This document shows, in pieces, positions 1 to 64,000 of a stretch of 64,000 nt of DNA. Below the pieces are notes generated by a model. It ran no database searches, was not told where the DNA came from, and worked only from the letters and a program-made list of their open reading frames with translations. The stretch comes from Octopus vulgaris (lineage: Eukaryota). Numbering within the stretch: the stretch's first letter is position 1; every line of letters begins with the position of its first letter. The position numbers and the translations under genes were made by a program. The stretch lies in NCBI GenBank assembly GCA_951406725.2, contig OX597815.1, positions 173,476,001-173,540,000 on the forward strand. The letters run 5' to 3'.

Positions 1-3000
1 GTCATACACTGAAAAGCATACAGAAGCTGATGAAGCTGACATTGAAGTCACAGAAAAGGCAAATGAAAACAGGAGAGATGAAAGAGTTATGTTGAGTGTA
101 GAAAGAGGGAAGGAAATTGTAAGTATTATGGGAGATGAGGTAAGTAGTAGTGTAGGAGGTGGTTAAGAGATGATGTGAGTAGTGTGGGAAACAGGTGATG
201 TGGGAGGAAGTGAAGTAGAAGGAAGAGTAGTAAAAACTTGAAGCAAAACTTTGCAGGTCATTTGAAATGAGGAAGGAGGTGAACTGTCACAGATCAAGTG
301 AACTGAGGAATTAGAAAGAAAGCAAGACAGAGTGGGGAGGGTTGAACAAAAGAAAAAAACTTTGATATTCACAAAACAGTGGAGATGGGGGAAGAGGGGC
401 AAAGGGGAAGTTTGAGAAATGGTAAGAATTGAAAAACAAAAATGTCTAGAGAAAGGAAGGCAGGCAGAAAAGTAATATTGGTTTATGATGGTGGGGAAGT
501 GTGGTGAGAAGTGTGCAGGAGGTTGAAATAATGAAAATAGAACCATGAACATGTGCACAAACTGAAAGAAAAAAAAAAGAACTACATTTTTATCAGTATA
601 TTGTATACAGTCAATACATAGCAAATATGTACAGTGAATGTACAAACAGTATGGAATGTATGAATAGAGCAGTATGTATACATATATTAACACACACAAA
701 TATATACTAACACAAGAAAATTTAGGCCAAATAAGAGAAGAGTAGTACGCTGTTAATAAGAACTGCATCTATGATACAGTATGTACAGCTAGAGTGTGTA
801 CTGCCCAGGGTGGCCCTTCAGTTTGCTGCATCTGGGCCCCCACAAAAGATACATATTGCCTACAGCAGACCCAAAAGTGCTGCCCCCCTCTAGCTATGGT
901 GGACCACTCCATCTTCCCCCTCTAGCTAAGCTAGTGATTATGTATAGTGTATGCAAAAACACCATCCAACAATTATGATCTAGTAGCCTATGTATTTACA
1001 GGATGTATAGACACAGTGAATTAGAACACAATATACACAAACACAGGCCATAAGCCAATGTAAACAATTACAGGGTGAAGGGACTGACAGTAAGGGGAAT
1101 AATCAGGTGAGACGAGAATATATTATGGTCATGTAGAGCAGAAGTATCTAGATAAAGACATTGCTTTTGGTGATTGTGTAGGTCGCTTTTGAACCACTGT
1201 ATTGGACAACCCAAACTGGCTGCTCCAACATCTTTGCTTTGTAACTTCTACTTCCTGCCACCCATCCTTACTACTGCCCTTCAGTTTTCAGAGCCCTCAC
1301 TCCTATGCTTCAAAAAGGAAAAATATGTATATGACCTACTCCAGGGGCTCTCAAAAATTTTCTAGCCTATTTATCAGAAGTGAGGTCAACCAAGTTAAAG
1401 CACTCTGCTATAGGTTTTGCAAACTCCTTAAGCATCATTATAAATATTTTTATGAAACATGGCTCCCAAAAGTCAACTTGTTTTGCCCAAGAACAGAGTA
1501 AAACATTTCTTACAAGCTATGAAAATGTTAAAGAACCAAGCATCACTTAAAAATAACTAATAATGATTTATATGTAAAAAAATAATATATATAAAATATA
1601 TTGATACTAATGCAATGGCAATAATTCCATAGTTAGCATTTCACTCCAGAGCATGCAAATTATGCTGTATATTAAAGTTAGGTGAGATGCAGTCAAAGTG
1701 GCAGTTCATACTGACTCTAGGTTTGGGGCCAACGAGACAAGTTATATGAGAATTGAAGGGACAAGTCAGTCAATGAAGTCAAATAGATGAAAGTGTAAGG
1801 TTGGATGTGAGAGTAGGGGTATTACTGACTAGAATAGGGGTTATCAGACAAAGGTCAATGTAACTACAGCCAAGTCGTAGAGCTGAATGTGAAGGGCAAG
1901 GAAATTTGGACTGTGAGAGGATATGTGCATGGCATGATTGAAACAGTATAGCTGTTGAACTAGGCTCAATACATGTGGAATCAATAAAGCATGGGAAGTT
2001 AACCACATAAGTTAAAGACATAACATATTTGAGCTTGATTCGATTAATCACAAGTTTCTATAGCAATAAAAGAAATCAATATTTGGACACTGTGGATAAA
2101 ATCTGATCTTGAGGAAGAAATGCACCAATTTCCAAGTGGTCCAATTTAATAATTAAGAATGAGTTAATGTTTAATTTGCTAACTGAGTGAACAGGACATT
2201 GTATAATTTAACATTTAGTCAATTTCTTTCTTTTCTTTTTTAACATTAGCAACATGTTTTGAATAATATGTTAGAAAAGAAATCTAATATGGATTACTAA
2301 GACTAAAGCTCCACTCATATTTTTAAACAACCATATCAAAACTAAGCTGAAATGAGTTTGAAAGCACATTTAGAAAGTTAGCTGCAGAAAACACTTCTAA
2401 ATTCTATCATAGGGTATCATTTTTTTTACTTCTTTAAAAAAACCTCTCTCGCCAACATTTTTCTTTTCAACAGTGTAAGTTAATGATTTAAAAAGAAAAA
2501 CACTTTTGTTTTTTTTTTTTTTGTTTTTCAGTTAACAGAGCGGCAAATTTCTTAAAAATTTATAGATTTCTATGTTTCATGGAAACCCAGACTCATCTGC
2601 CAGTATAGTGTTTGTTGTGTTAATAGTAATTTGTTACAGAGATGTGGGTCTTAAGAAATTCCAGACATCTGTGAATAGTACCATGATGAATTTAGTGTGC
2701 ATGCCAAGAGAGAAAAAATATAAGGTGGAAGAATTTCTGAATAACTTCAGGGTGCTACCCAGTTTATTACCAGTCAAACAGCTGACTGGGTTTCACAAAG
2801 AGAATTATCAGTATATATTTGCCATGCAGTAAAGTACAAAATAGTAATGATATTTCTGAAAAATGATTTAAGACTTTTTGGATAGGTGTTAAAAAAAGAA
2901 AAGAAACATTAGTGGATTTGTAGAATTGACTTTTGTAAGTATAAAATATGTATAAAAACATACTGCCCTACTGCAATAATAATTTCACCGTTAGTGCTTG

Positions 3001-4289
3001 TGCTGATTCTTCAGAGTGACTTATCTTATTTTCTTTTAATGAACCATAAAAATTTTAAGAAATGAATGTATCAACATAAACTCAAAAAATTCTACATGTA
3101 ACAAAATAGAAGTAGCAAGCCTGAGTATATTCCAAATTCAGCTTTTAGATGTTTTTGTTATTTTTTCTAAAAGTTATTCATTTGTTTTCATTTCTTTTCT
3201 ATACAATACTAAGTGGTAATAACTTTGGAACATATTTTAGTTTCCTAACAGGTGCACTGCTAATATTAAATCAGTTCATAATATCTAAGTCTTAAGAATT
3301 TCAGATTTCACAAATATTTTCTTCTCTTATAAGCACTTAAATCAATATTTTCTTAAATCCAAGTTTTCACCAATTATTCCGTTTCAAAGGTGTCCTTTCA
3401 TTTTTGAAGACAATATGGTAATATATGAGTGAGATTTGGTTACTATTTTTAGCAAATATAAGAGCACTCTTGTTCACTCATTGTTTATTTCAAATCTAGA
3501 TGATAAAGCCCACAAATACTTCGATATTGTTCATTTTTCATGTACAAAACAGTTTTTTTTCTTATTCTGTTTATACAAAGAGATCAGATACTTTTACCAC
3601 CTTTATCTTAAGGCAATCCTCTCAAACCACCCAAGGAAAGATCTACTTCTACAACATTTTTATTGGTTTTTACATACAAAATATCTCTTTATATATGGAG
3701 AAAAATCTATTTATTATCAAAATCAGCAATGATACAAGTTCTATAACTGTTAACACTTTTATGATATTTCAGCTTCACTTTACTTATACGCCAGTAGAGG
3801 GGAAATGCAAAATTATCATTGCAATCAAAAATTGAGCTTGGTTCCTGAAGCAGTGAACTAGAGAACATACAGCTTTTGACATTTGAAACCAAAAGGATTG
3901 CAAAATAGTTACTATAATTCAGTCAATGTGTGCATATTATATATAAGTATGGCATGGCTGCATGGTTTGGATGATTCCACTGTGTGGTACCTGGGTGGAA
4001 CTATGATTGTCTCGGGGGCAATAACTGAAATCTTGTAGAGAGTAATGTTGCAGAATTTCAGGTTTATGTACACACTAATACAATGGGCTTACATACAATA
4101 CCTTTTATTAATTTCATTCACAGAGCATTGGTCAAACCAAAACAATGAAAGAAGATACTTTCTCAAGATACCTGCCAAGCAATGAAATTAAGTGCATGAC
4201 AATGTGGCTGTGAAGTAAGATAAACCACAAAGTCTGCAACTATGCATTTTAGTCATTTTTAAAAATCTCTCTATGATGTTGCTAAAAAT

Positions 4290-4792
4290 GCATGCATAAT
4301 TTTGTTCCATCTTAGTTACCTAAGGATGTAATCCACTACAATCATAAAAAGAAAAGGAGCTAAAGTGTCTCTCTGAAAAATTCTTGTTGTCATTAAGAAA
4401 TCCTCAAGTTGGACAGTCTGATGCTTTGCACAAAGCTTGATGGATTTTTCTACATGATGTTGATGACTTTGACAATCTCATCTATGGAAAATGGCCTTTC
4501 TATTGACACTAATGAATACTTTGGAAAAATCCACAAATGCAACTGATACCTTTTGCTTGGGAGATTCTGAGCTCTTTTGTAAGTTTTTGAAGGGCAACAG
4601 TCCATGGTAATGTTGATCTACCTTTGTAAAAGCTGTTTTGATTCTTTATTAGGAACAATGTGAGGGGAAATGCTATTAGGGTGCATAAAGTTGTAGACAT
4701 TATAGGTGAGAGTGTAATTCTTCTGTAGTTCTGAGGAAGATGGGGATCATCTTTCTTTGGAAGTGGAATAACTGAAGACAACCAAGAAGCAA
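4290..4792 (-). mobile_element. RTE-clade LINE reverse transcriptase relic (inverted 5' segment)
   Basis: Degenerate RT motifs on the minus strand: VIPLPKKDD..QNYRRITLSP, QNSFYKGRST, FVDFSKVF, RDTLAPFLFMIVVDYIL; frameshifted. Confidence 0.8.
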
Positions 4793-5490
4793 TCAAGACA
4801 GAAGCAGTGTCTTTCTAACCTTGATAAGACTGATGATCTTGCTCTCACAGTTCATCAACTGTGTGATGTACATGACTTTAACATCCTTTGAACATACTGG
4901 AGCCAAAGTCCATCTGTTTCTCAATGCAAAGAAGATATGAACATCAATAAAGATAAAAACCAATATGGCAATTTGTTGCAACAATGAGACAACTCAAGGA
5001 AGTCAGTGACTTTAAGTACTTTTGGTCTGATGTTGCTGATAGTAAGAAAGATTCCTATACATGCAAGGAACTATTCTAGAGTACTTGTAACTTGCAGTCA
5101 AGTATTTCAAAATCACCTAAGCATGCCCTCTTCAGAATATGTTGAGAAAGCATTCTTCTCTATGGAGCCAAAACCTGGACAATGAAATGACAGCTTCAAA
5201 TGTGTCTTGATGGTACATACATCAGACTTTTCATGGAAGCACAAAACATCTCATGGTACAGGTGAAAATGCAGCATAGGATTTGTTGGTCACTGATATCA
5301 TGCTGAACAAAAGACCATATTAAGTATTAATAGATCCAAGACCTAAGAAAGATGAAAACCATTCAACTAGATTGAGGTCATTGCCAGAGACACACAACAT
5401 GAATTTGAGGTCCTGTCAAAGCTAATAAGGATCAGTGAGGGACCTGGTGCAGTGTGGTGAGATGCATCTTGCTTATGGCTGCTTCAAGAA
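4793..5490 (+). mobile_element. RTE-clade LINE 3' segment (YADD region to C-terminus)
   Basis: DxxDDLAL near 4823-4845, LFLNAKK, DFKYFWS, ESILLYGAKTWTM, LDGTY, QNISW; many stops. Confidence 0.75.
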
Positions 5491-8400
5491 AAAGGCATTT
5501 CTTTATGCACACTTGACTTAAGGAAGAAACTATAAGTAGTGGAAATGATACATATAATGCACATTGAAATAATTAACAAAAACAAAATCCAAGGAACTTT
5601 TATCAGTGTTAGATTAGGTACATCAGAAAGTAGAAAGTTTTTCACAAGAACAGTGATTGTTAGATAAAGAAAAAATTCAATAGTATATTCAAAGATAAGA
5701 ATGTGAAAAGCAACAATTACACTAAAATATTTCTATAAGGATATATTTCTCTCATTTTACTTTTTGATTATTTTGCAAATTTATATTGTTTACTCATTTC
5801 TAAATTGGGTTACAAATTGTTAGTTTTGATACTACAAATATTTCTAATACTAGTAATGATTCATGATAAAAAAATAAAAACTGCATACAAATACTGCACA
5901 GACAGAAAAATTGCAATTGTAATATAATTAAGAACTGTATGATAAAGAATCCTTTTAAATTCTGTGGTGAAGTGGGTATTTGTCTACATTGTCATAAAGT
6001 GTTGCAATGCAGCATAGCTTTAAACGAGATAAGTAACTATAGAGAAACTTGTTTCTTCAATCAATGTACAATAACAGAAGTATCCAAATGACAACAGTCA
6101 GTAATTCACTAGCATAACACAATGATAAAAGTTATAAATAAACTGGAGAAAGGAGGGGGAGAAGAGCAACAGAAAACGTAAATGCTTGAAATAGTATCTG
6201 AATGGAAATGGGGCTAGGCAGATGTGATTTTTTTTTTATTAATGAAGGGGGAAGGATCTACAAAGAGCAGAAATTGCTGCTTAAGATGATTACTGATAGT
6301 CTCAGATAAAGTGAGAAGAGCTTACAATCTGATTATTAGAATAGAAGCATCAAATACTTCAAAACCAGGTGCAATGAATTATATACACTATCATGAGTAC
6401 ATCACAATAAGGCATAGATTTCTCATAAAATAAACAAACAAGAAAGTGCACATATGTAACTCATTTTAGGATTTGACGATTAGGAAACCAAAATAAAATT
6501 TAAAGCATAACTCACACTTATAAATAGAGATAGTATACTAAAAAAAAAAAAAATGATTAAATCAAAGTAACCAAAGGTAAATTCGATTGTTTATTATTTA
6601 CATTGTGAATAGTCTGAATCTATAATAATATAATTTTAGCTGAATTGTGGACATTTATTAATAATTTGAGTTGGTACAGCTTATTAACTAAAACCAAGTA
6701 GAGTTGTTTCAATTTTAGCCTCTTTCAGTTTTACTGAACGTTATTCAACACAAAGCAAGATAATTAGTCATATCAAAATGAATTGATGGAATCTAGGGCA
6801 ACTAGTTAGTGTTAATATATTTCAGAAGATAACTATTTGCTTACTATTTTTTTTGTAAAGACCATTAAAGTGGAATTCTACAATAAAATTGAGCTGAATT
6901 TTACTTATATAACAGATATTAATAAATAAACTTAATGTCAACATAGAGTGAGGTGGGATTTGAAGTATAGTTAAAAAAGAATATGACTGATTAAACACTT
7001 TTTACAGCATCCTTCAGAAAAAAATTGTGGTTATTAGATTCTTCTTTTTCACTCTTCAAGAAAACAAGTCAAATGGAGAGGGAGGGAGAGAGAGAAGAGG
7101 GTTAGTTATTTGTTGATTTTTACAAACGAGATTTTATCTGTTGCTGCAATTTAATTGGAGCCGTGGCTTCATTACATGACAGTTCTCTAACCAGCTAAAG
7201 AACATTATTTGATTTAAGATGTTTGGATATAGCAAAAAGGAACTTAAATTTCCTCAGACAGAAACCAAGCAGTCACTGGTATGCTAGCGAGAGATGCCAT
7301 AGCTTGAAGCGATGAAACATTTCATTTCACTGCATCTACAATGGAATTTCTTGAAAATAGCTTTGTTTCTTACCATTCCCTCATAACTGTCACTACCACT
7401 ACTATAACAACTAGTAACACCACAACTGCTTTTAACGCTATTTCCATCACCACTATTTTAATCTAGACCTTACATCTAAGACCACCACCACCACCACCAC
7501 CTCCATTATTGTATTTACAAAGTATTCCTTGTTTTATGTCTATCTCCCTGTCTCCCTTCCTCATCCCCAACTACATAATGCTTTATCAACTCTTAATAGA
7601 ACAATAATCAAAATCACTTGTTCCCTTACAACTCTAAAAATTAATTTTCCATGCCTGGGTTAGACAGAATATTTGCTTTTGAACCAAGTTTTATTGTTAG
7701 ATTGCTGTCTTAATGCTATTAACTTTTATAGAATAGATTTTATTGGAATATAATGAATGGGCACCAATGTGTGCCACGGAAATATTCTTATGATAAAAAC
7801 AATTTTTTTTCTACTTTACACTGTAACATAAAAGAAAAGAAGGCAATTGTTGAAATGAGAGACTGTTTGGTCTTAAGCATTAGAGCTGAGCCAAGTCTTC
7901 ATGGATCAATTTGGTTTGTAGTTATTTTCAGTTTTGATAACACACTAATCCCTAATATAGATGCAGTAATTGGTTCAAGGCAAGTTTTAGGTCATTACTA
8001 GAGTAATTTGTCAATCTGCATGTGTGAGATGTCAAGTCATAATTGTTCTTATCTAAACTCATCAACAAAAGTATAAAATAGTTATCTTTCACATTTGCAG
8101 ACATGGAAAAGAGAGGAGTTTGAATAAAACAAATATCTCTTGGAACAGTTTGCACACACACACAAAATTAGTTTAAGTTTGTCCTAAATACATATAAGAA
8201 ATATACAAAATATCTAGTTTAAATACAAAAAAAAAATTAACAACTAGAGTAACCTGTTATAATCTTTAATATCCTGCAAAGATAAATATTTGCTATTTCT
8301 AGTCATGTTAATTAAGAAATCTCCTTCAAAGAGAAGTATTATTTAGGCGATTAATGTATCTATCAAGATACTTAGGATAAAAGTTACAACATAGCTGATT

Positions 8401-8724
8401 CAGCAGAGCAGATGTTCATTGATAGTTCTTAAAAAAAACCCCCTCCTCTACAGTTTTAAAAAGATACGAATGCAGAAGTAGTTTACACTATACTCCACTA
8501 CAAACAGATTATTAGAATAACAACGTTACTTTTGAAAAATACATAAACATTACTCAAGGCTTAAAAGAAATTATGCATTAATATTATGCATTACCAAAAA
8601 GAAGTTACACAAAACATGTGTTCTTCTCATTTTCCTGATAGGTGGAAGAGAGCCAAGTTATAGCAACCTGAAGGGAAAGGTAAATAAATAAACTGTAGGG
8701 ATAAAGCACTTCCCTGGCATATTT

Positions 8725-8796
8725 TTCAGTATTCTTGGTAAGCCAAATGAAGCAACTCATTCAGTATTCTTAGTAAACCAAATGAAGCAACTCATG
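8725..8796. repeat. Tandem duplication, 2 x 36 bp
   Basis: ttcagtattctt(g/a)gtaa(g/a)ccaaatgaagcaactcat occurs twice in tandem. Confidence 0.9.
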
Positions 8797-8867
8797 TTAA
8801 ATAGTTTAATAAAATAATGAAATTTCATTAAAACAATAGTATATTAATTTTGAACTTCGAGAGAAAT

Positions 8868-8910
8868 AACAATAATAATAATAATAATAATAATAATGAT
8901 AATAATAATA

Positions 8911-8945
<35 letters not shown>

Positions 8946-8984
8946 AATAATAATAATGATGATAATAATAATAATAATAATTAT
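8868..8984. repeat. (AAT)n/(GAT)n compound microsatellite
   Basis: Seen directly. Confidence 0.97.
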
Positions 8985-8985
8985 A

Positions 8986-9140
8986 ACCCTTTCTAATATA
9001 GGCACAAGGCCTGGAATTTGTGGGGAGAGGGATAGTCGATTACACTGACCCCAACACTTCACTGGTACTCAACTTATTGACCCCAAAACGATGAAAGGCA
9101 AAGTCAACCTCAGTGTAATTTGAACTCAGAATGTAAAGAC
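8986..9140 (-). mobile_element. SINE-type interspersed repeat fragment
   Basis: The motif gatgaaaggcaaagtcaacctc...atttgaactcagaa recurs degenerately near 31500, 31770, 39660, 58225 and 63150. Confidence 0.65.
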
Positions 9141-10156
9141 AATGATAATAATAATAACAACATCAAAAGTATTCGAGACAATGTTTAAATTTTTTTTTTC
9201 AAATAACCAGTTTTCTGTGCTAAAATCATTTATAAACTGTAAATTCATTTAGAAACTTTCTTTCGTTTCTCACAACCCTCCCCCATAAAAAAAACCCAGT
9301 CAATTACGAATACATTTAGATAATTCCATGTCTATTCTTCTAACCATCATACAATAAGCAGGTGTACAAAGTTAGAGATTTGTGCATGTGGCTAAGGGAG
9401 CTGAATACACTGTTAAAATACAGAACACAAAGTGTGAAAGGGGTTGAAAAAAACCCGTTATATCTATAAAACATATTGAAACCTAAGAAAACCTAGTTAA
9501 TTAGTTATTTCAGAGATAGTAAAACTAAATATTTTGAAGATGAATTAATTATTTCTGATAAGATACAGCAGAATCAACTCATTGATTATAACTATAAAGC
9601 CCAGCATCAGGAAGAGAGAAAAAAGAGACTAAATGATCTGGCCTAAGTAAGATCCTGGCATTTTGCTGGTTGTGTTTTCCTTTGACAGCTTTTTATAATT
9701 TTGTCTTAAGAATATACACTTTACAAGAGTAGTCATAAATATTTAGATATATGTATATTAATTAGTTAAAGATTTAACAGAATTTATATAAAAAAAGAAA
9801 AGACAGCATCTACATAATATATTTCTTGAGATTTATAGAAAATCATAGATACTGACAGAGAAGAAACTATAAAAGCTAAACAGTTTCAAAGTTCAGCTCT
9901 ACTGACTACAGTTTAAGTTCCAAACCAATGATGCATGTTTGGGCTGACCCATGATGTCAGACATTATCTTCCAGTGTTTACTTTGAGACAAAATTATGTT
10001 AGAAATGATAGAATTCCAATCACTCTTCAAATCATCTTTATCTACAATGCTCAGAAAATGACATTACTGATTAAAAAGTTTGTTCCACATAGATAATTTT
10101 CAAAATTTAGACTACAATCCAAATTTATGGTTCACTCAATTCTTTAAAAAAAATAA

Positions 10157-10270
10157 GAGGGAGAGAGAGGGAGGGAGGGAGGAAGAGAGAGAGAGAGGGA
10201 GGGAGGGAGGAAGAGAGAGGGAGGGAGGGAGGAAGAGAGAGAGAGAGAGAGAAAGAAAGAGAGAGAGAGA
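10157..10270. repeat. Polypurine (GA/GGGA)n tract
   Basis: Seen directly. Confidence 0.95.
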
Positions 10271-10439
10271 ATTAAATTTATTGTAAACTTTTTATGTGAC
10301 AGAAAGAGAAAAATGTTTTGTAACAAGGTTGCTAATCCCTATATTCTTGTCAATAAAGCTATAAAGATGAAAAGAATCCAACTGGAAAATAAGAATGCTA
10401 AGGAAGGGTCTATTATAAACATACCTGTAGAGTACAAGG

Positions 10440-11200
10440 AACACTTTAATATAGTTTATTAAGGTCAGTTCCTTTTTGATATGGCTGTGGAGCATTATTT
10501 AACTAGTTACTGGTAATGGAGTTTCATCAAACTTAAACATTCTAAAAATATGTCAAGAAGAAAGTAGATCTGGTTCAGTTCCAGTTAAATGCTAACATGG
10601 TAATGGAATAATGGATAATGGAATAAGCTGTGATAAACCACATAATCCATATGTTGTTAGCTACCATTCACATAGAAGAAAAATCTTCCCATACAGAGAT
10701 AGAAATGTTATATTTGATGTAGGGAAGCAACATGAATTGTTGTTTAGGTTACATTATAATGGAAGCAAGAATAATCTCACCACCACTTAATATATATGTT
10801 CCAGTTTTTGTTAACTGTTGAAAATGGTTACGATGCATTCTGCTGATGGCAGAATAGTTTCAAGTAGGATTGTTATAATGGAAACATTTTAAAATCTTGC
10901 TGTTATAAATGTAGCAAACAGTAGCTAAAATCAACAAACAATAACAGGAGTTTGTTTATGTAGAACTTTTTTATCTTTCAGTTTGTTGCTTATAATATTT
11001 AATCTATGATGAAACATGCTGCTACACTATCAAATAAACAAAGACAGACACCTAATTCTTTATAATGTTATCTTCTGCCAACAAAGACATATGCAGTTGA
11101 ACTTCGACAACCATAACGAGACATGTTCATATATTACAGGAGTAGACATCCAATAAATGGAAATGTTTTATCCAATGATATATCTTCCCATTTCTTTTTG
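10440..11200 (-). mobile_element. Highly decayed mariner-like transposase relic
   Basis: Weak residual motifs on the minus strand (HP.YS and PDL..Y.L-like near 10540-10640; CxSLL near 11080). Confidence 0.3.
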
Positions 11201-11419
11201 CATTTAAAAAAAAAACTCCACAAAGATAACAAAAACAATTTTAGAACTATCTTCAATGTTCTAAACTAAAAACAGTTATCAAAGAAATTAATGAAACCCA
11301 AGTGAAAGATACACAAAATAACAGCACAATTGTCCTAAAAGTAGACAAAAAAATTTAAACAAATACACTTTTGTGTGCTCTCTCTCTCTCTCTCTCACAC
11401 GCACACACACACACACAAG

Positions 11420-11820
11420 GATTTTGACATCCTTATCACCATTCTGAGTCAGACAGAATTTGTTGAGGCAGATTTTCAATGGACAGATGCCCTTTCTGCC
11501 AGTAACCATCACCTGTTTCCAAGAAACAATATTTTCCCATAGATTAACATATTTTCTTGGGAGATTGAAGAAGGACACTACTTGAATGACAGTGATGATT
11601 ATTTGCAATTATCACATGTCAAGAAAAGGGGACAAACTCTCACGCCTATGCACATGCACTCACACCACATATGGTGGGTTTATTTCAGTTTCCTTCTACC
11701 AATTCATGTGGTATTGGTTGACCTAGAGCTATAGTAGGAGACAACTGCTCAAGGTGTCATGCTATGGGACTGAACCCAAAGTCACTTGATTATAAAGCAA
11801 TTTTGGTAATCACACGCTAT
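11420..11820 (-). mobile_element. tRNA-derived SINE (decayed)
   Basis: B-box-like gggactgaaccc at 11766-11777; body shared with copies at 20140-20307 and 59055-60725. Confidence 0.7.
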
Positions 11821-12252
11821 GCTTAAACTCTTAAAAAATTAATGTACTTGAGACAATTAAAAGCTACATGTTTTGTTTAGATATATATCACAAGTTAACT
11901 TTTTATGGAATAAAATTTTTCAAGTGGCTTGTATTTATACTATATTCAACAAAATTAAGAAACACTAATATCATAACAGTTTTTGTACGCCAGGATAATA
12001 CCCATGGTAATTCTTACAAGCAGAATCTAAATATGTTATCATTCTTCACCATTCTGTCTTATATTGTAAAATCACAATGTAGTCTTAAGCTCATGTTTTT
12101 ATTGTCTTGAAATTTCTAAATAGCATCATACCCTACTCCATTATCTGTATAGGTGACTCAGTTAAGAGACTGACTGAGCAACATTGTTATGGTATCTTTA
12201 TCTTCCTCTTTTGGTTTTCTTTTCCATGGAGGTAGCCTAATTTCATACTAGT

Positions 12253-12556
12253 GGAGGTACATGGCTTAGTGGTTAGAGCAGCGGACTCGTGGTCGAGGGA
12301 TCGCGGGTTTGAATCTCAAACCGGGCGATGTGTGTGTTTATGAGCGAAACACCTAAGCTCCACGCAGATCCAGCAGAAGGTAATGGTGAACTTCTGCTAA
12401 CTCTTTTGCCACAACTTTCTCTCACTCTTTCCTCCTACACCTTGCAGCTCACCAGTGACAGACCGGCGTCCCATCCAGGTGGGGAACCTATACGCCAAGA
12501 AAACCGGGAAATCAGCCCTTATAAGCCAGGCGTGGCTCGAGAAGGAACAAACAACA
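12253..12556 (+). mobile_element. tRNA-derived SINE, relatively young
   Basis: A box tggcttagtgg, B-box-like ggtttgaatctc, GC-rich body, (AAC)n-like tail. Confidence 0.8.
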
Positions 12557-13449
12557 ATTTCATACTGCTTTCTTTTCTGATTGAACTGTGCAGTTAGAAG
12601 TTTGTACTTTCTAGATTCATCTATGAATAGTTGAATAATACTCAAAATTGATTCATGATAAACTGCTCAGTTGGTTGTCTTCTTAACATAATTTAACGAT
12701 GTTATGAGTACAATATGTAGTTTAAGGTCCAAAATGTAGTTTAAATTATAAATCCAATTCTTATGCAGAATTATGTATCTTAGAACAGTAATTTAGTGCT
12801 TCAACAGTTATGTAACTCTTTAAATTTTTTCTCCATAGAAATACCAACTTGGAGGATGCTACTTTGTTGAATAATTTCATAGTAAAGCTTTATGTTTTGA
12901 TGAATTGAAAAAGCTAGAACCAAAGTCTGAACAAATAAACAAATGTTCTTTTTGAATTAGGGTGCAGTAACTAGATAAGAGTTTTAAATATTTACATCCA
13001 TGGTACATAACGAAAAAAAAAAAACTTGCAAAATTTCTAAAACTACCAATAACTTTCTCCAAATTACGATTGGCCACACCATTTCTTAAAAATGTATCCA
13101 AACAAGTCAAAAGTTTTCTCTACTATTCTGCTTTTGTTATCCATTACAGTTTAAGAAGTACACAATGTAAACTACATCTAATGTATTTAATCTTGACTTT
13201 CCCCCAGTTATTTATCTTCCCTTTCAATTTGTTTGGAAAGTTTTGTGGTATATAATCAAATGATTTTTCTCAAGTAACTTAGTGGTTTGGCAAAAAGGGT
13301 TTAATAGATTAAGTACTGAAGGTGATTTACTTGACTAAAATCTTCAAGGTATTGCTCCAGCATAACCACAGACAAATAACTGAAACAGGTAAAAGAAAGT
13401 TTTGGACTGAAAAATGAAAAAAATTCCCAAAGTATTAAAATGGAGAAGT

Positions 13450-13720
13450 GAGAATGCATGGCCTAGTGGTTAGGGTGTTGCACTCAAAATCGTGAAATCA
13501 TGGTTTTCAATTCCTAGACGAGGTGGTGCATTATGTTCTTGAGCAAAACACTTAATCTCATATTGCTCTGTGATCACTTTGATGTGTGGTAGGCCATGAT
13601 CGGACAACATTGATTTGATGGATGGAGTCAACTAATGTTTGGTACATACATTTGATCACTATAAACAAATAATTTGTGAAGGTCATTCAGCAAAAAGCTG
13701 AATGCTCCATCACTGAAAAT
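13450..13720 (+). mobile_element. tRNA-derived SINE
   Basis: A box tggcctagtgg, B-box-like ggttttcaattcc, and a ttgagcaaaacactt core similar to the 12253 copy. Confidence 0.7.
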
Positions 13721-14059
13721 GACTATAAATCTTCCTCAACATATTTCAATATACAATAATACTAAATCTTTGGAGGTTTCTTTGGGTTAATGTAACAACC
13801 AAACATTGTAATTGGTAAATTCAAGCTTGAATCTATATTTTTCTGAAGGCTTTTTAGTTACAGCTGAAGAAGTACTAAGCTTATACAAAGTCATGTTGTT
13901 TAGCTAGAGGACAACCCTAAAACATTCAGCTTCAGGACAAACTCGACTGAGTAAACATATGAACAAATAACATCTTGTTAATGTTCATCCCATCTTTTCT
14001 GAGACATAGTGTACTTTGAAATACATTATGCAGTGTATCCTTTCTCTTTATAAGATGGT

Positions 14060-14710
14060 GGGCTGTGATGATCAATGAAGCCACCCGTGAAATCTATTCC
14101 AACAGTAGAACACGACTTAAAGAGATTCAAGAACCTTGAATCCCATGTTGCTGATAGTAAAAAATAACTTCCTTATATGCAAGGGACTAGGCTAGAATGC
14201 TTGCAATGAGTTTTGAAACATCTAGTTGTCAAGCACTTCAAAAACAAGGAGCATTCTTCTCTATGGAGTCAAAACCTGGTATATGAAGGAGCTTCAATAA
14301 TGCCTTGACCTCTCACGAGGGCCAAAAACAACTCAGTGTGATCACAAGACCGAAGAAAGATTTATAAACACATTCTACTCATTTCTAGTATTACTGCTCA
14401 ACATAGGGAAGGTTTTGCTACTATGGCTATAGTGCTGAACAACAGGCCATAGTGGATATTATATTTTGGGGACTTGTAACTCTAACAGAGGACAAAGACC
14501 ATTCAAAATACATTGATGTTGTTGACATGAATACACAACATAAAACAATTTCAATTTTTGTATTTTTTAATTTAAGTTATTAATCCCAGCAATATATCTG
14601 CTAGGTTGGGGGTTAATACAACATGAAATTGAATATCTAACAAAGGTAATTGGGAACAGATTCCTGGTGCAATATTGTGAGGCATATGCTAGTTGTAGTT
14701 GCTTACTGAA
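14060..14710 (+). mobile_element. RTE LINE 3' fragment, same family as 4793-5490
   Basis: Shares atgttgctgatagtaa, gcattcttctctatggag.caaaacctgg and tgctgaacaa...ccata with 5030-5320. Confidence 0.75.
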
Positions 14711-16286
14711 GAAAAGAAGAAGAGGAGGAGGTGATGGGAGTAAAATTGGCGCCTGTTTCTATCAGATGACCACAGAGGCTTCTTTGATAGTTTGAGAAAC
14801 ATTTATATAATTATAATATTTCATTGCTACTTATTAATTAATAAATCATATAACTGTTAGTTATTCTTAAACTATTTTAATTATAACTTTGATAGTCTCA
14901 CCTATGATATATTCACAGATTTCTAAGTGTTATTCATATATACCATTATTGCTCATGCCACCCAAGTTTCTCACCATAAACTCCAACCATAATTTTTTTC
15001 TTTCATTCTTCCCTGAAAAATAGGTGCCAATAAAGTTGTCTAGAAGGATATGAAATAGTGCTATGAGAATAAAGTTGCAGAAATTGATATGTCAATGATG
15101 CAAAATGATAGAGTAGGAATGGAGGTAGATATCCTCCAATACAAAGCCTACTTTTGTAAATACTTAATCTTTTTACTTTATTCAGTTAGTAGTTTCTCCA
15201 TGCTATTTATCAGTAGAATGTTTGTATATTAAGTTTCATGTAAAACAGACACTTTTGAATAATTAGTCATTTTATTTTAGCAATAATATCAGGGAATCTT
15301 CCACTATAGTTTTGTTAGTTCTTTTTTTTTTTTGCAAAGGAGTTGTCTGGTTTTTGTTGGTTACATTTTCTAAAAATTGTAATCTAAATATATTAAATTA
15401 CCACTGTTAATATTATTGTGATGACTTTCACATTTTTAATTAAGATATTTCACTTTGGTAAATGAAATTCTAGAATTCATTTTGTATTCATAAATGTTGT
15501 GGCTGTTCCATGTATAGGGATTGTCTCTATTTCTAATGTAAATAAGAAATAGAGACAAGTACCAAGTGTTATAATTTCTCATCTGTTTAAAACCACAATC
15601 CTTCAAAAGAACTAGAATACAAGACAGAGGTTTATTTTGTGTGCATGCTTGTTTAAAAATAAGAATGTTTTCCACAAAATAGTGTTTATAAAAAATGTTC
15701 TGACATGAAAACCTAAAAACAACTAAACCCCAAACATCATGTATTCCACACAGAAAAAAAATGTAGAATACATGATGTGTATGTATGCACATGCATGCAG
15801 AAGTACATACCTGCCAATGACCAAATAAATGTATTAAAATTGCACCACAGAATCAATCAACAAGACCTTTAAATTATCTTCTCTGTGCATGTAGGTGTTG
15901 CTATTTTGTAGCAATAAAAAAAAATCTCTCACTTCGTTGGGGAAATAACAAGAGCTTTGTTGGGAAAAAAATGTGGTGGTAAAGTTACTAAGATGATATG
16001 TAGTAACCATGGTTACAGTTAGTACTTTGATGAAGCTAATCACTTGAATTAACAAGTAGCCAATTCATTTATAGAAATGGAAACTCCCAATTTGAAGATG
16101 GTGTTGGGAAGTGGTGTTATAAGTGTTGTGAATGTTCTATGAATATAAAATCAAATCAATCATGGATATTAGAATCTCAACAGGTCTTGCTGCTTACTGA
16201 GAAGCATTTAGAAGAAAACTTTATAAACAGTAAGTTGGCTATTAAACATAATCTTAATTCAACATTAGCTTACATATCATAAAGTA

Positions 16287-16290
<4 letters not shown>

Positions 16291-16322
<32 letters not shown>
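16291..16322. repeat. (TA)n microsatellite
   Basis: Seen directly. Confidence 0.97.
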
Positions 16323-16325
<3 letters not shown>

Positions 16326-18129
16326 GTAAAAGAAACATATTTTACACAGCTGTCATGTGAAGTGTAACGACAATGAAATAAACAAATATATAAAGAAACG
16401 AGAAATAATATAAAAATTCTATTTACAAAATATATTTGCATTCTTTGAAACATATTTCATTTTAATAGTCTGAATGGTGTAAAAAATGGATATCAGATCA
16501 ATGTTTGTAATGATAAGAATACAGACAATTGAGCAGATTTCAGTCAGTATATTACTGGTACTTGTTTAACTGATCCTACAATGCTGGAAGCTGAGTGAAC
16601 AATGGTAGAATTACTGTTTACTCTTTCATCAAAGAATCGGTGACATGAATCCTAGATTTTGTAGAAGGAATAGTTTATGTACTGTGTATTATATTTACAC
16701 AGGATCATCATCCTCAATTCAGATATTTTTTCAAGGTTAGCAAATTCAATTTTAAAAAATCTAATTTTAGACAACTGCATCATTTAAATTAGTTTGCTAA
16801 AATGTATGGTCTGTGATTCTGTTGGTTAAATAAGAATGGTGATTATATAATAGAAAGGAATGGTGATATATAATATCCATTTTGAGAGAAAAAGTATTTC
16901 TTTTGGGTCGTCATTTAGTTCTTATACTACTTTGTGAAAAAGTTTCAGATGAAATTACAATAACTAAAGAGAATAAGAGAATTAGCAATTAGTATGTGTC
17001 ATAATAATGCCAATCAAATTTGTTGGTTTCAAAGGAATCAGCCAAGCTCAATAAATGATGATGTGTATTTTTATATTTTCTTTGTTGATTTTGTGTGTGT
17101 GTATGTATGTGGAAGCTTTGTTAGAGTTGTAATTATCTGGTATCCCTCATATTGTAGAAATGACAAATTAGGTTTTGTAGTACAAAGAAAGGTTTTGATT
17201 GATGAGCACATGGTAACATACAAATGCATCCTTTAAATAACAACAAAAAATATCTATGGATAACTTAAGCTGTGGTATCAGCTTTCGGCAGCTTTTATTT
17301 GTTACAGAATTCATCTGTGAGAAAAATAAGAGAAAAAAGAAACAGACAAAAATTTAGGAAGACGTAAGTCTAAATCTGGATGCTTGTTCTATTCTACAAA
17401 ACAAATAACTAAATCAGAGATTGGAAACGGCATAAAGAAGGTTTATTTTTTGAAAAGTGGGAGGAAGTAAAATTTTTTATGATGTAAGATTTATCAGACG
17501 AGCAACTTTTATGAATTAGAGAGTGGCCCACAATGAAAATATTTTAGTTTTGCTGAAGCAGTGTTTTAAGAGAGACAAAACAAAAATTAAATTTTAGCTT
17601 TTAGATATACTTGGTCTTTTTAAGAAATATCGTAAATTTCTTTAAGAAATGTTGCTTTTTATACATAATCATACATATGTTATCCAGTTGACCCAATCCA
17701 CCAAATAAACATCATCATAATATTCACTTCACTTAACTCTGTCTAATTCAGTAATATTTTTTAACATGTTAACTTACTTTTGTAACACAAAATTCCAATA
17801 AAGAGCTAGGGAAAGAAATAACTACACTGTTGATCTTTTACATAAATCTCAATCTGTTAATAGAATATTATATCCCATTTTTGTGTAATATTGAATGAAG
17901 CTAATATAATATCTATTCCTTGATGCAATTTCATAATGCACCAACTTTCTTCATTTTTATAATTCTTTATAGAACATGAATAATACCCTTTCATATTTGT
18001 TTTACCAAAATTAGTTCCTAAGAAGTATTATTGTAAGCTTAAATCTGTAAATTTAAAATTGAAAAAGAATACTAAATTGCTTGCTATATTTTTCGTGTAT
18101 CTTGTATTATTTAAATATGATTTTTATGG

Positions 18130-18700
18130 TTGTAGGGAAGTGAATTGGGTGGTACACAACTTGTTAGTACAGAGGAGCAGGAACAAATTTAGTAGTTCAC
18201 TGGAGAAGACAGTAGAAGACACTGTGCTAGTAGTGCTGGTAGTACAATACGCATTTGTCAATCAATTAAATGGGCTATTATTTTTATGTGGAATAAAATG
18301 ATTGCGTGTATGGTATTTACTGCATGCAGATATGTATGTAATACTCCAATAAAACATGTCTTGCACTGGGCTAGTAGCTGTTCAGAGCTGAAGTAGTTTC
18401 TAGTTCTCAGGAGAAGGATTAGTCTTTGAGATTCAGTGTTGGTTACCACAAAAAAATTATCAAAAATTGTTATACCTAGCATTTGTAATGATTGCTCCTG
18501 GAAAGTGGTAGAGAGCAGAAATGAAAGTAGGATATTGATACTGTGCAGTCAATGCAAACAATAAGTATACACAATAAAAAATTATGTCTGGTAAACTGAC
18601 AAGAAATAAACATTTAGGTTTGCCAGGTGAATGAGTAGCAAACAACACAAGCAACTAAATACTATGGACTGCTTAGGCAGATGAGTAGAAATATCTACAC
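18130..18700 (-). mobile_element. CR1/L2-group (Crack/Daphne-like) LINE ORF2 C-terminal relic
   Basis: QRLILLLRTRNYFSSEQLL, homologous to QRLSFLVRTRNYFSPQQL at about 50600-50660. Confidence 0.6.
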
Positions 18701-19839
18701 CTAAGTGACCATTCAGGAAATGGCATTAGTGGCTGTAGACTTGAGTTAGAAAAACATGCTTATTTCTCCTTTAATAAAAATATGCAGACTTGACATCCAT
18801 CCTTCATTCTTAACATTGTCCCACTCAACTCACATTTTACATGGATCAGCCCTCTGTGCTACCAAACTACCTTTCCCTCTCTAGTGAACCAGTTCCAGTT
18901 GACTTGCCCTACCATACATCTCTCACTCTCCTTATGCATTACACCTGTCCCTACCCTCATATTCTTGCAACCTACCCACCCACATGGCAGCTCCCTTTCT
19001 CACAGCCTTCCCCAGCTTACTGGATTATTATTGTTATTATTTTAACAATTCTGCTGTTCATCACCTCTTTCTGCACTGCCAGTCATCACCTACACTTTCC
19101 TACTTTCTCTGCAGCCTATATTAATCAGTAGCTAGTCTTCAAACCTTTTTCACCATTCATTATATTGATCCACTCCTATCTCTACATCATCTTTAATTCA
19201 TGCCATACACTCTTGCAACCTTTATCCACCAACCTTTCCTATTCTGTCTTCATTCAATTCTTCTCACATTCTTGTATCTGACACCTCATCTCCACCATTT
19301 CTTTCTCTTTTTTTCAGTTTCACCACAATTACTCCCACCTCCTCTTGTATAATGCAAGTAGCCATGTTTCTCCTCCACTACAAGAAAAGTGCTCCGACCC
19401 CTTCATTTACACTTTTTGTCTCTTATTACATAGTCAAAGGAGATCTTAGTCTTTTGAGCTACATGGTGACCTTACTAAAGCTGGTACAATCACAAAAAAC
19501 ACCCAGTATATTATGTAAGGTGGTTGGTACAACGAAGACCATCCAGCTGTAGAAACTATAACAAAATAAACAATGGAACATGATGCAGTCCTTCAACCCA
19601 TTGGATCCTGTCAAACTATCAAACAAGCATGGAAGACAGACATACAAAGATGATGAAGATGATGTAAACTATATAAGATGTGAATTAGAAATGAGAAAAT
19701 GGGATAGTTTATAGCAATAAAATATACACAGAAGTTGCAGAAAACCTGTGAAGATAATCTAATGGATATACAACATTAGTTTGCAAGAAAGGAGGTGATA
19801 ATGACAAAAAAAAACTAGGTGAGTAAAATATTGAAAGAT

Positions 19840-20077
19840 ACTCTTTTATTTGTTTCAGTCATTTGACTGCTGCCATGCTGGAGCACCACCTTTACTCGAG
19901 CAAATCGACCCCAGGATTTATTCTTTGTAAGCCTAGTACTTATTCTATTAGTTTTTTTTTTGCTGAACCACTAAGTTACGGGGATGTAAACACACCAGCA
20001 TCGGTTGTCAAGCAACGCTGGGGAGGCAAACAGACACACACACATATACACACACACACATACATACACACACACAC

Positions 20078-20138
<61 letters not shown>

Positions 20139-20308
20139 TATACAACGGGCTTCTTTCAGTTTCCATCTACCAAATCCACTCACAAGGCTTTGGTCGGCCT
20201 TAGGCTACAGTAGAAGACACTTGCCCAAGATGCCATGCACTGGGACTGAACCCGGAACAATGTGGTTGGTAAGCAAGCTACTTACCACACAGCAACTCCT
20301 ACGCCTAT
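19840..20308 (-). mobile_element. Full-length tRNA-derived SINE with an internal (CA)n(TA)n microsatellite (octopus-type)
   Basis: Minus-strand head aggcgtaggagttgctgtgtggtaag...ggttcagtccc (A/B boxes), cttgggcaagtgtcttcta core, tail gactgaaacaaataaaagagta; further copies at 33418 and 63790. Confidence 0.88.
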
Positions 20309-20599
20309 GCAAACAGTCAATTATTATAGTATAGATATGTAATGTGAACAACTGATGCTAAGTACAAGCAGGCTATGAGAGTACATACTAAGTATGTAGG
20401 AATGTCGACTTGGGAAGAAATAATATTTTGATATAAGTGCAGTGGCTTTTTGAAATTCTTTACATTCACCTGAAACAAAACTTTAGGTATTTTTATGCTT
20501 ACCATTTAACAATGAATAGAATGCACAACCCACTTTCAGCAAGTAACAATTGCAGAAAATATATATTTAGAATCATGCACTGAGTTTTAATTGCTTTAA

Positions 20600-21280
20600 A
20601 AATATTAAGAGGAAGAGGGATGAATGAGACAGAATTGAGTGGAGGTGATCTGTGATAAGATGACTTCAGAGAGAAGAGGCTACCGCAGTAGTGGTATAAA
20701 AGGCAGAGAAAAGAGGCAGCGTGTCTATGGATTAGAATTCCTGTTTTGCTCAGCAACTTCATGACAATAAGTGGATTTTCTTTGGAAGCAGTTTACAATA
20801 TTTGCATGAGTAGCAGCCGCAAAATTCAAGAGGTAGGAGTACTACCCCATTATGATTCTTGAGTGATCTTTATAGAGAGTTAGTAGTTATTGGAGATGAA
20901 CCATTTTTGACTCTGAAGAAGAAAACTCAGTCATTGTAATGCAGTTTTGCATATGTCGGGGTGGTGGATTTGCCAAGAGATCCCCTGTGATGAAGAAACC
21001 TAACATTTAGTAATTTTGAGTATTCTAATTGTGTGGTATTTAGAGTGGTGGGTTTGATAATGTTTTCATGACATGAGTAGTGATCGTATTTTTTGTGATG
21101 CTGAACTTGACAAGAATAGTGTAAAAAGCCAAGATTGGTGCGAATGCATCTGAAGTTTGCAGATTTTGAATGAAGTGTTTAGTATATTGATGACACTTGG
21201 GTGCAGCAGGTAAAGAAGGTGTTGGTATCATCTGCATAGAAATGAGCAAGTACATTAATGATGCATTAGAGGAAGTTTGG
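20600..21280 (-). mobile_element. CR1/L2-group LINE ORF2 relic (same type as 18130 and 50180)
   Basis: Minus strand reads across frameshifts as LNV.G..I.GDL, FFFRVKN..SP..LLTLYK. Confidence 0.5.
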
Positions 21281-21327
21281 CTTATGTGTGCATTATTAAA
21301 TTTATATATATATGTGTATGTACATGT

Positions 21328-21329
<2 letters not shown>

Positions 21330-21378
<49 letters not shown>
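21330..21378. repeat. (TA)n microsatellite
   Basis: Seen directly. Confidence 0.97.
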
Positions 21379-21381
<3 letters not shown>

Positions 21382-22049
21382 TTAGAAACTAAGAGAAATC
21401 AAGCCAAAACTGAAATGTATAAGTGAGATGTGATTCTCCAACTCATCTAAAAGGGTAGCAAGTCTGAATAAGAATTATTACAGACTGTGATGATATAACA
21501 AACAGTGCCAGCATTGAAAGTGGTCATTAAATGATGAAGATATATATTGATGTTATTGCCATGCAAGTAGAATTTATTCTGGCACTAGTTCAATGATTTG
21601 AGAAAAAGGTGTTCTAAACACCTTTCAACGGGAATGAGAGGTAGTTTAAAAAAATAAAAGAAAAAAAGAAAAAAAAGGAGGTAAGTAAAGAAAGCAAGTG
21701 AATAGTATAACAACTGCTAGGAAAGTTTTGTTGTGAATTCCATTTTCACTGCTAGCAATAATGAGATAATATTTTTTTAACAAATCATAAGATTTGGTGA
21801 TTAGTTAAGCACAATGTGGTATGGAACACTAACCTATATTGTAAGTATAGCCTGAATGGAAATAACTTCAAAATTCAAAACATACCAGAAAAATGATTTT
21901 GTTTGTGTCCCTGACAAAGCCCTCAGGTGAAACAAAATATATTTTGAGCTCGCAGTTATATTGATTAACTATCTTTCTGTCTAGCTACGCGTGTATGTGT
22001 ATAGCACACATACACACACACATTTAATATTGTGATATGAATACTTATT

Positions 22050-23045
22050 TTGTTCTATAAGCAAGCATTGTATTGGTTGTGTGCTCTGTTTTCTCAGCTT
22101 CTAGGACCTCTTGAAAGGTTGAGTGACCTATGGCCCATGATTGTCCTCATCTTCTTCCTCTTGTTGCTGACCATATCTATGCAGTTTTGTGAATCCATGA
22201 TCTGGCTCTTTCAGAATGTGACCAACCAATTGCATTCTTCATTCAGTTAGTGTACCTTGAGCTTTTCACAACTTTTTAAGGTTTTTCATTTCTGATATGA
22301 TCAAAAGTATGAAATTCTCAAGATTTTCCTCAAGTACTTTTGGTAAAACACATTTTATGTTTTGATCATTTTTGTCCATGTTTCACCTGCAAAGGGGTGC
22401 TATTGGTTATGTGATAAGTGGATTTTAATGACATTATCCAGCATGTTCTTGGACATTTTGGACATTTACTGAAATACTGCTACTTGCCTTTCTGATTTTG
22501 TATTTGACATTGGTTTCAACATTTGTCATTTTACAAAACACTGCCAAAATATGCATGTTAGCTCACATCTCTGAGTCAAGTTTTCAACAATCAAGATGCA
22601 GTCTCTCATTCCTCAGCCTACTCCATAGCATTTAGCTTCTTTGCATTCATTCTCAGTCTAGTTTTCTTTATTGCTTCAATTAGGTGATAAGTCAACCTTT
22701 GCAGACCAGTTATGTATTTTGCAAACAATGCAGCATTATCAATAAATCCCAGGTTGGTCAACCACCTCTGATCTTTAAACTGGATGTTACATTAACTTCT
22801 ATCAATTACCTCTTTCAAATTTAAATCCATAATTAGGAATATTGGTAACAAAATGCATCCATGATAAAGGTGGCAAAGTATCTAGCATTTCTATTTATCA
22901 TCTTCCTAATGCTTCTACAAATGGAAATGTTAGTGCTTTAGGAACCAGTAGCTTTTGTGGTGTTCCACAAAGACATCCAAAATGAATACTATCAAATCCT
23001 TTTTTGAAGAAAACGAAATTTGACAATGGTCACTGGAACTCCAGA
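22050..23045 (-). mobile_element. RTE-like LINE RT relic
   Basis: Minus strand: NFVFFKKGFDSIH (FVDFKKAFDS-like), GCILLP, NLGFIDN (DLDFADD-like), LRMNAKK, LVGHILK. Confidence 0.65.
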
Positions 23046-23059
23046 CACTGTTTATTCCA

Positions 23060-23400
23060 TATTTGTTCACAACATTCACAACTCTTGTCTGAGCCTTTGC
23101 TATGAAGCAGACATCACAAAATTGCTATCAAAGCATATTGCAAAAGACTATGTATAGTGGTGGTTGTCTATGCACCAGCTGAAAATGCTGAGAACCTGAA
23201 AAAAAAAAAAAGATGTGTTCTTTGAACACTGCTAAGATATTCTAGGGGATATCTTCAAATATGAAATCAAGCTGCTGAAGAGTGATATGAGCCCTGAAAA
23301 TGAATGAGAACTGAACAGGTCAGTTCAACTGACAAATAATAATGGAGGAAGGCTCTTAACAATCTACAACAAAAATGGCATGTACATTGGAAAACAGCTT
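23060..23400 (+). mobile_element. LINE AP-endonuclease relic, opposite orientation to the adjacent RT
   Basis: IVVVYAPAENAE..KD.F, KLLKSDM (GDFN position), TNNNGGRLL, NGMYIG. Confidence 0.6.
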
Positions 23401-24104
23401 GAAAAATATTCTACACAAATTTATCTCATAATTAAAACAAGGATGATACTATATATCTTATCACTTCAGTTAACAAAACAAAATTAATGTTCCTTGGCAT
23501 TTTTAATGAGAAATTAAATTTCTTTAATAAAAATATGAATTTTTCAATGATTTGATAAGTTTAAATTAATAATGGATAGTTAAGTTTCTTTTTATGTGTG
23601 TTCTTTTTTTTTATCTAGTTGCAATTCATAAAGCTAAAGTATAGTTCAGAAACTTTCAAAAATATGTATATTTTGTCAAGATTTTCACTTATTTAAAATA
23701 TTATAGCTGTAATTTCAGTTATAAATTGAACAATATTAAAATATTAACTTCCAAGCTAAATTTTCTTTCCAATAAATCAGTAGTAAATATATATATGAAA
23801 GAAGAAATCAATGTATTACAGTGCAAACTGCTATATCAAAATCTGGAATTTTTTTTTTTTATATATACAACTCCAAATCACTCAATACTTGCAAGAAAGA
23901 TGTTAGTATTTAAAAATTTGCTACTTTACTATGTCAGATAAAATTACATATGCTTTCCCCTAAACCTTACATTTCAAGAAAAGATGATTAAGAAATTATA
24001 TATTCATGTCTGATTCATTTAGAGATTAAAATGAAATCATTACACACTAAAACTGAAGCCTCAAATTTCTAAATTATTTCCATTTGAATTCAGTATATAT
24101 GTGT

Positions 24105-24260
24105 ATCATCATCATCATTTAGCGTCCGCTTTCCATGCTAGCATGGGTTGGACGGTTCAACTGGGGTCTGTGAAGCTGGAAGGCTTCGTCAGGCCCAGTC
24201 AGATCTGGCAGTGTTTCTACGGCTGGATGCCCTTCCTAACGCCAACCACTCCGTGAGTGT
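24105..24260 (-). mobile_element. SINE/LINE-tail repeat with (GAT)n tail
   Basis: catcatcatcatttagcgtccgctttccatgctagcatgggttggacgg...ggatgcccttcctaacgccaacc; related copies at 19520-19660, 43968-44120, 46000-46250 and 55430-55592. Confidence 0.8.
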
Positions 24261-24299
24261 ATGTGTATATATATGTATACATACACGTGTGTTTGTGTT

Positions 24300-24330
<31 letters not shown>

Positions 24331-24331
<1 letters not shown>

Positions 24332-24518
24332 ACGGGAAGCTTTATGAAAATAAACAAAAGACGAAGGTAGGTGGAATACAAACAAACAATTGTATTAGTA
24401 TGGCGCTCAGGAATATAAATAAAACAAGTCTTTTACGTTTCGAGCCTACACTCTTCAACAGAAAGATACACAGAAAAGAAACAAGGAGAGAAAAAAATGT
24501 GTGCAGAAGCTAGCGAAT

Positions 24519-24520
<2 letters not shown>
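24331..24520 (-). mobile_element. Penelope-like element terminal-repeat fragment
   Basis: Sits between (TA)n tracts and carries the CTGxTGAAGAG..CTCGAAACGT hammerhead-type motif typical of PLE pseudo-LTRs. Confidence 0.55.
24429..24466 (-). ncRNA. Minimal type I hammerhead ribozyme-like motif (variant core)
   Basis: Minus strand: UCUUU CUGUUGA A GAG uguagg CUC GAAA CGUA AAAGA. Stem I UCUUU/AAAGA, stem II GAG/CUC, palindromic ACGU in place of stem III, GUA cleavage triplet; core position A6 is U. Confidence 0.5.
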
Positions 24521-24562
<42 letters not shown>

Positions 24563-27500
24563 GCACACACACATATATATAAACCAAATCACTGGCAAAT
24601 ATAACATAGCAGTATGTACCATGCTTTAGCCAATTGTTTTAGGTGCTTATAAAGCTGCAAGTAGACATGGTCAACTGTTTAGCCTTCCCAATCCTTACAA
24701 TGGGAACATCCAAGATGGAGAGAGAGATGCACCTGCATTCTATTGGAGCAACATGAAAAAAAAGCATTGAATACTAACAAGTGACAACCCTCTTTTCTTT
24801 TTGTTTTTGTGCATGTATAGCTATAATACACACAAAGAAAATAGTAGAACTTTTCCCAGTTATTGAATAAATCAAAGAGTTATGAACATAACAATTATTG
24901 CACTTAATGTTAATGTGTTAGAAAATATTAACTAAGACATTGCATGGGTTAGATGGACTTGTGTCTCACTCTAATTCATTATTTCCTTGATTAAGTTCAA
25001 GTTCACAAGTTTAATTGGAAGATACCCATTGAGGACACCTCCCTCTACCAATTCACAAATTTGTTATCACCCACTATCACATTTCCATAGCAAATTAGTT
25101 GGCTCTCCTGCATACACATATGATTATGAGCCAATGTGTCTCTATCCTGTTGCTTGATTTGATAGAAATAGCTATAAAATCTTCATATCACATGCTAATA
25201 ATATAGAAAACGAATGTGCTGGATAATGAGGTCTTACATATATTTGTCTTTGAAAAAAAAAAAAAATGGACTCGTCAAGGCTGGAATACATTTGATTTTA
25301 AGTCTGCTTGATCAGAGTTGATTTAGAATGTTATAACAGCTTTTACCAATGTTGTTGATTCCCAGTTGTATTCCACAACCATGTGCTCTATTTTGTCAGT
25401 TTATACTCAACTTCAATCTCTTGAGATCTTGTGTTTTCTTCTAATTTTTCACTAACATACAGCATCACACCTATTACACAAGTTTCACACAGTCCTTCAC
25501 ATGGCATGATTCCAACAAAAGTAAATTTTGACTCCAACTTCAAACACCAGCCACTATATATATACTACAGGCACCCCAGTGTTATGAGAGCATTTCATTA
25601 CTGAAAATCTTGCTGAAACAGTGAATTCCGTAATGTGAAACCTATTTTCCCATTGATTTTTATATTATATGCCTATAAAATTAGATATGTATCCACTGCT
25701 AAATATAACACCAAAAGAGCAAAACTTAACTATTGTTCACTCAAGTGAAACTAGTGCATTTGAAGTGTCGAATCTCTGACTGGTTTAAAAGTGATCTGCA
25801 ATGTTGTACACCTATAATTTGTACATGCTAAGCACTCTTGGACTACCTGAATTCTGCACAAGATCAGTTCTCTCAAGTTTTTAAACTTTTGCAAACTTTA
25901 CTGATACCTGTGAGTTTTTAATCTTGATGGATAATGCAGTGAGGAATAGGTGAACATCATAGATTTATACTCCATGATGATCCAGCCTTCAACATCTTCA
26001 TGACTAACTCAATGATTCAAAATAAAATCTGATCTAAGAGCAGAGGTTTATAAATACATTCAAGTGAACAAATTTTTCTCCTTATGACCACTGATAATTC
26101 TGCTAATGTTAGCATTTTCATATATCAAACAATGTTTTGTTGGTTATATTTTTTATATAGCATTCTCATGGCTTACTGGACTACAAATTGTAACTTGTTA
26201 AATGCATTTATCAAGCTAGCAAATGCAAGTTCTTGCCAAATATATTTCTAGGGGTCATCAGACATACACAACATTCTTGTTTCATGTCCTGATGCAAACT
26301 TAAACACCAACCAATCCTATACTCTATTTGCCATAATTATTTACACCAACTTCATCATGTAGTCCTTTAAACCAAGTCTTTGTAATTTTCCTTTTATTTA
26401 TGCATCCTCCTTTGTTATAATATTACTATTCTAGTCATTAGGAATGATACTTCTCTATACAATTTTCGAAGTTAAAAAAGTGACTAATATATCACTATCC
26501 CAACACAAGGTTTTTACTTTGTAAGCTACGCTTGAAGTATTTACAGCTTTCTTTCCTCAGTTACATTACTCATCATCTCAACATGAATTTCCAGAGTTAA
26601 CACCTGTTTGTTCCACATAGTTAAGCTTGCTTGCTCTTGCCTAACTCATATTTTTCTTTCTTGACAAGCATGTGTACAAGAAAGTTATTTTGAGTAAGGA
26701 ACACTTAAAATTATCAATCACAAAGATGATAATAATCAACTTCTGTATATTAGGGACAGCTAAGCTTCAATAGTTAAAAATTTAGTATCTTAATATATAA
26801 TTTCTATTTTAATTATATTTTCTGGGTTTAAAGATAAACATCTGAATTAAGCATATCTTAAAATGCATTAAATAGTATAAGAAAAAAGTTGCAGAGACCT
26901 TTGAATGACAACAATATTCATAATAATAATCAAACATTATATGTTAAGCTAAAACTAGTTTCAAGCACAATAAGAAAAACAAAAATAAATAAAGACATCG
27001 AAGGGAAATCTTGCCAATAAACTTGTAGTAAATTCTTAAGAAGAATGAGATATTTCTAAGATTGCTTAAGGTAAAATCAGGACTGCTGATCTGCTATATT
27101 TGCATTATGTGAGGTAAAGAGTGATAGAACAGAATTTCTTAAAGTGCTGACTTTAGTAAAAGAATATGGTGCTCATTCACTGCTGTTATAAATACAGAAT
27201 ATTTCTTTATTTACTTAATGTCAGTTTTTCCTCACTGACATGGATCAACTGTGTCTGCTATACTTATTACCAAGCATCCCAGTCTTTTGCTACCTTTTAC
27301 ACAAGCTCCTTCAGCTTTAGATCTGACAAGACCTCTTTCAACACTTTCCCTGTTATTCCTCTTCCAAGCACTTTTTACATACATTCATAATTCATTTACA
27401 TCACAAATCCACACTAGTATTATGGATATTTGATGCAAGCCTTAATTAAACATCATTGAGTACATTTGTCTATCCTGGACAAATGCTTCACAGCCAACTC

Positions 27501-29859
27501 AAGTCAAAAGGAAAGCTCTCTGGATTACTACAGTTGCTAGGGCAGAAACTGACAAAACTCACCATCAAAAGACTTTAATGCAAATGATAAACTGCTGCAA
27601 CAACAGTACTCTATAAAACGCACATAAGCTATAGCTTATCGTAACTCAGAGCTTGGCTTCTACTACAGTATGAAGGATACTATTGAGCTTCACACCTAGC
27701 CAAAACTGATATGTCAAGAATCATACATTTGATAAATTTCTGTATCTGGCTGTATTCTTGAAGCTTCAATCAAAACCAGAAATAAGCAAGGCCACTTCTA
27801 AGGTGGCAGTGGAAATACAAGCTTCCTTTTATTAACTAAGCTTTCTGGTCTTTGCCATGATGAACTTTGAACTTCAGACCACTGTTCCAGGTTGTTTCTG
27901 CTACTTTCCAACAGATTCTGCTAACAGAATCAGATCATCAGCTTACAAAAATTTCTAAATTCTTGTGATATAGCTATAAGAAAACTGCAATGAACAGAAA
28001 GGCAGCTGCTGGTGGTGGTGAAGACAGAATCTTCATAAACAACCAAGTGTATATAAAATTCTACATTCTATACCACGCCAAACCTTGTTTATAACATCCC
28101 TGTAATGACTTGGAAGACCTTCACAAATTATTTACCTACATTTAGTTTCCACAGTACTCAAGAGATGTCAAAGGAAGAAACCTTGTCACTGATCTTCTTC
28201 AGATAGAAAGATGCTTAATTTTAAGTAAGAATTTCTTTTACAGTTGTCTAATATATATAGTGTATGTGGTTCTGTATCCCAACACAAACGTAAAGTGCTT
28301 CTCATCCAAGTTAATTGTATAGAATATTGGAAATGAAAGCTTTCATAAGATATTATCTTGAAAAATGTAGTAATGTGAACAAAAAGGATATAAAAAAAGA
28401 ATAAAAGTTATGAATTTTTGTTAAGCTAATGTTTATGTTATACAATGAACCATTTCTCTATTAAAAAGAAATTCTTCGTAATACATATTGCAATATCATA
28501 CTGTCTCCCAATTTATGTCAGACAAAAACAAATAAAAAAAAAAGCTCCAAATATTCTTAATAGCTTAATCATAATTAGTTGCCTACAAAACAAATTACAC
28601 CATCATTCATTACAATACTATATCATTACAAGTCTCCCAAAATAAACAGTCCAGCAAGAAAAAACACCCAAGAAACATATTAAAGATATATATACTACTC
28701 TACTAGATTAAAATCAGATGCTGGTTTCATTGACGTAGTTTCTCTTAGTACCCAAAAGCAAATAAGTTTGGCTTTTACGTTACTTAAAGTTAATAATCTA
28801 AGCACATGTCAGAGCTCTGAGATTTTGTTTCATAAACCTTTCATTCTATATTTGTTCTGTGATAGTTTGCTTGGGATCTTACTGAAGCATGTCTGCACTT
28901 GTTTATACCTTATGTCAGTTGGCATAACATTCAGAATGAAATGACATAATTCTGAGTAGCTGAACAATTTAACTATAACGTGCTTGTGAAATGATATCCT
29001 CCCAAAGTAAGATATATCAAAGAGTCGTTCACTGAGCCCCCCTACTAAAGAAAATTTCCGGTACTTTCAGAAAACACGTTGAGATCACTGCAGGATGGTG
29101 TGAAAGGTCTTAGCAAATATGTAAGCTCTATCTAGCTTCAAACAAAACTGAAAGTATAATCTAGAATAAATTAACAGAAAAGTATTTTATACAGAAAACA
29201 TACAAAATAAGCTATAAATAAAATTTTGTTTTAGGTGGAAAAGTATACATGATGCTCTAATTAATGAAAATGTACATTGAATCTTTTTGAATCAAGTATA
29301 ATTCTTGATTATATTAAAAGCTACAATGATTAAAAATCATAATTTTTAAATTCCAGAAACAAAATTCTTGTAAAAAAAAAAGAGTTATTTTAATAAGAAA
29401 TAGATCATTCACTAAATATCCTAATGATTACAGAAAGATAAATATTTATTTTAGTGGAATTAATGTTATCAATGCAGTTGTGTGATGAAAATGTAATATA
29501 AGTAATTAATATTAAAAGGAATTTACATTTCCTCCAGGATTTAATCCAAGTATCATTTAATTGTCAGCTTCCAACTGTTTAATCTTTCAAACCAAAGTAC
29601 AATGGATTTATCCTTTTTCTTACATAACAGTACACAACAATTCACATGATCTAAGCAATACATAGGTGCATATACATTTATATGTTAGTGTGTACATGGA
29701 CACACCTCAATATTCCACTATCATTTTTTAATGTCCACTATAAAACTGGGTGTCAAAAAATAAAATTCCAATGCAATTAGGATACCTTTGTCCCTACACA
29801 TAAAAAGGTGTGTGCATGAGAGGTGGGGAGAGAAACTGTTTCCTTTTACTTGTCATTTT

Positions 29860-30400
29860 TGAAGATAAAAAAGAAAAATATTTCTGATGAATTGCTCAAG
29901 ACATTTCTTAAAATTTTTCAAAGTCTACTTCCTTGATTGTTTTGGAATTAATAATAAAGATGTCAAATAAAAACCTCATTCATATAGTACCATAGTTGGA
30001 GACATCTGTTGAATACAAATTGTTTTGATGTGTATTTAGTAAGTTGACACCAATGATTAACTACCTTCTCAGCACCTGATAACCAGTATAATTGTGCACT
30101 TATCATCTGTAAAAATGACACCAATGGATTAAGGAGAAGATGTTCGTTTTGGAATATTTCCAGAAGTATCTGATTTCATCTTTCAACTGATTTCATCCCC
30201 ACTCCCTAACTGCTGCCGTTGATGTTTCATTTTGTCAGTAAACTAAACACTGTAACTGGCCTAAGTAATTAATTCTGAAGTCAGACCAGATATTTCACTG
30301 GCTAAATTTCAAGATCAAAAAGACATTGTAAGAATCTCATTTCCTTATCTCAGATTACACTTATTCTTCCATGTTAAAGACAACAAATTAGGAGACTTAT
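29860..30400 (-). mobile_element. Decayed Tc1-like transposase relic
   Basis: VIFTDDKC (VIFTDE-like first catalytic motif) at about 30096-30120; little else recognisable. Confidence 0.3.
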
Positions 30401-31154
30401 ATAAGTACTGAAGACAGTATGTTATAAATAACACAAACATTTATATCACTCGGTGGGTTTGATAGCAACTTAGACAGAGGTAATTAGAACATGTTGAGTT
30501 TCATGCTTTGACTTATGATTTAGTATCTTTACTCAGATTCGCTCATTAATCACTCTTTTTATTAACATAAATTTCAAACACCCTCATTATTATTTTAAAA
30601 ACAAAATTTAGGAAGTGGCATTTATACTTATGCACACACATTACAAACACTATTTCACTCTCTCTCTCTTTCACTCTCTCTCACACATACACGTGCACAC
30701 ACACACACCTACACTCATGTATAGATGTATAACCCTATGCCCTACAGAGGCAGAATTGATAACTGTATTTAAATGCAACTGATCTTAAATATGAAATTAT
30801 GCAGATTCAAGGCATAAGGAAAAATATTGAAGCAATTCAACAAATGAGTAGCATGAAAAAGTCAAAGCAAATATAAATGAAAATATCAAATGTCAACCAA
30901 GCAATATCCATACACTGCTGTATGAAAAAAATAATTTTAATACAAAATAATATGAAAATCTAGTACTGTCAAAGTGAACAGAGAAGTAAAATTATGATAA
31001 TTTATGTTTTCTTTATTGCTTAGTCAGGAGGGAGGGCAGTGTCCATGACCCTCTGTGACTGATGAAAGGGGGAGAGAAAAGTTATGTTCAAATTGGAGAG
31101 ATGAGGCAACTGTTTGAATTCCACAAAAAGTATCTTTGGACCAAAAAAATTTGA

Positions 31155-31356
31155 ATGCTTTATGTAATGCTTATTTACTCACATTGTTTTGAATTAATCA
31201 TGCATTATCTTGTAGCTTTGAGATTTTAATGATGTGATTGAATATTTTTAGAATGGCATTCAGGGTAGGTGTAAGAGGCTGAGTCTGCCAAGTTTGAAAA
31301 CAAAACAGGTAGAATATATGAGCTGGATATAACCGGTTTACATGCTAAAGGCTTAA
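31155..31356 (+). mobile_element. piggyBac-like MITE (5'-truncated copy)
   Basis: Same body as 34426-34646; ends atgctaaaggc-TTAA. Confidence 0.6.
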
Positions 31357-31998
31357 GTCAACCACTCAGTTGGGTTATGGTAGTGTTTGAATTTAGAATA
31401 TAAAGAGCCAGAACAAATATCCCAAGTATCTTGTGTGATGCTCTAAAATTCTACAAATAAAACTGATACTCTTTTTATAGCCCCTGAAAGGCTGAAAGAT
31501 AGCACTGAGATTTGAACCCGGAGCACAAAGACCCAAAACAAATGGTGCGAAACATTTTATCTGTTGCTCTAACATTTCTGTCCCTTGTCACTTGAGAGTG
31601 TTAAACTTTTAATTCTGAATGATTTATGCTTAGACATAAAAGGGGTTAATTAGCATACTGAACTTATGATTTCTATTTTTTGCATAAAGACACATAGTTT
31701 GGATGTAGGCCCTGTTAATTTCTTTAACACCAGTACTATTCTGTCACTTATTTTATTAACAACAAAAATGAAAAGCAAAGTTGGCTTTGGTGGGGTTTTT
31801 AACTCAATGTATCAAATGAAGTAATTTTGCAAAATTCTTAGTCTGTCACACTACCATTTCTGATACTATGTTACCTTAAAATGGAGAAATACTGAAAAAG
31901 AAAACTGAGGAAGGTGTAAATTACCTTAATTAAATTTGTGTAGGAATTGTGTCAATTGATCCGTTTAAACTACTGATAATTACAAAAATGGTATTTAC

Positions 31999-32412
31999 CT
32001 TTAGCTTGTCTTCTTGCTTCGAAAAATCTTCAAAGTCTCTTCCTGTCAGCTCCTGTGAACTTAACTGTTGTTGAACAGCTGAAATACTCCGAAGAATCTC
32101 CTTCAATTCATTTGTATACTGAGAAGAAGTTTTTGAGTTAAGAATGCTTTTGGAAAGGTGGCTTGAGACAGCAGTTAGTGTAGTTTTTGTAATAGCTTTC
32201 TCCGAAGCAACGGCAGCAACTGTAGCTGTAGTGCCTGAGTCCAGAGCATGTCTGCATTGTAAGCTCTGGGAGCGAAGATCCTGCCATCGTCTGTTGAGTT
32301 TTAGGAGTTCAGGTTCCACGATTTCTAAAGCTTCTTTACCTTTTAGTTCTTCCCCACTTCTGTTTAAACTATCCACATCCCTCTGTCTTCTTTTTAGTTC
32401 CTCTTCAACTGC
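31999..32412 (-). CDS. DMD: Internal coding exon of dystrophin (dystrophin/utrophin orthologue): end of spectrin repeat 15, linker, start of repeat 16
   Basis: Acceptor atttttatttttttag|GCA at 32413/32412 and donor AAG|gtaaat at 31999/31998; 414 nt, 138 codons, no stop. Translation AVEEELKRRQRDVDSLNRSGEELKGKEALEIVEPELLKLNRRWQDLRSQ...SQYTNELKEILRSISAVQQQLSSQELTGRDFEDFSKQEDKLK aligns by eye to human dystrophin EIDRELQKKKEELNAVRRQAEGL...VEPTQIQLSKRWREIESK...STYLTEITHVSQALLEVEQLLNAPDLCAKDFEDLFKQEESLK (recalled sequence, exons 41-42). Confidence 0.92.
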
Positions 32413-32599
32413 CTAAAAAAAATAAAAAATACACTTGTAAGTTTAAGAGAGGGATGTAGTCAATAATCAAAAGACTAAAGCCTTAATTACAATGATAATA
32501 AGAGGAATTTTTTCAAAGACTTCAAAAGAAGGTATTTGAACATATAATAATAGAAAGATATGACAAATAATTTTTAATCAAAGAGGTAGTCATTATCAT

Positions 32600-33065
32600 A
32601 GGAGCAGACATAACTGAGTGATTAGAAAGTTCACTTAGTAACTATGTGTTTTGGGGTTCAATCCCACTATGTGATACCTCCTTAGGCAAGTATATCCTAC
32701 TATGGCCTCAAGTTGATCCATGCTTTATGGGTGAAATTTGTGGGAGGGAAACTGTATAGAAACCCATTGTAAACATAGGGGTGAGGAGAGAAGGAAAGAG
32801 GGAGAGAGAGAGCATGAAAGACTTGTCTCCATATCTTTACACCAGCACTGCTTAGACAGCTATGACATTCATTTATATTCTGTATAAACGATATTTCAGA
32901 ACTTGGTGGTTTAAACATGTGAAGTCTAGAGAAATAAAGTGTCTTATTTGAAAACAAGTAAGGGCTGACATTAGAAAAAGCATCTGACTATTGACAATTG
33001 TCTTAAGAAGTCTTGTCCAACTCTTACCAGCATGGAGAAATCAGATATAAAAATGATGATGATGA
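32600..33065 (+). mobile_element. tRNA-derived SINE (decayed) with (GAT)n tail
   Basis: B box ggttcaatccc at 32655-32665, ggcaagt core, ccagcatgga...gatgatgatgac tail. Confidence 0.7.
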
Positions 33066-33417
33066 CATGCTAAAAATATATCCTGGCATATACTGGATGC
33101 TAAAGTTTCAAATTAATATATTTGAGCTTTGAATTTTCTTGAGGCACTAAGTGTATATGTGTATGGTTTCAAATCAGAAAATCTTAAATGTTTTTACAAG
33201 TGTTTCAGGTGTGGTCTATATTTATATAAATGTATGTGTATTTCTATAAATAAAATTAAAATAACTCTATTCAGAGTTCCTTAATAGCAGCTTAATTTCA
33301 TGATTATTTTTGCTAGAAATATTTGACTTGATTTAGTTGTTGGGGTTTAACAGATATTTCTCCTTTCTATGAATAACACGTGTAAAAGTGGTTGGAAATG
33401 CACACACACACACACAC

Positions 33418-33565
33418 TGTGTGGTAAAAAGTTTGCTTCCCCACTACATGATTCCAGGTTCAGTCCTACTGTGTTGCACTTTGGGCAAGTGTCTTCTACT
33501 ACAGTTTTGGGTCAACTAAAGCATTGTGAGTGGATTTGGTAGATGGAAACTGCCAGAAGCCAGTC

Positions 33566-33596
<31 letters not shown>

Positions 33597-33740
33597 CACC
33601 ACTGCTTGACAACCAGCGCTGGCATGCCTATGTCCTTGTAACTTAGCATTTCAGCAAAAGAAACTGATATAACAATTTCCTCAAGGAGATGTCCCAGCAT
33701 GGCCATAGACTAATGACTAAAACAAGTAAAAGATAAAAAA
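33418..33740 (+). mobile_element. tRNA-derived SINE, inverse orientation to the 19840-20308 copy
   Basis: tgtgtggtaa...ggttcagtcc...ttgggcaagtgtcttctact...aaacaagtaaaagat. Confidence 0.85.
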
Positions 33741-34425
33741 TACACACACAAGGGCCTAGATGTGCAGAAGTTCATGTGATTTTGGATTAGGTCTCTTTGT
33801 GTCTTTTACTGTAGTCTCAGGTTGACTAATAACTTAAGAGTAAATTCTGAAAGATGGAAGCGCTGAAGAAGCCTGATGTATGTATATACATATAATGTAC
33901 ACACATATATATGTTGAAGCACATAGACAAAGAGACATGGTCGATCAAAATGAAACAAAACACTTTGTATAATGGGGCCCTTAATATATTAGACAATGAT
34001 GATATTATTAGACTCCATGACATACAGGAGGACAATGATCATGACTACTATGCCTCTTATACAACCTAGAAACTATAACAACTAAAGAAGACAATGTAGA
34101 GGATCAATCTGCTAGAAACAGCAGCCAAAGCTCAATCAGATTGTACCCCACCACCTTAAAAAAAAAATGATGCATAAGAGATCGCCATTCCTGACATACA
34201 AAATAGATGGGATGGCCAGAGTCAAAGGTTTTTATCACAGATCTACATAACCAAGGCTGGGACTACACAACTAAGAATGTTTATAGTCAAATAGAAAACT
34301 TTTGTTTCAGTGATTCTCTGTTATTTACCTTATTGGATGGATGTATTTTACCATTTACCTTCTTACTTCTGTGCAAAAATACATACTATTAAATCTTTAT
34401 ATATAAAATCCACTGCCAATGCCAA

Positions 34426-34646
34426 CCCTTTAGCATTCAGATTTCTCTGTCAAATGCAGTGCTTATTTATTCACATTATCTTGAATTAATCAAGTATAAG
34501 CTTGTAGCTTTGAAATTTCAATGATGTGACTGTTTATTTTTTAGAATAACATTGTAGAGTAGGTGTGAGAGGCTAGATCTGGTCAGTTTGAACATAAAAC
34601 AGGTAGAATCTTTGGGCTGGATATAACTGGTTTAAATACTGAAGGG
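34426..34646 (+). mobile_element. piggyBac-like MITE
   Basis: Imperfect TIRs ccctttagcatt / aatactgaaggg flanked by degenerate TTAA (ccaa / tcaa); second copy at 31155. Confidence 0.6.
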
Positions 34647-37600
34647 TCAAGAGTCTGTGTTACATGCTAGCATAGAAAACAGATGCTAAATAATGATAAT
34701 TCTAAATGATAGGTGAACCCAAATTAGTAATGAGTGGGCCCAGGAAGAAACAAATTAAGCAGAAGCACTCTTATTCAGATGGAAAAAAAAAGTAAAAATT
34801 ATATAACTACAAGAATCTCTGGGAATTTTTAAAAATTGATCTTTAAAAACTTTCATTTTTTTATCATATTGATTTCTTAATGAATTATAAAATACAAAAT
34901 TAAATTGTTCCCATCTGAGGCTATTTTACAAACTAACTATTACACGGCTTATATAGTTAAAGTAAAGTGTCATTATATAAGTGAAAAGAACAGGCAATTT
35001 TAGTAAATAAATAGATGTCATTCTTATTCAAAGGAAGTTGTTATGAAAAAAACCAGAACAGCTAATTGTGATTTATTGAATACAATTTTTTTTAATATGT
35101 TCATTACATAGGTAAAAATGTAATCACAATTATATGATTATGCTATTTATTTATTAAAATATAGATGTACTCTAATCATATAAATAAATTTAATTGGATT
35201 ACTATATAGTTTTTGGCAATAAAAATTACATATTTATGCTATTTGGTCACCAACATTCAAAACTTCCTTCTGCAATATTACTGTACTATCAATAGTACTA
35301 CAAGCAAGCACAAAATGGAAGAAAATTGTAGAAATCAGGAAAAATAGTAGGTTATTTTTCACCAAATGTTCTTGAGGAAAACCCTAAGAATTTTGAACCT
35401 CGATCTTTTCACAAGTGAAGATGTCTTGAGAAGAGCATTGTTGTGAAGACTTCATGTCATGCTAATGGCACAAAGATCATGCCTAATTGGTTACATCCAA
35501 CTGCAGCTAGATAAATGGAGTATAGGCACCACCACAAAAAGAATAAAATGGAGAAAACTAATGGCCATATGGCATTAAAACTTTCTGGGAGTTTTGACAG
35601 CTGTTATCAATAGACACTAGAAAAAGAACACAATCAATCAAGAACATTGGAAGAAGTACAGTCTAATGTGTGAATGTGATTTCAAAAATTGCATGGTTGC
35701 TTCACTCCAGCAATATTAATAATTATTTAAAAAAATTATATAATAAAAGTGAACCATACTTCCATATCTCAGAATGTATTTTATATATTAGGCTACAAGG
35801 TATTTTTGGTGCAGAGGTGTAAAATATAATTGATATATTTTCCTTCAATAATCATAGTTTTTCATAATCTCAAAATAAATACTGTACAAATTTGCATATA
35901 GTTTCATTTCAAGTAAAGGCTCCAAGTTCATTTCAAATTACTAACTGAAACACAAGCACTCACACTCACTCACACACACACACACACACACACAAATAGA
36001 AATATGTTAAATGAAATATGTTTAAGATGCTTTGAGCAGTTTGTGCATATTGGAACAACATCAACAGAAAGATAAACTTTTATTCATATAATATTAGTAA
36101 ATGAAATATCTATTGCATTATCTGAAACTTAAAGGGAACATAGATATATTTCTCTAGCTTTTGTTATCAAAATTCAGTATAAAATTGTTTAGTTACCAAT
36201 GTCTGTTATGGGTATAGCAATATTAACAGTTTGCAGAAATACAATTATATTAAACTTAAAAAAAGAAGAAAGTAATCTCACAAGAATTTAATATCAATGA
36301 GTGGTTTATTAAAGCAACGAGAAAAGGAATTTCCAAAGAAAAATATCAAAAATCAATCCAAAGGTTTTTGCTTAGAATCAATAGACAGATTTCCATTTTG
36401 CTAGAATTGATACATTTCAGAAAATTAAAATTTCTTAGTAGCTGCAAATCGAAGAAACTTATTTTGTACTTTTTGAAATTGCCTCATGAGGTAAAATCTA
36501 CAAATGAAATATTAAACAAAATTACTCATGTGTAGTTTAAACTAATTATGGATGAGAAATAGGTATCAATGAAGCAGAAAAAAGAGTAATGAGTGCAGTT
36601 ACATCTGACTGGGAATTGAGGACCAAGGATGGTTTGGTTTAGAAGGTGACTGAATGGTAATTGAATCTGTCAACAACTGAGAAGATAATTTGGTAGAAGT
36701 ACAGAGCAGAATTAATATAGTAATTAAACTCTTACCCTGTTTATTTTAATATTTTGTCATTTCTTTGGATACTCAAGATTCTTAAGTTAATAATATTATA
36801 AGGTTTCAAATAATCAAAAAGATTAAGTATAAAAAGATATCAAATTATTCCTAAGAAGCATATTCTGGCAGTTTTATTTCCAAAATTATGAAGCATAAGA
36901 AGTTTGACAAACGAAGACTAAAATAAATAAATTAAATGAATAAATTCATAAAGTCTCTTGAAATAATTAAACTAGAAAAATACAAATGTGATCTTATTTC
37001 AGCTAGGCACATGCATAGACACACATGCCAAATATATTATTCACATTAATGTGAGCCTTGAGGATTATGCACAATTTAGCAGTTTAGGTATCTTCTGTTA
37101 GACATCAAATTGGTTACGTAAATTTGATAGCATTTGTAATTGCACTGAACCCTTTCTCAGTAAGATATGAAGTTTAGTATTTTAGTATTCTGTATTGTGT
37201 TTGGTACTGTATACATACATATATATATGATTCTTATTAGAAGCCTCTTTATGAAACACTAGCTTATAGCATTTTGATTCTAGTTTCATTAAGAGAAATT
37301 TGTTAAATATGCCTGTACATTTCCATCGTTTTCATTCTCTAGTTTGAGAAACCTAGAGTTTAAAACTGCTTCTCACTTTGAACATTTAACTTCATTTAGA
37401 CATGAAAAGATAGGCTCTGTCAATTATCTATACAAATATAGAAGAACAATTCTTAAAACAATTCTTAATTTGGTCAATATTTCTAATGTCTTACTACTAC
37501 TGACTTGCTCCTCATTGTACCAGACATGCAGTGTCATCCATGTCATAAATAACACATAAGCATCTTTAAAACATGACTAAGCCCATTATCACCAAAAAAC

Positions 37601-39170
37601 ACAGAAACAAAATTCAAATGTATGAAATTCTGGCAACAAATTAAAATATCTGGAGAAATCCATTTAATGCCTTTCCTAATAATTGAAACATGCCTTTGGC
37701 AGATTCCATTTTAAGTAAACTGAAGATATTCAGTTTATTCTGTTAGACGATGTACAATCTGTTAGATGATGCACACATTTTAACATTTCATATCAACGAG
37801 GCAACTTTGTTTTTTCATAATGAAAATGAAATGTGGTGGAATCTTACGTCTATTGCAAACTATATAACTTGAATGGATCAAATTATATTAAATTAATCAG
37901 TGTTTCTAAATCATGCAAAGTAAACTCTTCAAGTAATTATTGCTAATCTTCACTGAAAGATTATATTAACATACATACATGTATATTTAATAAATATTTA
38001 GTGGAGAGAGGGAAAGAATATATAAATGCATGTACATGTCTATTTTATGCATACACACACACACAAAATTAAATATTTTTTTCCTAGGCAATGGCTTATA
38101 TATGAATTTCTGCTAAGGTGAAGCTAGTTAGGGACACCTTTGAAAAATTCTCTCCAAATTACTTTATGCAACATTCATGATTCTACGTGAGCAATAAATG
38201 TATCTATCTTCAGTGATGAAGATAAAATTACAGGTAACTGAATCAAAAGGTTTAGTTCTTCTTTGTACCAGGTCTTTTTACAAAGTTCCAAATTGAACTC
38301 TTTTGTAGGTTTAATTTATGAAAATATTGTTAGGAATATATTGCATTGGAGAAAACATGAAAGTAAATTATTGTATTTGATAGCATGTAAGATGAACATA
38401 GAAAAAAAAAGTTTAAAAACATCGCCCTAAATCCTATATGCAAAACTGCATAAGCTCTAATGCATTGAAAACTTTTATCCTGAATATGAGCTGCTGAAAT
38501 TAGGGTGTATCTAAAATGCCTGTACATCTTTTATGCCATCAAACGCAGTAATGTCACTGTTTATTGTAAGGATAGTGGGATGGTCGAAAGGCTAATGTAA
38601 AGCAGGTGGATGGCTGTAAAGTACTGGATAAAATATTTTGAAATACATAGTTTCCCATTACATTGGGGGAGGGGGATCTTTTATTTTTCTAAAAGATTGA
38701 TTAAAATAAGTATCTGTTTTGTAGTGATGGTTGATTTAATCAACTGTGACTTCCCTTAAATTCCTGAACTTGTGATAATGTTAAGAATCAATATTAATGA
38801 TTTATGGGAAATAAAATAAAAATTTAGGCTGGTAAAAATAACTCTGCAAAGTTAGTTTAGTGCCTATCCTAATTAATATAAGTAAAAATATTCAATAGTA
38901 TTTAGCAGGTGTCTGCAAGGAATAGAATAAACCACAAGAAATTTTAACCTAGTTACAAAAGCATTAATTTAAATTAAGAAAATGTTATATATAATACTAG
39001 ATTCCACAATAAATAAAATATCTAGGCAGAATTTCTTTGGTAAGTTTTTCCCTTTTGTTTTATAACAATTAGATTTAATAATTTTTATCTTGTGACAATT
39101 GCTTTAAAATGATTTGAAAAATTAGAGACATTAAAATAAAGAACAAGCCTGAAGTAATACAACAAATGAC

Positions 39171-39236
39171 TAAGATTAAGAGAATTTTATACATTCTAAT
39201 TGTAAGATTAAGAGAATTTTATATCTTCTAATTGTA
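39171..39236. repeat. Tandem duplication, 2 x 32 bp
   Basis: taagattaagagaattttata..ttctaattg occurs twice in tandem. Confidence 0.9.
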
Positions 39237-42200
39237 GTAGTCCATTGTCTAAGGATTAGAACTTATAACCATTATAATCTCATAGATCTATAACTTCTCC
39301 ATCTTACATACTGTAGTATATAGATAAATGATTGACAAAATAAAACTAAGCTAAACAGATTTTGATCAAGAATTATAATCATAAGACTGTTTAAATTTGA
39401 TTTTCACTTTACTATGCATCTAAAAACATTGTATTTTCGAAGTTGAAAGAGTTTATATATGTTTGTAAATGTTATAAAATCTTTTTTTGTATAATATTTT
39501 TCAGCTCTGCAGGGTATGTTGTTTAATTAATGTGATAATAATATTGTTCTAATCAATATGTCAATCTGATCATTATTGTACACCTATCACTTTTAGTTCA
39601 ATCCCAAAACATCATGAGGAGGCCAGTGATAGAAGACAGAATTTGAACTCAGAATGCAAAGGATGAAAGGCAAAGTTGACCTCCATAGGATGTGAACTCA
39701 GGTTGCAGAAAGCAAGAGCAAATAATATAAGGCATTTTACCTGAAGCTTTAACAGCTGTCAAGTTACTTGCCTTAATTTGTATATTTTTGTTGAAATCAA
39801 AAATTCAGTATTATCTCATTGGTCTATTTTTTTCCTTACTTGATCTAAAATTTTAAAAAATTATTCACAAAACTTTTGATAAATAAACTTATGTTTTCCT
39901 TCTGACAAAGATATGACAATTGGAAAATGGTTGAAGTGATGTATAACCAATATATTCTAAATTAGATAGGCAATATATTTGACAAGATAGAGATTTCATG
40001 GGATTGTTTACTAGGTTTACCTTCTCTTCATTCAATTAAATAATGTATTTTCAACTCTAGTCTTATTGACATAAAATACATAGAGAAAACCAAGAATGTT
40101 TATTAATTGCTTTTCCTTTACAAAGAAAGCATAAGGAGTATGAAAAGTCAGCATAATTCTTGTCAAAGTGATTTAGGAGGAAGAAACCGAAAAGTAAAAT
40201 TATCCACCTGAATATGATTTTGGTCTGGATTAAAATAGTAACAAATTGAATTTGTTTCATGAAATATGTGTTCAAACCAAGTTTAGAAGACAGAACAATG
40301 GCTGAATGAGATACATAAAAATAGGTAATTTGTACTGATAGAAACAGAATGGCAATTTGTGGAGAGGCTAAAAGTTCCAGAAATAAGTATTTCTATATGT
40401 ACTTTGTAATCTATATCACCATAATAACATTTCTGACAAATGAGATGTCTTTAGTGAATTAATCAGTGATACAGACAGATATAGAATAATCCAGAAAATA
40501 TTTGACTTAAGACAGAATGCCAAAAATTTTTTTAAATAAGTTATTCTATTTTATGAGAAGCAAAACTAGATACTAAGCATCACAGCTAATCCAGAAGTTC
40601 ATGTTAAATGCTTCAAATGAGCTGAGAGATAAGCTATATTGGATCTAACAGTAGTAGAACTTCAGTTCTATATGATACAGATACTCGTCAATTCAAACTG
40701 TACTGCACTGCTCTCCATATATATATTTTGATAGCTATTGAACATTTCTTTATTATTATTATTATTTTCAAGTATTAATTAGATATATTAAGGAAGTTCA
40801 AGGAATCTCTTAGACATTTTTAATCATTCAGGCACTACTAAACCTCATTATTTAGGAATTATTACAAAGATCTTTATTAAAAATGAAATTATTTCAAGAT
40901 CTATAACAATCGCTGATGGGAAGGTTTCATCAAAGTATGCTGACATGAATAATTGCATTTTGAGTAGAATACTCACAATTTTTGGATATATTAGGAAGCC
41001 TACCTCAACTACTTGAACAAAACATCAACCATATCCAAGAAGTCACATGAGAATGAATATTCACAAATTATGTCTCACAGGGCAATATGTAACACTGAAC
41101 ATAGTGGTGGTGGTGGTGGTGATAATGATGATGATCAGGTTGGTGATGAAACATGGGCCAAATATCACTTTTCTGCACTTACTAATACATAATGATTTAA
41201 GAGTTTGAAATGTTCAGAAGGACTATGCACTTGCCAAATGCATGTAACATATACCAACATCACATGACAAATAATATATTTTTTCGAGTGCACTCTCATA
41301 TCTGTGCACCAAAAACCAGCGATTCCTTACACATTACTGAAGGTGGCAGTGTCATTGATCCAAAGAAAATGAAACTCAATATTACTGGAAATAAAATTTT
41401 ATGCCTAAAAAATACCCTTTTCTACAATATCAAATTCTGAGTAACACAAAAGTTATATAATTTGAGCAAGTCATAAAATAAATTGTCAGACATTGAGATT
41501 ATTATCATATGATTTTTTTGAGGTTTATACACCAAATGAAGTACGTATGTAACAAAAAAAAGTTTAATCTGAAACATTTTAATGAGACTGAGACCATACC
41601 TCTAATGTAGTAGTGTCATTTAGTGACTACACTTTACCAATATGTGCAAATTACAATGAAGTAATATAACTAAAGTCTTCCTTGTTTTTAAATAAAACAC
41701 ATAAAATTGTTAATTTTTAATTTGATAGCAAGAGTATTTTAAAAAAATTCATTAATTTATATATTGAATAGCTTCAAACTTTTACAGGCTGAAAGCTGGA
41801 TCTGAATAAATTTCTATTTCTTAACTAATTAGTTTAGGATAACTAAACTATTTAAAATTTTGATATAAATGTTAAACTGATCCAGTTGCTCTCTCAGTTA
41901 ATAAAAATATCAAAGATATATTGTCTATTTCAAAACATTAACAATACAAAATCAAGAAAATCTTGAATGAAGTAGTGTATGATACACTATATAAATACCC
42001 ACTATTAACCTGAAGGAAATTTATGTATACATGAAACTATCTCAAAGGAGATATTTTTTATGGGTGGAGATTCTACCTCACTGACACAGTATCAGTTGCT
42101 TTTCATGTAGTGCAAAATACTTTTATTCCATCTGCTACTTTCAATTGATTCACTTAACAAGATGGGCTCTTCATATCATTTTGATCTGGAAGCTTATGTA

Positions 42201-43967
42201 CAGATGGTTGTTTATTCCAACAATACAAACAAAATATTTGCTTGAAATACATTTTTAAAAAGTTATATAACAAAACACAAGTTTAAAATATTAAAAATAA
42301 TGTTAATTTATTTATAAGAGGTTGTGTTTATTAGTCTCTAAATGGTCTCTAATTTACAAATTAATATTTAACTTAATCTATAAAGGAAATGGAATTTGCA
42401 CATATTCATAGCATAAAAGGTATTTAGTAATACCACCTATAAGTTATAGATGCAAATTTTCTTTGTTATATTGCTATAAAGTATAACTCTTTTTTGTTTG
42501 TTTGATTTCAATCAAATTATACAATGAAATACAAATTGCGTTAAATTAATATTTTCACAGAAATATCCAGTCTTTTATGCCAAAAATAATTTTATAAATT
42601 AATGATCCTAACTCTTTATATCAAAAATATATAAAACAAATTAAATTATGCAAATGATGAGTGCACAACAATTTAGCTCAATATAGACAATTCTTTAATT
42701 GTTTCTTTTTTATCATGTCTTATCTACACTCCAATACTGACCAGCCTTTGTCTACTAAAAGCAATATTCCTTTCCTACTTCGAACAATCTTCTCATTAAA
42801 CACAATTCAGCTATTTTCACTTTTAACTCCAAGACAGTATTTTGATGTTACAAAATGCTATTATACAAGACTATAGAAATGAAAATCTTTTTCTTCAATA
42901 GTCCCTCCCTATATTTTGCTCTTAAACACACACACACACATACAGAAATAATAGGTAAAGTAAAGAATTTTGAGAGTTAAAAAGATATATTCTACTCAAT
43001 TTTTACAAGTAAGCATTGTAAGCTTTGCTTAAATAGGACGTATTGCAGTAATACAAAATCAACATTAGAACACACATATACCACCCTCCTCGACAACAAA
43101 CTTAATACTGATGACACATCAACAAATAATTAGCTTTGTAAAGAGTAGACAGAGAGCTTTGTAAGTGAGCAGTTAGTGCAAGGCATAACCCTTAACAGCC
43201 TCATAACTGCAAATGAGCAGCAGCACCCAAATGGAAACGGATTGATAAAATGTAAGAAAGATTCTAAATATGCTGGTTGTTATAAAGAAAAACTATTTTA
43301 ACTTTTTAACAATAGAGTGATAATGAAGTACCACCAAACTACCACAACTCACTACTGGCAATATAAATACAAAATATGAGGTAAAGAAGAATCAGAATAA
43401 TTTTCTGTAATAGCTTCAATCTTGTTTCTTTGCCAAATATTTAACATATGATAGATAGCAGGTGGGCTTTGTTTGATGATGATGATGATGATGATGACGA
43501 TGATAGTGGTAATGATAATCAACAACATATCATAGCAAAAATATTACTTTTATTCTGACCGTATGAATTAAAGACAAGGACGGAAGGGAATTAACCACTA
43601 AGAAATACTGAGGTAGTGCATTCATAGCATTTTCAACAGTAGAAGATAAAACAGCTAAGTGTTTACGTGTGTGTGTGTATATGAAAGAAAAAACTAGCAA
43701 CATTTTAATTAGTATTGAAAAAACCAGGGTATCTTCATGCCAATTATTAATTCAATTATATAAGAAATTTAAGATAATTAACATAATTTCATGTTTATTG
43801 ATTACTTAATTCCTTAAATGATTACGAGAGTCATTAAACTGCTTCTGATAGGTCCTACATCAAAATATTAGTTTTTGTTTGATACACATTGTTTCAGCTT
43901 GATCTAAATAAAGCATTGAAGAGATAACAAAAGAGTTATTTCTATACTAGTATAGTTAAAACCATAT

Positions 43968-44121
43968 GATGGTTGCTGTTAGGAAGAGCATCCAGCTGTA
44001 AACACTCTGCCAAAACAGACAGTGAAGCCTGGTGCAGTCTTCTGTCAAGCCAGCCCCTGATAAATCATCTAACCCATGCCAGCATGGAAAACAGACGTTA
44101 AATGACAACGATGATGATGAT
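43968..44121 (+). mobile_element. SINE/LINE-tail repeat with (GAT)n tail
   Basis: Reverse-complement homolog of 24105-24260. Confidence 0.75.
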
Positions 44122-44360
44122 AAAAACTAATTTACAAGAGAAAGAGTAAAAATTGGCTAAAACGCTTTAAGTCTTGTTTCTACTGTCTCCTTTCTTCTTT
44201 CCCAACACTCTATGAAATGAACTATTTAGAGTTTAATGTAAAAAATTGGAATACATTTGAGAAAGAAAAGTAAAACTGGCCCACTTTTGATGTTTGAACC
44301 ATGTAGCAGCACCTGCCAAGTTACCTCATAACCAATTACACCACAGAGTATTTACATAAT

Positions 44361-44719
44361 TAACAAGAGCACAAACCTTTGCCAAGGCAACACCAATGTC
44401 CTCTCAACGATTAGCCACAGATGATTTTTAAAATGAGAATATCTGAAATAAACTCGACTGCTCTCACAAATGAGAATACCAAAAATGAACTTGAGTGCTC
44501 TCAAAAGTTAAGTAAAAAAGAAAAAAAAAAAAAAGGAAAAATAATCCAGAATCCTTGTCCAGTACCAGAATGATCCCAATTCTAATCAGTCACAAGGCCA
44601 AACATCCCTGAAAGTTTCATCTGAATCCATCCAGCAGTTCTTGAGATATCTTGTCCACGGGCAAACAAACAAACATGACTAAAAACAATACCTTCGCCTT
44701 TGCTAAGGTGGAGGTAATA
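44361..44719 (-). mobile_element. Non-autonomous Helentron-associated (HINE/DINE-1-like) element
   Basis: Minus strand starts tattacctccaccttagc, has a short internal inverted repeat and a (GTTT)n microsatellite, and ends with ccttggcaaaggt (inverted to the 5' acctccacc..ag). Confidence 0.55.
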
Positions 44720-45999
44720 ATGTGGTCATCTAGTAAGCTATAGATACATGATTTAAAGACTGTCAGTGACCCTGTTTCTCTTCTCTGTCTGAAATTGGTG
44801 GTAATAATTATCACTTTAGAAAGCCAGTCCTAGCTTCTGGTTGATCACTAATTTTAATTATCAACCTTTAGCATTTTTTTGAGACCTAATATTTCCTTCC
44901 TACATACATTCTAGTGGTAACAGCAGAGAATGTCTTAATTTACACTGCTCGACAGATGAAAAATGTATCACTGATATTAAATAAGCCATGCAAGAATAGA
45001 AAGAAAAAAAAAGATATATGTAAAAATCATGATGCACAAATAAAGATGAAATGTCCCACCTAGTAAAGTGATGAAAGTGAAACAAATTTTGAAAATTTAA
45101 TTTCAAGTTTCATCTCTGAATATATAGGCCCAAGGAAAATTATGAACAGAAATAACAGATACAACCAATAATGAAGAATTTATATAATATTGAAGCTGAC
45201 TGAGGGATCAAAATATTCTAAGTGTTTATGAGAACAAATTTCATTTGCTTCAACAAAATGGAGTTCCAGTTGAACAAATGTTGGAAAACGAAAAAAAACA
45301 ACAAAACATTGAAAGTATTAAACATTTTGAAATAAGTATCAAAGTGCATTTTGTATTCATGTTTGTGCATGCATATGTTCAGGCTCATCATTTATGCTAA
45401 AAAACATACAATTTATACCCTGCAAACAATAAACATCATATGGATCATGCTGCTGAAATAAGCAGAGATCAAATGTTATTGTAAAGGAGAAAACACTTTC
45501 AGCATACATAGTATAAATATTACGAATTAAAGTTAACTAACTGGAAAGCTGCGAAGAAATTAAGAGTGACTTGTATCTATCATGATTTCACTATAAGATT
45601 CTGATTGTAATGTAAAAGGTAAACAACAACAATATATTGTGAAGTATTTCATACTCATAATTACAGAACTATCAAAGCATGGAACAACCCTCATCACTTA
45701 ACTGTCAGGACACTGCATTCCTTAAAAGTTCCATGCTTTCCAAAATTTGCCAACACTACTCCTGATGTGTCTGTGAACCTTTATATAGCTCTTTTACTGT
45801 TTCCTTTAATTTACGCCTTTTTATCCTGCATGCTAATGCATGCACTTTTGGGTGTAATTGCTCTTTTTCTTTCCTTGGCTTACTGCTGTTTTTTGAGCAC
45901 TGTATGCGATAAACTCATTCTCATTATTTTTAATGTTTTATTGAGTCTAGTAGGATGAATGATTAAGTGAGCTCTTGGTGTGTATTCTGAATTGTTTGT

Positions 46000-46250
46000 A
46001 TTATCATCACCATTATTTAATGTCTCTTTTCCATGTTCACATAGGTCAGATGGTTTGACAGGAGTTGGCAGGCTGGAGAGCTGCACCAGGCTCCAATTGT
46101 CTGTTTTGTCATGATTTCTATGGTGAAATACCCTTCCTAACGCCAGCCACTCAACAGAGTGTACTGGGTGCTTTTCATGAGGCACCAGCATGGGAGCTTT
46201 TTACATGGTACCAGCATGGATGCTTTTTATGTGGCACCTACATGGGCTAT
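46000..46250 (-). mobile_element. SINE/LINE-tail repeat
   Basis: Homolog of 24105-24260 and 55275-55592, including tandem gcacc/ccagcatgg units. Confidence 0.75.
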
Positions 46251-47552
46251 CACTAATAAAGAAAGGGAAAATTTATTCTAACTTAAATGGATGATCCACC
46301 GACAAGTTGTTTTTATTTACATCAAGGAAAACAATATGATGATATAATCTTAAAGTAAAATTATTAATTCTATTTGGATCATGTGAATATATTGTATGTA
46401 TATGTATAACCTTATGACAAAGTATACACCATATTAATTAACAATACTAGCTGAGTAGGCTGGGTATACTTTATGTGTGTGTTTACAACATTATATAAAC
46501 ACACACATGCATGTGCATATACACACACATGCATATGCATATACACACACACACCATTGTAACTCATTCCTTATATCAATACTTTAGAATATTGTTTTTA
46601 GCACTTAATTTATATCTTAAGATAACAAATGATAAAAACAGATGATAAATAGTTCTGATTTAAGCATTTAAATTTTAATGACAATTTAACAACTTTGTAT
46701 AACAGGTAGGATTTGGAAGAGAAACAGACAATGAATATTATTTTACAGTAATATATGTTCAAACACATTTATAACACACATCTATAATTGTATATTTAGG
46801 TAATAAGTGTGTATGTATGTGTTTTATGTGTGTTCATATAATAAATGAGACAACAGATGAAAGAAAATCTCTGTTTGTATATAGAAATAAATCTATTTCT
46901 AGGAATATTACTCTTAAAATTAACTTTCAGCTTGCATTATTAACAATGTAATAGCTACAATATCAAAGAAAGAAAGTAGATTCATAATTTCCCATTTAAC
47001 AAAATAATTTGATATTTAAAAACTAAATAAAACAAATGCATTTCACCATTTCAAAACATTTTTCTATTGTTTTCTTGATGAAGTTTGGTAAAGTCAGAAG
47101 AATAAACAAAGTTATGAAAAATGTGAAAATTCGAGAAAATATTGGAAATTAGAATGTTACTTTTGAAAATAGATAATTTCAATAAGAAAGAAACAGGAAA
47201 TATATATTTTAATAATATCTGAATCAAGTTAAAATTAAGTAGTAAATTTAGTTAGGAAATCAAAACAATTAAAGTAATCATAAAAGCTTAATATTTCGAT
47301 TTCAGAAATTGAAAACTAATTGTTACAGTAACTGGAGAATTCCAATCTTTTGCTTTAAGAAATTATATATTCTGTAAGAAGTAAATTATAATGACCATTT
47401 AACATTAGCTATTTGATAATTATAAGTAAATATAAAACTCTTTTAATTTAGTTTTAAAAAAAAAATTAATACAATTTATGCTCTTTTCTTTAGAGAATAG
47501 AAATTAAACTTGTGAAATATTTTAAAAGAAATGATAGTCAAAAATTATTTAC

Positions 47553-47714
47553 ATTTTTCAGCAGCCACATGCCAAAAACAAGTGCTGCAGCAATGAAGCA
47601 GAGGATGGCTAGGGATATGAGGACAGTGAGGGCTGCCACCAGTGTCACCAAATCATCAGCCATGACAGAGAGGAACACTAACACTGCTGCAGAAGTTTCA
47701 ATAATTGGGAACAT
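47553..47714 (-). CDS. Candidate alternative first coding exon encoding a transmembrane/signal-anchor N-terminus (or a standalone 58-aa membrane microprotein)
   Basis: ATG at 47714 with an in-frame TAA four codons upstream; second ATG in gtcATGG context at 47663. Translation MFPIIETSAAVLVFLSVMADDLVTLVAALTVLISLAILCFIAAALVFGMWLLKN, then gtaaat in phase 0. Non-repetitive and visibly more GC-rich than the adjacent intron. Confidence 0.55.
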
Positions 47715-49475
47715 CCAAAAGTTTTAAGTTTTCAGACTTGTTAAGTAAGGAAGTTGGTTTGGTGGTTGTAGAAAGTTAATCCAGCAGAGTTTACTGGTTC
47801 CATTCAAATGTGCAAAGAAAATACAGTAGCATCTTGTGGAAAACATATTGTATGGTCAAATTCTTCTTTCGAAACAGAAAAATCACTGGACTGTAGCAAC
47901 AAGTAAAAAAGGTAACCTCAATAACATATGGACGCTGAACCAAAGATACAGTCTGACAACAGTAACTGGCTATTCAAAAACAAAAACTTGAGTAAATCTT
48001 AATTAAAATGGAAGGATTTCTACAATTAAAGCAATCAGAATAATGACATTCCATTTTAAGTGCAGGAAGAAGATAACTTTTTAAGTTACGAAAATATTTT
48101 TGAAGAATTATCCTCTTTGAAAAAGATCCCGAAAGTTCTTTGAGTTAAATGATGACAGGTGATATACGAAAGAATAGATTTCTCAAAGCCTGTGTATATC
48201 CAAAGAAATTCTTGACTCTCTTAGTTATCTTCATTAGATGAATAAACTTTGTGCTTGTGATGAAATGACATACAGTAGATCCATGAGAAAAAGTTTGGTT
48301 TATATTTTTTAAGAAAACTTTAGCAGATCAAAAGTGTCACTGATGATAGCACAGTGTACTGTTTTAAGGTGAATGTTTTTCTTCAAATAGAAAGCAAAGC
48401 TTTAGCAAGAAATGTACAAAGTGATGACAATAATATAAACAGTGGACAAGCAAAGCTTAGAAATACTTTTGAGTTGCTGTCATACATTCACATTATTTTT
48501 AAGAAGCTATTTAAAATAAGCATTTTTGTTGAGTGTAATAGCAGACAAGGATGATGAGATGCAGCAAGGCTATTGAAGTGGACAATTATTCCATAATCCA
48601 TAATAATTTCCATAATGTACCATCTGTTTAGATGGTTGGACATATCTTACAGCAGGTAAAACACAACGCCATGTTGACAGCTACACATGACTATTGCAGA
48701 CAGAGGTAGATCTTTGGTTGGAGAGGTATAAAGTAGAAAGCTGATAATGACATAAGTAGCAAGCTAACCCCCACCCACCAACTGTATTACCCAACTTTCC
48801 CCAAACTTCAACGAAAGCTAGTAGTGTGCCAGCACCACTCTCTCTCTCTCTTTCTTTTTGAGTGGGCCCTCCTTCAAAGAAAACTGCAACTGTTACTAAA
48901 CTCTTCCTGCCACCATCCAGATACCTGATACTGCACACAAACAGCTGAACAACACACCTTCAGAACTTTCTTCATCATTCACCATCTTACATAGACTCAT
49001 GTTTTTACAACTTCTAGCAGCTGACAACAGTAGAGAGAGAGGAAGAGAGAGAGAGATCATAATGTGAGAGAAAGATAGAGCACAGTGAAGGAGGGCAGAA
49101 ATTATCATTACAAGGAAGTTATTTTAAAGTGAGGTATAAAATGTAAATACAGCAAACATTTTACAACAATTAACTATTGAGTTGTGTAGAAATAGCAAGT
49201 GATAAGAAAAGCAATACCAGAAAATGGCAAGTGATAATATTGATGATCCATAACATTATTAGTGTTGTGGAAAACAAATTAAAACAGTTTTCACCTGTTT
49301 TATGGAAGAGGGGAAAACAACAATAATTAGACGATGCAATTCCAAATAGAAAAAAAAAAATCATCTCAATGTTATTTTCCAGCTTTTGGAAAGTATATAG
49401 ATATATTGTTTAAAGACTAAAAGCAAAAAATAGACAAGAATATGCATATTTTACACAGTACTCTTTTCTTGCTAG

Positions 49476-49515
<40 letters not shown>

Positions 49516-50179
49516 ATGTTTCTTGCACTCATTCTGATATGTATACATAAAGACATACATTTATAAACCAAATACTTATGCTCAAACACACTATTCATGC
49601 ACACACATGTGCATATTCATTCCAGGATTAATCTAATTTGGTAGCTAAGATAGGAATTTAACAAAATCTTCTTACAAGAATAAAATAAAACAAAAACAAA
49701 AAAATCTCTCCTGGGACTAAAGTTTCATTGATGAACTTCAAATTGTTAGATTTGTCTTAATTAGACCATAGACTGTGCAAGAGTATTAAAACTGAAGTAA
49801 ATGCTGCTGGATGTTTAAATTGTAATTTGAAAATCATTTTATTATTTATAATGTTTGCCTGACAATCTAATTAGCTATTGAATTAAGTTTCAGAAATATA
49901 AACTGACTACTAAGAAAAAAATAGTGGTGAGGTTTACATTTAGAAATGTGTACTATAAAGCCAACTTAAAGAAACTTTTTTGTGAGTTGTTTATTTAATA
50001 ATAACAATGCTTACTTGAAATGATAATCACTTCTAAGTTAGGGAGGCAAAAGATAACATTTTCTAAGAGGTTACAGTTGATTTATGAGATTCCAGCCTTT
50101 AAAAAGCATGGGTATTGGGCATTCAAATAACAAAAAAAATTTAAGATGTATTTTATTATTTTTTAATATGCTAGTGAAT

Positions 50180-50700
50180 TGGCTGAGAGGAGTTTTGTCA
50201 ATGGGTTTTGTAGACCCTGTGTGACTGATGAGATTGATGCGGCTAATGTGCCTCTTGGATATTTGCAAGTTGGAGACTGTAGGAAAAACATGCAGAGAAG
50301 GAATTCAAGTGTGCTGACTTAATGAAGAAAAGATAGGAAATAATGGTTCATGCAGTACCTAGGGGTGGAAGGTGGATACAATGTGGATGACATGAGACCA
50401 GCCTGTTCAAAGAGAGAGAGGCCATTGTAGTAGCAGTAGAAAAGCAAGTTAGAGGAGCTATCATTTCTGTGGGCCAGACGTTCTAGTGTTTGTAACTCAA
50501 CACCAATAAGTCGAGTGACTTTTATTTGAATACAGTCTGAGTTTGTAGTAACAGCACTATTGCAGATATAGGAAGCAATACTCACATGAGCTTTGTTGAG
50601 GATTGGTAGTTGTTGAGGGCTGAAATAGTTTCTGGTTCTGACGAGGAAAGACAGTCTTTGCAAAGTAGTCTTTGCTAAGAGAGATTTCCGGTTACAATGA
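50180..50700 (-). mobile_element. CR1/L2-group (Crack/Daphne-like) LINE ORF2 C-terminus
   Basis: QRLSFLVRTRNYFSPQQLPILNKAHV...IQIKVTRLIG..LQTLERLAHRNDSSSNLLFYCYYNG matches the LxxRRxxxxLxxFYRY-type ORF2 tail. Confidence 0.7.
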
Positions 50701-50793
50701 GGTCTATGATAATTTTACTTGCGTAGTGATTGTATTTTGCACTGTTGAAGAAGATGGGGTTGGCTGACTGAATTGGATATTTTCAAAATATCT

Positions 50794-51017
50794 ATTCATG
50801 GAAACCATGGTGTGACATGACTCGGTTGCATATGGGAGATATTAGGGAGAAGGTTAATGAGGAAAGAAGAGTCATGCCATGTGTGCAAGAGTAGGCATAA
50901 TTCCATTCATGGAAACCACTGGTGTGACTTGACGAGGCTGCATATGAGAGATACTAGGGAGCAGAAGGTTAATGAAGAAAGAAGAGCTGTGTCATGAGTG
51001 TAGGAGTGGACATAATT
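50794..51017. repeat. Diverged tandem duplication, 2 x about 111 bp
   Basis: attcatggaaacca..ggtgtgac...agaaggttaatga.gaaagaagag...cataatt starts at 50794 and again at 50905. Confidence 0.85.
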
Positions 51018-51649
51018 AATAGGGTGTTGTTGTAGAACAAAACCAGATCATGTGTAAATATCCTGCTTAAAAGGATTTTCTCCAAAATTCCATCTACATA
51101 CAAATATATTGTCACTAAAACTGAAACACATTTGTTTTAGATATATTTCCATTAATTTTCTAGCATATTTGTTGCACAATTTATTCTTTTTTGTTTTTTT
51201 CCAGTTCGATTAAAATTGAATGTAGTAATTGCAAATGATTCAATAGAATTTGGGAGTTTAGTTGTAACAAGGTTATCTGTATTAGTAAATCCCCAAACCA
51301 AATTTGGACTCCTATACAATTGGATTATAGTTGATTATAGTTTTCAAGTAATCATCAAAAGAGGGGGGGGGGGAAATCAGATATTTGATTGGCACACTGA
51401 AAAGAAAGGAAAAACAATTGGTCGCATAACTATTTATCCTGATATCACATGCTTTGTACCACAAGGTAAGAATTAAAGTAACAGCTTTATAGTTAATTAG
51501 TGGTGGCTCGACCAAGGAATAATTATGATCTCAATTTTATGTATGACAAGACAAATTCATTGTTACAATGGTAGTAAAAGCTTTAAAATTTCCCCAAGAA
51601 TTATAATGAAATATACTTTTAGTATAGATATTTTCTTATTATACCAAAT

Positions 51650-52620
51650 AATAAAAGAATACGGGAAGCATGAAAACGAAAAAATTTGAAGAAATGAAAA
51701 CCCTTGTGGAGTTCTTGTTAGTGAAGTCACTTAGTTCAATCAACATTTTAGACTTGACCAGTTTATAAATCTATAAGAAATACAGTTGATCAAAACAGTA
51801 TGGCAAGTAACGGATTGGTCTTAACCTACAGAAACTTAAATAAATGTTAGATATGATGAAATAGATGGATATGAAAGTATATGAAAATAATACTTAGTTC
51901 AACTGAAAAAGTACTAGAAGTTGCAATAATTAGATAACCTGTTAAGATAACTTTTAAATATCTTAAGTGTTGAAAAAATATAGATTAATCTTTTAATGTA
52001 AAATGTAGTCCAATAAAAGTATCTAATGATGTCATAAGTTTGTTCTAAGTGGGAAACATATAAAAGAAGTGCATGCATTTCAGAGACTTAATCGTCATCT
52101 ATAAAAAGAATTCAATGATTTCAGTTCTTTTATATCAGACAAACAAGGAGATAATTGAATAATGATTTTCTAGTAAAAATTGATTGTGAGCAATGGTTAT
52201 AGGAAAAACTGCATGGAAAATAATGGTCCAAAAATATCGAAAGCTCTGCCAATAGATTTTAGAAAGTCTTGATCTACTTCAGACACAAACAACAAAGACC
52301 TTTCTTTCACAATGTTTACTTAAATCAAAAATAATTTGCTTCCTCTCTATGCAACTAAACCCAACTTGGACAGTAGTAATTGGTTAGAAGCACAAGTTGC
52401 AAAATGCAGATACTTCATTCTCAATACAACTGATTTCAAACCCAATATATAATAATAGAAAGTTTATGTTGAAGCTGAAGCAACCTATCTCAGAATGTTT
52501 AAAATAATTGCCTTGTTAAACAAGGACAATTGAGGAATGTTATCTGAGAAATGACTTAATATTTTAATATTTATGCCATAGGTGAAATAAGACTATAACA
52601 AAAGGAAACTGGAGTATGGT
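51650..52620 (+). mobile_element. Possible R4/Dong-type (RLE) LINE relic
   Basis: EQWL*EKLHGK at about 52188-52220 resembles the WxxKxLHG motif; otherwise heavily decayed. Confidence 0.3.
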
Positions 52621-53196
52621 GTAATGTTTTGCTGGTATAGCTAAATGGTAACAATTTCTAAAGCAATTTCTAAGATTGATAATTTTGGTGTCTAATAATA
52701 AAAAAGAGAATAGAGAGAAAACTAAAATATGAGTAAATTGAATTAAGCTACATATGGAAATGTATTAAAATTTGAAATATTGTTATATTCTATATTATGT
52801 TTAACAAAATAATGTTGATATTACAAACTTTGCTTCAATTAAACCCTTTAGATTTTTATGTTCCATATATCATGAACTTTTTCCTTTTTTTTTTTACCTT
52901 TAAAGCTTTACTTATTTATAGGTTGAGGAGTATGAATAAAATAATTTTAAATGTACAATTGGTCAAGTGATAAGAAGTAAAATAATGTTTGGTAGCTACC
53001 ATGGAATAACTAAGATGACAACTTTTCCATTTTGATACTCTTTTAAAAAAATGAAGGAAAGAAAGCTTTTGGACATGATATCACATTTTGAACTACTTAT
53101 TAAAAAAAGAACAAGGGTTTGTTCATAGAAACAAAATATAAAAAAATCCTTAAAGCAGAAAATCCTATAAACAATAACATGTCTATTATATTCTAT

Positions 53197-53649
53197 TGTA
53201 GTGACGCTACTGTGGAAGTTTCAGCGAGCATGCACAGAATTGGATTACTTCCGGTAGGCCACCAGAAGTTCCCTCATGCGCATGCGCAGGAACTGCAACC
53301 TGAAAGCATCTCTGCTAAATCTGTCCTTTGGAAGAGCAGCCCTAACGAGTGGACATGACTAAAACTTCTCTCAGGGAAAACCCTACGCACAGAGAAGCTC
53401 TCTCTTTGAAGCGGGAATGGAGACCGTATCTTCTTGGCTCACCCGTTCCCGCTTTGAAGAGAGAGCTTCTCTGTGCGTAGGGTTTTCCCTGGTCTGCTCA
53501 TTAGGGCTGCTCTTCCAAAAGACAGATTTAGCGGAGACGCTTTCAGGTTGCAGTTCCTGCACATGCACATGAGAGAACTTCCAGCAGCCCACCGGAAGTA
53601 ATCCAATTCTGCGCATGCGCGCTGAAACTTCCACAGTAGCGTCATTACA
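53197..53649. mobile_element. 453-bp fold-back (palindromic) non-autonomous element, TGT...ACA termini, Ginger-like
   Basis: Arms of about 205-225 bp are near-perfect reverse complements (tgtagtgacgctactgtggaagtttcagcg / cgctgaaacttccacagtagcgtcattaca) around a loop of about 20 nt; flanks ctat/ttat resemble a 4-bp TSD with one mismatch. Confidence 0.85.
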
Positions 53650-54267
53650 TTATACTCATGGAAAAAACCACATGATGTTCCAACAGATAAAAAGAAGTAC
53701 CACTTTAAGAGTGTTAGCTACAGATTTATTTATTTAGCTTTACTGAGATAGTCTAAAAGGGTGTGTAATATAATGATTTTAAGATGAACACCTGAATCAC
53801 TATTCTGTAATTGGTTGTAACTGCCACTTAAAACATTTAATAACAGCCAATGTAAAAGTTGATTGGTTGGGTGATTTCTTCAGTCATGCTTTATATAGTT
53901 TAGTGGGAGTGGGGAGAGTAAACGTAAAAGGTGCACATACAAAGCTTGGTGGCAGGTAATGAGTAAAAGAACACTAGCTACATATACAGAGAGAGAGAGA
54001 GAGAGAAAGAGTCATAGAGGCAGAGAAGTAAATGGCAGAGTAGTCATGGAAGGAATTATATTGAATGGAAAAACAGATGAATACATACACATATACATAC
54101 ATTAGGACTTATGCATATAGTGTAAATAACTTGGTATACACATTATTGGAGAAAATACATTTTCACTTTATTTCTTAGTATATACTAAAAACATAAGTAA
54201 AAAAAACTGAAAACAAAATTACTCTGAATTTATTTTATATTATGGAAGTTCTTTTTATGTACACACT

Positions 54268-55060
54268 CACAAATATCCATCTAAACTGGTATAATTGATG
54301 ACAAGCCTTAAATACAGCATAAGGTTTGTCTTTTTTCATCTCCACTTGGTGGTAAACACTTTGTAGGTCCAGTGTACTGAAGACATTATCTAGAGTCACT
54401 TCCCTGGTTATCTCCTCAATGTTTGATAGAGGGTAAGTATCTAGTTACAGCAATTTTTTGTCAGTGAATAATTGATGACCATACATTTCTTATGGTTATT
54501 ACCAATACCTGGACACTCCAAAGAAACTTACTTGGCTCAATAACACCTTCCTTGAGCAAACAATTTATAAATTTTTTGTTATTCAGAGAACGTTGTTAGG
54601 TTTTGCAGCTATGTTGTGAGATTATGAAATAGAGAAGGTAGGAAAAAAACATTAGCGAGCCCTCAGGCAGTCAGAGTAGATTTAATCTTACCAAATGGAA
54701 TCTTGACAGAAAAGTAGTACTTAAGGAAGTTTTGTTCCAAGATGACATCACAATAAAGATTGAAGATAATAGAGAACATGAAACAACAATAATAATCATT
54801 TGAAAATTCTGCACTGGTTTGATTTAAGAGAGGTAGTAGCCATTGAGAGTAACCATTTGTTGGATTTTCTTTCTATTTGTGCCTGTTTACTAGGTCCTTG
54901 TTCAGGAAGCTTTCTGAGTTTCCTGTGTCCACCACTAATGCCTTGGCTTTTCTTCCATTTATTCCTCTGTCCACGACAGCACATGACAAATAGTGAGATG
55001 AAGCAGCAGAAAGTGCAACTATTGTGGATATTCTTGAAGGTGTAGATTGAGGAGATTAGC
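54268..55060 (-). mobile_element. Gypsy/Ty3 LTR-retrotransposon pol relic (protease + RT N-terminus)
   Basis: INGRKAKALVVDTGNSESFLNKDLV (aspartic protease, DTG at 54921-54929), then EPSKFLWSVQVLV, LDTYPLSNIEE, VFSTLDLQSVYHQV, LYQFRWI. Confidence 0.85.
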
Positions 55061-55274
55061 TGTAACGTTCCTTCTTACTAATGTATTTTAATTGGAAATA
55101 TCTCTTTAACACACACACGAAACACTGCTGCAGTGTTTCATGTTGAAGAATGATTGAAGTGTAAGAGTAGCATTTTCCTGCAGAGTTTCCCACCCCCACC
55201 CCTTCCCAGAACAACTATATCTACATTAATTGAAAGAGAATGTACAAAATATGCAGAGTGTTTTTCAACCATTT

Positions 55275-55592
55275 CCAGTGGCACGTAAAAAGCACCATTT
55301 GAGTGCGACTGATGCCAGTGCTACCTGACTGGCAGCCGTGCTGGTGGCATGTAAAAAGCACCATTTGAGCATGGCCAATGCCAGTGCTGCCTGACTGACT
55401 CCCGTGCCAGTGGCATGTAAAAGCACCCAGTACACTCTTGGAGTGATTGACATTAGGAAGGGCACATCCAGTTGTAGAAACCTTGCCAAATCAGATTGGT
55501 TCCTGGTGCAGCCTCCCAGCTTGCCAGTTCTCAGTCAAACCGTCCAACCTATGCCAGCATGGAAAGCGGATGTTAAACAATGATGATGATGA
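55275..55592 (+). mobile_element. SINE-type repeat with internal tandem units of about 65 bp and (GAT)n tail
   Basis: Three gtggca(c/t)gtaaaa(a)gcacc units, then the tail shared with 24105 and 43968. Confidence 0.8.
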
Positions 55593-58500
55593 TTTTTGGT
55601 CATCAAGTAAACATTGTCATATTTGTGAAGAAGAAAGGTCATTAATAAAGGGTCTCTTCTAAAGTCATCCCTTTATTACTCAGCTGTTACTGCCTTGAAG
55701 TTACAATCTTTTGCTATGAAATTTAATATTTACAAATACTAGCCTTGTGATTCATTAAATTCTTATCATTAGGTAGTCAAAACATGCTGTGCATTACTAC
55801 ATTCTTTGGTTTGACATATACAGCCAGCAAAACATTTACACCAGCGTCAGAGAGAGTCACATCAGTAATGTATTCAAATACCTATGATGATAAATATAAT
55901 TGATTAAATAATTCAGCTTGTTGATATTTTATTCTTCAACCTGTAGTGTTGCAATAAAATTTTGAAGCATTTTCTGCCAGTGTAGCCACTATTTAGCAAC
56001 AAGTGTATCATCGGGTCAACACCCAAACATTCAAGATGGAGGAACTTTCCACAGTGAAATCGTGAATAAATTGACATAGGTTAAGACTAGTTTACTTTTC
56101 TCAGGTTTTATTCACCATTAAACAAAACACATATTGTTTGTTAGAAACTGATGGACAGCCTCAATGTGAAACTGAATCATAATAGCACAAACAAGGGAAG
56201 CTACTTTATAATGGTTATGTTATAGTTTTTTAAGAACTTTCAAAGCATATAATTTATTTATACAAAATGGTAGGAGTGCATTAAAAATTGAAAATAATAA
56301 AATCATATAGCATGAATTTATTAAGTTAGGTCTTAAAAAATTTCACAAAACACAATTCACATCTACCAGAAATTTTTTTTCTTTCTAGTCTTTTGTTTTT
56401 TTTTTGTTATGTAAACATAAAATTCACTTGATTTCCTTAGTTGAAAATGTTTCATTAGTTTTCCAATACGATTTAGACACAACACTGGAATTTTCTTACT
56501 TTTGATGTGTTCTTTCATTACTCTTGTGGAATGCTTTACAAGCGTATAATGGCATAGTTTTCACCAAGATTTCTAGGTAAAGCTGTCATTTTCCTGTTCT
56601 TCATTAACAAATGGTGAATCTATCAGTTCATTCTTTTAGTAATTTTTCACAGCTACTTTGACTGGGGATGGTTAAAACAGCCACCAGTTTCAATGGTGTT
56701 CACAGCATGATGAACAGCAGTTACTATGCATTCAACTTCGGCAGCTTTGGCTCAAAAAGCCCATTACAGTTTAGGCAACTTGACAATTGTTGATATGTCT
56801 CTCTGATGAAATGCTTTATTTGTTTACTCCTCACAAAAGTTTAACTAAGAGTACAATATAAGATATAATTAAATTACCTTTTAAAATGTTCTTAAAATGA
56901 TTCATTATTGTAATTTTATTAATATTGTTAATAATTGCATTATAGTAAAAAGAATCTCTTTTTATTTAATACATAATTTGAATCATGATAAATAGATAAA
57001 AATAATATACTTTTGTCATTAAACTAAGTGACATCGTTATAAAACTACATACAGGCAAACACAAAAGCACAAATGACCATATGTAATTAGACAGACATGT
57101 AAGATATTAGCTACTCCCATGTTTAAAGAATTGAAATAAAACTCCAGAGGCTTATAAAATTTGGTCAGTATTTGATTTTCTTCGATTGTAGTGCAATTGT
57201 ATCAGTAAACTTGTTTATAGAAGTGCAACGGAAATTTTGTGACACTTAATGGTAATAGACAATAATATTATTAAGAAATAAATATAAGTGTAACAAATTG
57301 CAGTATTCTCAAATGGTTAAAATAACTCTTCACAATGCAATTGTAATAAATAAATAAAACAATTAATATCTACCAAATTTCACTCACAAAACATTGGTCA
57401 ACTCAAAGCTATAGTAAGAAACCTTTGCTTCGACTGTGTGCAGTGAAATTTGAATCTTGAACCATGTGATTGTACCATGTAGCCTGCAACTAATCATTTT
57501 GGTCATCAGTAAAGAATCTACAATCTACTTTAGCCAAAAGATACTTTGCTATAAATTATTGTTCAAATCAAATTTCTCAAATTATTTCTAAATTATCCAA
57601 ACAGAAATTTGCCTGGAGATCAATTTTCAAATTTATGCAATTATAGGTTCGACTGAAGAGAAAACATACAAAATATTGTATTTCTAAATCTCAATAGTTA
57701 GTTGAACATTTCAACATTTGTTCTGGTGAACACAGGTTAAAATTATCAAAATATGTAACCTTGTTTTCTATTATATTTTCTAACTTTTGAAGAGGAGACT
57801 TATTTTCAACAGAAAATACTATTCCTTTGCAAGTATTAAAATATCTTTCAATGTGTTTATAAATGTGTCTGGTTATTAACTTCTACAATAAACTACAAAG
57901 ACAGACAGAAAACATAAGTAATGATTTTAAGAACTAAAATTTGTAGAACTATAATTACTCAATTGCTATATATTCTATAATTTTGTTTTCTATTAAGTCT
58001 TTGTATATTATGAACCAATTTTATTAATTTTAAGTCAAAATAGAAATCTCATCAGGACTAAACATTTCAGATTCCGATTTGCTTTTTTTTTTTAAAAGCT
58101 AAATGCTTAAAACTTTATTTATGAATTAGCTTTCAGTACTAGTGAACTATTTTTGAGAAGAGAGGAATGGTCAATTACATGAACCAAAATAAATGACTGG
58201 TATTTATTCCATTGAGCCTCAAAGATGAAAGACAAAGTTAATTTCAGCAGGATTTGAACTTGGAATGTAAAAACCCAGAAAGAATATTACAAGGCATTTT
58301 CCCCAACATTCAAGCAAGTCTGGCAGAATAAATCAAAATTATTTCATTAGAACAGAAACTGTACAGTACACTTGTACTCCTTTAATATTTGTATTCCTTT
58401 AGAAGAAAGAATAAGTCTAATGAATTTCTTAAAAAGACATTTCAAGAAGGATTTTCAGTTTTTTTTGTTACGTTTTATAGTAGTATATGATTTCCATATC

Positions 58501-58649
58501 ATTAGTACCTAAAATATTACTAAAATGTTTCCACTCTAACTAGTTTTTCAGTCTTATTTTGATCTAAATTTAATGTTACATATATATGTATTAGTGTGTG
58601 TGTGTGTGAGCATGCAGATACCTGCACAAGCATGTATTTATGCATGTGA

Positions 58650-59040
58650 AGGCTTGGCTGTGGTGCTAAGATGTTTGCTTGGCAACTGCAAGGTTTCAGA
58701 TTTAGGCCCACTGCATGAAACCTTGAGCAAGTGCTTTCTATTATAGTCTTAGTGAATTTGGCAGACAGAAACTGCAGAAAGCTCATCGTGTGTGTGTGTG
58801 TACACATGAATACTGGCATCCTATGTCTTGGCTTGTTGCTACCAGTGATATGATATATTACATTATCTGTTGACATTACAACAGGTTGAGTTGAATTTTC
58901 AAAGATTTGACAAATCAAAATAATCCCTCACTTGAAAAACAGGTAAGGTTTGGTGATAGAAGAGCATCCAACTATAAAAGTTTGACTCAAATGAGCTCCC
59001 AGCCAACAAATTCTAGCATAGAAAAATGGAACTTAATTGA
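58650..59040 (+). mobile_element. tRNA-derived SINE (decayed)
   Basis: tggctgtggtg...ccttgagcaagtg...gaatttggcagacagaaactg, then a tail with aaacaggtaagg. Confidence 0.7.
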
Positions 59041-59054
59041 ATGAACAAATTAGA

Positions 59055-60725
59055 ATTGTTGTTTAAACATTCACTTTTCCATGCATGCATAGTTCAGATG
59101 GAATTCATACAGGGCAGATTTTTCTATGTTTGGATGCTCTTCCAGTTACTAACTCTCGCCTGTTCCCAAAGTAAAGTAATACTATCCCATAGTCAGAAAT
59201 GTTTCTAAAGAAGACTGAAAATAAATAATACCACTTACAAAGTGTTTGAGCTAAATTTGACAGTTCGCATAAAACAAAAACAAAAAAAATGAAGAGTGTT
59301 TTAAAAAATCAAAAAAAAAATATCAAGTAGATTATGGCTGGGAGACAACAGTTTACACAAAGTAGCTGTCCTCAGCTTCCATTATGGCTTCAAGACAGCT
59401 CCAGAACTCAGTGCATGTATTCCTCACTAAAGATCTTCAAAAAACCCTTGATCTTGGCCACCAGCTTTACCTTGGTTGTTGCAGGCAGAGCAGTCGGTGT
59501 CTTTCTCAACTATGTGCCACGCAGAGTAATCCATGGGAATACAACCAAGGGAATTAGGAGAACAGAAATTGAGGCTAGTGAAATCATAGAAATTCTCTGA
59601 CAACCACTTCTCTTTCTGGAGGTATGGCAATGAAGTGAATCCTGCTGCCACACATATGGCCTTACAGTAGCAACCCTCTCCAGCCAAGGCTTGACCACAG
59701 TCTTCAGCAGCTTCATATAGCTGTCTGAATTAAGTTTAAGGCCCTGTTCAGATATGTGGTATGATGTCACCTTCATTGGAGACACACCCAAAAACCATTA
59801 CAGTTTGGGGGAACTTGGTTTCCATGATACATGGGACAGCACACAGATTGTAGGCAAGCCACCTGTTGTCCTAGGTATTGTGCAACAGGTCCTGGCAGAA
59901 GTTCTTTTCATCTGAGTAGAACCAGATCATTCCCAGCCCAACACAATGCCTCAGTTGTTTAGGAGTTTTTTTGCCTTTGTTAAGCAATTCTTCATGGCTG
60001 TCAGAATTTGTCCCTTATGCCACTTATATGAGTGGTAGTGAAGGTGCTCATTCAGAGCCAGCTATACAGTGGTGACTCCAACATTCAACTCTCATGCCAA
60101 AATGCCTGGTTCTCTTGTTTGGATCTACCATTACTTTGTTCTGCAGTTATTGGGTGAATTCCAGCATGCTGACATGCTCAGAATGCTTCCTGTACATCAT
60201 GGCTTTGTAGGCTCCATTGCAGCCATCCATGTCACATCTTACAGCCATTACAGTGTTCATAGAGCACTGAGCAGCAGTCATGGTGTTCAGCATTTTGATA
60301 ACCAATGCAAATCAACATTATACAGCAAACTCTTTTCCAATATTCAGATGGCTTCAGTCCCTCATGTCAGCTAACTTTTTCTTTCTTAGAACTTTTCATC
60401 TTTATGCTCTCCAACACTGTTGCCTGTTCACCAATACATCAAACTGTTCCTGAATAAAAAATCCTCAAATTTAACTCAAACACCCAGTAGATAATGACAA
60501 TGCTCATTTACAACTATCACATAATGTTAAAACAAATAGTAACACGCACATTTCATATGCATACAGACACACACATATATGATGGGCTTCTTTCAGTTTC
60601 TGACTACCAAACCCACTCACAAGGTTTTGGTCAGCTCAGAGATATGCAGAGCATACTGTATGGTGGATCTGAACATGAAATCAAGTGGTTAAGAAACAAA
60701 CTTCTTAACCACATAGCCATGTCTG
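59055..60725 (-). mobile_element. SINE split in two (59055-59237 and 60488-60725) by a maT transposon
   Basis: Joining the two flanks reconstitutes the uninterrupted copy seen at 11420-11820. Confidence 0.65.
59238..60487 (-). mobile_element. Full-length (1250 bp) decayed Tc1/mariner transposon, maT (DD37D-like) family
   Basis: TA flanks on both sides; TIRs caaagtgtttgagctaaatttga / tcaaatttaactcaaacacccag. Transposase motifs WFYSDEKNF, TKFPQTVMVFG, YVWQQDS, SPNSLGCIPMDY, with about 36-37 residues between D2 and D3 across a frameshift. Confidence 0.92.
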
Positions 60726-62444
60726 TACTTTTGTTTTTGTGTGTATATGTATGCACACGCATATAATAAATTTGGTATGTGTTTACAACACCTTGCTTTG
60801 TGGAGTCTTGAAAAATAGCATTTCTCATGGCCTTAAGTATGAAATTATGTTATTAAATCATAAATTACACATCTAGAGATTCTGAATTATTTTATTTATG
60901 GAATGCATAAAATATGAAATGCATATACTTTTTGGTATACTAGAGTATTTATTTATAATTTAGGAGCAAAGACTACCCACAGGCTTTTTTTGTTCAAGGA
61001 TAGAAGGTAAATTTAAAATATTGAATAATTAATTAAAATTTCTGAAAGTTTTCTCATCAATATATATGCAGGGAGTTTTACAGGAAAGAAAATTGGAGTG
61101 AAGCATATAACATTATGCTTACACAAAGAGAGAGATAGATACAGTATAAAATATAGCAATGTAGTGTACCATGTAATGACTTCTTTTATGGGTGCAATCT
61201 CTAAAGTGTTGTGGGTGCTCTATCTCAGATATATAAATAGTACTCAAATGTTGAACATACTTGTACTAAGAAACAATGGTCAGCAACTGTTTAGGTCATG
61301 ATATTTACTAGCCCTGAAGAAAACCCCCCTCAGTTTTTGGTATGTTACCTTACTGTTATAAATGTACGATCTACCTAAGAAGTCATTAGACTTATATGTT
61401 TATAAAGAGTGACAATGTTAGTTGTAGAGGTGAAGCAAACTTGTTCACATAAGTACCAATTAAAAAAAATACAATACTAATGCTGCAAAGATTTATACAA
61501 ATTTGTGTGACAATGTAAGGTGATGATATAAAAGACAAGAAGACAGGATTAAATTTCCTCTCTGAGACACAAAGTCATCATTATCATTATTATAGTTATC
61601 AATTTATTTTTCAATGGTTGACTTGCAACACATAAAAGATTAATGTATCTGAATCTGAGAGTTTACAGCGCCTCCTATGTTATGTTCGTTAACAGAATCC
61701 ATCAAAGAAAAACACATAAAAAATACAATCTTGACGAAAACCATATGGAAACCATCAAACTAGTATTATATAAACAAATTAATACTTCAGAAGAACTAAT
61801 GTAGCTTACAATAAAGCAAAACAAAAACTGAATGCTTCAAAAGGAAATTACAAAGGTGCATTGCCTATGGCACAAGTTGTTACTGAATATAGGACTGAGA
61901 AACTATTAGTATGTTACACTAAAGAGAGAAAAAGACAGCACATTTAAAAGCATTCCCAAGTGTGAAGAGAAGATATTAAAATAGAAATTCAATAAAATAG
62001 ATAGGAATGAAATATTGTTTTTAAATAGTAGTTTTAAAATATACAACAAAATTATTTCAATAGCAGACACAATAAGCAATGTGTGGAAATATTTAAAACA
62101 TAATTGAAATCTGGATAAGATGAGGTACTGAATATGGAAAATGAATACCAGAGATTTCAAAAGTAAATTAAATTCAAGTGAAATAAAAAGTTACAAGGAA
62201 TGAGGATAAGAACACGAGCTGCTCAGGATGAAGAATAAAAAGATAACATATGTTTATAAGATGAAAATAGATGTTGAATACTAGGGATAAAAAACAAAAA
62301 AGTTGAATACCTGTAGTATATCATACCCAGAATAGAGGTAAACCAAGATCTAGAAGACAGGGTTGATGCACACACTAAGGCTAACAGAGGAAATAACTAC
62401 AACTAGATGCATGTTTACTTAATGCAAGTATTAAAAAGCAGTGA

Positions 62445-62600
62445 ATGTGAGTGGCTTAGTGATTAGTATATTCGACTCATGAATATAAAGTCATGAGTTT
62501 AATTCCCAGCAGTATGTTGTTCCAGTCCACTCAGCTGACAAAAATGAGTGATGCCAGCAGTTCAATGAACCAGCCTTGTCACATTCAGTAAATCTGAGAA
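62445..62600 (+). mobile_element. tRNA-derived SINE head (decayed)
   Basis: A box tggcttagtg, B-box-like gagtttaattccc. Confidence 0.55.
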
Positions 62601-63015
62601 CCAAATCAATAACATTTTTCTTTATCCTATTCAAATTATGCTTCTAGTCATTCCTTATGGATAGTTTTGAATCAAACAAAATATTAGGATTTTTGATTGA
62701 CACTCACTGTGCAGCTTTAAAGGAGAACCAAAGACTTGTTTTAATTTGCCTGAAGTGTACAGCTTAACATTTTTCTAAAGAGGTTAGAAAGCATGGATGT
62801 TCACTTAAATTAATGTGTTTTTTTAAAGTTAAAATAACTATTCTTCTTAATTTCTGCTCAGTGCTGTATTGCACATTGGACTGTCATAAGATGGCTTCAA
62901 AATCAGATTCATTTTCCCATGAAAAACAATGCAAACCTCTCAGTTAAGACTCCTCCATTTCTGGAGAAGGGGAAGCTGTGAGTTGTAAACCATGATACTT
63001 ATCACATACAATTCT

Positions 63016-63028
63016 CTGTGTGTGTGAG

Positions 63029-63083
<55 letters not shown>
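63016..63083. repeat. (TG)n(GA)n microsatellite
   Basis: Seen directly. Confidence 0.97.
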
Positions 63084-63086
<3 letters not shown>

Positions 63087-63789
63087 AAGACAGAGAGAAT
63101 CAACCTCAGTACTTACTGGTATTCTTTTTATAAACACCATGAAGACAAAAGGTAAAACTGACCTTGGTAGTGCTTGAACTCAGAGCGCAGACCTATGAAC
63201 TTGAATTTTCACTCAGATATTTGAAGGACATGGATAATTATATTTTCATTCTTGTTGCTTAACCTCAGATCTGATGTGATTGAGTAGATTTATGATTAAA
63301 GGCACTCCATCTGTCATTAAATAATTTTTTCTTTCACAAGTACAGTGTAACTATGACTGATTACATACCCAATATGCTCCTCCATATTTCTTTTTAAGAC
63401 AATAGGGTGAGATTTAAGGAGATTTGGTTGTTACTTCTAGCAAGTTGAACATAGTGTAAGCTCTCTAGATAGATTTATTTATATCACATTGATTGGTATT
63501 ACATTTTTCGTGTGATTTATGCATTAAGATATTCATGGAGAGGCGACGAGGCAGTTACTGACATCATTTTAATAATTTTTTCATCCCGGCATTGGCAGAA
63601 TGGATCTACAGTATGAAATAACTGCCAGATTTTTCAGCATTGTTATTGAATGGTACTTATTTCATGCAACAGATATCATCCAATCATACCACTTGTAGAG
63701 TGCACTTCAGAACACAAATCACTCTGTGCATGTACATTGTAAGTTTGTATGTTCCTCTCTCTCTCTCTCTCTCTCTTTCTATATATTTA

Positions 63790-64000
63790 TTCTTTTATTT
63801 GTTTCAGTCATTTGACTGCAGCCATGTTCGAGCACCAGCTTTAGTCAAATAAATTGACCCCAGGACTTGTCCTTTGTAAGCTTAGTACATATTCTATTGG
63901 TTCCTTTTGCTGAACCACTAAGTTACAGGGATGTAAACACACCAACATTGGTGTCAAGCAATGGTGTGAGCAAACACAGACACACAAACATACAGATATA
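63790..64000 (-). mobile_element. 3' half of the 19840-type SINE (runs off the window end)
   Basis: Closely similar to 19843-20040 (tcttttatttgtttcagtcatttgactgc...ttttgctgaaccactaagttac). Confidence 0.88.

Follow-up and report, generated by a model that had tools for sequence, protein, structure and literature searches.

The usual teaching is that dystrophin is a peripheral protein, one that joins actin to the membrane via dystroglycan, and the question raised by this locus is whether a cephalopod dystrophin gene can also begin at an exon that would anchor its product directly in a bilayer. The window (i.e., the whole 64,000-nucleotide stretch of DNA that was analysed) contains, on the minus strand, the 54-codon coding part of a candidate first exon at 47553..47714 (-), which the original prediction had joined to a dystrophin rod exon lying downstream. 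Sequence comparison identifies it as an alternative first exon that is conserved in cephalopod dystrophin, which very likely has a membrane-anchored short isoform of predicted topology. We regard the existence of the isoform as close to certain and the translation of its hydrophobic start as highly probable; that it is integrated into the membrane as a single-pass protein with its C-terminus inside and its rod in the cytosol is predicted, with a probability of roughly 0.7.

The reading frame itself is as originally given: it opens with the ATG at 47714 (-), runs through 47553, and is followed by GT at 47552, with the translation unchanged. The frame is closed upstream by an in-frame TAA (47726-47724), and there is no AG between that stop and the ATG, as had been claimed. 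The further claim that this cannot be an internal exon also stands, as all six AGs within the frame are phase 1; given phase-0 neighbours, use as an internal exon, even a shortened one, would shift the frame, and an ordinary internal cassette exon was thus rejected. Residues 22-52 are 31 consecutive uncharged residues, as predicted, with a best 19-residue Kyte-Doolittle mean (KD19) of 2.88; their codons, at 47559..47651 (-), are taken as the predicted membrane-spanning helix. A shorter apolar run, residues 7-19 (47658..47696, -), which reads by eye as a possible signal-peptide core, ends in V-M-A just ahead of two aspartates. The methionine of that ending is Met18, a second in-frame ATG (47661..47663, -) and a possible alternative start, whose context (G at -3 and +4) is stronger than the weak context of Met1, and which is also present in the cuttlefish-type protein P0002 described below.

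The stretch from 47400 to 48900 is single-copy within the 64-kb window, in agreement with the description of the exon as unique sequence. Frames of at least 40 codons that start with ATG and have a KD19 of at least 2.8 occur at five places in the window, four of them elsewhere, and hydrophobicity alone is thus not beyond chance. What lifts the candidate above chance is its homologue (best match E 1e-17) together with the contig ends, and because a homologue exists, the reading as a chance frame was rejected. A 96-codon ATG frame at 18841-19131 (+), on the strand opposite dystrophin and with a KD19 of 2.85, resembles low-complexity intron sequence. A Pfam search with the 54 residues returned no family, none of 595 pattern matches in a search of metagenome contigs was confirmed, and an ESM Atlas search yielded nothing informative (top scores 0.85 and 0.77); a homodimer prediction for the 54 residues scored 0.02, which carries no weight either way.

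The frame ends in phase 0 at the donor GTAAAT (47547..47552, -), the same hexamer as at the donor of the rod exon. Positions -3 to -1 are AAT, off consensus, and the original description of a weak donor was apt. The acceptor at 32412 is likewise phase 0, and the intron of the short isoform (32413..47552, -) measures the 15,140 nt stated for it. Beyond this intron lies the shared dystrophin rod exon (31999..32412, -), which has 138 codons, is phase 0-0, and begins in the middle of a spectrin repeat. In a tblastn search with full-length P0011, a 3768-aa cephalopod dystrophin, it was the sole recognisable dystrophin exon in the window; no further dystrophin-coding piece was found in the 15,140-nt intron, and the canonical upstream exon is absent from the 64 kb. 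With no other exon found, the candidate sits in a large intron whose upstream exon lies beyond the window.

The stretch occurs in 20 of 24 entries for sequencing runs, none recorded as RNA but guessed to be so, and four runs from four studies were compared; four entries under two other organism labels contain 0.26-0.41 of its words and were excluded from the evidence. In all four runs, a rod-exon contig matches 31999-32412 exactly and then continues into other letters, as spliced RNA would, and a first-exon contig, whose upstream end lies at 48455, 48771, 48800, or 48707, extends to 47552, where it leaves the genome and ends in 27 non-genomic letters. The rod-exon contig carries two extra letters ahead of 32412. 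Adjoining contigs of a 31-mer assembly share 30 letters, and since 2 + 1 + 27 = 30 (the one being a G that fits both intron and exon), the overhangs are those expected of splicing between 47553 and 32412. That splice is likely in the window's own species, as inferred from contig overhangs and not from junction letters. The 47553/32412 joint is not among the 15 joints listed (there are 118 more) in a comparison, at likeness 90, that was swamped by repeats; a bridge needs 31 letters, and the 27-letter overhang falls below this. Contig depths and intron bins lacking coverage were left out of the evidence. High-copy repeat pieces at 31160-31260, 33690-33900, 34420-34630, 39630-39690, and 44070-44690, likely short interspersed elements, attracted thousands of contigs.

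A spliced product of this kind was found in a cuttlefish-type relative. When the 54 residues were compared with proteins of 96-2000 residues, two of 595 candidates matched, both 91% identical over the full query. They include P0002, a cuttlefish-type protein from sequencing-run contigs that starts with the exon peptide; P0010, from the 90% cluster of P0002, is a second copy of this isoform. P0002 and P0010 both have 1837 residues and occur on four and two contigs, respectively. In each, the predicted phase-0 junction lies at residue 54/55 and leads straight into the homologue of the 32412 rod exon, whereas the full-length P0011, P0013, and P0008 carry a different exon ahead of the same junction, which bears out the proposal that the short form has a first exon of its own, located in an intron of the longer one. 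The Pfam domains of P0002 are nine spectrin stretches, WW, EF-hand_2, EF-hand_3, and ZZ, with no CH; the WW match (E 1.3e-5) scores 25.5 bits, slightly under the Pfam cut-off of 26.9. P0011, by contrast, has CH and 20 repeats, and comparison of the two upholds the expected loss of the actin-binding domain with retention of the C-terminal region. P0002 has the module order of the dystrophin family, in which spectrin repeats precede WW, two EF-hand modules, and ZZ, and its 14-member cluster at 90% includes Sepia pharaonis proteins named dystrophin, P0010, and long forms. In a search of 50% clusters with residues 1-352 of P0002, none of the best 150 of 246 matches had its best stretch over the exon. 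No Octopus-labelled protein was among the results of the protein searches; an Octopus RefSeq model of the isoform may exist already. Two gastropod-type proteins, P0037 and P0082, begin 12 and 2 residues ahead of the same junction; their ends are not acceptor read-through and may be gene-model artefacts or a short first exon in other molluscs.

One further protein, P0001, is a read-through form found on six contigs: its 54 residues are followed by V-N after K-N and then by 28 unrelated residues. Its V-N beyond the exon peptide places the donor at the same position. P0001, and a shallow X11 contig (47441-47580) that crosses the donor unspliced in the window, would fit an account in which unspliced transcripts yield the functional product, a 58-aa membrane microprotein on its own, and splicing to dystrophin is incidental. 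However, the tail after the donor is only four residues long here versus 30 in P0001 and is unlike it after two residues, and the main contig leaves the genome at the donor in all four runs; we consider the microprotein very unlikely to be the working product. The exact 58-aa read-through protein of the window was not found in the protein collection.

Translation of the exon as the start of a dystrophin is favoured by its pattern of conservation. The first exon is identical to the N-terminus of P0002 at 49 of 54 residues (91%) and the rod exon at 96 of 136 (~70-71%; Fisher p=0.0025), in one pairwise comparison with a single ortholog protein sequence; in this pair of distant cephalopods, the anchor exon is thus better conserved than the rod sequence next to it. 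The ortholog has no gaps and no stops over the exon. All five changes are conservative (I/V, S/T, F/L, V/I, and L/V), an outcome with a chance of ~0.04-0.05 under a single-base model. Fourteen of residues 1-17 are kept, as are 35 of the 37 residues 18-54. Resemblance to P0001 is lost two residues beyond the donor, and P0001 lacks the window's upstream in-frame stop; the conserved unit therefore extends from Met to donor. Conservation of the exon purely at the DNA level could nonetheless be at work. The ~70% identity of the rod exon to the cuttlefish type would suit an octopod. A calibration of the octopod/cuttlefish-type split puts it at 240 Ma or older (PMC12682272); the exon would predate that split if the window is from an octopod, and would be of shallower age if it is from a squid.

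The exon had been described as 162 nt long, which is right for its 54-codon part and wrong for the whole, since the exon spans at least 0.9-1.25 kb, including a long 5' leader (47715..48800, -) that the contigs follow to their upstream ends without loose letters. By those ends, the leader is roughly 0.75-1.1 kb; they lie at 48455-48800 in all four runs, which is compatible with a transcription start of its own, although contig ends of course cannot establish one. The likely internal promoter region is 48800..49100 (-), beyond the contig ends, with GA and CT runs and locally higher G+C, and we infer from the contig ends that an internal promoter near 48.7-48.9 kb likely drives the first exon. 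The X11 contig shows five differences, all in the leader and none in the 162 coding bases, a number too small to interpret.

The leader is also where the case against translation has to be weighed. It holds 21 ATGs versus 17.8 expected, and hence no depletion; none of the 21 frames overlaps the main ATG, and an in-frame upstream ORF of 40 codons (47724..47846, -) has its TAA ending 9 nt before it. So many leader ATGs, together with the 40-codon ORF, argue for low or regulated translation, and the leader may possibly exert translational control. Taken further, the exon might be transcribed and spliced and yet hardly be translated from its own ATG, having been conserved as a regulatory DNA or RNA element, with the protein starting downstream. 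The first exon of vertebrate Dp140 is non-coding, and a ~1 kb leader rich in ATGs, an in-frame ORF so close upstream, and the weak context of Met1 would all suit an element of that kind. But the conserved segment starts at the ATG and stops at the donor, frame and phase are kept, the changes are without exception conservative, and third-position G+C of the frame is 0.50 versus 0.32 for the window, and we find a regulatory element distinctly unlikely; a translated, hydrophobic start is preferred.

The predicted isoform is a half-length dystrophin with a mass of ~211 kDa. The junction falls in the middle of a spectrin repeat, the first repeat covering Pfam positions 46-104 of 105, and in a 3652-aa vertebrate-type dystrophin the aligned site is at about residue 1885. 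We take this residue to lie at human intron 40, within repeat 15; repeats 16-24 would then remain, in agreement with the nine Pfam spectrin stretches. The original prediction that the actin-binding domain and R1-R14 are lost was thus correct as far as it went, and half of what would be the 15th repeat is gone too. A natural thought is that the apolar segment stands in for the missing helix A of the interrupted repeat. This was rejected, as the segment is uniformly apolar and not amphipathic (mean hydropathy 2.64 and moment 0.28, compared with -0.28 and 0.86 for the canonical helix) and does not fold back in AlphaFold2. The AlphaFold2 model of P0002 residues 1-352 has one helix over residues 5-79, with pLDDT ~86-91 over 21-60 from an alignment of two rows at 1-54; a fold search with this model gave spectrin repeats only among the best matches. 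Within the rod exon, 32259-32137 (-) encodes a Ser/Thr/Ala-rich linker of ~35-40 residues that separates the half repeat from the repeat after it; this linker, a hinge near the anchor, is predicted to be disordered in the P0002 model (pLDDT <50 at 111-142).

The original prediction also held that the apolar run has acidic residues before it and basic ones after it, and net charge is indeed -2 before and +1 after (15-residue flanks), a modest margin. Signal anchors are usually 19-27 residues long, and long apolar segments and a charge difference of this kind have been found to favour the N-out/C-in orientation (PMC2139883). Run length and charge difference thus favour N-out/C-in here, and the features expected of a single-pass protein of that orientation are present, namely an apolar run of at least 19 residues near the N-terminus and a C-terminal flank that is more positive. 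Residues 1-19 have, by eye, the look of a signal peptide that could be cleaved off, but a type III anchor, a cleaved signal peptide, and a start at Met18 would all result in the same final topology. A type II anchor or secretion, either of which would place the rod in the ER lumen or outside the cell, is highly improbable: residues 1-19 do resemble a signal peptide by eye, but transfer would be halted by the 31-residue run, both the length and the charges point to C-in, and the WW, EF, and ZZ modules have cytosolic partners. Somewhat more deserving of attention, although still unlikely, is a real isoform anchored by a hairpin or re-entrant (monotopic) segment at its apolar N-terminus, perhaps acylated at Cys39, with both ends cytosolic as in ER-shaping and lipid-droplet proteins. 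A run of 31 residues is longer than the usual 19-27 of signal anchors (PMC2139883), a second apolar run is available at residues 7-19, and the central Cys is kept in both species; against these, residues 22-52 contain no proline or other helix breaker, the AlphaFold2 helix is unbroken, and the flanking charges are asymmetric. The single-pass, C-in orientation is thus the one carried forward.

Short dystrophins made from internal promoters include vertebrate Dp260, Dp140, Dp116, and Dp71, and Drosophila Dp205, Dp186, and Dp117 (PMC2840664, PMC1790709). In common with them, the cephalopod isoform has an intronic unique first exon, no actin-binding domain, and the remainder of the rod with WW/EF/ZZ and coiled coil, but it keeps about nine repeats where the fly forms have 4, 2, and 0. 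No membrane-spanning segment is mentioned for the known forms in the portions of these papers that bear on them, and "transmembrane" and "hydrophobic" occur zero times in the main text of PMC1790709 (PMC2840664, PMC1790709). Among the homologues screened, there was no related N-terminus that would make the exon orthologous to a named short isoform, the fly first exons not having been directly aligned. The cephalopod junction site (the intron 40 position) is not known to be used by any of the vertebrate isoforms.

N-termini were screened for hydrophobic runs in an initial set of 165 proteins, which took in the best 150 of 246 matches from the 50% clusters. A KD19 of at least 2.0 was found in two of 127 dystrophin/utrophin-type proteins (the best 120 of 432 plus seven earlier ones), P0002 and one duck model without an initial Met, and none of 30 further cluster members had a hydrophobic N-terminus. 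P0278 (a duck utrophin model with no starting Met, 2.56), P0279 (1.96), and the sea-urchin gene-model fragments P0123 and P0307 (KD 1.97) were set aside as likely model artefacts; P0119, a protein without a name, also has a hydrophobic N-terminus (2.28). The non-cephalopod molluscs screened were a chiton, a mussel, and five snails and slugs. No such dystrophin was thus seen among the dystrophin/utrophin homologues screened outside cephalopods, a set with few non-cephalopod molluscs and mostly genome-based models, which weakly suggests that it is absent there. No transmembrane dystrophin or cephalopod dystrophin isoform was found in the full-text literature searched, outside which most subscription journals lie.

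The best functional analogue is dystonin-a2 (BPAG1a2), a spectrin-superfamily linker with an N-terminal transmembrane isoform, whose isoform-specific N-terminus contains a conserved transmembrane segment and targets it to ER and perinuclear membranes (PMC3279385, PMC3352950). Dystonin-a2 differs in belonging to the spectraplakin family and in retaining its actin-binding domain. Homology with its anchor was rejected (shuffle p 0.73 for P0049, named dystonin, and 0.36 for P0099), and without significant likeness, the shared solution would be a convergent one. In an engineered palmitoylated dystrophin R16/17, a membrane anchor beside repeats 16-17 lets that part of the rod function without the remainder of dystrophin (PMC6607532). 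The anchor of the cephalopod isoform, a natural one, would directly precede the equivalent repeats, but the engineered one is an artificial lipid anchor studied for mammalian nNOS binding, and NOS binding by the cephalopod repeats is not implied. Nesprins and junctophilins also combine long helical spacers with one transmembrane anchor, bridging membranes or membrane and cytoskeleton; however, their anchor is C-terminal and their architecture unrelated.

A mechanism may be proposed from these elements. Transcription would begin at the likely internal promoter, the exon would likely be spliced to 32412, and an isoform of ~210 kDa would be translated from Met1 or Met18 in spite of a leader full of ATGs. 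Insertion into the ER would be co-translational, either by a reverse (type III) signal anchor or by cleavage of residues 1-19 with the helix acting as a stop-transfer sequence; by either route, almost nothing would be left outside and the rod would lie inside. The exchange of exons would thereby remove the grip on actin and supply a bilayer anchor while keeping the C-terminal region that binds beta-dystroglycan. Molluscs, among them Octopus, have retained dystroglycan together with the site that binds dystrophin (PMC4582122). Held at the membrane by both ends, the protein would give the dystrophin complex a scaffold or spacer fixed to the membrane and would not link actin to the matrix, either lying along the plasma membrane or bridging the ER/SR to it. 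More speculatively, and by analogy with junctophilins, it could be a coleoid membrane-contact tether, with its N-terminal helix in the ER/SR, its C-terminus on plasma-membrane dystroglycan, and the helix binding an intrabilayer partner. Such a partner is proposed because the helix region from Met18 is conserved beyond the needs of a plain anchor. Nine repeats would extend ~45-50 nm, longer than typical contact gaps, which counts against a span from ER/SR to plasma membrane, and we hold the tether doubtful.

If the membrane-anchored isoform is real, it would position the dystrophin complex in a new manner, reached convergently with dystonin-a2, and would split the scaffolding role of dystrophin from its actin-linking role. 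It would allow a test of whether a direct anchor can replace the usual tethering, a matter of interest in that micro-dystrophin design uses artificial lipid anchors. Its reach is limited, since it is known only in cephalopods so far and its location and function are predicted.

A second short cephalopod dystrophin, of 1646 residues, was noted in P0009 (Logan) and P0004 (a Sepia pharaonis model). It has an N-terminus of its own, ~45-50 residues long and rich in Pro, Thr, and Asn, that joins the rod ~195 residues downstream of the 54/55 junction, and it likely reflects another internal promoter.
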